In this document: piece after piece, positions 1 through 53,279 of the stretch
Position numbering within the stretch: position 1 is the first letter of the stretch
How the letters are laid out: every line of letters starts with the position of its first letter
Origin: a virus
Lineage: Duplodnaviria > Caudoviricetes
IMG/VR virus record: IMGVR_UViG_3300012953_000042
Coordinates: 1 to 53,279 of that record
DNA: 53,279 nucleotides
Direction: 5' to 3' (one strand)
Notes under the pieces: generated by a model
Told to the model about the DNA's origin: nothing
What the model saw: the letters and a program-made list of their open reading frames with translations, nothing else
Database searches by the model: none
Translations under genes and position numbers: made by a program

Positions 1-2661
1 ATTTAAATTACTTGCAGTGACATAATCGGGAAGTCCAATTGTTATCTTTTGATTTGCTGCAACAGTCTCAATTTCATTTGCTGTACCTTCAATGTCTAAT
101 GATTGAGAATCTAGATCAACTGATCCAGTTCCACTATCACCAACAAAATCAAGATCTTGTGCAGTTACCTGAGTATCAACATATGCCTTGACTGATTGCT
201 GAGTTACCAATGCAGTCGCACTGTTGGATGACATATTATCTTCATCAAGTATAGTTGTAATACCAACTAATGTCTGACCAGAGGTACCAATATTAAGAGT
301 TACAGTGGTTGTAATACCTGATACATTTAAATCATCTAACTCTGTATATCCGTCTACATCTAAATTACCATTTGCATCAATTGCTCCAGTAAATGTTGAT
401 ATACCAGTTACATTCAGATTCTCTTCAATCTGAACACTCTTCTGTGTCAATAAAGTAGAACTAAATGTTGATATACCAGTAAATGTTGATACACCAGTTA
501 CACTTAAATTAGTAACAGAAGCAATATCACCAGTAATAGTAAGATCATTTCCTATGGTTATATCATCAGGAAGTCCAATGACTACCTTATTAGTTCCTGT
601 TACGGTTTCAATCTCATTTGAAGTTCCTTCAATATCTAAAACTTCAGTGTTTAGATCAATACTTTCATTTGATCCAGAATCCGCAGATACTGCTAAAGCA
701 GCACCACCTGGCCCACCTGGTGTTCTATCATCAACATACTTTTTGATTGATTGTTGCGTAACCAGTGCTGCTGCACTGTCTGATGCCATGTTATCTTCAT
801 CAAGTATCGTAGTAATACCAACTAATGTTTGACCAGTAGTACCAACTTGAAGTTGAGTAATAGTGGTCACACCAGTGATAATAGAACCACTTAAAGTAGT
901 AATACCAGAATTAACTATTAAATGTCCAAGAGTTCCAACACTAGTCAATCTAGAATTAACTACTCCAGATCCTAATGTATCATTAGACAGAACACTTGTA
1001 GTATCAATTTTAAATACTTTACCAGATGCAAGATCAAAATTTTCAGAAGATGTCCATGAATCTGTAGCATCTACCCAATTGAATGTTTTATTCCCCTCAC
1101 CTGAATAAACGGTAATACCTGCACCGTCTGCTGCAGCATCATTTGCTGCTCCACTTGCTATTCCTACATTTTTATCAGCCACATCCATTGTGGTAGAATT
1201 CACCGTAGTCTGGGTTCCATCTACTTGGAGATTTCCTTTAATAATAAGTGTTCCAGTATCGTCACCTACAGTTGCAGGGTCAATATACAGGTTAGCAGGG
1301 CCAGTAATCAGTCCTGTACTTATACCAACAGAACCTAATGTAGAAACACCAACAACATTTAATGTCTCGGCAATATTAACATTATCTAATTCTGTATATC
1401 CGTCTACATCTAAATCACCATTAGCATCAATATTACCAGTGAATGTTGAGACACCAACGACATTCAATGTCTCAGCAATATTAACATTGTCTAATTCTGA
1501 CCGCCCATCTACATCTAGATCACCATTAGCATCAATATCACCATCAGCAGTAATAGCACCAGTAAATGTTGATACACCAACTACATTTAATGTTTCTGCT
1601 ATGTTTACATTGTCTAACTCTGCTCGACCATCTACATCTAAATCTCCATTAGCATCTATTGCTCCAGTGAATGTAGAAAGACCTGTTACATTAACATTAC
1701 CACTTACTAAAAGTTGTTGATCAAATGTACCTATACCAGTAACTTTAAGGTGTCTAGTAGTAATATCATCACTAATTACAGTACTGGTTCCTATACCAAC
1801 ATTATTAACATATATCTTTTTCCATCTTTGAGAACTTGAACCTAAATCATAGGTATTATTGTCATCAGGAATAATATTAGAATCTACATCCGCATTAAAT
1901 ACGACATTATCAGTAGCAGCATCACCTAATGTAATCGTTCCACCAAAAAGACTTGTTGTTCCTACAACTTCTAAGTTACCACCAACATAAAGATGACTAT
2001 TAAATGTACCTACACCAACGAATGTGGAAAGACCAGAAACATAAAGATTATGGAATGTACCAATACCACCTGGTGGTTGTACACCCTTTGTTCCGATATA
2101 TCTGTAACCTACGATGTAAATATTAGTATCAGATACACTAGCAGGTAAATCTGGACCATTAAAGTTCAGAACCCCTGAAGCATAATCAAAGAACCAAGTA
2201 TCGTCTCCAGTTGCACCAGCAGCAGATAATTTAAAATAATCAGCACCCTCTGTTCCACTGCTAGGATCATTTCTATAAACCTCAATAATATAATCAGCAC
2301 CAAATTGGGTATTAATCCAATCACCTAAAATAGCAGACGAAGTGTTATTATATGTCGTATATGCAATAAAAGCACGGCTTCCAGCAACTGTGCTGTCTAC
2401 AGTCATCCTTACAGGAGAAGACTTAGAATATACTTTTACATATCCAGTATCAGATCCTGGAGGAGTAGCAGGTATGCTAATACTATCTGCCCATATACTA
2501 GTACTTCGAGTAGCAATAGGAGATGCAAGTGTCTCTGCAAAAGGTTCTTTTGTAGTACCACCACTTATTGCACCAGTTCCTGTTACGGATCCAGTTTTGG
2601 ATAAACTATAACCAACTTTCTTTAATAGAAAATCAACCTTTTGTTCAGTAGTTGCTGCCAC
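1..2661 (-). CDS. Tail fibre-like protein, partial (runs off the left edge; absent from the ORF track)
   Basis: GTG start at 2661 with GAGG about 9 nt upstream; reads (M)AATTEQKVDFLLKKVGY...; segments translated by hand are open, including positions 1-60 (...NQKITIGLPDYVTASNLN); G-V/I-S-T-F repeats typical of cyanophage fibres. Confidence 0.85.
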   Translation of the reverse strand, partial: MAATTEQKVDFLLKKVGYSLSKTGSVTGTGAISGGTTKEPFAETLASPIATRSTSIWADSISIPATPPGSDTGYVKVYSKSSPVRMTVDSTVAGSRAFIAYTTYNNTSSAILGDWINTQFGADYIIEVYRNDPSSGTEGADYFKLSAAGATGDDTWFFDYASGVLNFNGPDLPASVSDTNIYIVGYRYIGTKGVQPPGGIGTFHNLYVSGLSTFVGVGTFNSHLYVGGNLEVVGTTSLFGGTITLGDAATDNVVFNADVDSNIIPDDNNTYDLGSSSQRWKKIYVNNVGIGTSTVISDDITTRHLKVTGIGTFDQQLLVSGNVNVTGLSTFTGAIDANGDLDVDGRAELDNVNIAETLNVVGVSTFTGAITADGDIDANGDLDVDGRSELDNVNIAETLNVVGVSTFTGNIDANGDLDVDGYTELDNVNIAETLNVVGVSTLGSVGISTGLITGPANLYIDPATVGDDTGTLIIKGNLQVDGTQTTVNSTTMDVADKNVGIASGAANDAAADGAGITVYSGEGNKTFNWVDATDSWTSSENFDLASGKVFKIDTTSVLSNDTLGSGVVNSRLTSVGTLGHLIVNSGITTLSGSIITGVTTITQLQVGTTGQTLVGITTILDEDNMASDSAAALVTQQSIKKYVDDRTPGGPGGAALAVSADSGSNESIDLNTEVLDIEGTSNEIETVTGTNKVVIGLPDDITIGNDLTITGDIASVTNLSVTGVSTFTGISTFSSTLLTQKSVQIEENLNVTGISTFTGAIDANGNLDVDGYTELDDLNVSGITTTVTLNIGTSGQTLVGITTILDEDNMSSNSATALVTQQSVKAYVDTQVTAQDLDFVGDSGTGSVDLDSQSLDIEGTANEIETVAANQKITIGLPDYVTASNLN
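25..860 (-). repeat. Internal module duplication with a 555-nt (185-aa) period
   Basis: TTATCTTCATCAAGTAT at 236 and 791; GQTLVGITTILDEDNM...LVTQQS.K.YVD...LDIEGT.NEIETV...IGLPD occurs twice. Confidence 0.85.
1345..1695 (-). repeat. Three tandem intragenic repeats of about 35 aa (STFTGxIDANGDLDVDGxxELDNVNIAETLNVVG), plus a fourth copy near 330-410
   Basis: TCTACATCTA core at 1403, 1508 and 1631 (periods 105 and 123 nt) and at 353. Confidence 0.9.
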
Positions 2662-2680
2662 TTAATGTACCTCTACTTTC

Positions 2681-4618
2681 TTATGTATCTGAGAATGATA
2701 TATCGCTAATTGACTGTCCAGAAGTCAATTTAAATCTAATCAAAACTCTATTATTACTATCATTAGAAGATGATTCGGTACCAAAGACGCAAGTAAACGT
2801 GCCTCCATTAGTATCCATTAACCCACCAGAAGAACATCCTGGTTCAGCAGTTGTTGGAACACCAGCGCCTCTATATGCTTGGAACATATCTGCCCAACCA
2901 TTTTTACCAGAAAGTGATGTAGTCCATGTAGAATTATCAGGCATACATACCCAACATCCTGCTAATGCTCCAGTATAGGAAATATTAAATTGTGAAATCG
3001 CAGATTGTATAAACTGCATTTGGAAATACTGATTACCAGTTCTACCAGATGAAAAATCTGGACCTACTGGAAGCCAATTAGATGTATTTGAATAATCTGT
3101 TACATCATGCCTCAAATCTCCACCCCTTACGATTGCTTCATAAACAGCAGGAGTTGAAGTTGCATCAAAAGCAGTATAAACAGGAGTTGGATTATCTGCA
3201 ATTGCTCCTGCATTAACTCTTGTAGCAGAACCACCAGTTAGAGAACCAACAGTACATTCAATTGAATCTTCATCCACATTATTTGTATAATCTGCAGAAG
3301 TTCCCATAATATTTACCGATTTTCCTAATGAAGCTTCTTCGTTTTGATCACTTCCATAAGGTGTATAACAATCCCACCCATGAAAATGATTAGAAATAAT
3401 CGTTGCATGAATATTATTTGGAGTATGAGTTGCTGTAACAGTTGCTGCAGTTCCTACTCCCCAATCTCTTTGTGGTGGATGAGTACCTTGTACACCAGAC
3501 ACATATGTTTCATTAAAAAGTTTATAAGAATCTGGTTTCGTAAATCCAGTAGTAGCATTTTCAGCCCAAAGAAGTCTATTATTAGTACTGTAGTACATAT
3601 CACCAGTTGCATTCGTTACACTTATAACATAACTAAATGCATTTGCTGAATGATTCTTATAATGTGGAACACCAGAAGAATAATGGATCTCATGAGAACT
3701 AGTGTCTGGTGCAGTGACAGAGCTGAATGTTACATCAGGAACACCTGGAGGACTATCCTCTTCATACCAATAACTATTCACATTACTAGCAGTAACAGAT
3801 GCTCCGTGCTTGATCCAACAAGAATTAAATCCTACAGGTGATACGGCACTGTTTATACGCATATCAAGAACTTCATAAAAATTAGATGCAATTCCTGTAT
3901 TTCTTGTAGAATCTGCAGCATCCTTTTCGTTTGCTATCTGTAACTTATCATAAGTTCCATTATCGGATTTAGATGCATATAAACCAAATGAAACATTTAG
4001 TGCAGTTGTTCCTACACCTACACTATTAATATATGCATTAATTGTTCCAGAATCTCCTGGTCCATATTCTGTAAGATATCCTGTACTTATTACATTATCA
4101 ACATTTCTATAATATTCAGTTCCTGCTGATGGTGCAGTTGCTGCAGGAGTATTATTTGTTGGTGTAAATCCTGCACAAAGAGGTCTTTTTGTACTTTCTG
4201 CTAAACTACTTTCATCAAGAATTAAATTTACACCATCAATCGTATCTGGTTGATTTGGTACTAATTTTCCTAAAATATAATTCAATTCTTCTACTTGATC
4301 CTTTGTTTTGTCATCAACTTCAGGTGATTGCATTGCTCCTGCTCTAAAATTTCCTACTGTAGGAGTACCAACGATCTGATCACCATGATAAGTTGTTGCG
4401 GTAACTATACCAGTATAATCAATCTGACCGCCACCAAACCTTTCTTTCCACGGAGTTAAATTAGATATAGTCGTCCCAATACCAACACCACCAGTGTCTA
4501 CTTCTGTGAATAAATGACCGTCATAAAAATTGAGTGCTAACTCGCCTTTTTCTAAATCTGATAATGTGGGTCTTTTACCTGTTATTGAAGATCTTTTAAA
4601 TCTATACGGGGTTGCCAT
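2681..4618 (-). CDS. Tail fibre protein with a T4 gp37-like N-terminal attachment motif
   Basis: N-terminus FKRSSITGKRPTLSDLEKGELALNFYDG resembles T4 gp37 FKRSKIAGTRP...LAEGELAINLKD; beta-rich remainder. Confidence 0.75.
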   Translation of the reverse strand: MATPYRFKRSSITGKRPTLSDLEKGELALNFYDGHLFTEVDTGGVGIGTTISNLTPWKERFGGGQIDYTGIVTATTYHGDQIVGTPTVGNFRAGAMQSPEVDDKTKDQVEELNYILGKLVPNQPDTIDGVNLILDESSLAESTKRPLCAGFTPTNNTPAATAPSAGTEYYRNVDNVISTGYLTEYGPGDSGTINAYINSVGVGTTALNVSFGLYASKSDNGTYDKLQIANEKDAADSTRNTGIASNFYEVLDMRINSAVSPVGFNSCWIKHGASVTASNVNSYWYEEDSPPGVPDVTFSSVTAPDTSSHEIHYSSGVPHYKNHSANAFSYVISVTNATGDMYYSTNNRLLWAENATTGFTKPDSYKLFNETYVSGVQGTHPPQRDWGVGTAATVTATHTPNNIHATIISNHFHGWDCYTPYGSDQNEEASLGKSVNIMGTSADYTNNVDEDSIECTVGSLTGGSATRVNAGAIADNPTPVYTAFDATSTPAVYEAIVRGGDLRHDVTDYSNTSNWLPVGPDFSSGRTGNQYFQMQFIQSAISQFNISYTGALAGCWVCMPDNSTWTTSLSGKNGWADMFQAYRGAGVPTTAEPGCSSGGLMDTNGGTFTCVFGTESSSNDSNNRVLIRFKLTSGQSISDISFSDT

Positions 4619-4639
4619 TGACGATAATCGGTATTTACC

Positions 4640-4667
4640 AAAAAAGGAGACTATATAGTCTCCTTTT
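4640..4667 (-). terminator. Perfect 26-bp palindrome / intrinsic terminator
   Basis: AAAAGGAGACTATATAGTCTCCTTTT at 4642-4667, ending in a T6 tract on the minus strand; lies downstream of the 80-aa ORF. Confidence 0.75.
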
Positions 4668-4673
4668 ATTTAT
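4667..4673 (-). promoter_or_regulatory. T4-type late promoter (ATAAATA); second copy GTAAATA at 4632-4638
   Basis: Matches the TATAAATA core of gp55-dependent late promoters, upstream of a fibre gene. Confidence 0.6.
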
Positions 4674-4693
4674 CAGCGTTTTAATCTAATGTT

Positions 4694-4936
4694 TTATACT
4701 CCCAATGCTTTAGCAGCTTCTGTGTGGTCAGGAACAACTGGTTCTGGAGGTGCTGGAGGTAAATTTTCGTCTAAAGGTGGATCACCAGCATTAACTAGAT
4801 TTAATGCTTCAATAGCACCTTGAATACGAATAAATTGTTCTTTCTTTTGATTGAAATCTCTTTCCATTGCCACCAATTCATTCTTAAGTGTCTCTTGTTG
4901 CTTGTTTAAATCATCAAGCATCGCTTGTTTTTCCAT
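4694..4936 (-). CDS. Small coiled-coil protein (possible fibre chaperone)
   Basis: 80 aa, heptad-rich N-terminal half, Pro-rich tail, adjacent to fibre genes. Confidence 0.6.
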   Translation of the reverse strand: MEKQAMLDDLNKQQETLKNELVAMERDFNQKKEQFIRIQGAIEALNLVNAGDPPLDENLPPAPPEPVVPDHTEAAKALGV

Positions 4937-4961
4937 TTTTTAATTCAAGTAATTACTGTTT

Positions 4962-4981
4962 TATTTATTATAAACTAAATA
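4962..4981. promoter_or_regulatory. Divergent late promoters: ATAAATA (minus, 4962-4968) and CTAAATA (plus, 4975-4981)
   Basis: Late-promoter cores 17-26 nt upstream of each divergent ATG. Confidence 0.65.
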
Positions 4982-4998
4982 ATAAGAAAAGTCAAACG

Positions 4999-7332
4999 AT
5001 GGCACTAAAGATATACAAAAGAATCGGTATCCGAAGGGACAACAACCTTAGTGATCTCTCCAATACTACCGATGCATTAAATAACTTATTGGATGGTCTT
5101 GCCACAGGAAATGAGACATTTATAAAAGAAGACTTAAATTGTATTAAAAATATATTTTCTGAAGGGATGACATCATCCCAATTTAAATTGATAGGAAAAA
5201 GTGCTCAAACATTTACAGATAATCAAGGAAATAGACAAACATTAAAACCACTCGTAACTTTTCAAAATAGATTAGATATATCTGAATTATTTTCTGGAGA
5301 ACCAAGACTTTATGGTGGAGATGGACTTACAGCAACTTATTTTAATGAAGATCAAATACAATTAAATGAAGGATTATATGGAGGAGTATTTACAGGAGAA
5401 CCATTTGCTACTAATCAATACTGGGAAAATGGTAATTTTGCATGGGATAGAAAAATTCACCCATCTTCTGCAAATATAAATGGTGGTGTTCAATGGGAAG
5501 GATATTTCATACCAACAGACACAGGAACTCACACATTCCACACACAGTCTCCTGCATCAACAACCTTTGAATTTCAAGAAGAGAGTTGGGGTGGTAGTAC
5601 ATCAAATCCTGGAGTCGCAGGAACTTATAAAGAATATTCATTTATTGGAATATCTTCAAGTTTACCTATTCAAGCTGTCAGTTCTGGTAATGTTATAACT
5701 TTACAAAATGCAAGTGATGGAAAATATATTGGAATAGGACAATCTGTAGGTTTAACGGTAACTAATATCAACTCTACAGAAAGTGATACACTTACAATAG
5801 AGGATTATACTCAAAGTACTGGTGTGATTACTTTAACTCCACCATCTTCAGGTGATGCAGTAACTGGAAGTATTTCTGCAGGAACATTAGTCGATTTTTC
5901 AAAAGGTATAAACGATATTGTTAGAACAAATAATAAAATATCATATCAATTAGAAGCATATCAACCTTATAGAATAAGGACAAGATATTTTGTTCCACAA
6001 GAATATAATGCATCTGCATCTGAAAGATCATTCGAGCTTGATTTACAACGACCTACTGGTTCTACTAGTGATGAAATTCGTTATACACATCTTTATAATT
6101 TAAATTATGATTTTTCTGAAGAGAAAAAGGGTACATTTAATAAATTCTATGACAATTCACTACTTTTTGGTGGAGGTACAGTAGGAGGAACATCAAAACC
6201 AAATTATGTAGAAATTAAATCTACAAAAAAAGTTGATGTGAGGTACAATCCTCTCAATATTACAGTCACTAACTCTTCTAGTGGAAATAGACCTATAGAA
6301 TTTGCATCAAAAAGTTGTTCAACAACGTTAAATTCTGGTGTATTACCATTAGATGATACCACTGGAATAGAGGTTGGTAACTATGTTTATGATGATACTA
6401 ATATTGCAAACGAATCCAATAAAATAGTATCTGACGGAACAAGAGTAAAAGAAATAATTATTAATAGAGCATTAATTCTAGATACAAAATCACCAAAAAG
6501 TGGAACTGCAACATTAAAATTTATTGATCATCGTGGTCATGTGAAAAGAATTGCAGGTTTATGCCCTAATAATTCTGATACCATTACTATGCTTAATAGT
6601 GGAGATGTTACCTATAACAGAACTAACTTGAAAAAAGGAATGATAGTCGTAGTATCCAATAATCTAGAAAAAAATACAAAAATCACTGATGTGGAATCAG
6701 GAACTGCTCAAGAAATAAAAATTGGTCCTGTTTCAACTGGGGTAATACTTCAAGGACCATATTATGTGTATGAAAGTCAAGGATTGACTAATACTTCTTT
6801 AAAAGCATTCTGTTTCCCATCTACAGATCTAGATCAAAATAAATGTGTCAGTGTTACTACAGATATTCCAGCTGGTTCAACTAGTCTAACTGTAGATAGT
6901 ATTGCTGATGTAGATGATGGTGACAGAGTATTAGGATATTACTTTCAGGATGGAACAAAAGTAACTAGTAGTTCGGGTAATACAATACAAATAGATAAGG
7001 TAACAACTAAATTAATAAAAAGTGGTAATAACTTCACAATAACAACTAACCAAATTGCAAGTGATGATAAAAGTTTATGTTGTCCCCCAAAAGACACTTC
7101 TCCACCATTCGCAGCAAATGATGATGGAATGGAAACAACAAGCGATTTTAAGATTTTAGAGTTTTCTCAAGGAAATATCGTATTTGATTCTTTTAGAGCA
7201 ACTGTTGATTCTTCAAATGCATACACAGCAGCGACAACAAGTGATTATACAACTTTACTCGGAACAAGTACTACTAAGCGAATTAGACTCCAAACACCAA
7301 ATGGTGTAGTATATAAGTTATTAACGTCATAA
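4999..7332 (+). CDS. PA14 domain-containing virion protein
   Basis: Likely start ATG 4999 (MALKIYKRIG) after CTAAATA; PA14 hallmarks GLTATYFN...FAW...VQWEGYFIPTDTGTHTF; C-terminal beta-sandwich repeats. Confidence 0.75.
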   Translation: MALKIYKRIGIRRDNNLSDLSNTTDALNNLLDGLATGNETFIKEDLNCIKNIFSEGMTSSQFKLIGKSAQTFTDNQGNRQTLKPLVTFQNRLDISELFSGEPRLYGGDGLTATYFNEDQIQLNEGLYGGVFTGEPFATNQYWENGNFAWDRKIHPSSANINGGVQWEGYFIPTDTGTHTFHTQSPASTTFEFQEESWGGSTSNPGVAGTYKEYSFIGISSSLPIQAVSSGNVITLQNASDGKYIGIGQSVGLTVTNINSTESDTLTIEDYTQSTGVITLTPPSSGDAVTGSISAGTLVDFSKGINDIVRTNNKISYQLEAYQPYRIRTRYFVPQEYNASASERSFELDLQRPTGSTSDEIRYTHLYNLNYDFSEEKKGTFNKFYDNSLLFGGGTVGGTSKPNYVEIKSTKKVDVRYNPLNITVTNSSSGNRPIEFASKSCSTTLNSGVLPLDDTTGIEVGNYVYDDTNIANESNKIVSDGTRVKEIIINRALILDTKSPKSGTATLKFIDHRGHVKRIAGLCPNNSDTITMLNSGDVTYNRTNLKKGMIVVVSNNLEKNTKITDVESGTAQEIKIGPVSTGVILQGPYYVYESQGLTNTSLKAFCFPSTDLDQNKCVSVTTDIPAGSTSLTVDSIADVDDGDRVLGYYFQDGTKVTSSSGNTIQIDKVTTKLIKSGNNFTITTNQIASDDKSLCCPPKDTSPPFAANDDGMETTSDFKILEFSQGNIVFDSFRATVDSSNAYTAATTSDYTTLLGTSTTKRIRLQTPNGVVYKLLTS

Positions 7333-7340
7333 TTTCTGAA

Positions 7341-7410
7341 AAGGGTATTTTACGAAAAAATACCCGAAGTTTTTTTTCGACTTTTTTTAAAACAAAAAGT
7401 GAATTTTGCC
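7341..7410. repeat. Dispersed 70-bp A/T-tract plus hairpin element, copy 1
   Basis: 55/70 ungapped identity (hand count) to 29031-29100; GGGTATTTT-acgaa-AAAATACCC hairpin. Confidence 0.85.
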
Positions 7411-7411
7411 C

Positions 7412-8767
7412 CTATGTGGCTTGATCTAGTAGAAGGAAATAAGTTTCACCATTGATTACAACAGGAACCTTCCAGAGGTCTTTAGTACCAGGACTATAAG
7501 ATCCAAGAGTACTCGAAGATACTGTTTCTTGACTAATACCAGTTATTTCTATATCATCTCTAAATTCTAACTCTCCAATACTAGCTTCATAAGTCTGTGA
7601 AACCAAACTAGCATCAGATGCACCTGCTGTACCACTCTTATCCCAAGGGTTATTATCAGAAGAGAATGCACGAGTTGCACCAATGAATACACCAGGAGAA
7701 TCACTAGAATCTATATTAGCTTGACTCGCATTTGAATTTGCAGGGTCAGCAATAGTGCTAGATCCTTCTATTTTAATATCTTTAGAAGTTGTAGTATCAT
7801 CATTACTCTTATATTTTTGTCCAATAAAATAATTTGCAGTGTCTTGATTTGATGCAGTAGAATCAAATACATCTACGATATCACCACCTATCAAACTAAA
7901 ACTACCATCATCCTGTATTTCAGGAGGAATAAAGTTAGTCAGATTATTTTTAATTACTGGATCCTTACGAATTATTCTAAAATCCTGAACATCTGTTATC
8001 GTAATCTTAATATCTGAACCACCACCAATAGAACTAGCAGGAAAAGTTAACTCATCACCTACAAGATAGTTAGTACCAATTGCTTGTCCTGTAGGATTAG
8101 CACCATCATTGGCAAATTCTATTGTTGCACCATAATCACTAGTATTCCAGAGTGCTCCTGATCCAGTTCCCCCACTAGCAGTTAAATTAGAAAAACTATC
8201 ACTACTTCTACTTAAATCTTTTCTACCATCATGAGCAAATCCTATAATAGATCCACTTGCAGCCCAAGCACGACCATTAATAGTTTCAGGAGGATAAGAA
8301 TTTATCTCATTTATTGTACTGAAACCTACAATAAGACCAGCACCAACCGTTTCAGTAGATCCCCTAACAGAAATTTTAAACTTATCTAATCCATTAGAAC
8401 TACAAACATAATAATTTGGAGAACTTCCTCCAACAACAGTAGTAGAACCAGCACCAGTACCAAAAGTAACTGTATGACTGAACCCAACTACATCATCATT
8501 GGTAAAGACTACTTCTCTTGCTTCACCATCAGTATAAGGAGAATAATTTGACTTCTGAAAAGAAAAGAAAGATGCAAGACCAACTGCAGAAGTATCAAGA
8601 GTTAGACTACTAATACCTAATTGTGATGTATTCCTTAAATTATTTCTCAGTATCGCAATATCATTTGAAATACCAGCCTGATATAAATTATTCCAAACTG
8701 CAGAATCCTCTGCACCTTCAGATAAATTTAAGTCTTTTCTGTAACCTTGATTTGCTATTATTGGCAT
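7412..8767 (-). CDS. Virion structural protein (paralogous N-terminus with the PA14 and LRR proteins)
   Basis: 451 aa, G/S/T-rich; N-terminal GYRKDLNLSE...WNNL motif. Confidence 0.65.
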   Translation of the reverse strand: MPIIANQGYRKDLNLSEGAEDSAVWNNLYQAGISNDIAILRNNLRNTSQLGISSLTLDTSAVGLASFFSFQKSNYSPYTDGEAREVVFTNDDVVGFSHTVTFGTGAGSTTVVGGSSPNYYVCSSNGLDKFKISVRGSTETVGAGLIVGFSTINEINSYPPETINGRAWAASGSIIGFAHDGRKDLSRSSDSFSNLTASGGTGSGALWNTSDYGATIEFANDGANPTGQAIGTNYLVGDELTFPASSIGGGSDIKITITDVQDFRIIRKDPVIKNNLTNFIPPEIQDDGSFSLIGGDIVDVFDSTASNQDTANYFIGQKYKSNDDTTTSKDIKIEGSSTIADPANSNASQANIDSSDSPGVFIGATRAFSSDNNPWDKSGTAGASDASLVSQTYEASIGELEFRDDIEITGISQETVSSSTLGSYSPGTKDLWKVPVVINGETYFLLLDQAT

Positions 8768-8768
8768 T

Positions 8769-11312
8769 TTAATCTATTGTAATTGACCATCCACTTGCTC
8801 TCAGTTCATAAATTTTGTCTAACTGAGGATCACTTGGTAAAGTTGGTATACTTGCACCTATCGCAGTATTATCACGTAAGTTTATTGATACTCCACCACG
8901 TTTATAAGAAGTCCAATTATCATAAAGATCATCAACAATTTTATTTATCGATGACTGTGGTAGTTGGTTATTAGAAACATCAATGTACCTAATATTATAA
9001 AGTTCTTTAAATGATCCAACCTCATAAGCATTGAATTTATTTCTAAACAAAGCTAGATATCTCATGTTTGGACACGAAGTAAAGTCTGGTATTTTTCCTT
9101 GTATATTATTGATATGAACATACAACCTTTGAAGTTGTGGCATACTACCAAATTCACTTAGTCCAGTAAAATTATTATTATAAAGATACAAATAATATAA
9201 ACCTGATAAATTCTTTATCGGTGGTATAGTACCACTCAATTGATTATTATGAAGGTAAATGTAATTTATATTAGTATTAGTACTAAAAGTAGGTAGACCT
9301 CCAGTAAATGCATTATTACTTAAATGCAACCAACTTAAGTTACCACAATTAGTAAAGTCAGGTAATGATCCTGTAGTATTATAATAAGAATACCAATACA
9401 AATTCGTCAACTCTGGAGTAAATGTAAATGCATCTGGATGAATTGGTTTGCTATTTCCATTATAATTATTGACAGAATAAAATGTTTGTAATTTGGGTGC
9501 TCCGAGAAAAGTATCTCTTGGAAGAACAAAGTCTGTATCACTTGCTGCACTAGTTGGACCTCCACCACTCATATTATTATATCTATTATCAATATAATCT
9601 AACTTTGGATTAGTAAATTTAGGAAATGCTCCCGTAGTTTTTGCAGCGTACAAATATAATTTTGTTAACTCAGCACAGTTATCAAACTTATAAGTTCCAC
9701 TACCATTAAACCATGATCCAGCACTACGCATGTAAGAACCATGATACTCTTGGAGAGTTGCTTTATTATTCAAATCAACTAAAGGTAGACTAGTTGAATT
9801 AGTATACACCTTCTCAATAACATTACTACTTATTCCTTGATCAATATTAAAATCACTACCAGCAATATCTTGGTTGTTAAGATTATAATTACCACCTAAG
9901 TGCATAATCTTTAGTTGATCTAGATTTCTAATATTCTTAGATGTAGAAGTGTTGGTAGAATCAAATCTCCTAAAATCATTATTATAAACGTAATAATTTT
10001 CTACTGTTGGAGCAACATTAGGTACGGTAGATGTCTTACCAGTTTCTGGATGGAAGTATGCTCCACCATCTCTTCCAAGATGAAGAGTTCTTAAAGCAGT
10101 AAATCTAGTAAATATACCCTGATCAATATGACCATAAAAATTACCTGCTATATCAAGGTACTGAACAGTAGTTGGAATCTTATTAAGTATAGTGTTACCA
10201 GAACCATCTGCTATAAGTTTTCTTTCAATTGCTATCTCACTCTGGTAAAATTTATTGTTACGTAAACAAAGCTTTGTAAGTACAGGTGCTACACCACCAG
10301 CAAAGTCTGGGAAGTTTGTTATATTATTAGAATTAAGATCAAGAGATTGCATAGTAGCAAACTTCACTTCAGGCATTTCTGCAATGTTTGCACTGTTTAA
10401 TGTAAGAGAAGTAATAGAATCTGGTGGATAATATATTTCAATATTTCTTTCTCTACCTCTCGAAGAATAATAATTTATGCTATATGCATTAGGAAAGTTT
10501 GAATAATCATTTGGATTATCTGTTCTCTTAATCTTCCAACTGGGCTTGATAACACCTTTACTACCACCAGCATCTATACCTGTTACCTGTACCTCTGCAT
10601 TAAATAAATTTCTAAAAAACCCTGTAAAGGTTACAGGGATACCCTTCATTGCATAAACCCATATATCTGATCCATTAAGATTAATTCTAACTTTAGATGT
10701 AGGAATCTCAGAATCAAATTCTACCTTTTGTGGAACCATAGTTGTCTGTAACCTTGGTGTACCACTAATATTCAATCCACTAGTATTAGAAGTAGTTGCT
10801 TGAGTACCAAACTTTAAATAAGATCTGCCACTAGCACTAGGTATAATACTAATCCTTGCACCATATGAAATCGCAGCTCTCATATCTGTTTCTGCATTGG
10901 GATCAGAAGAACTCCATGCACTTACTCTTGACGTAGATATGTCTGCAATCTTTTTGGTTGCAGAGTTACCACTACCATCAACATAACGATATCTAATTGC
11001 ACTACCACTTAACCTTCCATTGATGTTCAGGTTACCAAATAAAAGACCATTAGTTCCTGCTCTCTTTTCTAAAATCGATGTAAATTGACTAGAATCATTA
11101 TTAAATCTATCAAGTCTTTTATATAATGGTTGCTTTAACCTACTAAGACTACGAAAATCATTAGAAGTAGTTGGAACTGAAGATGATTCAAAAATTATTG
11201 CTAGATCTCTTGGTTCTATTCCTATATTTCTAAGAGATGCATCAGCATCCCTTGCATCTGCAAGATACCTATTAACATCTAATCCAAATATTTTTTTATT
11301 GATAAGTGCCAT
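8769..11312 (-). CDS. Leucine-rich repeat protein
   Basis: Repeated LxxLxLxxNxxsGxIP units, e.g. LSWLHLSNNAFTGGLP, INYIYLHNNQLSGTIP, LQRLYVHINNIQGKIP. Confidence 0.85.
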   Translation of the reverse strand: MALINKKIFGLDVNRYLADARDADASLRNIGIEPRDLAIIFESSSVPTTSNDFRSLSRLKQPLYKRLDRFNNDSSQFTSILEKRAGTNGLLFGNLNINGRLSGSAIRYRYVDGSGNSATKKIADISTSRVSAWSSSDPNAETDMRAAISYGARISIIPSASGRSYLKFGTQATTSNTSGLNISGTPRLQTTMVPQKVEFDSEIPTSKVRINLNGSDIWVYAMKGIPVTFTGFFRNLFNAEVQVTGIDAGGSKGVIKPSWKIKRTDNPNDYSNFPNAYSINYYSSRGRERNIEIYYPPDSITSLTLNSANIAEMPEVKFATMQSLDLNSNNITNFPDFAGGVAPVLTKLCLRNNKFYQSEIAIERKLIADGSGNTILNKIPTTVQYLDIAGNFYGHIDQGIFTRFTALRTLHLGRDGGAYFHPETGKTSTVPNVAPTVENYYVYNNDFRRFDSTNTSTSKNIRNLDQLKIMHLGGNYNLNNQDIAGSDFNIDQGISSNVIEKVYTNSTSLPLVDLNNKATLQEYHGSYMRSAGSWFNGSGTYKFDNCAELTKLYLYAAKTTGAFPKFTNPKLDYIDNRYNNMSGGGPTSAASDTDFVLPRDTFLGAPKLQTFYSVNNYNGNSKPIHPDAFTFTPELTNLYWYSYYNTTGSLPDFTNCGNLSWLHLSNNAFTGGLPTFSTNTNINYIYLHNNQLSGTIPPIKNLSGLYYLYLYNNNFTGLSEFGSMPQLQRLYVHINNIQGKIPDFTSCPNMRYLALFRNKFNAYEVGSFKELYNIRYIDVSNNQLPQSSINKIVDDLYDNWTSYKRGGVSINLRDNTAIGASIPTLPSDPQLDKIYELRASGWSITID

Positions 11313-11315
11313 ATT

Positions 11316-14300
11316 CTATTGCTCTTTGTATGTAATAGTTGCTTCCATGTCTACTGCATCATTAACACCATCAACTCTCTTGGCAATAAGAAATGTTGAC
11401 TCTATATTATTATTATCTGGAGTAATTACAACTCTATCTGCTCCAAATACAGGACTCAAATCTATTTGTTTAGTAGTATTTTCTCCAACATACACAGTAT
11501 CTATAACTTTATACCCATCTCTTATCTTCTGTTCATTCTGTTCATCTACTAGTGCAGATGATAATCGTGTCTTCTCTTGATAATGAGTCGGAGCATCACC
11601 ACGAGTAGCATTACCACCAGCATCAGTAATAGTTGTATTAGTACTTGGAGCAACAAAGAATCTAGGACTAATTGTTCTTGAAAAATTACCAATAGTTTCT
11701 TTAACTGAGACACTATTAATAGTTGCCTTATCTAATCCTTTAAATAACATATACAATGGGAAAGGATTATAGTTAAAGAGTTTACTCACACTAATACCAC
11801 CATTTGCTGTTGCTCTTACTGGACGGAATGCCAAATTAATATTAGGAGACAATGCAGCATAAGTAGAGTCTAACCTTGAAGATATCTCAATAAAACTAAA
11901 AGTATCAGTTGTTCCACCTGCTCCTGGTTGAGTGTATGTTTTTGGTTCTCCAACATATGTAATCGACTGTATTTCTACTACAATCTTAGGATCTCCAGTA
12001 ATAGGATCAATCTCAGACAATGTTTTTTTAACTGCAACTTGACCACCACCATATTTTAAACTAGGTAATACTGAATTCTTAAGTTGCAAATAGTGCTGAG
12101 TTCCAGCCGCAGTTGGTCCTCCAGTTGCAGGATCAATTGATTTAAAACCAAGATATTCTACACCACTTATGTAAGTAGGATTAGCAATTTCAAATGTAAT
12201 CTTAGAGCATGTACCACCACCTGGATCTGAAAGAATAGGTATTCTATAATCCAATCCCATTTGTACTCGTGGGTTAGTAATTCTCCACGACTCTTCAGTT
12301 CCTTCTCCATCCTCATTCAATGCTTCCCAATCTTGATTATGTCTACCAAAAATAAATTCATCATCAGTTGGTATTACAGTTGCAGCATCAACAATACCAG
12401 TTGATGTGTCTCTAATCCATCCAGTAATCTCAGCGTTAATATCAGCAGTACCAGTAACCTGTGGTTTAATATCAGTCAAACCAATCTTAAAGTCTGCCCA
12501 ATGATTATAGTCATCTTTAGAATTTGGATTAGCAAATTGAATTTCTATTTTATTACCAGTGAATGCAAAATCAGCTACAGCAATACCACTAAACTGACTC
12601 AACCTAATTGGATGAGGATGAACATAATTAGTAGCACCACCTGAGAGTGTATGAATACCAACAGTATTTGTAACCTGATCTCTTGTTGGAGCAAGAGGTC
12701 CAAAAACATTCCTAGTAGTTAAGTTAGTAGGACCATCAAAAGACTTCACAGTAGCACTCAAATACTGACCAGCAGTAGCACTCTCACTAGAAACAGAATC
12801 AATATATGTATTGTTAATTGATGGAGAAATAATCTTTGCTCCTATATCAGCAGTAGTGAAGTAAGCAGTATTTAATGCTTGCATATTATCTGGAGAAGTA
12901 AATATAATATCTCCTGCTGCTATCGTTCTACCATTAGTTCCAACTGTAAGACCAGAAGTATGAACATGTCCAAATCCAGGACATCCCTTACACACTACAG
13001 TCTTAACCTGAGTAAGTGCTCCAGATGATATGTTTAATTGAGTAGGAATAATTAATTTCTTATTTACTATCTCTGTTCCTAAACTATTCAATATAACATT
13101 CTTTGGTTTTATAGCTAACAATGACTCACTACTTATACCAGTTATTTGTTTGATTCCACTGTTTGCAGAATACATTTGTACTGTTCCTTCATCACCACCA
13201 TCAATATAGTATGAAGCACCATACTTAGTAACAAATTGTGGTTCTCTCAATACTGATGTATCAGTAACGTTAAGTCTATAAACTAATCTAAAGTATGAGT
13301 CTACTAAACATGGTTGACTCATATAATTTTCAATTACAAGAGTGTGTATGGTAACCCACCTTGCCTCACCATTACCTGTTGGAATATATGCATAAAATCT
13401 TGCACCAATCGCACCATACCAACCAAACTCAATCTTATACATGCTGACTTGATCTGGTTGTAAAGTATATCCAGAAGGACCATTTCCATTTAATGGATCT
13501 CCATTAAAGTTATCACTGCTAATTTCAAGTACATAATGATCAGAAGAATCAAATGGATCTCCACTACTTCTACCGCCATTACTAATTTTTTTCTGATCGT
13601 ATATACTTAACCCTTGAGATTTAAGTTGTTTAGTTGGTAAAGGAATATTACTTCTACGAACAATAGATAGGTTACCTTTATTAACCATAAACACATATTG
13701 ATCTGTGTTATTAGAAATACCCCATTCAATTTGACTTCCATTTATAGATTCTTTAGAACTTTTTACACCAAAAGTGAATCCACTAATTCTACCTGGTTGA
13801 TACCTGAATACTCTTCTCGATTGTAGTTGAGCAAACTTAGTATAGTTAGAATTATATCCTGGTTTTGTATTATCTTGATCTCTATCTTCAATAAAGTTTG
13901 TCCAAGAAGGAATAAGTACTCTCTTTTTATTATTATAATCTTTTATTATTGACTGAATTTGACCAAAACTAAGTGATTTATTTGATACTGGATCAACAAA
14001 ACGAGAACCACCTTTTAATATCTCAACCCAAGTATCAGTCCATGTATCAATCTGTGCAAATGAATCTGTATATCCATTAGCATATTCTACATCAGAACCA
14101 TCAACATAAGCAATAGATCTATTTAAAAAATTATCTTTAAATGTTGATGGGTATGTATTGTATGGGGCAATTGTTGCATCATTGAATATATCATAAAGAT
14201 CATTTCCCATATTAATAAAGTTCTTATAGAAACCAAACTTAGCTTCATCATAATATCCAATTCTCTCCCAATTAGGACCGAAAGGAAAACTATATTGAAC

Positions 14301-17300
14301 AGGGAAAGATTCAAGTTTAATTCCAGACTCTTGTGTTACTTCTGATACTTTTGCTTGAAAACGATTACCATAAGTCTTATTTGCTCTGTTTTCCCAACTA
14401 CTTTGACTAGTACCAGTAGCAAATGTAAATGATTCAAACTCATCAGAATCTAATCCATAAGAAGATACATTAGAGAACAAACTAAGTTGTGTTTCTGCAC
14501 GATCAATACCAAGAAGAGTTCTACTAACCTCACTAGATTCTCTGAACTGTTCTTCTATCTTCCATACAGGATTACCAGTCTTAACATTCATTGATGCTCT
14601 TCGGAAGAACACCTGACCCAGAGCACCACTAGAAAGTTCTGACCACTCTCTACCAGTAGGTGCATCCCAAATTACTGTTGACTTTCCACCCTGAAGACTA
14701 TTTCTATCTGTCCAAGCAGTATCTGTTGCCGTAGTTGCTTCTGGGCCATGATAAAAAACTTCTTCCTCTACAACACCAACTTTATCATTCAACCACTTCT
14801 TAATGTCACTCCATGCCCATTCTCTATTGTACTGAAGTTTAGTAGCAATCAATCCACATGCTACAGGACATGCAGAACTTGTTCCACCAAATACTCTATC
14901 CTCTGATTCTAATGATGTGCTTGAACTGTAAACATAATAAGGATCATAACGATTATATTTTGTACTAGTATTAGGATCAGCAGCTGCAGGAGTGTCATCA
15001 CCACACGCAAAACAATCTACTGCATTTCCTACGTTGCTATAGTGTACTCTCCTCTCTTTCTTTGTAGACTGATGATAATCATCATCAATTGCACCGACAA
15101 TAATTGTTTTATATGTAACAGTACTATCACCATTATCCTTACCAATTTGTGCTGGATATCCTGGTCTGTTTGATGTCTTAATATATGTTCCCACACTATC
15201 AGTACCACCACTAGCACTCAGTGCAGTACTAGCAGAAGATGCATTATAGTTATTATAATCTGGATGATCACTAGTGACTATCTTTTGTCCTCTATTACTA
15301 GCAGCAACGCAAACAATTACTCCTGCATTAACACATGCATCTCCAGCTGTCTTTGCTGATCCAGAAATGTATTCATAAACATGCTTATAATCAGCATAGT
15401 TATCCATAAATGGAGGTTTACTACTATAACTTACTCCACCACTTCCAGTAGTTCCTTGTCTGAAATAATAATATCCGCTACTGTCAGCAGTTCTTCTATA
15501 ACTCCAACTATTACTTGATATAGTTGGGTCTTGTGTTCCATACTTTGGATTAACTGGTTTACATTGGTGTAGTATTTGAGTCGCATTCCAATAAGAAACA
15601 TCACTAACTGAATTAGATCCTATTGCATTACAGTGCCATTTATTTGCATTGTATGCCCAACCATGTGTCTTACCATATGCCTGTGATGCACACGGAGTGG
15701 CATGAGATCCATTTTGAGTTTGATGTGCAGTATTACTTCCATTCATCGCTGCTCTTATATATGCAGCAGGAATTGTTACTGTACCAAAATCATTATTACC
15801 CGTTGCACTACCACCATTACCAGAACTTACAAATTTTGCTGATCTATGAGTAGTACTGTTGTTCTGCCACCAGTCTCTAGCAGCTGCATCAGTAGGAACT
15901 ACAGTACCATCCCAACGAGTAGTTCTCTTTGAAGCATTTGCATCAAAGAATTCAGGATCAATATAATATGGTGCATCAAGAATAAGATCTAGTACATCGC
16001 ATATACCAGTAGCAGTATGTGTAGCATAGTCTGCATTTAATACGTTACCACCTCTATAATTAAGAGGTTTAGTTGAAGATGCAGCACCAACATTAACAAA
16101 TTCTATATGACCATACCACATGTCCTCATCACCAACAATAACATCAACACCAGAACCATCTCCAAATTGTCTTATATTTGTTCTTGCAATATCATCTGGT
16201 ACATGACCAACTGCAGGATCCATTGAACCAATAACATGTGTGGTAAGTGTACCAGGAATACTACTATAATTGCCATAACTCTCAGTAAAATTAGATAGAC
16301 CAGTGGAATTAATTCCAGCATTTGCTACTGCTCTAAATGGATCTCCCTTTCCTTGGTGTCTTGCTATCTGAAGACCTACTCTATTATTCCATGAATTATC
16401 TGGAGTTGTTTCAAAGAATTGATCATCACCACTACCTATTGTCCTCTGACTCTTCTGTACACCAGCATACCTTCTATACCTTCCTACAGGTCTTGTAGGT
16501 GTCGTCAAATCATTACTTAATATTACTCTTCCATTGTTTGTTATGTCAGCAATTTGTGTTCCTGCTGGTATTCCAGAACCATAAACAGTATCTCCTACCT
16601 TTGCTCCTCTTATACTACTAATCCCTAATTGAGTATCAACATACAATATATTTTTAGCATCTCCTATATCATTCTCCAATTTAATTACAGGATCATTTTC
16701 TGGTAGTAATCCTGATGGTGGGGTAAAACTAGCACCTCCAGTAGGCCAAACCTTTGAGGTTGAAATACCTGCCTGATTTTGATAAGTAGATAAATCATAC
16801 CACTTGCAAGTATTACTTCCACCTACTTGTACAGTATTACCAAGAGTTGTAGATAATGTATGATTACTTCCACCTGTAAGTTTTACTGTTAAATATGTAC
16901 CAAGATGATGATCCAGATCAGCATACCTAGATGCACTTCCTGTTGTTGGAGAGACCCATGAATGGTCTTCCTGTACGTAAGGAGAAGATCTATCATCAAA
17001 TACAACAGATGTAGATTGTTTTGCTGTTACAGAGGGAAGATAGAGAGTGTCAATCTCTGTGATTAATGGATTACCAAACTCATCTCTTAGTAGTTCACCA
17101 TTAGCAATGTTATATAAAAAATCTTCATTCTTTGGTACAATTTGTACTGGTCTCTTATCATCACCTAACTTTATATCTTTCTCATCAGTAAGATCATCTG
17201 GATTAATTTTATATGTTCCTGGATATGCATCACCATTAATCTGAACATACTCTACCTTCGGATGATTACGAAGGGTTTCAGCTTCAGTATCTGTTAATGA

Positions 17301-17552
17301 ATGTATACCAAAAGGAGCAGAAACCATACAATCACTGATGCAATCACATGTATCTGATGGTACATTTGTTTCTGTACTATCAGACTTTAATAGTTCTGCA
17401 TGTACAAAATCCCAACCCTCTTTATCAATACATCCAACATAATATTCTTTCTTTACGTCACCAGAAGGTTCTTTAGTTAGTGTATCTTTCTCGGCAAGAA
17501 ATGCTGTCTTTTTTGCCTCAAAATCTACCGCACTCTGATATGTACTGGGCAT
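11316..17552 (-). CDS. Large virion structural protein containing an S8 (subtilisin-like) protease and an N-terminal propeptide-like domain
   Basis: GSGVDVIVGD(475), GSH(617)ATPCAS, AASN(753), FGGTS(892)SACPVACG; I9-like EAETLRNHPKVEYVQ; C-terminal half paralogous to 17556-21521. Confidence 0.85.
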   Translation of the reverse strand: MPSTYQSAVDFEAKKTAFLAEKDTLTKEPSGDVKKEYYVGCIDKEGWDFVHAELLKSDSTETNVPSDTCDCISDCMVSAPFGIHSLTDTEAETLRNHPKVEYVQINGDAYPGTYKINPDDLTDEKDIKLGDDKRPVQIVPKNEDFLYNIANGELLRDEFGNPLITEIDTLYLPSVTAKQSTSVVFDDRSSPYVQEDHSWVSPTTGSASRYADLDHHLGTYLTVKLTGGSNHTLSTTLGNTVQVGGSNTCKWYDLSTYQNQAGISTSKVWPTGGASFTPPSGLLPENDPVIKLENDIGDAKNILYVDTQLGISSIRGAKVGDTVYGSGIPAGTQIADITNNGRVILSNDLTTPTRPVGRYRRYAGVQKSQRTIGSGDDQFFETTPDNSWNNRVGLQIARHQGKGDPFRAVANAGINSTGLSNFTESYGNYSSIPGTLTTHVIGSMDPAVGHVPDDIARTNIRQFGDGSGVDVIVGDEDMWYGHIEFVNVGAASSTKPLNYRGGNVLNADYATHTATGICDVLDLILDAPYYIDPEFFDANASKRTTRWDGTVVPTDAAARDWWQNNSTTHRSAKFVSSGNGGSATGNNDFGTVTIPAAYIRAAMNGSNTAHQTQNGSHATPCASQAYGKTHGWAYNANKWHCNAIGSNSVSDVSYWNATQILHQCKPVNPKYGTQDPTISSNSWSYRRTADSSGYYYFRQGTTGSGGVSYSSKPPFMDNYADYKHVYEYISGSAKTAGDACVNAGVIVCVAASNRGQKIVTSDHPDYNNYNASSASTALSASGGTDSVGTYIKTSNRPGYPAQIGKDNGDSTVTYKTIIVGAIDDDYHQSTKKERRVHYSNVGNAVDCFACGDDTPAAADPNTSTKYNRYDPYYVYSSSTSLESEDRVFGGTSSACPVACGLIATKLQYNREWAWSDIKKWLNDKVGVVEEEVFYHGPEATTATDTAWTDRNSLQGGKSTVIWDAPTGREWSELSSGALGQVFFRRASMNVKTGNPVWKIEEQFRESSEVSRTLLGIDRAETQLSLFSNVSSYGLDSDEFESFTFATGTSQSSWENRANKTYGNRFQAKVSEVTQESGIKLESFPVQYSFPFGPNWERIGYYDEAKFGFYKNFINMGNDLYDIFNDATIAPYNTYPSTFKDNFLNRSIAYVDGSDVEYANGYTDSFAQIDTWTDTWVEILKGGSRFVDPVSNKSLSFGQIQSIIKDYNNKKRVLIPSWTNFIEDRDQDNTKPGYNSNYTKFAQLQSRRVFRYQPGRISGFTFGVKSSKESINGSQIEWGISNNTDQYVFMVNKGNLSIVRRSNIPLPTKQLKSQGLSIYDQKKISNGGRSSGDPFDSSDHYVLEISSDNFNGDPLNGNGPSGYTLQPDQVSMYKIEFGWYGAIGARFYAYIPTGNGEARWVTIHTLVIENYMSQPCLVDSYFRLVYRLNVTDTSVLREPQFVTKYGASYYIDGGDEGTVQMYSANSGIKQITGISSESLLAIKPKNVILNSLGTEIVNKKLIIPTQLNISSGALTQVKTVVCKGCPGFGHVHTSGLTVGTNGRTIAAGDIIFTSPDNMQALNTAYFTTADIGAKIISPSINNTYIDSVSSESATAGQYLSATVKSFDGPTNLTTRNVFGPLAPTRDQVTNTVGIHTLSGGATNYVHPHPIRLSQFSGIAVADFAFTGNKIEIQFANPNSKDDYNHWADFKIGLTDIKPQVTGTADINAEITGWIRDTSTGIVDAATVIPTDDEFIFGRHNQDWEALNEDGEGTEESWRITNPRVQMGLDYRIPILSDPGGGTCSKITFEIANPTYISGVEYLGFKSIDPATGGPTAAGTQHYLQLKNSVLPSLKYGGGQVAVKKTLSEIDPITGDPKIVVEIQSITYVGEPKTYTQPGAGGTTDTFSFIEISSRLDSTYAALSPNINLAFRPVRATANGGISVSKLFNYNPFPLYMLFKGLDKATINSVSVKETIGNFSRTISPRFFVAPSTNTTITDAGGNATRGDAPTHYQEKTRLSSALVDEQNEQKIRDGYKVIDTVYVGENTTKQIDLSPVFGADRVVITPDNNNIESTFLIAKRVDGVNDAVDMEATITYKEQ

Positions 17553-17555
17553 TTA

Positions 17556-20500
17556 TCACTGCTCCTCCCAAGTGAGACTTGCTGAAATTGATGCTGATAC
17601 ATTTGATGATGTATATAACTCTGGACTATCGAATAGTGTTTGTGTAGAACCACATAGATATAAACTTTCAACCGAATCTGTTAATGGGAATGATAGATAC
17701 TCCTTATTATAATCGAAGTAAGAAGATAAATCAAACTCTTCACCAGTAGCAGGTGCATAAACACTTGCAACTATTGTTCCTGTTCCAGGAATTGGAGATC
17801 TTATTTGTGGATTAACTTTAACAGATGATAGTTGTGCTAATGTAAATTCAGTTGTTTCTGAAGATAATCCATTACCTGTAGGACTGGAGTTCTCTTCTCT
17901 TAAGAAAGGTAGATCAGTTGTTAATATAATATCATCAACAGTTGGTTCTAGTGTAGAAAAATAATATCCATCTGTCTCAATATTCTTAGTCCTATCACTT
18001 CCTCTATTTTCAAGATAACCTAAGACACTAATTGGTTTCTTACTATTATCACTCGCAAAGTATCCTCTGAACCATCCATAAGTTCCGTTGCTAGGAGGAA
18101 GAGTATCTCTGATGTACTCAGCAGCTGATGGAGTTCCAGAACTATTACCTGTTACATTAACTGTGAAACTACTTCCACTTCTAGTAACAGTAAGATGCTT
18201 ACTAAATCCATCTGCAGACGTACCACTCACAGCAGCGTCAGTATTGTCAAAGATTGGGTCTGTTGCACGAGGATATGTGTGGTTAGTAGCATGATTATCT
18301 AAAGAACAACTGAATGTTAGACCATTTAATTTAATTTCAAGTCTAGAAGAAGTTGTTGCACTATCAGGTATAGAGTCTGTACCAACTGCAGTTGCAGTCA
18401 TTACTAATTGTCCGTTAGTAGAATCATATGTTGCATTAGTAACACTATAGGTATTACCTGTATTACTTGCGTCTCTGAATACACCAACAGCAGTACCACC
18501 TGTCCATATATGAGTACCTTGATAAGATGTTAGAGGAACACTTACTTTCGTTGGTTTACCTCTCTTACCAATGTTAACTTCTGCACCTAATGTTGGACCG
18601 CCTTGAGTTCCAGATATTAATGAAGTAGTTTGGAACTTAGGTGACTTAATCATGTCCAACTTAACAAGACCAGTTGATCCTGTTGACATTCTTGTAGGAT
18701 ATACCTGTGTTCTATTTCTTACACCTTGTCCTGTGCTACTAACAATTTCATCTCTACACTTAAGTCCTATCAATGGAGTAGGACGATTTGAAATAATATT
18801 AACAGTACCACCAGAACCAGAATTTAATGGTGCATTTAAATATAATCTTCTATTAGAAGTATCAACATAAGTAACTTCTATATTTTGATCTAAAGGATCT
18901 CCTGTCTGAACTTTTGAACCAATATAATAAGTACTAGACAATCCAGATTGAGAACCTGCAGTAAGGAATGGTGCAGTTGCATTAGTTGCATTAACTCCTA
19001 AAGTTACGTTAGTATTTCCTGATCCAACAATAAATGTTCTCTTAGATCCATAGATATCTATATTTGTAGGAGTAGAATAACTGAATAGTTTTACAGTACC
19101 TCTGTCTCCACCATCAATGTAGTATGAAGCACCATACTTAACAATATGTTCTGATGCAGAAGAAACATCATCAGTAGGAAGTCTTTTATCATTTGTATAT
19201 CCAAAACGATCTTGAGTACCACCACCGTAACACATGTATGTAATTGGTAGTGTTGCATTACCTAGAGAAGCGACCTTCAACTGGTTAGATGCTCTCAAAT
19301 GGTGTACACGTACCCAACGTGCTTCTCCAGAACTTATAGGGACATATGCAAGGAATAGAGCACCAACAGCACCATACCATGAGAATTCGATCTTGTACAT
19401 GGTAACTTTATCGAATTCAAGGTTCCAAATACTTGTATCATCTGATGGAGCACCAGTATCTGCATTTAAAACGCTCTGACCTGCTCTTGCATTAGGTGTT
19501 ACATCACTGTAAAGTAACTTATCTGTAGTACCATCTAATCTATCTCCACTAAATCTTGAACGTGGAATACGATACTCATAAACATTCCAATAATCTTTAG
19601 CAACGTTCTGATTAATCCAGTTATCATAGTAACTATTAACAGCATCAATCTGACCTTTTAATGTAGTAAGAGAACTACCATCAGATGTGTTTAAAGTACT
19701 ATCAATATAACCTTCTTCGTTATTCTCATTATCTTTATACATGTAAGGGAACATACCTGTTCCAGCTGTAGCAGTTGTTGCTGCACCAGTCTTTAGACTT
19801 GCATTACCATAACGTTTTCTAGAAGCATTAATTGATGCAGGACTAATTGGTTGAATGAATGGTACAGGAGTTATCATAAAATGTGATGTGATACCAACTG
19901 TATCCTCTGATCCATTACTATGTCCAACCTTAAGTAATCCTGTTTCACCTGCAGGACATCCAGTTGTGACATCAAGATAATCACCAGAAACAGTTGTTGC
20001 AGTTGCATCAAAAGTATTGAATGTTGCTGTAGTAATACCTGTTGTAGTATTAATACCGATATGTCTTACCTTAAATATTTGTCCGTCTCTATCTGATGCT
20101 GGGCCAAGACCTGTAATGATTCCGACATTTGGGCCCTTAGAATACGAAACATGTTGTCCAGTAGATAGACCAACTGCCCAACCATTTGGTACATGAGAAG
20201 CATGAGGGGATGAACCAGCAGAATCTGTCTTTCCTGAATAATAATATGTCTGTACCGTAGAAACACCAACATTAACTTTAAATGATGTAGCATCAGGAAT
20301 TTCAATGATATTATATTCTTTCTTATTATTAGGATATTTCTTAATAAGACTGTAATTAAGAGTTCCCGTTCCATCATTACCAGAATAACTATAACGACAG
20401 GTCATAGCAATACCTGCCAATGTTATATACTGACCATCATTAAATCCGTGAGCTCCGTTGGTTGTAACAACCATGATACCAGTATTGATATCATAAACTG

Positions 20501-21521
20501 CATTAGTAATACTTGCAGCAATACCAGAACTAACATCAAAGGTAAAGACTGGGTTAGTATCACCATCAGTAACAGAAGTTATTTCTTTCTTATGTTCTGT
20601 CTGTAATAAAGATGGATCAAAAACTCCACCATGAGTCATTAATAAATTATCTCTTAGAATACATAAATCACCAAACTCTTTATTTGTATATCCAGTAGGA
20701 ACAGAAGTAGAACCATTACCAACAGATTGAGATGCCCTTGCTTGTGCTGGATCTGGTGGGTTTGTTTTTCCATAATCACTTTGCTGATCAGAACCACCAC
20801 TTCCAAACGTTACTGGATTCTCATAGGCAATTGACTGAGTTCTTCTAACTACACAAAAATTATCTCCGACTCCATCATTTCTTGTTTCCCAATAATATCC
20901 ATCGAACTTATCAAAAATACCGTACTTACGAACAGCAGGGTTAGCAACAACATGATTGTTTACATTTGCTGGTGTATCTTTGTTTACCCAGTTCTGAGAA
21001 CCATTTGTTGTACCATTTGCAGTAGATCCAGGATCTCCAATTATAGTTGTCTTAACACCAAACGTAGCAGCAGAAACACGACCAGGCTGATACCTAAAGA
21101 ATCTTTTTGATGTTAGTAGAGCACTCTTATTAGCAGGTGCTTCTAAAAGAGCACCAGATTCAGAAGGTACATGAGATAATCCCCATGCTTGTCCTTGATT
21201 ACCTTGTATACCAATATAAGGACCAGTACTAAGATAAGTAGAATATTGTTCAGGACTTGATGACCATTCTGTTGGGTTTACATCATATGTATTAACGTCT
21301 GCAAATATACCAAGAGCAACTTCAGATCTAGGAATACCTAGCAATGACAGTGCAACTTCAGAAGCAACTTTATTCTGTTCGGCAACAGGAATAGTTGACT
21401 GGTCGTTTGCAATAACGACTGGTATAGATTTTTCGGACTTCTGTTGACCAGGAGGTACAGGAGCCGTCCTTCCTACGACGACTACGGCCGCATTATTATT
21501 AACATTTGTGTTATCAGGCAT
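17556..21521 (-). CDS. Large virion structural protein
   Basis: RFFRYQPGR, MYKIEFSWYGAVG and KYGASYYIDGGD blocks shared with its neighbour; ITNAVYD..TG...VTT...HGF repeats. Confidence 0.75.
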   Translation of the reverse strand: MPDNTNVNNNAAVVVVGRTAPVPPGQQKSEKSIPVVIANDQSTIPVAEQNKVASEVALSLLGIPRSEVALGIFADVNTYDVNPTEWSSSPEQYSTYLSTGPYIGIQGNQGQAWGLSHVPSESGALLEAPANKSALLTSKRFFRYQPGRVSAATFGVKTTIIGDPGSTANGTTNGSQNWVNKDTPANVNNHVVANPAVRKYGIFDKFDGYYWETRNDGVGDNFCVVRRTQSIAYENPVTFGSGGSDQQSDYGKTNPPDPAQARASQSVGNGSTSVPTGYTNKEFGDLCILRDNLLMTHGGVFDPSLLQTEHKKEITSVTDGDTNPVFTFDVSSGIAASITNAVYDINTGIMVVTTNGAHGFNDGQYITLAGIAMTCRYSYSGNDGTGTLNYSLIKKYPNNKKEYNIIEIPDATSFKVNVGVSTVQTYYYSGKTDSAGSSPHASHVPNGWAVGLSTGQHVSYSKGPNVGIITGLGPASDRDGQIFKVRHIGINTTTGITTATFNTFDATATTVSGDYLDVTTGCPAGETGLLKVGHSNGSEDTVGITSHFMITPVPFIQPISPASINASRKRYGNASLKTGAATTATAGTGMFPYMYKDNENNEEGYIDSTLNTSDGSSLTTLKGQIDAVNSYYDNWINQNVAKDYWNVYEYRIPRSRFSGDRLDGTTDKLLYSDVTPNARAGQSVLNADTGAPSDDTSIWNLEFDKVTMYKIEFSWYGAVGALFLAYVPISSGEARWVRVHHLRASNQLKVASLGNATLPITYMCYGGGTQDRFGYTNDKRLPTDDVSSASEHIVKYGASYYIDGGDRGTVKLFSYSTPTNIDIYGSKRTFIVGSGNTNVTLGVNATNATAPFLTAGSQSGLSSTYYIGSKVQTGDPLDQNIEVTYVDTSNRRLYLNAPLNSGSGGTVNIISNRPTPLIGLKCRDEIVSSTGQGVRNRTQVYPTRMSTGSTGLVKLDMIKSPKFQTTSLISGTQGGPTLGAEVNIGKRGKPTKVSVPLTSYQGTHIWTGGTAVGVFRDASNTGNTYSVTNATYDSTNGQLVMTATAVGTDSIPDSATTSSRLEIKLNGLTFSCSLDNHATNHTYPRATDPIFDNTDAAVSGTSADGFSKHLTVTRSGSSFTVNVTGNSSGTPSAAEYIRDTLPPSNGTYGWFRGYFASDNSKKPISVLGYLENRGSDRTKNIETDGYYFSTLEPTVDDIILTTDLPFLREENSSPTGNGLSSETTEFTLAQLSSVKVNPQIRSPIPGTGTIVASVYAPATGEEFDLSSYFDYNKEYLSFPLTDSVESLYLCGSTQTLFDSPELYTSSNVSASISASLTWEEQ

Positions 21522-24500
21522 TTAAATGACTCCGACTCTTCCTTTAGCGATGGTGAATGTTCTCCTTATAGATATATATCCACTCAAGATACCATCAGTT
21601 ACGTTGGCACCTTGGAATGTAGCAGTGGTTGGGAATAATGTTGTTGGTTCTAGTCTCAAACTACTAATACCAGCTGTAATTTTCTTCTCTGCAACATTAA
21701 ATTTGTAAGAAGATAAATCTGGGTTTACATCATGATTTGTTAATTGAACTACGTCTCCTGTAGAAATTCCAGCATACTGATTAGAATCTGAGAAATGTAC
21801 ATAATAACATGTGTTTGCAACTGATGCATTACCAGCACCAGGTGATCCATCTACAGATGTGAACCACTTACCAGTTCCAATTCCAACATAAGTTGTATAT
21901 CCTACTGGTTTTTCCATAAATTCAGTACCAACAACTTCATAACCAAGTGCAGTTGTTATTCCAGTTAAACCTGCACCAGTTTCTGTTGATGCATTGGCAA
22001 TAGTTAACTTATCTTTAATCTGTGATGCAGTAAGAGTAAGTTTAATATATCCGTGTTCCCTATCAATATCATTAGGTGTTACATTATCTGGTTTGATCTG
22101 GAAGTTAACGAACTTATTGCCAAGTGTTGGTTGTGCATCAGTACTGTACATACCAACAAGTGTTCCAATACCAGCAACGATTTCAACCTTAGTACTTGCA
22201 ACGTTCTTAGCAAGACCATCCTCAACAAATAACATCATTGGACCCTCAAAGTCACTCTGTGGACTTGTGATTGGGATGTTAACGTTAACAGAATTCCAAT
22301 CACTATCGTAGATATCTGGTGATGGTATGTACTCATCAGATGGTCCAAGAATAATGTTATTAGTTGTGGTAATCTTACCAGTTGCGTATGCATCTAAACC
22401 ACTACCACAATTTCTAATAATGTTACCACCAGTAGATACAATAGAAGTTACCGATACATCAACAGGGCCAGGGAAGTTCTCAAAGAGACAATCATTAATT
22501 CTCAAACTTGTGGATCCTGCAGCAACTACTGGTCTGAATGGATAGATATCAGTCAAACCACCATCAACAAATGCAGAGTCCTCTATAGATACTCTCTGCG
22601 AATCTGGTATATACATTCCATCACCAGGAGAGTTACGAACTTCAATACCCTTAAAGAGAGATGATCTTAAATTACCCAAGTAAAGAAGGTAGTTATCTGT
22701 AGTTGCTTCAAATAGAATATTATTTTGTGCGTTTCCATCAAATGTTATATCTCTGAACGTAACATCCGTTGGAGTATCTGTTGCCTGTGGGCCCATAGTG
22801 GTTCCAATTCCAACAAAGTTTCCATCTAATGAAAGTGAATTACCAGCACCATCTGTAGCATCCTGTGCAAAATACTGTTGTTTAATAATAGTATTCTTTC
22901 CTGCACCCTGAAGAGTGAACCCACTAGGAACAATTAATTTATTTGTTAGGTATGTTCCACTAGGAATTTCAAGGTAATTACCACCAGTAGTTACAGCTCT
23001 GTCAATTGCTGTTGCAAGTGCTGCGGTACTATCATGAGCAATTTTAACAAAATTATTAGTACCAAATCCTATATTAGCATTGGTTCCATAAGCACCAGAT
23101 AAAGTTATATTATCAGTTCCAACTTCCACAACACTATCAATTGCCCAACCTCTTCTAAATCCAGTGGTTCCAATATTAGGGAAGTGAATCTGATCATCAT
23201 CAAATTCATTAACAGTTCCTTTACCACCCCAATGTGTCTGAGGATACGTACCATAATCTTTCCACTGTGATCCAGAAGCATTAGACCCTAATTCTTTTGG
23301 TCCAAGAATAGCAATTAGTTTTGCTTGTGTAAAGTCTGTTGCAATACCAGGAGATGGTTGAGTATCAGACTCTTGTTCTTGGCGGTAAACGAGAGCACCC
23401 ATCGAAGTTGAACTTCTATTAATTGTTAACTGAATATGATCAGCAAGATTGAAATTAGTAATAGTAGTATGTGCCATTCCTGCAGCATTAACTGCTACTG
23501 CTGCACCAATATTTCCTGTTGCTGTCTCATACTGTGCAACCCAATAGTTATATTTCTTGGGCCCCATATCGCTTTCGGATGCAGGTATTCTAATAATACT
23601 TGCAGTTGGAGTTGCAGGAGGAGTATCACCATGTCCACCAACACCAAATACTTTAGCGTACTGACCAACGTGCCATCTTGCAGTAGAGATACCACTGATC
23701 TGTAACTTACTACTCACAGTAGTACCAATACCAACATATACTGTTGGGTCATTACTTACTCCAAAACTTCTTAGTCCATAAGTTTGTAGTTCATTAGGAT
23801 CGATAAGTTCATATCCTGTTCCGTCATCCATAACTTTTAAAATACGGTTCCTAGCAAAAGTAGATTCCTCATTTACACCAATAGGTAAATCAGTTAGCTT
23901 AAAGTTCTCGTATGTTGTTGCTCTAATAGTACCATTAACATCAAGTTCATAAGCAGGATCTGCCTTTTTAATGCCAACAAATCCATCAGCAGTTGGTGCA
24001 ACATACAATGATGGTTCAGCATCTGGACCTACCTGAAGTGAAGGATTCTGAGTTGGGTTACCTTGAAGTAGTAACTTAATTGCTTGAATACCATCCTTAG
24101 CAGTAGATGTAATCTTATTAGTGAAGTTAACTGGACCTCTAAACTCAGAAGGTAAGTTTCTATTAGGGCCACCACCAACACGAAGTGTATTTCTTATATA
24201 AACGTCATCAAATACTACAGTGCCATCACTAGAGTCTCCACCAAGGAACAACTCTCTTGGTTCAACTCTTTCACCACTAAAGAACTCACCACGATCATTC
24301 ATACCAGAGTAGAATACAACTCCACCCTTCTCTTCTGTCGATATTGCAAGAATCTCTTCAGATGAAGTAAGACTTCTTCTTTGAAGTTGTGGTAGTGCAG
24401 TAGAGTAGTTGCCTGGCCCATAACCAACGTACTCAAATGTATGACCAGAGGCACGAATACTTGAGAACCTGCGAACCTCTGATGGGATTATATCGATCTT

Positions 24501-27500
24501 TCTAACAAAAGCACCTTTAACATGTGCTGATTGTTTGGTTCCCATCTGTCCGACTCTACTTCCAGATCCAGGAAGAACTTCTAACTGAGTAGCAGATGTT
24601 ACTCTCTTAACTCTTAGTACTTCATTGTTAATCTGAAGGAAATCTCCTGTAGAGAATCCAACTGTACTATTAACTGTAATTGGGTTAGTAACATCAGTAA
24701 TAGCAGATGTCAATTCTGTCTTGATTGAACCATTGAAACTTAATAGTCTACCAGAAATTTTTTCAGATGTTAGTGAAGAATCTTCACCTAATGCAGTCAA
24801 TCCATATCTATATGCTTCTGCAGTACTAATTCCTGTAGCAGGTATATTGATAGGAGCATCAATTCGGAAAACAGTTGTAGATCCAATAGATGCAACAACA
24901 TGATCTTGATTATATGATGGAGCATCTTGCACATTAACAATCTTTATTCTATTACCAACAGATAAACCATGAGATGTACTTGTCGTAATGGTTGCAATAC
25001 CAGAAAGAGTAGTACTTCCAATTCCATCAATAGTAGTAATAGTAAGTGCCTTATCTACCACATAGAACATACCTTTTGATCCTGTGTAGATACCAGGATT
25101 GTTACTTCCAGCTCCGTATGATGCATCGAATGCTACTGAATTAGCAGTAGGAACAGCAGATACTTTATATAAACCATTGTACTTACTGTTAGTTCTATTC
25201 TTATCTGTTCCAACCCCAACTACTTGTATTACTTTACCAACACTATTATCAATTGCTGCTACACTAACAACACCACTGGTTCCACCAGATACTCTCATAG
25301 TATTACCAACACCGTATGCAGCACCACCATCCTTGATTAAAGCAGTCTGAATAACACCAGCAGCATTAATAGTAAGGTCTGCAGTAGCACCCTCACCAGT
25401 CATTCCACCAGCCTCATTGATCAACTCAACACTATAAAGAGTTGTTCCACCAGAACCAGTTGGATATCCAGTTCCTGCTACTGTAAGAGTAAGTGCAGTA
25501 ATAGAATTTAAATTATGATTTAACTGACTATAAACTGTAGAAACTCCAGCAGTTCCAGTTGAGTATGCTCCAGTAACTGCGTAACCAACAGCATTATCTT
25601 TTAGATACTCAATGATTCCTTCCTTAGTAATGCTATTCTGAGTATCATTAACTATAACCTTACCAATACTCTGGTTATCAGCAACTGATATACCCTGAAC
25701 AGGATCAACATCTAGGTTGTCGATATCTACTGTTGGATATAAGTTAAGTATATTCTGTTTGAAGTTACGATCTACAAATTGAGATGCAGTAGGAGAAATA
25801 TTACCAATTACACATGTAAGATAGAATACACCATCCTGTTGTCCTGAAATATACTCCTGAACTGTGTCTACATTTTGAATAGTATAAGAAGTATCATATT
25901 CATTTCTTGAAAAAGTTGGTAACTCATCACTGGTTCTTACACCCATGTTGTTTGTAAAAGTACCAGGATTCTTAGTTAAATTATATGTAAATGTCTTGGT
26001 TGATGGAGTAGATACAACATAATAGTAACCATTAAACCCAAGGTTTTTAGTTCCATCAGTGTTTAAAGTACTCTTAACATTATCAAATTTAACTCTATCA
26101 CCAACACTCAACTTGTGTACATCTTCAGTAGTAACAGTTGCAACTAAATTAGAAGTTGTAATTCCAGAAACAATTCTTGAGTTTCTATTAGACTTAACAC
26201 TTGAAATTGTTATCTCTTCACCAACAGTTATACCAGTAGTTGATGACTCCTGAAGAACATAATTCTTCTCAGGTGATTTTGCATTAGCAAATTCTTTTGG
26301 AATAACATAACGAAGTCTGTATATTCTATCATTTAAATCACGATTCTCAGATTTTCTTTGGAAATAACTTGCAGAATTATTTGCTGCAATCTCAGTTGAA
26401 TAACCTACAAAAGCATCGTGAATCTTATTAATTTGTGTAGTTCCTGCACCAATAATATACCAATTAGTCTTAGTAGCATCCCACTGAACTGGATGTCCTA
26501 TATCACCTGGAACTTTATCGGTAACATAACTTACAACAGTAAGAGTACCACCATTGGTATTCTTAATGTCTATCCAATCAGTGCTATTACCATTAACAAT
26601 ATCCAAAGCAACATTAAGAGACTTAGCTAACTTAATTACTTTTGGTTGACCACTGATAGTAATAATATAATATATCTTTTCACTTTGTATTCCATCTGGT
26701 AAACGACCATTATCACTATAAACTCTTACTGATTCTCCAGCAACAAAGTTATGATCATCAAATAAAGTTATAGAATCATTAGCATCAGCAGTACCATCTG
26801 ATGAATCTACTGTATTAACAACAAATCTTTTCTGTGCAATTGTCTCAGCATTAGTTCCACCTGCTTGCATATTTACAGGAGTGGAGTATGTATAGTTAAT
26901 ACCTGATAGATTAACATTTAAATATAATTTCTCATCGATCTTTGATCCAACCCTGTAACCATTACTGACGTTTGATGGTGGGTTTTCTAAATCTTTTTCT
27001 CCTAATAGATAAAGATTTGATATTGTAGGACTAGTAATTGTTAAAGTAGGATCAATAGTTCTCCATGAAACATTAAAAGTATCTTCTCTAAGATCTTTTG
27101 GTGGAACAATATGAGTCACATATCCAGTATTATCTCTATTAAATGAATCTTTTCTAAATCCTTTAGATATTAAAGACTTAGCACCAAAGTTAGAGTTTGA
27201 GTTAGTAATAGATTGATCTGATCCACTTTCTGATAAGAAATGATTGGAGAAACCAATAGCAAATACAGACACTGCCTGTATAAATGCATCATTTGATGCT
27301 TTAATATGATATGTTCCGTATGTTGGATTATAAACAGCTTCCTGATTAATATAAAGAGGTAGTGTTGGTTGATTATAAAGAGTTGTAGGAGCAGAATTCT
27401 TATCGTTGTAAGTACCTGTAGCAGGGTTATATATCAAGAATGCATTATCATCTTTTTGTAATCCAATACCAGTAAACTGAGCAACAACCATAGATTTAAA

Positions 27501-28667
27501 TCCAGTTGCTTTTGTTCCATCAGCATGGAGACCACACATACCATAAACTGATCTCAATGATATGTTAAAAATATATGGTGAAGAACCAGTTACATTATCT
27601 GATTCAATAATAACTCGTCCTTGAGATGGTGTTATACTTGCATCAATAGGAGCAGATGATAATAGATATGTAAATTTCCTATCACTACTAATACCTGTTA
27701 CAACTCTACTTCCATTGTATAGTTCAGAAGAAATACCACTAATACGAACAGAGTCATCTACATTTAAGTTATGATTTGTTGGAGTATCAACACTTGCTAT
27801 TACCCCACTTGCAGTAATCTTATCAATAGTTAAAGCATCAGATGATAAGTCACCAACAATCTTAAATTCTGGACTGTTAGGTTCAAAGTCTGTTGCACCT
27901 GGATAATCTGTTATCTCTCTGTTACCTGTATCATCACCATAAGCATTCATCACCTTGTGATAATACATTGCAAGGTCAGTTATACCAGTTAGATCCTTTG
28001 TATTGATACCATCTGCATACTCAAAACAAGTTAATTTATGATGTGACTTCTTAAATGTACCTTTCTGTGAAAAATCTTTACTATAATAAACTGATTTGTC
28101 TGAATCAAAAATAGAGAATTGCCAGAAGTAACAACCACCAGTTACACGGAAGAGAGCACCTCTTTCCATTGTAATATCTGCTGCATCAGGAACATACAGT
28201 GGTTTAACTTTTGTCTTTCTTAAATCTAAACCAACTATTGATGTACCTTTAGGAATGACTGCACCACCATCAACAGAATTAAATTTATAGAGTAAGTTTG
28301 CTGCGTTATTTAAATCGAAGTTAGAATTATTTGTTAGTTCTAGAACATCTGCAATTTCCTGCTTATTTACATCATAATATTTTACACTACCAGCATTGTT
28401 TTCGATATAATATCCTGGCCTATTGTCAATATAATGGGTTCCTGGATACAATAAGATTGTAGTCTTATCATATCTATCGTTTTTTGGTCCAGTTTGATAG
28501 GAAAATCTTGCTGCTTCCAACAATGCTCTTTGAATACTAACAAAAGGTCTTGTTAGTGAGTTTCCTTTATTATCAAAACTATCAGTTGCATCTAGATCTG
28601 ATGGGTTCACATATAAAATATTACCATCAGTATTAACTAGAAAATTTTCTAACCTAGAAAGAGGCAT
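21522..28667 (-). CDS. Very large fibre/tailspike-like virion protein with a C-terminal pectate-lyase-like beta-helix
   Basis: Cyanophage-type N-terminus MPLSRLENFL...LYVNPSDLDATDS...RPF..IQRALLEAARFSY; DSTAALATAID...LEIPSGTYL...FTLQGAG helix cap. Confidence 0.8.
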   Translation of the reverse strand: MPLSRLENFLVNTDGNILYVNPSDLDATDSFDNKGNSLTRPFVSIQRALLEAARFSYQTGPKNDRYDKTTILLYPGTHYIDNRPGYYIENNAGSVKYYDVNKQEIADVLELTNNSNFDLNNAANLLYKFNSVDGGAVIPKGTSIVGLDLRKTKVKPLYVPDAADITMERGALFRVTGGCYFWQFSIFDSDKSVYYSKDFSQKGTFKKSHHKLTCFEYADGINTKDLTGITDLAMYYHKVMNAYGDDTGNREITDYPGATDFEPNSPEFKIVGDLSSDALTIDKITASGVIASVDTPTNHNLNVDDSVRISGISSELYNGSRVVTGISSDRKFTYLLSSAPIDASITPSQGRVIIESDNVTGSSPYIFNISLRSVYGMCGLHADGTKATGFKSMVVAQFTGIGLQKDDNAFLIYNPATGTYNDKNSAPTTLYNQPTLPLYINQEAVYNPTYGTYHIKASNDAFIQAVSVFAIGFSNHFLSESGSDQSITNSNSNFGAKSLISKGFRKDSFNRDNTGYVTHIVPPKDLREDTFNVSWRTIDPTLTITSPTISNLYLLGEKDLENPPSNVSNGYRVGSKIDEKLYLNVNLSGINYTYSTPVNMQAGGTNAETIAQKRFVVNTVDSSDGTADANDSITLFDDHNFVAGESVRVYSDNGRLPDGIQSEKIYYIITISGQPKVIKLAKSLNVALDIVNGNSTDWIDIKNTNGGTLTVVSYVTDKVPGDIGHPVQWDATKTNWYIIGAGTTQINKIHDAFVGYSTEIAANNSASYFQRKSENRDLNDRIYRLRYVIPKEFANAKSPEKNYVLQESSTTGITVGEEITISSVKSNRNSRIVSGITTSNLVATVTTEDVHKLSVGDRVKFDNVKSTLNTDGTKNLGFNGYYYVVSTPSTKTFTYNLTKNPGTFTNNMGVRTSDELPTFSRNEYDTSYTIQNVDTVQEYISGQQDGVFYLTCVIGNISPTASQFVDRNFKQNILNLYPTVDIDNLDVDPVQGISVADNQSIGKVIVNDTQNSITKEGIIEYLKDNAVGYAVTGAYSTGTAGVSTVYSQLNHNLNSITALTLTVAGTGYPTGSGGTTLYSVELINEAGGMTGEGATADLTINAAGVIQTALIKDGGAAYGVGNTMRVSGGTSGVVSVAAIDNSVGKVIQVVGVGTDKNRTNSKYNGLYKVSAVPTANSVAFDASYGAGSNNPGIYTGSKGMFYVVDKALTITTIDGIGSTTLSGIATITTSTSHGLSVGNRIKIVNVQDAPSYNQDHVVASIGSTTVFRIDAPINIPATGISTAEAYRYGLTALGEDSSLTSEKISGRLLSFNGSIKTELTSAITDVTNPITVNSTVGFSTGDFLQINNEVLRVKRVTSATQLEVLPGSGSRVGQMGTKQSAHVKGAFVRKIDIIPSEVRRFSSIRASGHTFEYVGYGPGNYSTALPQLQRRSLTSSEEILAISTEEKGGVVFYSGMNDRGEFFSGERVEPRELFLGGDSSDGTVVFDDVYIRNTLRVGGGPNRNLPSEFRGPVNFTNKITSTAKDGIQAIKLLLQGNPTQNPSLQVGPDAEPSLYVAPTADGFVGIKKADPAYELDVNGTIRATTYENFKLTDLPIGVNEESTFARNRILKVMDDGTGYELIDPNELQTYGLRSFGVSNDPTVYVGIGTTVSSKLQISGISTARWHVGQYAKVFGVGGHGDTPPATPTASIIRIPASESDMGPKKYNYWVAQYETATGNIGAAVAVNAAGMAHTTITNFNLADHIQLTINRSSTSMGALVYRQEQESDTQPSPGIATDFTQAKLIAILGPKELGSNASGSQWKDYGTYPQTHWGGKGTVNEFDDDQIHFPNIGTTGFRRGWAIDSVVEVGTDNITLSGAYGTNANIGFGTNNFVKIAHDSTAALATAIDRAVTTGGNYLEIPSGTYLTNKLIVPSGFTLQGAGKNTIIKQQYFAQDATDGAGNSLSLDGNFVGIGTTMGPQATDTPTDVTFRDITFDGNAQNNILFEATTDNYLLYLGNLRSSLFKGIEVRNSPGDGMYIPDSQRVSIEDSAFVDGGLTDIYPFRPVVAAGSTSLRINDCLFENFPGPVDVSVTSIVSTGGNIIRNCGSGLDAYATGKITTTNNIILGPSDEYIPSPDIYDSDWNSVNVNIPITSPQSDFEGPMMLFVEDGLAKNVASTKVEIVAGIGTLVGMYSTDAQPTLGNKFVNFQIKPDNVTPNDIDREHGYIKLTLTASQIKDKLTIANASTETGAGLTGITTALGYEVVGTEFMEKPVGYTTYVGIGTGKWFTSVDGSPGAGNASVANTCYYVHFSDSNQYAGISTGDVVQLTNHDVNPDLSSYKFNVAEKKITAGISSLRLEPTTLFPTTATFQGANVTDGILSGYISIRRTFTIAKGRVGVI

Positions 28668-28697
28668 CGTATCTCAATACTAATTTTTCTACTGATT

Positions 28698-28704
28698 TAT
28701 TTAT
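28698..28704 (-). promoter_or_regulatory. Late promoter ATAAATA
   Basis: 30 nt upstream of the 2381-aa gene. Confidence 0.65.
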
Positions 28705-28708
28705 CATC

Positions 28709-28999
28709 TTAGTCAACTGGTAACTTCTCTGGGTTTTCCAGTTCCAAATCAAAAACTAAAGGATGACACTCCTCTTCCATTAAATACGCATGATGATTAT
28801 ATAAATCCTCGGTACTGTATTTAGTCTCGTTATCTGCTATCATCTTTACTGAAGGTAAATATGCATTATTTTCTAGAACATCTTCCAACTCATCAAAAGT
28901 AAATGGAATACCATTTATATAATACATAAAAACTATTCTTTCATTCTTACCTTCCCAATCTCTATACCAACAATATGTAGAATCAATTCGGTAAGGCAT
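28709..28999 (-). CDS. Hypothetical protein (acidic, cyanophage-type)
   Basis: 96-aa ORF with an AGGAG RBS. Confidence 0.7.
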   Translation of the reverse strand: MPYRIDSTYCWYRDWEGKNERIVFMYYINGIPFTFDELEDVLENNAYLPSVKMIADNETKYSTEDLYNHHAYLMEEECHPLVFDLELENPEKLPVD

Positions 29000-29030
29000 A
29001 TCACACTCCTACATATGAAAAATAGTTAGA

Positions 29031-29100
29031 AAGGGTATTTCACCAAAAAATACCCAGAATTTTTTTTGCGTCTTTTTTGAAACTAAAAGTCAATTTTCCT
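29031..29100. repeat. Dispersed 70-bp A/T-tract plus hairpin element, copy 2
   Basis: Aligns without gaps to 7341-7410; GGGTATTT-caccaaa-AAATACCC hairpin. Confidence 0.85.
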
Positions 29101-29302
29101 CAGTATATTCTTCTATAAATTTCTTTAGGTCATCATGATTAAATTTAATCTCACCAGTCACTTCCATTATTTTAACTTGTGCTACTGACTCCACACATGT
29201 CCAGTAAGTCTCACCACTCACTCCATATTGATCACAGAAATATTCTGCTATGTCCTCCTGCAACTGCTGAAGTTCTCTAAGTGAAGTCCTTTGAATTTCC
29301 AT
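29090..29302 (-). CDS. Hypothetical protein
   Basis: 70-aa ORF with an AGGA RBS and its own sigma70-type promoter. Confidence 0.7.
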   Translation of the reverse strand: MEIQRTSLRELQQLQEDIAEYFCDQYGVSGETYWTCVESVAQVKIMEVTGEIKFNHDDLKKFIEEYTEEN

Positions 29303-29323
29303 AAGATTATCCTACACTAAGTT

Positions 29324-29352
29324 ATTCTACCACTTATAAGATGGTATGTCAA
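29324..29352 (-). promoter_or_regulatory. Sigma70-type early promoter
   Basis: TTGACA-17 nt-TAGAAT with an extended -10 TG. Confidence 0.8.
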
Positions 29353-30152
29353 TTGGCAAAGAAGGATTCATTATCTGGATCCTCAACAAAATCAATTGCA
29401 CTATTCAATTCTATGTTCCTTTGTTCTGATGCATATTTACCATAAACATATCCATACCTCTGAAAGAACTGTTCTCTAGTTTCTTTCTTTAATAAATTAA
29501 CTGTTGCCCACATATAGTTATCTCGTGCAGTCTTTAGAGATGCTATTTCATTTATCAGAGATGTTCTTTTTGCCGAGAAAAGAGTACCATTATCTGGGCC
29601 ACTTGTATATTCACAGGAATCACCATCAGTATATGATCCGTTACCATCTGCAGTTGAAGTAGATTGTTGAGCAACAAAAGCACCTACATCTTCTGCAAGA
29701 GTAGTAGACCCTACTCCCAAATTAGCAGTGGTTATAGTAGTACTAGCTCCAGTGCCAGATGTTATATCCGTTCTACCCGTAGGCATTCCACCAGAATCAG
29801 ATGGGCCCCAAGGATCGGTTCCAACATATGATGGATCTTCTGCATTGTATATGACTCCTCGGACTCTATTATGATTAATGGTAACTCCAACTGGATCACC
29901 ATTACCATCGTTCTGACCACATCCAGTAGATGAAATAAGAGCAGTTAATGTTTCTAATTCTCCTACCTTTGTATTAATCTCTTGTGTCAATTCACAAACC
30001 TTCCGATCATACTTTGCTGATGGTGGAACTAAATTATCAATATGATCTTGAACTGGTTGTTGTAATATAGGAATCTGTTCAATTGCATTCTCATTAGAAG
30101 CAATCTCTTCTTTAAATTTAATAACAATATCAGTACCGTATCCTACTGCCAT
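29349..30152 (-). CDS. Hypothetical virion/baseplate-associated protein
   Basis: 267 aa, coiled-coil ends with a G/T-rich middle, directly downstream of the gp5 cluster. Confidence 0.6.
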   Translation of the reverse strand: MAVGYGTDIVIKFKEEIASNENAIEQIPILQQPVQDHIDNLVPPSAKYDRKVCELTQEINTKVGELETLTALISSTGCGQNDGNGDPVGVTINHNRVRGVIYNAEDPSYVGTDPWGPSDSGGMPTGRTDITSGTGASTTITTANLGVGSTTLAEDVGAFVAQQSTSTADGNGSYTDGDSCEYTSGPDNGTLFSAKRTSLINEIASLKTARDNYMWATVNLLKKETREQFFQRYGYVYGKYASEQRNIELNSAIDFVEDPDNESFFAN

Positions 30153-30154
30153 GT

Positions 30155-30958
30155 CTAACCCTCCCTGACATCGTAATGATATCCAGCAATAGAATATAGA
30201 TCATTATCACCTGGATAATCTGCTGGAGTTGAACCTTCATACTCTACATGAAGTTTTTCTCCTATTCTATTTGCCCAAATATGATAGCAACAATTAATTG
30301 CTGTACCATTTCCAGACTTTATTATTATTCTTCTACCCTGTATAATCTTATCCACTATTAGATCTTGTGAAGTAGCAATCTGTGTGAGTTGTACTGTGAT
30401 AGATGCAGGATCAACTAGTCCATTCCAGTATTGTGGTAAGTCAATATGATTTTGGTTCCTTAACACTCCACGAATATAAACAGCAGACTCTGGGCCTTCT
30501 ACACAATTATGTCTGAGTCTATGGTTAGGTTTATTAGGATGAGGAATATCAAAACTTTTATTACCAGTACATCTTCCTATCACTATAGGAATGATTGCAG
30601 GTTTAGTTACTATTAATCTTCTATTAATCTCAAGAGAAGTTGATATGTTTACACCGTTTGTAATCTTAGTTCCATTAAAAAATGATGCTCCAGTACAAGT
30701 ATATAAACCAATCTGATTAGTATTACCAAGGAAGTTTGATATACCAATGACTTCTAAAGATGCAGGTAAAGAAAGTCCCATTGCAGGGCCTATCATAACA
30801 GCTGCTCTTGCTGCACCTACTGCTCCAGGAAGACCAAGAAAAGTTACTCCTGAATTAGTAATGATTCCAGTGTTAACTAGATTACTAATAGTTGCTGTAG
30901 AATTATCAAATAATCCTAGTTTTATTTTACCAAATTGTCCAAGTGATTGTCTACTCAT
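30155..30958 (-). CDS. Spike/fibre-like protein with a C-terminal chaperone-like domain
   Basis: Likely start 30958 (MSRQSLG) with GAGGAGG RBS; KSFDIPHP...RLRHNCVEGPESAVYIRG motif typical of fibre C-termini. Confidence 0.65.
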   Translation of the reverse strand: MSRQSLGQFGKIKLGLFDNSTATISNLVNTGIITNSGVTFLGLPGAVGAARAAVMIGPAMGLSLPASLEVIGISNFLGNTNQIGLYTCTGASFFNGTKITNGVNISTSLEINRRLIVTKPAIIPIVIGRCTGNKSFDIPHPNKPNHRLRHNCVEGPESAVYIRGVLRNQNHIDLPQYWNGLVDPASITVQLTQIATSQDLIVDKIIQGRRIIIKSGNGTAINCCYHIWANRIGEKLHVEYEGSTPADYPGDNDLYSIAGYHYDVREG

Positions 30959-30968
30959 TAATACCTCC

Positions 30969-31577
30969 TCAACTAAACAATGCTGCCATCTTCTTGACCT
31001 TATCAATAAACTGAAGAACAGTACCAGGACCGATCTCAAGTTCTGTTCCATCTGATATCTCTACATCAGACATATGAGAGTATATAGATGTATGTCCACC
31101 AATACATTGAAGATCTAGTATACCAATTAGACTCGTTGTCTCACCTTCTATCTTAATAGTAGGAGACTTTTGAAAAATAGTTTTCTTTGCAGTAAGACTA
31201 ATCTGTCCTTCACTATCATTAGTGTTTATTATAACATCATTACCTTCCAAAATCAAATTACCACTGTCTGCTTTGATATAAACATCTCCATTCTTTGATT
31301 CTATCAAAATACCAATGTCTTTTTTCTTAGCATCATGTCCAGAATAAAGTTCAAAAGATTTGTTAGATGATACCTTACAGTTTCCTTGTCTATAAAAATG
31401 AATTCCCTGTTGCAAGTCAGTGTTCAATTGAAATTCTGCTAGTCCATGTGCTGCTGTCTCAACGTTAGATGCAATTTCAAATCCTGGTCTATTCATACGA
31501 AAGTATTCCTTGACCTTATAGTCAACAGCAGAGTCTATTATTTCTTGTACTTCTTCCTTACTAATACCTTCTGCCAT
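30969..31577 (-). CDS. gp5 C-terminal/needle-like baseplate hub protein
   Basis: Short beta-strand repeats (ILIESKNGDVYIKADSGNLILEGNDVII); coupled to gp5. Confidence 0.55.
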   Translation of the reverse strand: MAEGISKEEVQEIIDSAVDYKVKEYFRMNRPGFEIASNVETAAHGLAEFQLNTDLQQGIHFYRQGNCKVSSNKSFELYSGHDAKKKDIGILIESKNGDVYIKADSGNLILEGNDVIINTNDSEGQISLTAKKTIFQKSPTIKIEGETTSLIGILDLQCIGGHTSIYSHMSDVEISDGTELEIGPGTVLQFIDKVKKMAALFS

Positions 31578-34072
31578 TATCCGTTACTCCTATGATCTTC
31601 TGGAGGACAATCAACAACTGTAGTAATTCCAATTAGTGGTGTTATTCTAGTTGCAGAATCATCTACTACAGATTGTACCACATCTAACATGACTGGCACA
31701 ACATCTGCACCAAGACCAGTATTACTATTAATAACAAGAATAGGTCTCCTATTAAACTCATACTTAAAGTCAGTTGGCACATAAGCATCAACAATAGATC
31801 CATTATTAGTAGTAACACCAACTGGTATAGAAGTAGTTGCTGTTCCAGGATTAACTGGATCAAATATATCAATAGTATCTCCAGAAGTGTATCCAATTCC
31901 TGGTTTTGTTGGAGTAATAGCAGTAACTATACCAACACCTATTCCTTGGCCACAGTATCCAATACCAGCAGCAGTAACTATGACTCTTACTATGGATCCA
32001 TTCTCAATAACTGCTTTTGCTTGAGCACCTTTTCCATAATTTGTCCTATCAATAATTGCAACACTAGTATTTGAATCGTATCCAGATCCACCATCAATAA
32101 CTTCTATTGAGAATATTCTAGTGTCTGCTCCAACTACTGTCTTTAATCTTGCACCATCACCTTCACCATCAACATATGAAGCTGGTGGAATGCATCTACC
32201 ATATTTAAATCCAATTGGCATTTGTATTATATCATCCTGTGTCTGAGGATTATCCATCTTATTGGTACAAGCATTGAATATACTATTTCCATTTCCAAAT
32301 AAAGATATACCAGCAATAGCACTTTCTAAAGATCCCAGTCCTCTTGCAGCATCTTGTGCAGAGTCACCACCTGTTAATGAATCCGTTGTAGCAAGTATAT
32401 CTAACAAACCAGACCCATCAATCTTAGTATCTTCAAGTTCTGATGTATCTCCTCCCTTAATTTTATCTCCAAGACCAATCTTATTAAGTATATTATCAGT
32501 AGTCTGTAACGCATCTTTACCAAATTTATCTAAATTCTTTTGAACCCCTTTAAGATTTCCAATACCATCCAAAGTATCCTGCCAATCATCTGTAGCAACT
32601 TCCAAGGTTTCATTAAAAGATGATGCCCATTTACTTGGTTTCTTACATTTAAGTTCATCACAACCAATGAAAGAAAAGATTTTAGATGCTAAACTACTTG
32701 CCTTACCTAACAATCCAGTGATTGCTCCTAACCCACCAGTCAACCACTGAAGACCATTCACAATAGGACCAGTTAAATCTCCGATAAGATCAAATACCTT
32801 TGCAAAAATACCATCTACCCACTGTTTAGCAGCACAGAAAGGTCCATTGATAGCATTAGCAATCAAATTCTTGAGCATATTTTTAACAAAGTTCAACATC
32901 TGTCCAATTATCTTTTCAAATACACAGAAAAGTAATTGCATTATACCTTTTGCTGCCTTAGTAAATCCTGGTCCTGTAAGCCAATCTGCAGGATTAATTT
33001 TCTTCTGAAGACCTTGAAAGATTGAGAATAAAGAAAGAACTTTCTTAAGTATTTTTGATCTTATCCTATTAATAATACCTTTTACAATTGAATTTACTTT
33101 CTGTGCAACCTTATTGATCTCATCTGTCATATCGACAATCTTATTTTGAATAGGATCAACAAAGTTATTCAATGAACTCTCAAGTCCATTTGTTACAGTA
33201 ATAAAGTCTGTCAGTACCTGTGTTAATTGTCCAACTGCAGTATCATTACATGGATCTGGACGATCTTGTGTCTTTGTTGTCTTATTCTCAAACCCTGCTG
33301 CAGCTGCTGACTGTGTATTAAGTTTCAAATCAGTAGAAGATTCAAATGCATCCTTAGTTGCTTGCGAAAATGTATTAGAACCATCCTTTGCAGTCTTATC
33401 AAGTTGAAATTGATTTAACTCTTGCAGAATATCTGATGTTACAGTAACACCTTCAACATTCTCACCAAGAGATGATGTTAATATCCTACTAATCTGACTA
33501 TCACTTAAATTTTCAAATACTGATCTATTACTATCACTTATTTTGATTACTAATCCTTTATCTGGATCTGAATTTTTTTTAACAGATTTAGTATCTACTA
33601 CTTCTCTCTTAGTATCTGGTACAGATTGCCTAACTTTTTTGGGATGCCCAGTAAATGGTTGGAACTGTGAACTCTTTGCTGCGTCTCCTTCTCCAATACT
33701 ATTTGCTACTGATGCAGTCCTATGCAATAGTCCCATTATAACTGGTTGCTGTGCTTCATCACCATCCAAGAAGAAACCAATAGCAGTTTCTCCTCCAGTA
33801 AGAACTTGGGTATCTCCAAGTCCACCTTGACCACTACCAGTTGTAGCATCCATCATTACATGAGCCCAAGGAAGATCATTTTCTGCTAAATCAGTAGCAT
33901 CCCAAGGATGATAACCAATAATTCTTACCTTACATCTATGAGATTCTTTTCCCTTTGCAGCAAGAGCACGGTTTTCATTAAACCAAACATCAGAATGAGC
34001 GACTCTACCTATCCACCAGGTAAAACCGTCTCTTCCAGCAACAGCAGATTTTAATAAAGACTCATCAATCAT
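31577..34072 (-). CDS. gp5: Baseplate hub subunit gp5-like (N-terminal OB fold)
   Basis: Likely start 34072 (MIDESLL); GRDGFTWWIGRV...RCKVRIIGYHP...LPWAHVM...GETAIGFFLDG...PVIMG. Confidence 0.85.
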   Translation of the reverse strand: MIDESLLKSAVAGRDGFTWWIGRVAHSDVWFNENRALAAKGKESHRCKVRIIGYHPWDATDLAENDLPWAHVMMDATTGSGQGGLGDTQVLTGGETAIGFFLDGDEAQQPVIMGLLHRTASVANSIGEGDAAKSSQFQPFTGHPKKVRQSVPDTKREVVDTKSVKKNSDPDKGLVIKISDSNRSVFENLSDSQISRILTSSLGENVEGVTVTSDILQELNQFQLDKTAKDGSNTFSQATKDAFESSTDLKLNTQSAAAAGFENKTTKTQDRPDPCNDTAVGQLTQVLTDFITVTNGLESSLNNFVDPIQNKIVDMTDEINKVAQKVNSIVKGIINRIRSKILKKVLSLFSIFQGLQKKINPADWLTGPGFTKAAKGIMQLLFCVFEKIIGQMLNFVKNMLKNLIANAINGPFCAAKQWVDGIFAKVFDLIGDLTGPIVNGLQWLTGGLGAITGLLGKASSLASKIFSFIGCDELKCKKPSKWASSFNETLEVATDDWQDTLDGIGNLKGVQKNLDKFGKDALQTTDNILNKIGLGDKIKGGDTSELEDTKIDGSGLLDILATTDSLTGGDSAQDAARGLGSLESAIAGISLFGNGNSIFNACTNKMDNPQTQDDIIQMPIGFKYGRCIPPASYVDGEGDGARLKTVVGADTRIFSIEVIDGGSGYDSNTSVAIIDRTNYGKGAQAKAVIENGSIVRVIVTAAGIGYCGQGIGVGIVTAITPTKPGIGYTSGDTIDIFDPVNPGTATTSIPVGVTTNNGSIVDAYVPTDFKYEFNRRPILVINSNTGLGADVVPVMLDVVQSVVDDSATRITPLIGITTVVDCPPEDHRSNG

Positions 34073-34331
34073 CGTATACTCTACATTCAAATGCATCTGG
34101 ATGATTATCACAATAAATTTCTAGATGCTTATCTTCGTGTCTTGTATGCCAATCATTTATCTTTCCTTCATTTGGAATAACGACATCATCCTTGTGATAC
34201 TCATCATAATATGAGTAAGAAGTTTTTAATTCTTCTTCTGTGTACTCAAGCATTCCATGATTAACATGTTCTTTATGATCCTTTGGATCAATATAAACTT
34301 CATGTTCTAAGTCGTGCTTCTTTTTGGTCAT
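34065..34331 (-). CDS. cp12: CP12 Calvin-cycle regulator (auxiliary metabolic gene)
   Basis: C-terminal LEIYCDNHPDAFECRVYDD is the CP12 C-terminal CxxxPxxxEC motif. Confidence 0.8.
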   Translation of the reverse strand: MTKKKHDLEHEVYIDPKDHKEHVNHGMLEYTEEELKTSYSYYDEYHKDDVVIPNEGKINDWHTRHEDKHLEIYCDNHPDAFECRVYDD

Positions 34332-34339
34332 AAGTCCTC

Positions 34340-35653
34340 CTAGTTTTCAGGTCCGTATAGTCCATAAGAATCTCTCATCAATTTGAGAGATGTTGTGTTT
34401 TGATTGGCAGTAAAGTGGTGTCTCAATTCTCTAATTAAATAGTTACCACTTATCTCTGAATCAAAACCTGTCGAAGATCCACCCCTATCTTTCTTTGGAA
34501 ATTCACAGTAGATGACATCACCTACCTTTAAATCAATATTGAGTGGGACTAAAATATTTATTGCCTGTGTAAACAATAAATTATATCTGGAAAAAGATTT
34601 TGCCATATCAGCATGATCCCTTCCAGAAGTATCTAGTCCTGCACCCTTCTCTAAAGTTCCATGATCAGATACTCTGAACATAACTCTAGAGATTGTGTCA
34701 CCAAATTCAGATACTGGAATGGCATCCTTACCCAGTGTCTTATCTCCAAGTTCCTTCTTTAATGAATACTTGTATCCAGACACCTTATTAGTAATCATAT
34801 CATAAAAATAAGTATAATTGGAATACATTCCAAGTCTTAATGATGCTCTCAAATCAATATTCTTTTCGATAAACCACTTTATAATTTTACCAGCAGTTCC
34901 TTTTGTAATACTCTCATTTATTATACCACTATATGAATACTGATAGATATCTTTCTTCTCAGATTTCCCTTCTGATACTTTCAATGAAGATACTAATCCA
35001 TCAATACTTTTAAAATTAAATCCATCTTTATTCTCATAAAAGAAAAACCCTGCAGTACCTTTTGCCTGTGCATCTTTTCCTTCACCACTTGTACCCTTAG
35101 TACTACTATCAGTTGCAGGTATTGACTTTGGACCTAGAGATAATAATGTGTGGAATGCTTTTTTCATATTACCAATAAAAGCATAAGAATTTGATGTACG
35201 TTCTATAGTAGTATCACTATACCTGTCAGTCTTTAATACATTTTTTAATATAGATTTAACATGTTCATGAATATTTTTCTTCTCATACTTTCTCACACAT
35301 CTATTTGTTTCATTTGTTAAAAATTCTCTTGATACTAAATTTAATGTAAATGATTCTTGTACTCCTTGAGAATCAAGACCACTAACTTTATACACATATA
35401 AATCTTCAAATTCCCATGTACCTCTAGCAGTTTCCAACTCTATATTAACTTTTTCACCACCACGTATAGGTATTATATTACAAAGACTATTATCAGATGT
35501 TAATCTCATTTCCATTGAAATAGCTGGTTCTAAAATATTCTCAAAGTAATCTATACTAAGAATATTAGGAACCAATGACCATTCCTCACCACTTAAAGAC
35601 TCAAGAGTAGCACCTACTAATTGGAGTCCTGATACTTCTGCTGTTACTGTCAT
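34340..35653 (-). CDS. Baseplate hub protein, gp27-like
   Basis: SIDYFENI...PIRGGEKV, FFFYENKDGFNFKSID, SGNYLIRELRH; lies between the tape-measure-like genes and gp5. Confidence 0.7.
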   Translation of the reverse strand: MTVTAEVSGLQLVGATLESLSGEEWSLVPNILSIDYFENILEPAISMEMRLTSDNSLCNIIPIRGGEKVNIELETARGTWEFEDLYVYKVSGLDSQGVQESFTLNLVSREFLTNETNRCVRKYEKKNIHEHVKSILKNVLKTDRYSDTTIERTSNSYAFIGNMKKAFHTLLSLGPKSIPATDSSTKGTSGEGKDAQAKGTAGFFFYENKDGFNFKSIDGLVSSLKVSEGKSEKKDIYQYSYSGIINESITKGTAGKIIKWFIEKNIDLRASLRLGMYSNYTYFYDMITNKVSGYKYSLKKELGDKTLGKDAIPVSEFGDTISRVMFRVSDHGTLEKGAGLDTSGRDHADMAKSFSRYNLLFTQAINILVPLNIDLKVGDVIYCEFPKKDRGGSSTGFDSEISGNYLIRELRHHFTANQNTTSLKLMRDSYGLYGPEN

Positions 35654-37068
35654 TGTGCTAGTTTAGTCATAAGAATATTTGTCCATAAACTATTTACTAT
35701 AGTACTTTCAGGTGGAGTAACCATAGCAACACCACCTCCACCAGAACTCATTGGAACTGGAATCATTCCACTATTCTGTTGTGGTTGAATAGAAGGTTGT
35801 TGTTGTTGCATTATAATAATATTATTACCAGAACCAAATAGTTGATTGTTATTAGACATACTAACAACATGCTTGAATCCAGTTTCAGGAGTTCTTATTC
35901 CTGCTGCTACTGATGGTTCATTAGATTTTTCTGGTGGAGGAACAAACCAATTATAAAATCTCTTAAATGGATTTTGTATTGTTTCTTGAACTACATTATT
36001 ACCCTTCTTATCAAAATCAAACCAACCATGAGTTACCATATCCATAGCACCAAGCGTCATATCAGTTATATTATTTTTTGATTTAACTTGTGTATTTGAA
36101 TTAACAACCATAATATCAGAAGACATTATTTTTTCAAAGTCATCAACACTAAGTTTAAACTTAACAATAGAATCTGGAATAGTAATCTTTGGTTTTTTTG
36201 CTACTACTTTTTCCTTCTTTACATCTCCCTCAACTTCTTCTGTTGTTCCCTTCTCTTGTTTCTTCTTCTCTGATTCATTAAGACCTAAAGGAGTTCCTTC
36301 AAATGCTCCCATATCTCTAGCAATATCTACACCAATTGCAGCCCAACCAAGAACAGGTATAGCACCTGCTAATGATAGCATTCCACCAGTAACATCACCT
36401 TCTGCAAATTCTTGTGCAGCAAATCCTAGACTCAACAAACTTCCAAATCCAGGAACAAATTTTGAAGCCTTTTTACCCACCTTTGCTGCTACTTTAGTTG
36501 TTAATTTTTTAGTAGTTTGTTGTGCTACCTTTTCACTACCTTCTTTTTTTAATATTTTAGCAACTTTTTTATTAAAACCAAGTTTAGATGTAGACTTAGG
36601 TTTAACCTTAATTTTATTAGGTGCTGTAAGTTTTGGTTTAATTTTTACCTTTGGTGTAATCTTTACTTTTGGTTTAATACTACGTGCTTTAAAAAATTTA
36701 CGTGCTGCTATACCACCACCAAGAATACCTGCACCTGCTAATACTTTACCAGGTACTGTATTAACACCTCTCTGTAAAAGTTCTTGTGCTGCACCTGTTG
36801 GACCTTCAGGATGAAGCATCAATGAAGCAATAAAAGTAGTAAGAGCATCAGTCATTCCTGATACAGAAGTTGATAATCCCTCTATTTCTGATTTCTTAGG
36901 TAACTTTACTCTTGTTAATGCCTCATTAGCAGATCCAGTCCAACTTACAAATTTATTAACCTGTGTCTTTGATTTAAAGGTATAGTTTTTAATAGTACCA
37001 AGACTTGGATTGGTTTTTATCTTCCTCGCCTTTCGGAGTATTAAATTTTTAGTTATTACTTGTGCCAT
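35650..37068 (-). CDS. Tape-measure/gp29-like baseplate hub protein
   Basis: Basic, Gly/Ala-rich hydrophobic helices (VPGFGSLLSLGFAAQEFAEGDVTGG..AIPVLGW); synteny. Confidence 0.5.
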   Translation of the reverse strand: MAQVITKNLILRKARKIKTNPSLGTIKNYTFKSKTQVNKFVSWTGSANEALTRVKLPKKSEIEGLSTSVSGMTDALTTFIASLMLHPEGPTGAAQELLQRGVNTVPGKVLAGAGILGGGIAARKFFKARSIKPKVKITPKVKIKPKLTAPNKIKVKPKSTSKLGFNKKVAKILKKEGSEKVAQQTTKKLTTKVAAKVGKKASKFVPGFGSLLSLGFAAQEFAEGDVTGGMLSLAGAIPVLGWAAIGVDIARDMGAFEGTPLGLNESEKKKQEKGTTEEVEGDVKKEKVVAKKPKITIPDSIVKFKLSVDDFEKIMSSDIMVVNSNTQVKSKNNITDMTLGAMDMVTHGWFDFDKKGNNVVQETIQNPFKRFYNWFVPPPEKSNEPSVAAGIRTPETGFKHVVSMSNNNQLFGSGNNIIIMQQQQPSIQPQQNSGMIPVPMSSGGGGVAMVTPPESTIVNSLWTNILMTKLAQ

Positions 37069-37071
37069 ATC

Positions 37072-38241
37072 TTATCCAACAACATTGTAAATCATTTTAC
37101 TTTCAAGGAATCCAAAACTATCAGATTTACTAGAAGATAAAAAAGCAATATCAGTTGCTGCCCCTGATGATGTAGGGACACTAGTATTTTTACTTTGTTG
37201 TCCTCTATTAAGTACATTATTTGCAGCAGATGGAATCACAGTAATATTTGGTTTTGCATTATTATTTACTTCTATATTTCTAATCTTGGTACTAAGATCA
37301 TTTGGTTTAACTTGAATGACAGGTTCTTTTGGAACCCACTCACCAGCATCATTTTTAATATACTCAGGAACTTTAAACTCATAATAGTCACCTGCATTTT
37401 GTTTTAGGTGCTGTTCATGACCTTCATTGATAGATTTAATTCCATCCTTTATTAGATACTTTTCTTCTTCTGATCCAGGAGTAACATCAGACCAGTGTTT
37501 CTTTTTCTTTTCCTCTTCAACAACAGTAGTAACATCTTGTTTCTTTGTTTTTAAAGAAGCAATTACACCTTCAAATTTATCTACAACAGAATTAAATTCA
37601 CTAACAAAATTTGTTTGTATTGATTGTTCGGAAGCGTTAGCATCTCCACCACTCAGTCCAATAAGACCAGCACCAATAGCAACAGGAGCTAACCATTTAT
37701 TTTTCTTAGCAAAGTTCATTAACTTTGGAACTAATCCAGTCTTACTTACAGTTTTCTTAACAAGTTTAGGATTAACTTTACTAACTGCTTTTTCAGTTAC
37801 TTCTTCTGCTACTTCTTTTGTTCCCTTTTTTCCAAAAATTTTTTTCAATCCCAAAGCAGTACCACCAACAGCAGCAGTGCCACCTGCACCACCAATAGCA
37901 CCAGTAGTCATTGCAGCTGCAGGAGACATTCCTCCACCTCCTGCTAATGAAAGTCCCTTCAACGATTCACTAATCTCTTTTATTGCTACAGTTAATACTC
38001 TAGCAACGTCAAATGTTTCTACAAGTGTATCTCTTAATGCACTTACATTTTTCTGTAAAAGTTTTTCCGTCTTGTCTTGTCCAAAAACATTAATAAAATT
38101 TGCAGTAATTGGAGAAGATATATTATCAATCAATGATCCTACATTTCCTTTCTTACCACGAACAAAATTCTTCGCACCAGAAATCAAACCTTCTGATCTA
38201 GAAGCAGAGAAGGAAGGAATAATAGAAGAAGATATTGCCAT
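37072..38241 (-). CDS. Tape-measure/gp29-like baseplate hub protein
   Basis: Gly-rich hydrophobic segments and Lys-rich stretches; immediately after gp51. Confidence 0.5.
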   Translation of the reverse strand: MAISSSIIPSFSASRSEGLISGAKNFVRGKKGNVGSLIDNISSPITANFINVFGQDKTEKLLQKNVSALRDTLVETFDVARVLTVAIKEISESLKGLSLAGGGGMSPAAAMTTGAIGGAGGTAAVGGTALGLKKIFGKKGTKEVAEEVTEKAVSKVNPKLVKKTVSKTGLVPKLMNFAKKNKWLAPVAIGAGLIGLSGGDANASEQSIQTNFVSEFNSVVDKFEGVIASLKTKKQDVTTVVEEEKKKKHWSDVTPGSEEEKYLIKDGIKSINEGHEQHLKQNAGDYYEFKVPEYIKNDAGEWVPKEPVIQVKPNDLSTKIRNIEVNNNAKPNITVIPSAANNVLNRGQQSKNTSVPTSSGAATDIAFLSSSKSDSFGFLESKMIYNVVG

Positions 38242-38418
38242 TTAGTTATTTGTTTGTTGTGCTTTTAAATTCTCTTCTTCAATGTGTTGATTCAATAGTC
38301 CGAGATATATTTCTCTTTCCCAAGGAATCATATTTTCAATCTCAGTTAATGAGTATTTATGGTGTTGTATCAAAGAAAAATTAAGTTTATAGTATGACTC
38401 AAGATCAATATGAGTCAT
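38242..38418 (-). CDS. gp51: Baseplate hub assembly protein gp51 (short cyanophage form; absent from the ORF track)
   Basis: MTHIDLESYYKLNFSLIQHHKYSLTEIENMIPWEREIYLGLLNQHIEEENLKAQQTNN, 58 aa. Confidence 0.85.
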   Translation of the reverse strand: MTHIDLESYYKLNFSLIQHHKYSLTEIENMIPWEREIYLGLLNQHIEEENLKAQQTNN

Positions 38419-38420
38419 AC

Positions 38421-39143
38421 TTACCCGAAAAAACTTGCCAGTCCCTCCAGTACTACCTCACTCTCAACTTTAGTCTTAGGATTCTTTACCTTAAGTTTAT
38501 GAGATAACTTAGGCATAGTATCAAAGAAAGTTTCAATCTGTTTAAATTGATTAGAACTTAAACTCTCGACCCATTCAGTAAGTTCCTTCTTAGTACAATC
38601 GGAAGCTGCCCACACATCATCCTGATCATATACCATATCAATACATGATGCTACTACATCAAATGATTGTTGTACATTGGAAGTCTCTCCACTGAATTCA
38701 AAATTATCTTTAATAAATTCACTGAGTGATGGGTACTTCATCTTAAGAGTAAGTTTTGCATCAAGAGGTATCTCTTGCTTATGCTTCTTATCCTTCTTCA
38801 CTTCTATCTCATCAATATAAACCTTAACAGGAACAGTTGTTTCCTCATCATCAGGACAAGTAACAATTAATTCCAATGCTTCTCCTACTGATTTGCCACG
38901 AACATTTAAAAAGATATATTCAATATCAAATGTAGGAAGATCATCAACCTTAACACCACGAGTAACAATACACTCTTTTAATGTTGTCTTAATTGCATTA
39001 GTAATCTGTTTTATATCCTGACTCTCCAATGCAAGAATCAAAATCTTTTCTTCCCGTACAAGAAACGGTCTGTATTTTATTTTTTTCCCTGATGATGGTA
39101 ATACCAACTCATAAGTAGGGGTAGATATTTTTGGTAAAGGCAT
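38421..39143 (-). CDS. gp26: Baseplate hub subunit gp26
   Basis: MPLPKISTPTYEL.LPS.GK.IKYRPFLVREEKIL...DIEYIFLNVRGKSVGE...LEGLASFF. Confidence 0.9.
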   Translation of the reverse strand: MPLPKISTPTYELVLPSSGKKIKYRPFLVREEKILILALESQDIKQITNAIKTTLKECIVTRGVKVDDLPTFDIEYIFLNVRGKSVGEALELIVTCPDDEETTVPVKVYIDEIEVKKDKKHKQEIPLDAKLTLKMKYPSLSEFIKDNFEFSGETSNVQQSFDVVASCIDMVYDQDDVWAASDCTKKELTEWVESLSSNQFKQIETFFDTMPKLSHKLKVKNPKTKVESEVVLEGLASFFG

Positions 39144-39174
39144 AATATTTTATTCAGTATTTTATATAGGGGGG

Positions 39175-40215
39175 TTAAACAGGTCCAGCACCATATGCAT
39201 CATATTGCACTTCAGTTTTAAAACCTTTTAAATCATTTGTAAGACTAGAATTCTTTGATGTTATACCAAAAGATCCTGCAGGAAATGTATCTCCATATAC
39301 ATTATTGTTGCTGTTTACTAATTTTTGTGTTTCACTTACACTTTTAGTCTCAATATTTGAATCCGCAACATCTCCACTAGTTTCATCAAATTTTAGAGAA
39401 GGTGGAAGGTATCTATTCACCCTATAGTTTTTATTCTTTCCAGTGTTAGTAGTACTACCATAAGCAGAAGTCTTATTACCATTACCTTTGTGAGTAATGT
39501 ATCTAGTGTATCCAAATACAACTGTTACTTTAGTGACATTACTACCATCATATGTTACTGGTACTGCAGTAACTTGTTTGGGGAATGCATCTATTAATTG
39601 ATATGATATCATCTGTTGTGCTATCTGACCATCTTGCATCTGATTTGGATTCTTCCAAAAGTCTCTTTCAAATTTTGTAACTGCTATCGTTCTTTTATAT
39701 TTTCCAGGATACTTCATCCTATAGTAAGAATTATGATCCGTAAATCCTATTTGTGCATCCGATCCACCAATATATCTTCCATCGTTATTATACAACGGAT
39801 TAATATAATTCATCCACTCTTCAAATAAACGAAGAAGATTGTAATCTTTATCAATATAATAACTTACTTCAAAGTCAGGAAAGATTCTTCTAGTAGCATT
39901 ATACTCAAGTATTCCTTGATATGCTCCAGGTTGTTCTGTCATATCAAAGTTTGCTCCTGGAAGTATAGCTTCCGAAGCAAAGAAGTCATAACTATAACTA
40001 CTCGCAGAATACTCATCAAATATACCACACCGTGTCAGATGTCCATCTAAGTTATCAGCATTTCTATTATTTCGATTGAGAAATAATGATACTTTAAATT
40101 GACTGCTAAGAGACAGACCTTTATATAAATCCCTTATTGACGGTAAAGAACCCCTTCCATCATCAGTATTTCTGGGGTTAGTTATCCTCGCATATAGTGG
40201 TGCAATTTGTGCCAT
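39175..40215 (-). CDS. gp54: Baseplate-tail tube initiator, gp54-like (tube fold)
   Basis: LFEEWMNYI and LIDAFPKQVTAVPVTYDGSNVTKVTVVFGY gp19/gp54-family motifs. Confidence 0.65.
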   Translation of the reverse strand: MAQIAPLYARITNPRNTDDGRGSLPSIRDLYKGLSLSSQFKVSLFLNRNNRNADNLDGHLTRCGIFDEYSASSYSYDFFASEAILPGANFDMTEQPGAYQGILEYNATRRIFPDFEVSYYIDKDYNLLRLFEEWMNYINPLYNNDGRYIGGSDAQIGFTDHNSYYRMKYPGKYKRTIAVTKFERDFWKNPNQMQDGQIAQQMISYQLIDAFPKQVTAVPVTYDGSNVTKVTVVFGYTRYITHKGNGNKTSAYGSTTNTGKNKNYRVNRYLPPSLKFDETSGDVADSNIETKSVSETQKLVNSNNNVYGDTFPAGSFGITSKNSSLTNDLKGFKTEVQYDAYGAGPV

Positions 40216-40222
40216 CTAAATA
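40216..40222 (+). promoter_or_regulatory. Late promoter CTAAATA
   Basis: Upstream of the gp4-gp2-gp48-gp53 operon. Confidence 0.55.
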
Positions 40223-40250
40223 TTGTTTAAATAGTTATCCTATACTATGT

Positions 40251-40691
40251 ATGTCATATAATGGAAAATATAGGCCGAGGTATCCAAAAAAGTACAGAGG
40301 AGACCCCACAAATATAGTTTATCGGTCAAATTGGGAAAAAAAATTCATGAACTATTGTGATCTTGCAGAATCTGTAAGTGAATGGCAGTCAGAAGAATTC
40401 TGGATTCCTTATCGTTCTCCTCTTGATAATAGAATGCACAGATACTTTCCTGACTTTTTAATAAAGTACAAAGATGGTTACGGGAGGAAGAGAGTAATGG
40501 TTGTAGAAATAAAACCAAAGAAAGAAACCAAGATGCCTCCACAGAACCCAAAGAAAAGAACTAAGTCATGGGCATACTCTGTAAAAACTTATGCAGTTAA
40601 TCAAGCTAAGTGGAAAGCAGCAAGAGAATATTGTAAAGATAGAAATTATGAATTCAAAATTATGACTGAAGATGATCTAGGTATCAAGTAA
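40251..40691 (+). CDS. gp4: Head completion nuclease gp4
   Basis: Start 40251 MSYNGKYRP; KYRGDPTNIVYRSNWE, WQSEE, HRYFPDF, VEIKP, VNQAKWKAA. Confidence 0.92.
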   Translation: MSYNGKYRPRYPKKYRGDPTNIVYRSNWEKKFMNYCDLAESVSEWQSEEFWIPYRSPLDNRMHRYFPDFLIKYKDGYGRKRVMVVEIKPKKETKMPPQNPKKRTKSWAYSVKTYAVNQAKWKAAREYCKDRNYEFKIMTEDDLGIK

Positions 40692-41200
40692 TGGAAAGAA
40701 AAACTTTAACAGAACTAGAAAACAATACCACCATTGGTGGAAGAATCTTTGAAAAATCTAAATCAATTGCTGATACAAATGCAGACTGGTTTGCTAATGA
40801 ATTATATACTGAACTAGATTCAATAGCAGAGCAAAGATTCCCTGAAATAGGTGAGTTGTGTTACTTCTCATACTCTGCAGCATTCGGTGATAAGTATAAA
40901 TGGTGGGATCGTAGACCACTCGCATACATAATAGAGATAAGAAATCAACACATCCTTGGTGCTAACTTACACTACTATAGTCCTGATATAAGATCATCAA
41001 TTGCTGGTTCCCTCATAAATAAAAGAGAAGCACGTTTACCTAAGAAAACATTACATAAGTATTTTATTACTAATATTGATGGTTTGTTTATTATTCCAGA
41101 GGATTCAGAAGAGTGGTCTGACATTGCTAAGTTAGTAACAGAAAAGTTTGTTAATAAATATGGTATGGTTTCACCAGAATACGTTTGGGATAGTCCTTAA
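40691..41200 (+). CDS. gp2: DNA end protector protein gp2-like
   Basis: PEIGELCYFSY...WWDRRPL...GANLHY; synteny with gp4. Confidence 0.7.
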   Translation: MERKTLTELENNTTIGGRIFEKSKSIADTNADWFANELYTELDSIAEQRFPEIGELCYFSYSAAFGDKYKWWDRRPLAYIIEIRNQHILGANLHYYSPDIRSSIAGSLINKREARLPKKTLHKYFITNIDGLFIIPEDSEEWSDIAKLVTEKFVNKYGMVSPEYVWDSP

Positions 41201-42828
41201 TGTCATCAAAAATAGTAAAAGGAAATTTTTTCGGAGAGACTAGTATAGAAGTTACTTTCGCTAGTAACCGATATGACTTGAGGTGGAATCCTAAAAATGG
41301 AGATATAGAACTAGTACAACAAGGTCCAGTTCTTGATGGAAGTCCAATAATATTATTTAAAAATGAAACATGGGATACAACACATGTTGCAAATGCTACT
41401 GCTGGTAGTGGTCCTATAGATTATATTCCTGATTCACTAGCAATTGATATAAATCGAAAAGCATTTTCATTACAAATAGCAGAGCTCATATTGAACGCAC
41501 GAGAAAAAAATGGTAGTGGAGTGATTCAACCTTGGATTCAAGAAATAAATAATGTAGAAACAGACGATGATAAAAATTTAATCTTAGATAAATTAACAGC
41601 AGGAACTTTAGAGAAAGAAATAGAAGTAGGCAATGTAGATAAAAACCTTGTAGATGTATCATCGCATACTGATTTTAAAAAGACTGACATCACTCTTAAC
41701 ACAATCAAAGAGTTAATGTTAGATGGTCCTCTCAAGTATCCAGTTGATGCCATTTATTCTAATAGAAAAACAGGATACAACCAAGACCATGTTCGTATTA
41801 CACAATACACATACCAACCACCAAGAGCACAAATGGTACAAGGTCATGGCAGGGATATACAAAAAGATGTTGATGATAAAGAAACAATAAAAAACAAAAG
41901 TGCATATGATATATTTGATAAAGGTTTCCAAAGACTATCACCATTAGAAAAATATCTAGGAATGGTACGTCTACCAATGCCAACCGATATAAGTGATTCA
42001 AATAATGTTGCATGGGGTCAAGACCAAGTAAACAATTTATCTGCAGCATTGACTTCTGCAGTTGGTGGAGATTTAGTGGGTACTGCTGGTGGTGCTCTTT
42101 TTGGTGGTACTGTTGGAGCTTTCTTTGGTAATGCGGAAGGAGGTGCTTCTCTAGGAGTAACAATGGCAGCACTAGCAAATGCAGGTATAGATGCTAAATC
42201 TCTAGCACAAGGACAAAGTGGAGCACTTGCTAGATCTACATTACAATCCAGACTTTTAGCAATGGCAGGTGTTCAGGTTTCTCCTGAAGCACTAATGGCA
42301 AGAGGACTTGGAGTAGTTCCAAACTCTAACATGGAACTTCTCTTCCAAGCACCAGCACTTAGAGAGTTTGCTTTCAGTTGGAAGATGACTCCACGAGATG
42401 AGTACGAAGCAAAAAAAGTCAGACATATAATTAGATTCTTTAAACAAGGTATGGCTGCTAGAAAGATGGGAGAAGCTGGTACTACTGCAGGAACAAAATC
42501 TTTATTCTTAGGAACCCCTAATGTATTTCATGTACAATATAAAACTAATAGGGATGAAGACATTGAAGGTGTAAATAGAATCAAGACATGTGCAGTTACT
42601 GGATGTGCAGTCAACTATACTCCAGATGGAGTATGGTCAGCATATGAAGAGGGTCAACCAGTCAGTACAGTTATGTCATTAAGAATGCAAGAACTAGAAC
42701 CTGTATATGATACAGATTATCAAGGAGACATTACTGAAGGTAGGAAGTTCAGAGACATTCCTGGATCGCCTGGTTCTAAAGCAGGTGGAGATCTCTATAA
42801 AATATCACTAGACGAGGTAGGTTACTAA
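41200..42828 (+). CDS. gp48: Baseplate tail tube cap gp48
   Basis: LPMPTDISDSNNVAWG, PNSNMELLFQAPALREFAFSWKMTPR, VNYTPDG, LRMQELEP. Confidence 0.88.
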   Translation: MSSKIVKGNFFGETSIEVTFASNRYDLRWNPKNGDIELVQQGPVLDGSPIILFKNETWDTTHVANATAGSGPIDYIPDSLAIDINRKAFSLQIAELILNAREKNGSGVIQPWIQEINNVETDDDKNLILDKLTAGTLEKEIEVGNVDKNLVDVSSHTDFKKTDITLNTIKELMLDGPLKYPVDAIYSNRKTGYNQDHVRITQYTYQPPRAQMVQGHGRDIQKDVDDKETIKNKSAYDIFDKGFQRLSPLEKYLGMVRLPMPTDISDSNNVAWGQDQVNNLSAALTSAVGGDLVGTAGGALFGGTVGAFFGNAEGGASLGVTMAALANAGIDAKSLAQGQSGALARSTLQSRLLAMAGVQVSPEALMARGLGVVPNSNMELLFQAPALREFAFSWKMTPRDEYEAKKVRHIIRFFKQGMAARKMGEAGTTAGTKSLFLGTPNVFHVQYKTNRDEDIEGVNRIKTCAVTGCAVNYTPDGVWSAYEEGQPVSTVMSLRMQELEPVYDTDYQGDITEGRKFRDIPGSPGSKAGGDLYKISLDEVGY

Positions 42829-43469
42829 TGTCATACTTCAGAGAACTACCTAACATAAATTACATTTCACTTTTAAAAGATAAAAGTAGAAATGATGAAA
42901 GAATATTAGTAAAAAATATATTCAAAAGAGCAAAGTTAAGAAGTGATATAGATCAGGCAATCACTGCTTTTGAGTACTATCAAATCTCAGAAAATATGAG
43001 ACCAGATGTTGTTGCACAAAATATCTATGGTGATCCAGAATTGGATTGGGTTATTTTAATTACAAATAATATTACTAACATACGAGATCAATGGCCTTTA
43101 AGTAACAATGATCTACATGAATACATGGTAGAAAAATGGGGTGCTACTGGTTTAACTGATGTTCACCACTATGAAACTACAGAAATGAAAGATGCAAAAG
43201 ATAGAAAAATTTTAGATGCTGGACTACAAGTTGATGGTAATTTCACATTCCAAGTAGGAGACAAAACATATAATCCAGTAGAGCAAGTTACCAATCAACA
43301 ATATGAAATGAATAGGAATGAAGAGAAGCGAAGAATAAAAATATTAAAATCTGAATTTGTATCAGTGTTTATTTCAGATCTTAGAAATGCAATGAAATAT
43401 AGTAAATCTTCTCAATATATAAACAAAAGTGTAAAGGAATCATATAATCCCAATTTAAGTGGGGTATAA
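42828..43469 (+). CDS. gp53: Baseplate wedge subunit gp53
   Basis: MSYFRELPN, RPDVVAQNIYGDPELDWVILITNNI...QWPL, VHHYET. Confidence 0.9.
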   Translation: MSYFRELPNINYISLLKDKSRNDERILVKNIFKRAKLRSDIDQAITAFEYYQISENMRPDVVAQNIYGDPELDWVILITNNITNIRDQWPLSNNDLHEYMVEKWGATGLTDVHHYETTEMKDAKDRKILDAGLQVDGNFTFQVGDKTYNPVEQVTNQQYEMNRNEEKRRIKILKSEFVSVFISDLRNAMKYSKSSQYINKSVKESYNPNLSGV

Positions 43470-43491
43470 AAAAAGACCCCCGAAGGGGTCT
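43467..43491 (-). terminator. Intrinsic terminator after gp32, at the convergent junction with gp53
   Basis: AGACCCC-TTCG-GGGGTCT followed by a T-tract. Confidence 0.9.
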
Positions 43492-43497
43492 GATTGT

Positions 43498-44406
43498 TTA
43501 GGAGTTAACTAACTTAGAGAAGTAACTCAGAGATTCATCTTCCTCATCTTCATCAGCAGAACTTACTACTGGATCAGGAATAGTTTTTGGTGCGGATGAT
43601 TCAAATGGAGTACGACCTGTATCTTCATCTTCAACTTCCTCATCAATCACGGGTCTCTTGACTGGTTGATTCAGACCAAGAACATTATCAAGACGAGTCT
43701 TAAGAGCTTCATAGGTCTTAAACTTATCTGGTGCAACAAAATCATTAAGATCATACTGTTTGTTGTAGATCTCTTCTAGTTTTGCATCATCATCAAAGAG
43801 AGCACTTGGTTTATCGAACTCAGACTTGTCATAGTTCTGATAACCTTCTACTCTACGAATCTTCAACTTGAAGTTTGCACCACTCCAGAAATCAAATGGA
43901 TTGATTGCTGTCTCATCTGCGAACTCAGGTTTCATTGCTTCCTGAATCTTGTCAAAGATCTTCTTACCAAATTTATATAAGAATACTTTACCCTCGTTCT
44001 CAGGATTTGTTGGATCACTTACAACATAGATGTTACTATAATATGATAGTCTACGCTTTTGCTTACGTGCTATTTCTTTGTTTGCATCTGAACCAGAGTT
44101 CCACAATTGTGAATTGTGCTCAGAGACAGGATCCTTCTGTCCCAATGTGGTTAGAGAGTTTTCAATAAACCAACCACCAGGCCCTTGAAATGCATGAGTG
44201 TATACTCTTGTCCAAGGAAGATCACAACCTTCGGGTTCTGGAAGGAAACGAATGATTGCATAACCATTACCAGACTTATCTACGACTGGTTTCCAAATAC
44301 GTTCATCAACGTTGCTTCCCTTGTCGTTGAGTTTCTCAACTTGTTTAATTAATTTATCAGTAAGGGAACCTGATCTAGATTGTTTTTTTAATTTTGCGAA
44401 TGACAT
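43498..44406 (-). CDS. gp32: Single-stranded DNA-binding protein gp32
   Basis: DERIWKP.VDKSGNGYAIIRFLP, HAFQGPGGWFIENSLTT, GANFKLKI, NYDKSEF, acidic tail. Confidence 0.96.
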   Translation of the reverse strand: MSFAKLKKQSRSGSLTDKLIKQVEKLNDKGSNVDERIWKPVVDKSGNGYAIIRFLPEPEGCDLPWTRVYTHAFQGPGGWFIENSLTTLGQKDPVSEHNSQLWNSGSDANKEIARKQKRRLSYYSNIYVVSDPTNPENEGKVFLYKFGKKIFDKIQEAMKPEFADETAINPFDFWSGANFKLKIRRVEGYQNYDKSEFDKPSALFDDDAKLEEIYNKQYDLNDFVAPDKFKTYEALKTRLDNVLGLNQPVKRPVIDEEVEDEDTGRTPFESSAPKTIPDPVVSSADEDEEDESLSYFSKLVNS

Positions 44407-44439
44407 GCGGATTAATTAGGATAATTCGGATATGTGAGT

Positions 44440-44468
44440 ATTATACTATAGTAGAGGTTAGTTGTCAA
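44440..44468 (-). promoter_or_regulatory. Perfect sigma70 consensus promoter for gp32
   Basis: TTGACA (44463-44468), 17 nt, TATAAT (44440-44445). Confidence 0.9.
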
Positions 44469-44793
44469 TACTTTCTTCCAGTTCCTTGATTGTTTTATCA
44501 AGTTTATGAAAGAAGGATTCCATGCTATTGATCTCATCATGTACTCCAAACAATTTACTAGCATCTATCAACCTATCTTTCATTTCCAGAGCATCCTTAT
44601 CATCAGATAAAGAGATACGAAAGAAGAAAAGTTTTTGTTTCTCTAGGAAAGTTTTTAATACACTTAAATGGGTTTTCTTTTGATCTATATCCATCAAAGG
44701 AAGATATGGCATCTCCGTAACAAGTTGCTGCTGAAGTGCAGCAAGTTCTACTATAGTACTTTGAACCTGATCAGATTTAAAAAAATCGCTCAT
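44458..44793 (-). CDS. DUF1825-family protein
   Basis: MSDFFKSDQVQ...EKQKLFFFRISLSDDKDA; usual gp59-gp32 neighbour in cyanophages. Confidence 0.75.
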   Translation of the reverse strand: MSDFFKSDQVQSTIVELAALQQQLVTEMPYLPLMDIDQKKTHLSVLKTFLEKQKLFFFRISLSDDKDALEMKDRLIDASKLFGVHDEINSMESFFHKLDKTIKELEESIDN

Positions 44794-45392
44794 TGATGAT
44801 ACCTCTCTTTAACACGTTGAACTAAGTAATTTTTATATTCAGTTACATTAATATTTATGAATGCACTATACTTTTTAATTTTGAGACTTACGGTTTCCCA
44901 CACAGGATCAAGAAGTTGTTTATCATAATTTTTAACGTATGAGAATATTTTATCATATATTACCAATTCTTCAATACTAAGTTTACCACCCAAGTGTTCT
45001 TTTAGTATAGGTGGATGTCCTTTCTTACAATCAAAGAACTCATCGTAATCATAACTATCCATCATATCTTCAGAGTTACTTTTAAAACTCTCAAATAAAT
45101 TCTCTTTATGTTCTACCCATTGGTTATATACTTTCTCTCCACCTTCAATAATAGGGCCAATCCATACCTGACTAGCATCAGAAGCTTGACTGAAGTTTGC
45201 AAGAAAGAATTGTTTAATCTCATCGTCATTCTTTTTCCGTGACATTCTCTCAAAGAAATAACGATCCTTTCTTTTATTGAAAGCACCTTCCGATGCTCGT
45301 GATCTACCACCATACTTGAAGTAATCATACTTCTCTTTGGTGAAATGATTTTTAAATGCTAAGTAACTTTGATATACCTCAAGAGGCTTCAT
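44790..45392 (-). CDS. gp59: Helicase loader gp59
   Basis: YLAFKNHFTKEKYDYFKYGG...FNKRKDRYFFERMSRK. Confidence 0.85.
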   Translation of the reverse strand: MKPLEVYQSYLAFKNHFTKEKYDYFKYGGRSRASEGAFNKRKDRYFFERMSRKKNDDEIKQFFLANFSQASDASQVWIGPIIEGGEKVYNQWVEHKENLFESFKSNSEDMMDSYDYDEFFDCKKGHPPILKEHLGGKLSIEELVIYDKIFSYVKNYDKQLLDPVWETVSLKIKKYSAFININVTEYKNYLVQRVKERYHQ

Positions 45393-45649
45393 AAAGGTAA
45401 TTTTGCTCTGGATGTTTTCTTCATGAAGTTAAGTTGTTGTGCATCATACTTTAACTTTTCTTTTAATGGTTTTGACATTAACTTAGAGACTGCTTCGATC
45501 TCTATTTTATTTTCTTCACAGAATGTTATAATAGCATCAATATAGTTAAAGTTATAAGTCTTAACTAACTGTTCTATTTCCTCTGCAAACTTTGATTGAC
45601 ATAGAAACTTTTCTTTCATTAAGTTATCTACTTTATTCTTGGGTTCCAT
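45389..45649 (-). CDS. gp33: Late transcription coactivator gp33
   Basis: Start 45649 with AGGAG RBS; FAEEIEQLV..NYIDAI..FCEEN.IE...LKEKLKYDA..LNFM. Confidence 0.9.
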   Translation of the reverse strand: MEPKNKVDNLMKEKFLCQSKFAEEIEQLVKTYNFNYIDAIITFCEENKIEIEAVSKLMSKPLKEKLKYDAQQLNFMKKTSRAKLPL

Positions 45650-46319
45650 GTTCTCCTGTTTTGTAATCAACGAATTTTTTAATGTATTTGGTAAGAAGTC
45701 TAATATACTCACCTTTGTTTCGTTTCTCATAGACAACGCACTCTCCATTTTCAGCCACCATAATAGTAATCAATTTTTTAACTGGAATGCCAGTCATTTC
45801 AAAATACATACATGCGTATGCAGTTTCTTGGACAAAGTAATTCTCTATCCATTTTTCGGGTTTAATTTTTGTTGAAGTCTTAAAGTCTATGACTGCAAGT
45901 TCTCCATCGTATTCTGCTATACAGTCAACTCTACCAGCAAGACCAAGATAATCGCTATATAGTGACTTCTCTAATGCGTGTATATTATTTATACGGTCAA
46001 GGTTAACCTTTGATTGTAAAAATAAAAACTTTGTAGATGGTAGCATATCGCATCCATCAATAGTGCCATTCTTAATATAATATTCTACCACATCATGATA
46101 CTTTGTGCCACGAAAGGTAGACTCTCTAGTAATCTTGTTTGCTTTTTCTTCTCCAACCTTCTTTCTCCAGTTAACAAAAATGTGACGATTGTAAAAACTA
46201 GTGACTGAAGTAATTGAAGGATACTTCTTACCAGATGGAACCGTATAGTATCGAGTTCCATCTATAGTTTGTGCTTCAAGATCAACTTCTTCTTTTAAAT
46301 AATCAAGGTGTGTAAACAT
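45633..46319 (-). CDS. PD-(D/E)XK exonuclease
   Basis: YPSITSV, RGTKYH, LAGRVDCIAEYDGELAVIDFKTS, Q..AYA. Confidence 0.88.
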   Translation of the reverse strand: MFTHLDYLKEEVDLEAQTIDGTRYYTVPSGKKYPSITSVTSFYNRHIFVNWRKKVGEEKANKITRESTFRGTKYHDVVEYYIKNGTIDGCDMLPSTKFLFLQSKVNLDRINNIHALEKSLYSDYLGLAGRVDCIAEYDGELAVIDFKTSTKIKPEKWIENYFVQETAYACMYFEMTGIPVKKLITIMVAENGECVVYEKRNKGEYIRLLTKYIKKFVDYKTGEHGTQE

Positions 46320-47083
46320 TACATATTAAGAGACAATTTAGCAAAGAGATACTTACGAACAAGTCCCGAACGAACTATATCCTCAAGACCGAATTCAATA
46401 GAAGCAAAGTCATCTTCCATTGTACGAATGATTTCCATAAAATCAAGAATACCATTACGTTCATTGGTTTTTGTAAGGTCAGACTGTGATGCATCACCAC
46501 AGAATATGATCTTACTATTTTCACCAACTCTTGTTATTATACTATCAAGTTCATGAAAATTCAAGTTTTGCATTTCATCAACAAGAATGATAGCATTATC
46601 TAATGTAGTACCACGAATGAATGATGTACTCCAAAACTTAATTGTGTCTTGAGTTTTCAATGCACCATAAAGTAACTCAAACTCAGTGTCATCTGACATT
46701 TCAAACATATACTTTACCATATGTTTGTATGGTATTTGATATAAGAATGACTTATCCTCATGGTCACCAGGTAGGAACCCAATCTCTCTAGTAGAAACTA
46801 AAGAGCGAACAATATACACATTCTCATAAGGACTCATCTGATCTAGAACTTCCTTAAGAGCAAGATACAATGCTATAAAAGTCTTACCAGTACCAGCAGC
46901 ACCATAAGCAAAAATATTCTTACCCTTTTTATACTCTTCAAAAACTTTTTCCTGACTCTTAGTTAATGGTTTAATATCAACCATCACATCAGAGTTTACT
47001 GGTTTTTTTCTTTTGAGTTGTTTATTACTCATACTACCAATCCCACTTTGGGAACCGTTTCCATTTCTTTTTTTAGCTGGCAT
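46319..47083 (-). CDS. phoH: PhoH-family protein
   Basis: GAAGTGKT Walker A, IGFLPG, FIRGTTL, VDEMQN, GDASQSDL, DIVRSGLV. Confidence 0.95.
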   Translation of the reverse strand: MPAKKRNGNGSQSGIGSMSNKQLKRKKPVNSDVMVDIKPLTKSQEKVFEEYKKGKNIFAYGAAGTGKTFIALYLALKEVLDQMSPYENVYIVRSLVSTREIGFLPGDHEDKSFLYQIPYKHMVKYMFEMSDDTEFELLYGALKTQDTIKFWSTSFIRGTTLDNAIILVDEMQNLNFHELDSIITRVGENSKIIFCGDASQSDLTKTNERNGILDFMEIIRTMEDDFASIEFGLEDIVRSGLVRKYLFAKLSLNM

Positions 47084-47334
47084 TAGAAACTATAATCACG
47101 ATTTTTACGAACATTAGCACCAGGTTGTTTTGATGCTCTATCTAGAACTTCATTCCAACCAGAAGATGCTGCCTCTCCTGTCCATCTGAACATTTCTTGA
47201 GTTGCTGCAACACCTGCTTGCCAGTCTTTATCCCAATCGGGATTCTCCTTTCTCCATGTATCATAGTCTTTCATAGACATAGAGAGTTCTTTCTTCTCCT
47301 TCGTCTCTTTATGTATTACTGGATATGTTGGCAT
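47083..47334 (-). CDS. Conserved hypothetical protein
   Basis: 83 aa MPTYPV...GWNEVL...PGANV; late promoter CTAAATA at 47356-47362. Confidence 0.75.
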   Translation of the reverse strand: MPTYPVIHKETKEKKELSMSMKDYDTWRKENPDWDKDWQAGVAATQEMFRWTGEAASSGWNEVLDRASKQPGANVRKNRDYSF

Positions 47335-47358
47335 AATTGTTAATCAGTGTAAAATTAT

Positions 47359-47991
47359 TTAGACCCATTCAAGGGCTTCAGATACTGCAGGGAACTGTTC
47401 GGTAAACACCTTCCTACACGCTTCTGCAATGTCCATATGCTCTTTCTGTGTTCCGTGTGCTGATCTTAGATTGATATAATGTATCCATGATCGACAAGAA
47501 CCAGTCATATAGATCTTTGTAGGAGTGCATAATGGTAGTACCATTCTAGCACACTCTTTAGCAACACCTAACTCTAACATTTGATTATACAATGAAAGAG
47601 ATGAACCAAACAAGGTTCCCATTTGCATGTTTAATGTTTCTATTATCTTAGGATCTAAATCATCAGTAGAGTTTTGACGATTCTTACTATCTTGTCTACG
47701 AAGTTTTGGTAATTTAATACTACCTAATTTAGTACTATCAGCATAACGCTGAGAAAACTCTTGAAATGTAAAACTTCTATGACGTAAAATTTGTGCAGCA
47801 ATAGCACGAGTAGTTTCTATCTCAAGAGTCAAACTAGATTGTTCAAATACTGACCAGTGATTATGTTTGATACAGTATTTCAATAGTCCAGAAAACTTTT
47901 CATTGTCCTGATTAGATGGATTAGATACTCTGGCAATATAAGCCATCGTCTTCTCCGCATCAGGAGTTATACTAACAAGTTTTACATTCAT
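47359..47991 (-). CDS. thyX: Flavin-dependent thymidylate synthase
   Basis: HWSVFEQ, RHRSFTFQEFSQRY (RHRX7S motif), ECARMVLP, TQKEH. Confidence 0.96.
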   Translation of the reverse strand: MNVKLVSITPDAEKTMAYIARVSNPSNQDNEKFSGLLKYCIKHNHWSVFEQSSLTLEIETTRAIAAQILRHRSFTFQEFSQRYADSTKLGSIKLPKLRRQDSKNRQNSTDDLDPKIIETLNMQMGTLFGSSLSLYNQMLELGVAKECARMVLPLCTPTKIYMTGSCRSWIHYINLRSAHGTQKEHMDIAEACRKVFTEQFPAVSEALEWV

Positions 47992-48152
47992 TCGTCATCC
48001 TCAAAAACTTCATCGTAGTTTGCAGATGCTCCTACATGCTGCTCGTGATTAGATTGTTTATATGCATCGACATCTGAATAAATTTCAGATTCCAATTCAG
48101 AAACAACTTCTTTTAAAGCCATGACTAAGACTTTTAGTTTGCCCTTATTCAT
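47988..48152 (-). CDS. Conserved hypothetical protein
   Basis: Likely start 48152 MNKGKLKVLV...LESEIYSDVDAY. Confidence 0.7.
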   Translation of the reverse strand: MNKGKLKVLVMALKEVVSELESEIYSDVDAYKQSNHEQHVGASANYDEVFEDDE

Positions 48153-48171
48153 AGGAATTTTCATTTTATTT

Positions 48172-48200
48172 ATTATAACATAAAAAAAGAAGGGTATCAA
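48172..48200 (-). promoter_or_regulatory. Sigma70-type promoter with an overlapping late core
   Basis: TTGATA-17 nt-TATAAT; ATAAATA at 48167-48173. Confidence 0.7.
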
Positions 48201-48208
48201 CCCTTCTT
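48182..48208 (-). terminator. Intrinsic terminator of the riboswitch operon
   Basis: AAGAAGGG-TTGATA-CCCTTCTT followed by TTTTT. Confidence 0.8.
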
Positions 48209-48286
48209 ATACAGAAACTGAATTTCAGCATTTATGATTGTGAGAAAGATAGCAGATGCTACCAAAATCTCAAAAGTTACAATCAT
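48197..48286 (-). CDS. 29-aa single-helix membrane microprotein
   Basis: MIVTFEILVASAIFLTIINAEIQFLYKKG; ATGA overlap with the upstream DUF4278 stop. Confidence 0.65.
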   Translation of the reverse strand: MIVTFEILVASAIFLTIINAEIQFLYKKG

Positions 48287-48408
48287 TTAACAGTTGTAAG
48301 TTCTTTCTTTTGACTTACACCACGGTAAGTTAGATCGACCTTGTTAGTCTGCTGAGTTTTGTTTCTGTTGGTGTCGTATACAACACCTCTGTATGTGACT
48401 TGTGCCAT
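48283..48408 (-). CDS. DUF4278 / GifB(IF17)-like small protein
   Basis: MAQVTYRGVVYD...LTYRGV (two YRGV motifs), 41 aa, AGGAG RBS, downstream of glutamine-riboswitch motifs. Confidence 0.85.
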   Translation of the reverse strand: MAQVTYRGVVYDTNRNKTQQTNKVDLTYRGVSQKKELTTVK

Positions 48409-48470
48409 TTGGTTTGCTCCTAAAGTAGTTGGAATTTGCACCTTTACCTCTTGCGAGGGATCCGTGATTC

Positions 48471-48665
48471 CGTTCCTTCAGTCAACTTGTGCGTCCCCAA
48501 AACATACTGGATCAGTATGTGCTATCACCACCCTTGCTATTTCCAATCTCTCAGATTTATCAGGATTATTACTTGCAGAATCTAATAGTTCAGCAGAGGT
48601 CGCACAGTCAAGTGGTGCTCCGATTACTATTAGACTAAGAAGAATTTGGTACATGAGGATGAACG
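48471..48665 (-). ncRNA. Glutamine riboswitch (glnA-type) aptamer 2, with an ORF in the P2 loop
   Basis: 5' CGTTCA-TCCTCA ... TGGGGA-CGCACAAGTTGACTGAAGGAACG 3'; P1 CGTTC/GAACG and P2 TCCTCA/TGGGGA. Confidence 0.75.
48478..48654 (-). CDS. 58-aa two-Cys protein with a hydrophobic N-terminus, embedded in the riboswitch aptamer
   Basis: MYQILLSLIVIGAPLDCATSAELLDSASNNPDKSERLEIARVVIAHTDPVCFGDAQVD*. Confidence 0.7.
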   Translation of the reverse strand: MYQILLSLIVIGAPLDCATSAELLDSASNNPDKSERLEIARVVIAHTDPVCFGDAQVD

Positions 48666-48669
48666 AACC

Positions 48670-48715
48670 CGTTCCGAGTCGGCTTACTTGCGGTCTGAGT
48701 GTATCAGACTGAACG
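48670..48715 (-). ncRNA. Glutamine riboswitch (glnA-type) aptamer 1
   Basis: CGTTCA-GTCTGA-tacac-TCAGAC-CGCAAGTAAGCCGACTCGGAACG. Confidence 0.8.
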
Positions 48716-48722
48716 TATTGTT

Positions 48723-48751
48723 ATGATAACATAACACAATTATTTAGTCAA
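48723..48751 (-). promoter_or_regulatory. Sigma70-type promoter with an overlapping late core
   Basis: TTGACT-17 nt-TATCAT with extended TG; predicted TSS right at aptamer 1; CTAAATA at 48741-48747. Confidence 0.75.
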
Positions 48752-48758
48752 GCAGTTG

Positions 48759-48774
48759 TGTAACTTACGATACA
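48759..48774. promoter_or_regulatory. NtcA binding site
   Basis: TGTA-N8-TACA (TGTAACTTACGATACA), full consensus, intergenic. Confidence 0.8.
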
Positions 48775-48777
48775 ATT

Positions 48778-49053
48778 TTATAACTCTCTACCATATTGAT
48801 CAAGTAGATTGAGTTTTTTTATCTGACCCAAGTTAGATTTATTATTTTTTTTAAGTTTTTTATATTGTTTCATAATCTTATCTATTTCACGTTCACTTAC
48901 ATTAACTTTTAATTCTTTATCATCATCCTTTTTCACAAAACCAAGACCAGATTTTTTAACCTGATCCTTGTAATCAATATATTCGTTTATACCTTCTTGT
49001 ATTTCATCACGAATAAGTTGATTGATTTGATTTCTTAATTCATTATCATTCAT
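48778..49053 (-). CDS. Conserved hypothetical protein
   Basis: 91 aa, ATGA-coupled to the upstream gene. Confidence 0.75.
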   Translation of the reverse strand: MNDNELRNQINQLIRDEIQEGINEYIDYKDQVKKSGLGFVKKDDDKELKVNVSEREIDKIMKQYKKLKKNNKSNLGQIKKLNLLDQYGREL

Positions 49054-49340
49054 TCTTTCTTCTTCCTTTTTTTCTTGGGTTTTTCTGATTCATTATATGA
49101 AGAATCAAATGATCTAGGAGTAACTATTCCTTTAGTCCAAGCAATACCTTGAACATTCTTATACTTGTCATAGTAATAATTGAAAATTTCAACAGCACTA
49201 GCTGCCCTTGTAATATCATACTTGATTTCTTCATCAACTTTATAAGTTATTAAGAAAGAATCTAATGGCAATTTCTTATCATCAGACTTATTCTTTTCAC
49301 ATTGTTCATGTAGTATTTTCAAACTATCCACCTCTACCAC
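49050..49340 (-). CDS. Conserved hypothetical protein
   Basis: 96 aa, basic C-terminal tail; exact start uncertain. Confidence 0.7.
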   Translation of the reverse strand: MVEVDSLKILHEQCEKNKSDDKKLPLDSFLITYKVDEEIKYDITRAASAVEIFNYYYDKYKNVQGIAWTKGIVTPRSFDSSYNESEKPKKKRKKKE

Positions 49341-49920
49341 CCCATCTTATAGTTGGATAAGCTTCTTTAACTTGATCTAAAGTAATTTTATATTTTGATT
49401 GTAGATTCTTATCCTTAACCAAACATAAGATCTCAGCCTCTAATGGATGAAGACCTTCAAGAGTCTGGATAAACATAGTCTCTCTGCGAAGACCATTCAG
49501 TTTATCGTTACCACCCTTAATAAAATTAAAGAACTTTGTGTATTCCTTACGAATAGTAGTACGATCTCTATTCATATCCATAGCATTACCCATAGACATA
49601 GTATTATTAAATGCCATAGTAGTAGTCTGCTGACTAATTCTAGTACTCAAACTTCCATTAGTGTTCTGTTCGTCTTTCATACTAGAGTATGGAACTTCAC
49701 CAGCTGGCAACATACTTACCACACTGTCATCATAATTCCAAATAAACAATGTCCTTATAGAAGGATCATCATATTTTTTAAGAACTTCAATCTTTTTTGC
49801 CTTTGCTCTTTGTCTTGATGCAAGATCAAGAACCTCAAAAGCAAATGGATTTGGAGCAAGTTCTGGAATAGGTTTCGGTTCTCGTTTAACCGTCGTCTTC
49901 TTCATCTTCGTTGGTGTCAT
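49324..49920 (-). CDS. Conserved T4-like hypothetical protein (DUF6433-like)
   Basis: KKIEVLKKY, LPAGEVPY, RRETMFIQTLEGLHPLEAEIL..VKDK.L. Confidence 0.75.
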   Translation of the reverse strand: MTPTKMKKTTVKREPKPIPELAPNPFAFEVLDLASRQRAKAKKIEVLKKYDDPSIRTLFIWNYDDSVVSMLPAGEVPYSSMKDEQNTNGSLSTRISQQTTTMAFNNTMSMGNAMDMNRDRTTIRKEYTKFFNFIKGGNDKLNGLRRETMFIQTLEGLHPLEAEILCLVKDKNLQSKYKITLDQVKEAYPTIRWGGRGG

Positions 49921-50119
49921 TTTTTTCAAACCTCACGGCTACAATTTCATCTGGAATTAAATTCCCATTTTCATCATACATTTCAGGATGAGTGTACACA
50001 TTCTGTGGTGTAGTTTCATAAGAATGCTCTCTTGCAAGCCATCCTATCATACCTCCTACTAAAAGTGCAAGTAGAGACACTACTGTTGTAAGTGTCAATG
50101 TTACTATGGTCATTTCCAT
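49886..50119 (-). CDS. Small membrane protein
   Basis: N-terminal TM helix, HPEMYDENGNLIPDE motif, GGAGGAG RBS. Confidence 0.75.
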   Translation of the reverse strand: MEMTIVTLTLTTVVSLLALLVGGMIGWLAREHSYETTPQNVYTHPEMYDENGNLIPDEIVAVRFEKNDTNEDEEDDG

Positions 50120-50343
50120 AATGCTCCTCCACTGGATGTTTTCTTTTTAGTGATACGTAAAGAAAACTCAAAAGTAAAGTTTATTTCTTTCTTGAAAAAA
50201 GAAAATATTCTTTCAAACCTAATACCTACAGGTTTGACCTTTTGAGTTTTGGGTGGTCTTCCTCCTGCAAGTATTAATTCTACTCCTCTATTTATAGGTA
50301 TATCAGAGGATTGCTTTTTCTTGGAGATACTTGATTGACTCAC
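50110..50343 (-). CDS. Hypothetical protein
   Basis: 77 aa, basic; INRGVELIL motif. Confidence 0.6.
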   Translation of the reverse strand: MSQSSISKKKQSSDIPINRGVELILAGGRPPKTQKVKPVGIRFERIFSFFKKEINFTFEFSLRITKKKTSSGGALWK

Positions 50344-50554
50344 TACATCCTCCTATTTTTTTTCCATTTAATATAATTTGAGGAAACGTAGTTCCTTCTC
50401 CAAACTCACCATAGAAACTAGGTCTATTAAAGTCCTTACCTAAAGTGTAGGTTACATGATTGAGTTGTGATAATTCTAGCACTTCTATGATCTTTTCGCA
50501 ATAGGGGCAACCTGGTTTTGAGTAGACAGTAAAATTTAATTTGTCACTTGTCAT
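50303..50554 (-). CDS. nrdC: Glutaredoxin
   Basis: Likely start 50554; VYSKPGCPYC, TFPQI, IGGC. Confidence 0.92.
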   Translation of the reverse strand: MTSDKLNFTVYSKPGCPYCEKIIEVLELSQLNHVTYTLGKDFNRPSFYGEFGEGTTFPQIILNGKKIGGCSESIKYLQEKAIL

Positions 50555-50580
50555 CGTTGATACCTTTTGTAAAATACTAT

Positions 50581-50862
50581 TTAACCTTTCCATATCATGT
50601 CAGGCATCTGTGCTTGTGGTGTTCTCATCATGAATGCAACAATAAAATATCCTAAGAACCATATTATGTTAACATTCCATGCCCATCGATACATAAATTT
50701 CCTTACCATCGTAGAGATAGTCACTCTTGTCATGTCACCGTAGTCTGTTTCTTCACCTATACGTCTGAAGAACTGTTCAATAATCACAGCAACGATTGTT
50801 GCTATCACCAATGGATAGAACAAAAAATTTGCTAATGACATTATGGATAATAAGAAAGTCAT
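50581..50862 (-). CDS. Membrane protein (two TM helices)
   Basis: 93 aa, AGGAG RBS. Confidence 0.75.
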   Translation of the reverse strand: MTFLLSIMSLANFLFYPLVIATIVAVIIEQFFRRIGEETDYGDMTRVTISTMVRKFMYRWAWNVNIIWFLGYFIVAFMMRTPQAQMPDMIWKG

Positions 50863-50930
50863 TTTTTAAATACTCCTAGTTTAGATAGTAACCATAGTGT
50901 AACTATTGTCCACCCTATAACATACCACAT
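50859..50930 (-). CDS. 23-aa membrane microprotein
   Basis: MWYVIGWTIVTLWLLSKLGVFKK*; fills the intergenic gap, ATGA overlap with the next gene. Confidence 0.6.
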   Translation of the reverse strand: MWYVIGWTIVTLWLLSKLGVFKK

Positions 50931-50932
50931 AA

Positions 50933-51187
50933 TTAATCTAATGAATCTAAATTGCCATGCTTAATTGGTTTATGATCTTTCATACCATCATGATTTCCAT
51001 CGTGAGGAAGTTTACCAAAAGCAAGATATTCAACAGCTTGAATAGATCCTTCTAATCTTTCAAGTTGTTTGTCTAATTCTATCCATTTATCATATGCAGG
51101 TCTTAATTCCTGCTGCTCTGTTTCTAATTGATTTACTCTCTTACTAAATCGTCGAAGTAACTGTTCATAATTTTCAGTTTTCTTCAT
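50933..51187 (-). CDS. Coiled-coil hypothetical protein
   Basis: Likely start 51187 (MKKTENYEQ) with GGAGG RBS. Confidence 0.7.
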   Translation of the reverse strand: MKKTENYEQLLRRFSKRVNQLETEQQELRPAYDKWIELDKQLERLEGSIQAVEYLAFGKLPHDGNHDGMKDHKPIKHGNLDSLD

Positions 51188-51344
51188 AAAGTTTTTTCCT
51201 CCGAATAATAATTTGGTCATTAGCATGGTCAGGGACAAACTCTAGAACCTCATCGGGTTCCCACATAAGTTCCTCATATAAAGCATTGAGTCGATCCATA
51301 TCTTCCCAAAGATTATTAATATGTACGCTATCATCGTCAGACAT
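51174..51344 (-). CDS. 56-aa acidic hypothetical protein (AbrB-like pattern)
   Basis: MSDDDSVHINNLWEDMDRLNALYEELMWEPDEVLEFVPDHANDQIIIRRKKLYEEN*; promoter upstream. Confidence 0.7.
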   Translation of the reverse strand: MSDDDSVHINNLWEDMDRLNALYEELMWEPDEVLEFVPDHANDQIIIRRKKLYEEN

Positions 51345-51367
51345 AAAAAACTATTTGATAATGTTTT

Positions 51368-51396
51368 ATTATACGTTATTTATTATTCTAAGTCAA
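51368..51396 (-). promoter_or_regulatory. Sigma70-type promoter with a late core in the spacer
   Basis: TTGACT-17 nt-TATAAT; ATAAATA at 51377-51383. Confidence 0.8.
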
Positions 51397-51556
51397 TCTT
51401 GTCTGGACATAATAACGCACCTGCAAGTTCTCTTGCTTGTAAATTATGTTTGCACAACTTATTCATCCAGATTCTTTCATCTAAACTGACGGTATCTTCT
51501 GATATCATACGACAACATATGTCAGTAAGTTCTAATCGGTATTTTGTGCTTAACAT
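51383..51556 (-). CDS. 57-aa hypothetical protein
   Basis: MLSTKYRLELTDICCRMISEDTVSLDERIWMNKLCKHNLQARELAGALLCPDKIDLE*. Confidence 0.7.
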   Translation of the reverse strand: MLSTKYRLELTDICCRMISEDTVSLDERIWMNKLCKHNLQARELAGALLCPDKIDLE

Positions 51557-51571
51557 AATTGATTCTAAGTT

Positions 51572-51817
51572 TCATTTTTCATAATTATCTTGTTTTTTAA
51601 AAAATTCACTCATAGATGATTGCAATTGACCTTCATTTTCTTTTGGGTCAAGTTTATTATATCCTTTTATTTTTTTCCAATTACTATACAATGCACCAAG
51701 ATGCCACGACTGAGATAAACTCTTGGGCCCATTCTCTAGCAACTCAAGTTCCATATGGTTACTTGTGTATGCTTTGTATTCTTCTCTCCAGTTGGAGTCA
51801 TCATAAGGTTTATTCAT
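51572..51817 (-). CDS. Conserved hypothetical protein
   Basis: Likely start 51817 MNKPYDDSNWREEY...LENGPKSLSQSW. Confidence 0.75.
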   Translation of the reverse strand: MNKPYDDSNWREEYKAYTSNHMELELLENGPKSLSQSWHLGALYSNWKKIKGYNKLDPKENEGQLQSSMSEFFKKQDNYEK

Positions 51818-52328
51818 AGGTGAAAGTTTTCCCTTTAATTTTGGTGTCATTTTCGCCAGTTCTACCTGGTTTCATTTTTCCTGCAGTAAATCTTTTAACA
51901 GTTTTACCTGCAGATTTACCAAGTCCACCCTTTCGGGTTGCTGATACTGTACCAGTTTTTTTAGTTTGTGTCAACACTGCGTCCTGACCATACTTCTTAC
52001 CAAGTGCCTTTACTGCTTTCTTAAACTTTCTCTTACCTTTTTTACCAGAGGTGACTACATGACTACGCTCTTTAACCTTTGTGGTTTTACCAGTCTTGTC
52101 ATCTTTCTCATCCCATCTTCCAGTTACCTTAGTAGCACCAGGAAGACCTTTACCACGAATGTCTTTATCTAATTGCTTAGCTCGTGCCTTATTCTCTTTC
52201 TTTGATTTGTCACCTCTAGATCCTGAAAGGATAGCAACTCCTCCCTTATCAGTCTTACTTTTAATTCTGCTTAGACTACTCTCCTGAACTTGAGAACATT
52301 CTAGCATAAAATCTGAATATGTCTTCAT
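51810..52328 (-). CDS. Basic protein with a capsid-targeting-like N-terminus (candidate internal head protein)
   Basis: MKTYSDFMLE resembles the T4 IP targeting peptide MKTYQEFIAE; Lys-rich; late promoter ATAAATA at 52351-52357. Confidence 0.6.
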   Translation of the reverse strand: MKTYSDFMLECSQVQESSLSRIKSKTDKGGVAILSGSRGDKSKKENKARAKQLDKDIRGKGLPGATKVTGRWDEKDDKTGKTTKVKERSHVVTSGKKGKRKFKKAVKALGKKYGQDAVLTQTKKTGTVSATRKGGLGKSAGKTVKRFTAGKMKPGRTGENDTKIKGKTFTYE

Positions 52329-52349
52329 CGGATGTGACAGTTTCTTAAG

Positions 52350-52511
52350 TTATTTATCTTCTTCAGTTATATCTAAATCAAATTCATCTAAAAGGTGCTC
52401 ATAATTTTTAAATGAAATACCTTTCTTTCCTAAAAGAATCATTTTTGATAAAGTCATTTCTTCACTGTAAAAAATAACTGGTTGTTGTTGTAGTCCTGAA
52501 TCTCCACTCAT
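52350..52511 (-). CDS. 53-aa hypothetical protein
   Basis: MSGDSGLQQQPVIFYSEEMTLSKMILLGKKG...TEEDK*. Confidence 0.6.
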   Translation of the reverse strand: MSGDSGLQQQPVIFYSEEMTLSKMILLGKKGISFKNYEHLLDEFDLDITEEDK

Positions 52512-52565
52512 ATTTTTTTTGATATTTTATAAATTATTTACGCATTTAAGGTTTGCTTAATAGTT

Positions 52566-52913
52566 TTAGCAATCATGCTCATTATTTTTTCTTAAGTATA
52601 ACACAATCTTTTCTAAAGTGTCAATACCATTATTTTTGATAACAGAAGAACATCTCACACAAATATCACCCAACAATTTGACATTAGTTGCTCCACAAAT
52701 ATCACAAGTACCTAATCTATATTTTTTTTTACTTCTTTTCTTTACTCTTTCTGTAGCACATTGCTTACACTCATAAGAGTATGAAGAAAGAAGAGAAGGA
52801 TCTTTCCTGCATCTGTAGAAATCAGCAAGTAATCCTTTCTCTATCCCACAAGTCCTACATATCCGATCAACCATAATGAGATGTTCAGTCTGTAGTTGGT
52901 TTTCAAAATCCAC
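52566..52913 (-). CDS. Zn-binding endonuclease VII-like protein, probably a degenerate homing endonuclease
   Basis: Four CxxC pairs (CRTC, CKQC, CDIC, CVRC); lacks the DHxH...RG catalytic segment. Confidence 0.6.
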   Translation of the reverse strand: MDFENQLQTEHLIMVDRICRTCGIEKGLLADFYRCRKDPSLLSSYSYECKQCATERVKKRSKKKYRLGTCDICGATNVKLLGDICVRCSSVIKNNGIDTLEKIVLYLRKNNEHDC

Positions 52914-53077
52914 TAATCTTCTATAATTTCGTTATCTCTATCTATCTGTTCTGCTAATTTTTGCTTTGCTGCAATCACAGCTGCCAATTTTTGCTCAAGT
53001 TTATCAGAAATACGAGTATACATTTTCATTTGAAACTCTCTATACTCTTTGAATGTCTTCTTTATTTTACAAAACAT
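52913..53077 (-). CDS. 54-aa coiled-coil protein
   Basis: MFCKIKKTFKEYREFQMKMYTRISDKLEQKLAAVIAAKQKLAEQIDRDNEIIED*; TAGTG overlap; CTAAATA at 53100-53106. Confidence 0.7.
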   Translation of the reverse strand: MFCKIKKTFKEYREFQMKMYTRISDKLEQKLAAVIAAKQKLAEQIDRDNEIIED

Positions 53078-53109
53078 TTTAGTTAACACAACTTAATATT
53101 ATTTAGCAT

Positions 53110-53134
53110 AAAAAAAAGACCTCCGAAGAGGTCT
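53110..53134 (-). terminator. Intrinsic terminator downstream of psbD
   Basis: AGACCTC-TTCG-GAGGTCT followed by a T-tract. Confidence 0.9.
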
Positions 53135-53174
53135 GTAAGTTCCGAGTGTAGAGACGCACGAAAGGTCTCAACTC
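53110..53174 (-). ncRNA. Candidate small RNA of about 60 nt, or structured psbD 3' UTR
   Basis: Follows TATAAATA (53175-53182); hairpin GAGT-T-GAGAC-CTTTCGTGC-GTCTC-TAC-ACTC, then the terminator; no ORF. Confidence 0.4.
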
Positions 53175-53177
53175 TAT

Positions 53178-53279
53178 TTATAGTGCATTACCACGAGGCA
53201 ATACTTCCTCTGGGAACACGAAGTTCTCATGTGGTTGGTCAACAGATGACATCCATGCTCTCATACCTTCATTAAGAAG
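53178..53279 (-). CDS. psbD: Photosystem II D2 protein, C-terminal fragment
   Basis: [33 protein letters not shown]. Confidence 0.97.

What the first reader, a model, noticed from the sequence alone, without database searches (positions are those of the whole stretch)
48471..48665. A protein-coding gene nested inside a riboswitch aptamer
Seen: aptamer 2 has both conserved halves (CGTTCA-TCCTCA and TGGGGA-CGCACAAGTTGACTGAAGGAACG), but its P2 loop of about 150 nt (5 nt in aptamer 1) is coding. The A of the ATG is the last base of the 5' P2 strand. The last codons (GGG GAC GCA CAA GTT GAC TGA) are the 3' aptamer half, with the stop inside the conserved CTGAAG. An 8-bp hairpin (ACATACTG-ATC-CAGTATGT) abuts P2. 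The 58-aa product looks real: signal-like N-terminus and two Cys. Inference: ligand-bound folding would sequester the start, while translation would melt the aptamer. That gives a mutually exclusive switch between the nested gene and the downstream DUF4278. Standard CM searches would likely miss the split aptamer.
Basis: partly seen in the sequence, partly recalled or inferred. Interest (0 to 1): 0.9.

Follow-up and report, generated by a model that had tools for sequence, protein, structure and literature searches.

The report
Gene nested inside a glutamine riboswitch
In this marine cyanophage, and in most of its relatives that I sampled, a real small-protein gene fills the hairpin loop of a glutamine-sensing RNA, with its start and stop codons built into the sensor itself, so folding of the sensor and translation of the gene must compete.

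Summary
On the minus strand a sigma-70-like promoter drives aptamer 1 (a short glutamine aptamer), then aptamer 2, then a DUF4278 gene and a terminator. Aptamer 2 is split by a 58-codon ORF. Its ATG lies in the 5' stem strand and its TGA lies in the conserved GACUGAAGGAACG core.

The same layout recurs in cultured phages (P-HM1, P-HM2, MED4-213, P-RSM6, P-SSM7). It also occurs in 82 of 120 viral contigs sampled only by their DUF4278 gene. The ORF can sit in the first aptamer, the second, or both.

- 228 of 233 distinct long aptamers keep the ORF open.
- Median dN/dS is 0.16.
- Two Cys are invariant.
- The stem across the ORF covaries.
- Codons that overlap the aptamer core are frozen (GAC 41 of 41, GCA 41 of 41).
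- Natural loop-only versions with the same flanks score as glutamine aptamers in Rfam. Rfam cannot see the split one.

The nested protein has no known family, fold or function. It was not found in 200 other genomes of the family of a Synechococcus-labelled MAG. Glutamine binding by the split aptamer and the proposed reciprocal switch remain inference. I found no published description.

The parts
48723..48751 (-). Sigma-70-like promoter TTGACT-17-TATCAT. The -10 hexamer ends 7 nt before the CGUUCA of aptamer 1.
   Evidence: 10 of 12 matches, TG before the -10. The same TTGACT...TATCAT layout is visible in P-SSM7 and P-RSM6. This is a consensus match only.
48666..48717 (-). Aptamer 1, an ordinary short glutamine aptamer: CGUUCA-GUCUG-AUACACU-CAGAC-CGCAAGUAAGCCGACUCGGAACG.
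   Evidence: Glutamine-II 29.7 bits (GA 33) and Glutamine 28.1 bits (GA 35). One search finds it by pattern.
48654..48665 (-). 5' half of aptamer 2: pseudoknot/P1 strand CGUUCA plus stem strand UCCUCA. The last A of that strand is the A of the nested ATG.
   Evidence: The stem covaries across homologues.
48478..48654 (-). Nested gene of 58 codons plus TGA, member of phrog_504. It has a hydrophobic N-terminus, invariant Cys17 and Cys51, and a C-terminal tail GDAQVD encoded by the aptamer core.
48502..48520 (-). 8-bp hairpin ACAUACUG-AUC-CAGUAUGU inside the ORF, two bases 5' of the 3' stem strand.
   Evidence: It is partly kept only in the MY[HQ]ILLSL subfamily, where it codes AHTDPxC (rows). 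I found no compensatory support.
48471..48499 (-). 3' half of aptamer 2: stem strand UGGGGA, then CGCACAAGUUGACUGAAGGAACG. It codes F-G-D-A-Q-V-D-stop.
   Evidence: It is identical to the 3' half of a loop-only aptamer in L173 that scores 36.8 bits as Glutamine-II.
48409..48470 (-). Leader and presumed expression platform. It holds a CCUC-GCAA-GAGG hairpin, the segment CUUUAG that can pair with CUGAAG of the aptamer core, and the SD AGGAG at 48421..48417.
   Evidence: The pairing is only weakly supported.
48283..48408 (-). DUF4278 gene (41 aa, MAQVTYRGV...YRG), like the IF17 N-terminal region.
   Evidence: PF14105, 28.4 bits against 25.3; phrog_5049, E 1.5e-14.
48187..48208 (-). Intrinsic-terminator-like hairpin followed by a run of T. 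It closes a transcription unit of about 530 nt.

Best explanation
This is a tandem glutamine riboswitch cassette of a T4-like cyanophage, laid out as promoter, aptamer 1, aptamer 2, DUF4278 gene and terminator. The terminal loop of the hairpin of aptamer 2 has been replaced by a real 58-codon gene.

Shown:
- The gene is under purifying selection.
- Its ATG lies in or directly after the 5' stem strand, and its stop lies in the conserved 3' core.
- The stem that closes the gene covaries.
- The codons that overlap the core carry RNA-level constraint.
- The architecture is the majority state among cyanophage DUF4278 cassettes. The gene sits in the first aptamer, the second, or both.

Inferred:
- The split aptamer still binds glutamine.
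- The 30S binding site of the nested gene is made of the CGUUCA strand, the stem strand and the 3' end of aptamer 1. A folded, glutamine-bound aptamer therefore shuts off the nested gene.
- By the published behaviour of glutamine riboswitches (ON switches for DUF4278/gifB translation), the same fold turns on DUF4278.
- Ribosomes that load on the nascent ATG before the 3' half is transcribed, or that traverse the 3' half to the stop just 5' of GGAACG, keep the aptamer unfolded.

One aptamer would then give two outputs of opposite sign and would combine glutamine level with ribosome traffic.
For: Anatomy in the window.

The same anatomy occurs in P-HM2, P-HM1, MED4-213, P-RSM6, P-SSM7 and AG-345-D19. 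There the ORFs are annotated as hypothetical proteins.

Extent:
- In a census anchored only on the DUF4278 start, 82 of 120 contigs have at least one nested ORF: s-O 38, O-O 18, O-s 17, s-s 27.

Coding:
- 228 of 233 distinct long aptamers have an ORF of at least 40 codons from an ATG 6-23 nt after the start of CGTTCA. The other two frames hold 1015 and 1553 stops.
- Median dN/dS is 0.16 over 669 pairs, and 99.9% of pairs are below 1. Differences by codon position are 5221, 2977 and 11554.
- 216 of 220 distinct proteins form one BLAST network.
- C17 and C51 are the only invariant columns in 59 diverse members.

RNA constraint:
- The junction Asp codon is GAC in 41 of 41 and the Ala codon is GCA in 41 of 41. 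Inside the ORFs, GAC is 52 of 240 Asp codons and GCA is 109 of 246 Ala codons.
- The C-terminal tail follows the aptamer type (DAxxD-stop or GRK-stop), not the protein subfamily.
- The tail is disordered in the model.

Stem:
- The anchored helix averages 5.41 bp over 172 distinct contexts, against 3.95 (sd 0.08) with shuffled partners. None of 2000 shuffles reached it.
- In the formal count, cells with changes on both sides number 33 against 13.0 in shuffles, with 0 of 500 as high. Paired cells fall to 34-70% when the partner is slid.

Equivalence to real aptamers:
- Loop-only second aptamers with the same flanks score 38.1 (Glutamine, GA 35), 36.8 (Glutamine-II, GA 33), and 34.2, 32.2 and 31.6 (all Glutamine, GA 35).
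- They fold into the canonical P1 plus hairpin.
- The nucleotides that Huang et al. 2019 name as the glutamine site are all present: CGUUC, the CGC after the hairpin, and GGAACGG (passages of PMC6698751; sequence).

The ON-switch logic for DUF4278/gifB comes from passages of Klahn et al. 2018 (PMC6212724).
Against: - No ligand binding, structure probing, toeprint or reporter data exist for any split aptamer.
- Rfam does not detect aptamer 2. Aptamer 1 is below both gathering scores.
- The full-leader fold is no more stable than shuffles (z = -0.43). The MFE pairs the CGUUC of aptamer 2 elsewhere.
- In only 37 of 172 stem contexts are all three ATG bases inside the contiguous helix. In 57 none is. 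Start-codon sequestration in the strict sense is therefore not universal.
- Most nested ORFs (156 of 228) lack an SD-like GGAG at -16..-5, so how they initiate is unknown.
- A possible CURAAG:CUUYAG pairing next to the DUF4278 SD would be opened by a ribosome ending at the nested stop. That predicts positive coupling, not exclusion.
- RNAalifold did not recover any conserved expression-platform helix.
- Translation of the ORF is not shown. Metatranscriptome contigs cover the region but cannot prove transcription or translation.
- Related sequences share ancestry, so the shuffle statistics overstate independence.
Confidence: 0.55

Rival explanations
1. Positive coupling. The split aptamer is functional, but translation of the nested gene helps DUF4278 instead of excluding it. 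A ribosome reaching the stop inside CURAAG unwinds a CURAAG:CUUYAG helix that masks the first base of the DUF4278 SD. The nested ORF then acts like a leader ORF that opens the downstream start, either independently of glutamine or additively with it.
For: The MFE fold of the window leader pairs CUGAAG with CUUUAG next to the SD. When the stop is UAA the partner base is U in 27 of 27 cases. C at that place (14 cases) occurs only with UGA. The stop always lies 5' of GGAACG: offsets -5, +6, +10 and +13 from CGCA account for 224 of 228 ORFs.
Against: Most UGA cases have a G-U wobble, so the covariation is weak and confounded by shared ancestry. RNAalifold on 40 leaders predicts no such helix. The helix covers only one base of the SD. 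The same segment exists in loop-only aptamers that have no ORF, so it is not specific to the nested state.
Confidence: 0.17
2. Decayed sensor. The split aptamer no longer binds glutamine. The long-range stem survives as a plain translational brake or stabiliser for the nested gene. The 3' half survives because it belongs to the DUF4278 expression platform or can pair with the 5' half of aptamer 1. Sensing is left to the unsplit aptamer.
For: cmscan aligned the 5' half of aptamer 1 with the 3' half of aptamer 2 as one hybrid aptamer in L130 and L189, at 41.0 and 38.7 bits. Swapping of halves is therefore possible. In the window, aptamer 1 is intact and adjacent.
Against: In 18 of 120 census contigs both aptamers carry an ORF, and one contig has a single ORF-bearing aptamer. 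By my own regex test P-HM2, P-HM1 and MED4-213 also carry one in both aptamers. No unsplit sensor is left in any of these. The stem strands of aptamers 1 and 2 differ (GUCUG/CAGAC against UCCUCA/UGGGGA), so each 3' half matches its own 5' half. All binding-site nucleotides are frozen, including synonymous positions.
Confidence: 0.15
3. Passive passenger. Hairpin loops of aptamers tolerate insertions, and a compact phage genome parked a small gene there. The gene and the switch have no functional dialogue beyond sharing a transcript.
For: Phage genomes are compact (general knowledge). The loop length of this hairpin is free in short aptamers (3-9 nt and longer). Loop-only and ORF-bearing forms coexist in close relatives.
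Against: There is no spacer at all. The ATG is always at stem position 4-7. The stop lies in the 3' stem strand or the core in 224 of 228 ORFs. The protein family was found only in this position among the loci I read. All 219 non-GenBank ORFs come from aptamer loops by construction, but the profile found it in only 1 of 201 genomes of the family of a Synechococcus-labelled MAG. Two different aptamer types each use the one frame that gives an early stop. A ribosome on the ATG must physically cover the CGUUCA strand.
Confidence: 0.1
4. Chance ORF or mis-assembled repeat: the 58-codon frame is not a gene.
For: None beyond its small size and the absence of a Pfam family.
Against:: the frame is kept in 228 of 233 cases, dN/dS is 0.16, and 1033 protein clusters match at E of 0.001 or better.
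Confidence: 0.01

Closest known systems
Glutamine riboswitches: glnA RNA / Glutamine-I (RF01739) and Downstream-peptide / Glutamine-II (RF01704), including tandem arrangements upstream of DUF4278/gifB genes
   Same: The same conserved strands (CGUUC, CGC, GGAACGG), the same covarying hairpin, the same tandem layout and the same downstream gene family. Sources: passages of Weinberg 2010 PMC2864571, Klahn 2018 PMC6212724 and Huang 2019 PMC6698751, plus Rfam hits.
   Different: The hairpin loop is a 49-75 codon protein-coding gene. Its start and stop codons are aptamer nucleotides, and the halves lie about 160-250 nt apart. The element is phage-borne. The covariance models cannot detect it. McCown 2017 reported only two glutamine aptamers in cyanophage genomes (passage of PMC5473149).
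   Same: Translation of an ORF embedded in a sensing leader competes with alternative RNA structures.
   Different: Those ORFs are short sensor peptides in the expression platform, and what matters is their translation rate. Here the ORF is a conserved protein (dN/dS 0.16, two invariant Cys) placed inside the ligand-binding domain itself.
ORFs in peripheral loops of group I and II introns, such as the homing endonuclease genes of T4 introns (recalled), and the tag ORF inside tmRNA (recalled)
   Same: A protein-coding stretch is looped out of a structured functional RNA and closed by a long-range helix. In T4 the start region can be masked by RNA structure.
   Different: The host RNA here is a small-molecule sensor, not a ribozyme. 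The ORF is not a mobility enzyme. The ORF ends overlap the conserved core instead of lying within the loop.
Yfr6 RNA of Prochlorococcus: Downstream-peptide aptamer plus a short DUF4278 ORF on a transcript of about 250 nt (passages)
   Same: A small stand-alone transcript that combines a glutamine aptamer with a DUF4278 ORF.
   Different: Its ORF lies downstream of the aptamer, not inside it.

Membership tests
Glutamine riboswitch aptamer (RF01739 / RF01704), tested for aptamer 2 of the window | Conserved 5' strand CGUUC able to pair with GAACG in the 3' half | tested here: met
   CGTTCA is at 48665..48660 and GGAACG at 48476..48471. Both are invariant in 131 of 131 aligned nested aptamers. They were selected by these motifs, so no covariation could be seen.
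Glutamine riboswitch aptamer (RF01739 / RF01704), tested for aptamer 2 of the window | Hairpin directly 3' of CGUUCA, with a covarying stem | tested here: met
   UCCUCA/UGGGGA pair across 154 nt. Across homologues the anchored helix is 5.41 bp against 3.95 when partners are shuffled, with 0 of 2000 shuffles as high. Pair 13-305 reads CG 43, UA 25, UG 11, AU 1, other 13.
Glutamine riboswitch aptamer (RF01739 / RF01704), tested for aptamer 2 of the window | Linking strand CGC after the hairpin and GGAACGG, the nucleotides of the glutamine pocket | tested here: met
   CGCA is at 48493..48490 and GGAACGG at 48476..48470. The residue roles come from passages of PMC6698751. GAC-GCA is frozen in 41 of 41 despite synonymous freedom.
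Glutamine riboswitch aptamer (RF01739 / RF01704), tested for aptamer 2 of the window | Score at or above the Rfam gathering threshold | tested here: not met
   There is no hit for aptamer 2 even at E up to 10, as expected for a 154-nt insertion. I did not score an in-silico loop deletion, because joined sequences may not be typed. Natural loop-only equivalents score 38.1 (Glutamine, GA 35), 36.8 (Glutamine-II, GA 33), and 34.2, 32.2 and 31.6 (all Glutamine, GA 35).
Glutamine riboswitch aptamer (RF01739 / RF01704), tested for aptamer 2 of the window | Selective binding of L-glutamine | not testable with these tools
   This needs in-line probing or ITC.
Glutamine riboswitch aptamer (RF01739 / RF01704), tested for aptamer 2 of the window | Position in the 5' leader of a DUF4278/gifB-type gene | tested here: met
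   The DUF4278 ORF starts 62 nt downstream. In the pattern-defined loci, 105 of 121 downstream ORFs carry the YRG...YRG signature: 50 short and 55 long forms (my own regex classes, not a Pfam test). Ten were truncated and six were unresolved.
DUF4278 (PF14105), tested for the downstream gene | Pfam score above the curated cut-off | tested here: met
   28.4 bits against 25.3, E 2.2e-06.
phrog_504 (phage protein family of unknown function), tested for the nested gene | Profile match | tested here: met
   The window ORF matches at E 1.8e-06 and the P-RSM6 ORF at E 3.1e-17. A longer subfamily falls in phrog_13397. There is no Pfam family.
Sec or lipoprotein signal peptide, for the nested protein's N-terminus | Basic n-region, an h-region of at least about 10-15 residues, and a cleavage site or lipobox | not tested
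   No signal-peptide predictor was run. By eye, the N-termini are 9-16 hydrophobic residues with an acidic or neutral start (MIE.., MLE.., MYQ..) before the invariant Cys. This does not look canonical.

The most novel reading that the evidence does not exclude
A single small-molecule aptamer serves as a dual-output switch of opposite sign. Folded with glutamine, it buries the ribosome landing site of a gene that lies inside its own hairpin and frees the SD of the gene behind it. When translated, it cannot fold. Cyanophages would use this widely, with one or two nested paralogues per cassette, to choose early in infection between two small effectors according to the host's nitrogen status and translation capacity. 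It would also mean that riboswitches are common in marine phages and have been missed because the aptamers are split by genes.
Probability: 0.4. Interest if true: 0.92.

Novelty: new variant of a known kind. Interest (0 to 1): 0.82.

Why it matters
Riboswitch aptamers are treated as compact non-coding domains, and phages are said to use them rarely (passage of McCown 2017). Here a conserved gene occupies the aptamer hairpin in about two thirds of sampled cyanophage DUF4278 cassettes. Its start and stop codons double as aptamer nucleotides.

- It is a clear natural case of one stretch of sequence under both protein-level and RNA-structure selection.
- It predicts a direct contest between ribosome and ligand for the same RNA.
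- It shows that covariance-model surveys under-count riboswitches when loops carry genes.
- It links an unknown phage small-protein family (at least 1033 clusters at 90% identity) to host nitrogen status, next to a relative of the glutamine-synthetase inactivating factor IF17.
- Cultured systems exist for testing it, for example P-HM2 or P-HM1 on Prochlorococcus MED4, and P-SSM7.

Tried and rejected
- Rfam at gathering thresholds gave no hit in the whole window. At E up to 10 only aptamer 1 appeared.
- I did not delete the loop in silico, because joined sequences may not be typed. I used natural loop-only relatives instead.
- MAFFT on 131 nested aptamers scattered the 5' stem bases over gap columns. 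Only four stem pairs could be counted formally. The rest rests on my anchored Python count.
- RNAalifold on 40 short aptamers with their leaders found no conserved expression-platform helix.
- A Gln-II-type P2 helix (AGCC/GGCU against AGAC/GUCU) is visible by eye in some sequences but not in the window. I did not quantify it and make no claim.
- Function of the protein: no Pfam family. PHROG families are of unknown function. The AF2 model has three helices at pLDDT 76. The best PDB Foldseek match has E 1.7. The ESM Atlas gave no usable hit. I did not use complex prediction because I make no binding claim.
- Expression: RNA-library contigs of four marine runs cover 48470..48685 and the DUF4278 part, with a gap at 48438..48463 and at 48698..48723. 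Contigs cannot show transcription, strand or level, and DNA may be present in such libraries. I count this neither for nor against.
- Hosts: the exact pattern occurs in only 5 contigs of the species-genome collection, all from MAGs. The A1 profile matched only G001 itself among 201 genomes of its family. I write 'not found in those searched', not 'absent'.
- Literature: searches found no description of an ORF inside a glutamine aptamer. Ames and Breaker 2011 is not held, and the supplements of Weinberg 2010 and Klahn 2018 are closed. Any of these could mention long hairpin insertions.
Full report
**What is in the window**

The feature lies on the minus strand. Read 5' to 3' it runs as follows.

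- A sigma-70-like promoter, TTGACT-17-TATCAT, at 48751..48723.
- Aptamer 1 at 48717..48666: CGUUCA-GUCUG-AUACACU-CAGAC-CGCAAGUAAGCCGACUCGGAACG.
- A 4-nt linker.
- The 5' half of aptamer 2: CGUUCA-UCCUCA at 48665..48654.
- An ORF that starts with the last A of that stem strand (ATG 48654..48652) and runs 58 codons.
- An 8-bp hairpin within the ORF (48520..48502).
- The 3' half of aptamer 2: UGGGGA-CGCACAAGUUGACUGAAGGAACG at 48499..48471. Its bases are read as F-G-D-A-Q-V-D-stop.
- A 62-nt leader with an AGGAG Shine-Dalgarno.
- A 41-codon DUF4278 gene (PF14105, 28.4 bits against a cut-off of 25.3).
- A terminator-like hairpin at 48208..48187.

Each half is unique in the window and absent from 100 shuffles. 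Rfam reports nothing at gathering thresholds. With relaxed thresholds it reports aptamer 1 only: Glutamine-II 29.7 against 33, and Glutamine 28.1 against 35.

The window is an IMG/VR virus record estimated to be 25% complete. Its nearest cultured relatives over this stretch are the Prochlorococcus myoviruses P-HM2, P-HM1 and MED4-213, at about 79% identity.

**The layout is conserved and common**

P-HM2, P-HM1, MED4-213, P-RSM6, P-SSM7 and a single-virus genome all show CGUUCAUCC, then one or two bases, then ATG. All end the ORF at the TGA of GACUGAAGGAACG. The ORF bodies differ widely. GenBank annotates them as hypothetical proteins.

To avoid bias towards the split form, I also sampled 120 viral contigs by the first 23 bases of the DUF4278 gene alone and read the architecture upstream. 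In the table, s means a short aptamer, O means an aptamer with an ORF, and x means a long aptamer without an intact ORF.

| Architecture | Contigs |
|---|---|
| s-O (as in the window) | 38 |
| s-s | 27 |
| O-O | 18 |
| O-s | 17 |
| s-x | 4 |
| x-O | 3 |
| ?-O | 2 |
| s-O-s | 1 |
| O alone | 1 |
| O-x | 1 |
| truncated with an O | 1 |
| truncated with an s | 1 |
| truncated | 5 |
| no aptamer within reach of the contig end | 1 |

In total, 82 of 120 contigs have at least one nested ORF. The ORF can occupy either aptamer or both.

When the ORF sits in the first aptamer, whose 3' half is CGCAAGUAAGCCGACUCGGAACG, it is read in another frame and ends G-R-K-stop at the UAA of AAGUAA. By my own regex test, P-HM2, P-HM1 and MED4-213 carry an ORF in both aptamers.

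**The ORF is a gene**

- Of 233 distinct long aptamers, 228 have an ORF of at least 40 codons that starts at an ATG 6-23 nt after the start of CGTTCA. The other two frames of the same stretches hold 1015 and 1553 stops.
- The stop lies at one of four places relative to the C of CGCA: -5 (26), +6 (43), +10 (74) and +13 (81). Four cases fall elsewhere. In all but one of the 228 cases (offset +25) it lies 5' of GGAACG.
- For 669 equal-length pairs at 70-97% identity, with the first 2 and last 6 codons removed, median dN/dS is 0.16. 99.9% of pairs are below 1. Differences fall 5221, 2977 and 11554 on codon positions 1, 2 and 3.
- 216 of 220 distinct proteins form a single BLAST network at E below 1e-4, so the first-aptamer and second-aptamer proteins are paralogues.
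- In an alignment of 59 diverse members the only invariant columns are two cysteines, C17 and C51 of the window protein.
- A profile search found 1033 protein clusters at E of 0.001 or better among 1447 candidates. None of the 120 listed has a Pfam domain or an informative name.

**The RNA is also under selection**

In the census-only set, the Asp-Ala pair that overlaps the stem and CGCA is always GAC-GCA (41 of 41 each). Inside the same ORFs Asp is GAT 188 to GAC 52, and Ala is GCA in 109 of 246.

The C-terminal residues follow the aptamer type and not the protein subfamily. A first-aptamer-type body found in a second-type aptamer ends ...CFEDAKVD (L205 and L177). In the AlphaFold model (pLDDT 76.3; helices at 2-9, 17-28 and 33-45) the last residues are unstructured.

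The stem that closes the ORF covaries. Over 172 distinct stem contexts the contiguous helix, anchored at CGUUCA and CGCA, averages 5.41 bp. With shuffled partners it averages 3.95 (sd 0.08), and none of 2000 shuffles reached the observed value. Four Watson-Crick types occur at position 4. Short aptamers average 5.53 bp.

The formal count on the four stem pairs that MAFFT kept in register gives these figures:

- 98.8% of cells are paired, against 96.5% in shuffles.
- 33 cells changed on both sides, against 13.0 in shuffles, with 0 of 500 shuffles as high.
- Only 34-70% of cells pair when the partner is slid by one to three columns.

The sequences are related, so these figures overstate independence.

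**The split halves correspond to real aptamers**

Relatives carry loop-only second aptamers with the same flanks. The one in L173 has a 3' half identical to the window's. Rfam scores such natural equivalents at 38.1 (L127, Glutamine, GA 35) and 36.8 (L173, Glutamine-II, GA 33). L136, L128 and L146 score 34.2, 32.2 and 31.6 as Glutamine (GA 35).

RNAalifold folds 40 of them into the canonical CGUUC/GAACG helix plus hairpin.

The nucleotides that the Glutamine-II crystal paper names as forming the ligand pocket are all present in the window's split aptamer: C1-C5, C17-G18-C19 and G35-G41 (passages of PMC6698751; sequence).

**What is not known**

- The protein has no detectable family or fold relative. 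Pfam gives nothing. The PHROG matches (504 and 13397) are of unknown function. The best PDB Foldseek match has E 1.7, and the ESM Atlas gave nothing.
- The protein seems confined to phage DNA. The exact pattern occurs in 5 MAG contigs among the species genomes. The profile matched only 1 of 201 genomes of the family of a Synechococcus-labelled MAG. The match lies on a 193,981-bp contig that I suspect is phage DNA but did not check.
- Translation is not shown. Metatranscriptome contigs cover the ORF but cannot prove expression.
- Only 72 of 228 nested ORFs have a GGAG at -16..-5. There it is made from the linker GGAACG-GAG-CGUUCA. By contrast 67 of 71 distinct DUF4278 starts have an SD-like motif.

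**How it most likely works**

Two things are shown. The ribosome landing site of the nested gene consists of the 3' end of aptamer 1, the CGUUCA strand and the stem strand of aptamer 2. The ORF also runs through the 3' stem strand and the CGC linker, and it ends immediately 5' of GGAACG.

The rest is inferred. A folded aptamer and an initiating or terminating ribosome cannot coexist on this RNA. The 3' half is transcribed about 170 nt after the ATG, so ribosomes can load first. Once the stem and the glutamine-stabilised CGUUC:GAACG helix form, initiation should be blocked.

Glutamine riboswitches upstream of gifB/DUF4278 are ON switches for translation (passages of Klahn 2018). The simplest reading is therefore reciprocal. 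High glutamine favours DUF4278 and shuts the nested gene. Low glutamine, or heavy translation, does the opposite. I put this at about 0.55 for the whole statement and about 0.9 for the anatomy alone.

The main rival is positive coupling. The window's MFE fold pairs CUGAAG, which contains the stop, with CUUUAG beside the DUF4278 SD. The middle base of the stop shows a weak match with its partner: A pairs with U in 27 of 27 cases, and C appears only opposite G, in 14 cases. A terminating ribosome could therefore expose the SD.

Two further rivals are a decayed sensor and a passive passenger. The O-O phages argue against the first, because they have no unsplit aptamer. The complete absence of spacer between the ORF and the stem argues against the second.

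**Comparison with what is known, and novelty**

Tandem glnA / Downstream-peptide aptamers upstream of DUF4278 genes are known, and their presence in T4-like cyanophages has been noted (passages). McCown 2017 found only two in cyanophage genomes and concluded that phages rarely use riboswitches.

I found no description of a gene inside the aptamer hairpin. Ames and Breaker 2011 and the supplements of Weinberg 2010 and Klahn 2018 could not be read and might mention long insertions.

They are the short sensor ORF mgtL in the mgtA leader, ORFs looped out of group I introns in T4, and the tag ORF of tmRNA.

I file this as a new variant of a known riboswitch class, of high interest. It is a frequent, conserved overlap of a protein gene with a ligand-binding RNA. 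It can be tested in cultured phage-host pairs, and it shows a blind spot in model-based riboswitch surveys.

Noticed in passing
L130 3878-3963 (-) and L189 9875-9970 (-): In two contigs with two short aptamers, cmscan's best Glutamine hits (41.0 and 38.7 bits) join the 5' half of aptamer 1 to the 3' half of aptamer 2, with everything between treated as a P3 insertion. Adjacent aptamers share identical CGUUC/GAACG strands. Half-swapped folds, and a local GAACG-NNNN-CGUUC hairpin across the linker, are therefore possible alternative states.
   Followed up: partly
window 48498..48657 (table 5): A metatranscriptome contig of run X7 joins 48498 to 48657 with 9 other letters in between. It is a close relative in which aptamer 2 has an ordinary short loop instead of the ORF. 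Gain or loss of the ORF therefore happens between near relatives.
   Followed up: partly
L223 (JBJBBP010000001.1), L225 and L227 (NHGE01...), L226, L224: The only species-genome hits for the split-aptamer pattern lie in MAGs labelled Synechococcus (a 193,981-bp contig), Euryarchaeota TMED129, Microthrixaceae and 'uncultured bacterium'. These look like cyanophage contigs binned into cellular MAGs.
   Followed up: no
L072, L095, L190, L214 (second aptamer); L046 (second aptamer); L025: A few long aptamers have lost the ORF through a missing ATG or an early stop, yet keep the insert and both halves (5 of 233 distinct sequences). In L040 and L100 the ORF simply ends earlier, at a TAG inside the 3' stem strand.
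   Followed up: partly
window 48172..48200 (-): A strong promoter-like site, TTGATA-17-TATAAT (11 of 12 matches), overlaps the tail of the cassette's terminator and precedes the next minus-strand ORF (47988..48200).
   Followed up: no
L007-L126, downstream of the last aptamer: About half of the downstream genes are a longer DUF4278-like form of 54-56 aa. It begins with a conserved MNTL.. helix and carries two Cys between two YRG motifs. This may be a distinct subfamily under the same switch.
   Followed up: no
window 46319..47991 (-): The neighbouring minus-strand genes look like phoH (46319..47083) and thyX (47359..47991). This fits the annotations under the matches (PhoH, thymidylate synthase) and is typical of T4-like cyanophages.
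   Followed up: no
Linker between aptamers in 72 of 228 nested cases (e.g. L008, L011, L012): Where the linker is GAG, the last G of GGAACG plus GAG makes a GGAG 10 nt upstream of the nested ATG. The only SD-like element of the nested gene then overlaps the 3' end of aptamer 1. The window's linker (GGUU) lacks it.
   Followed up: partly
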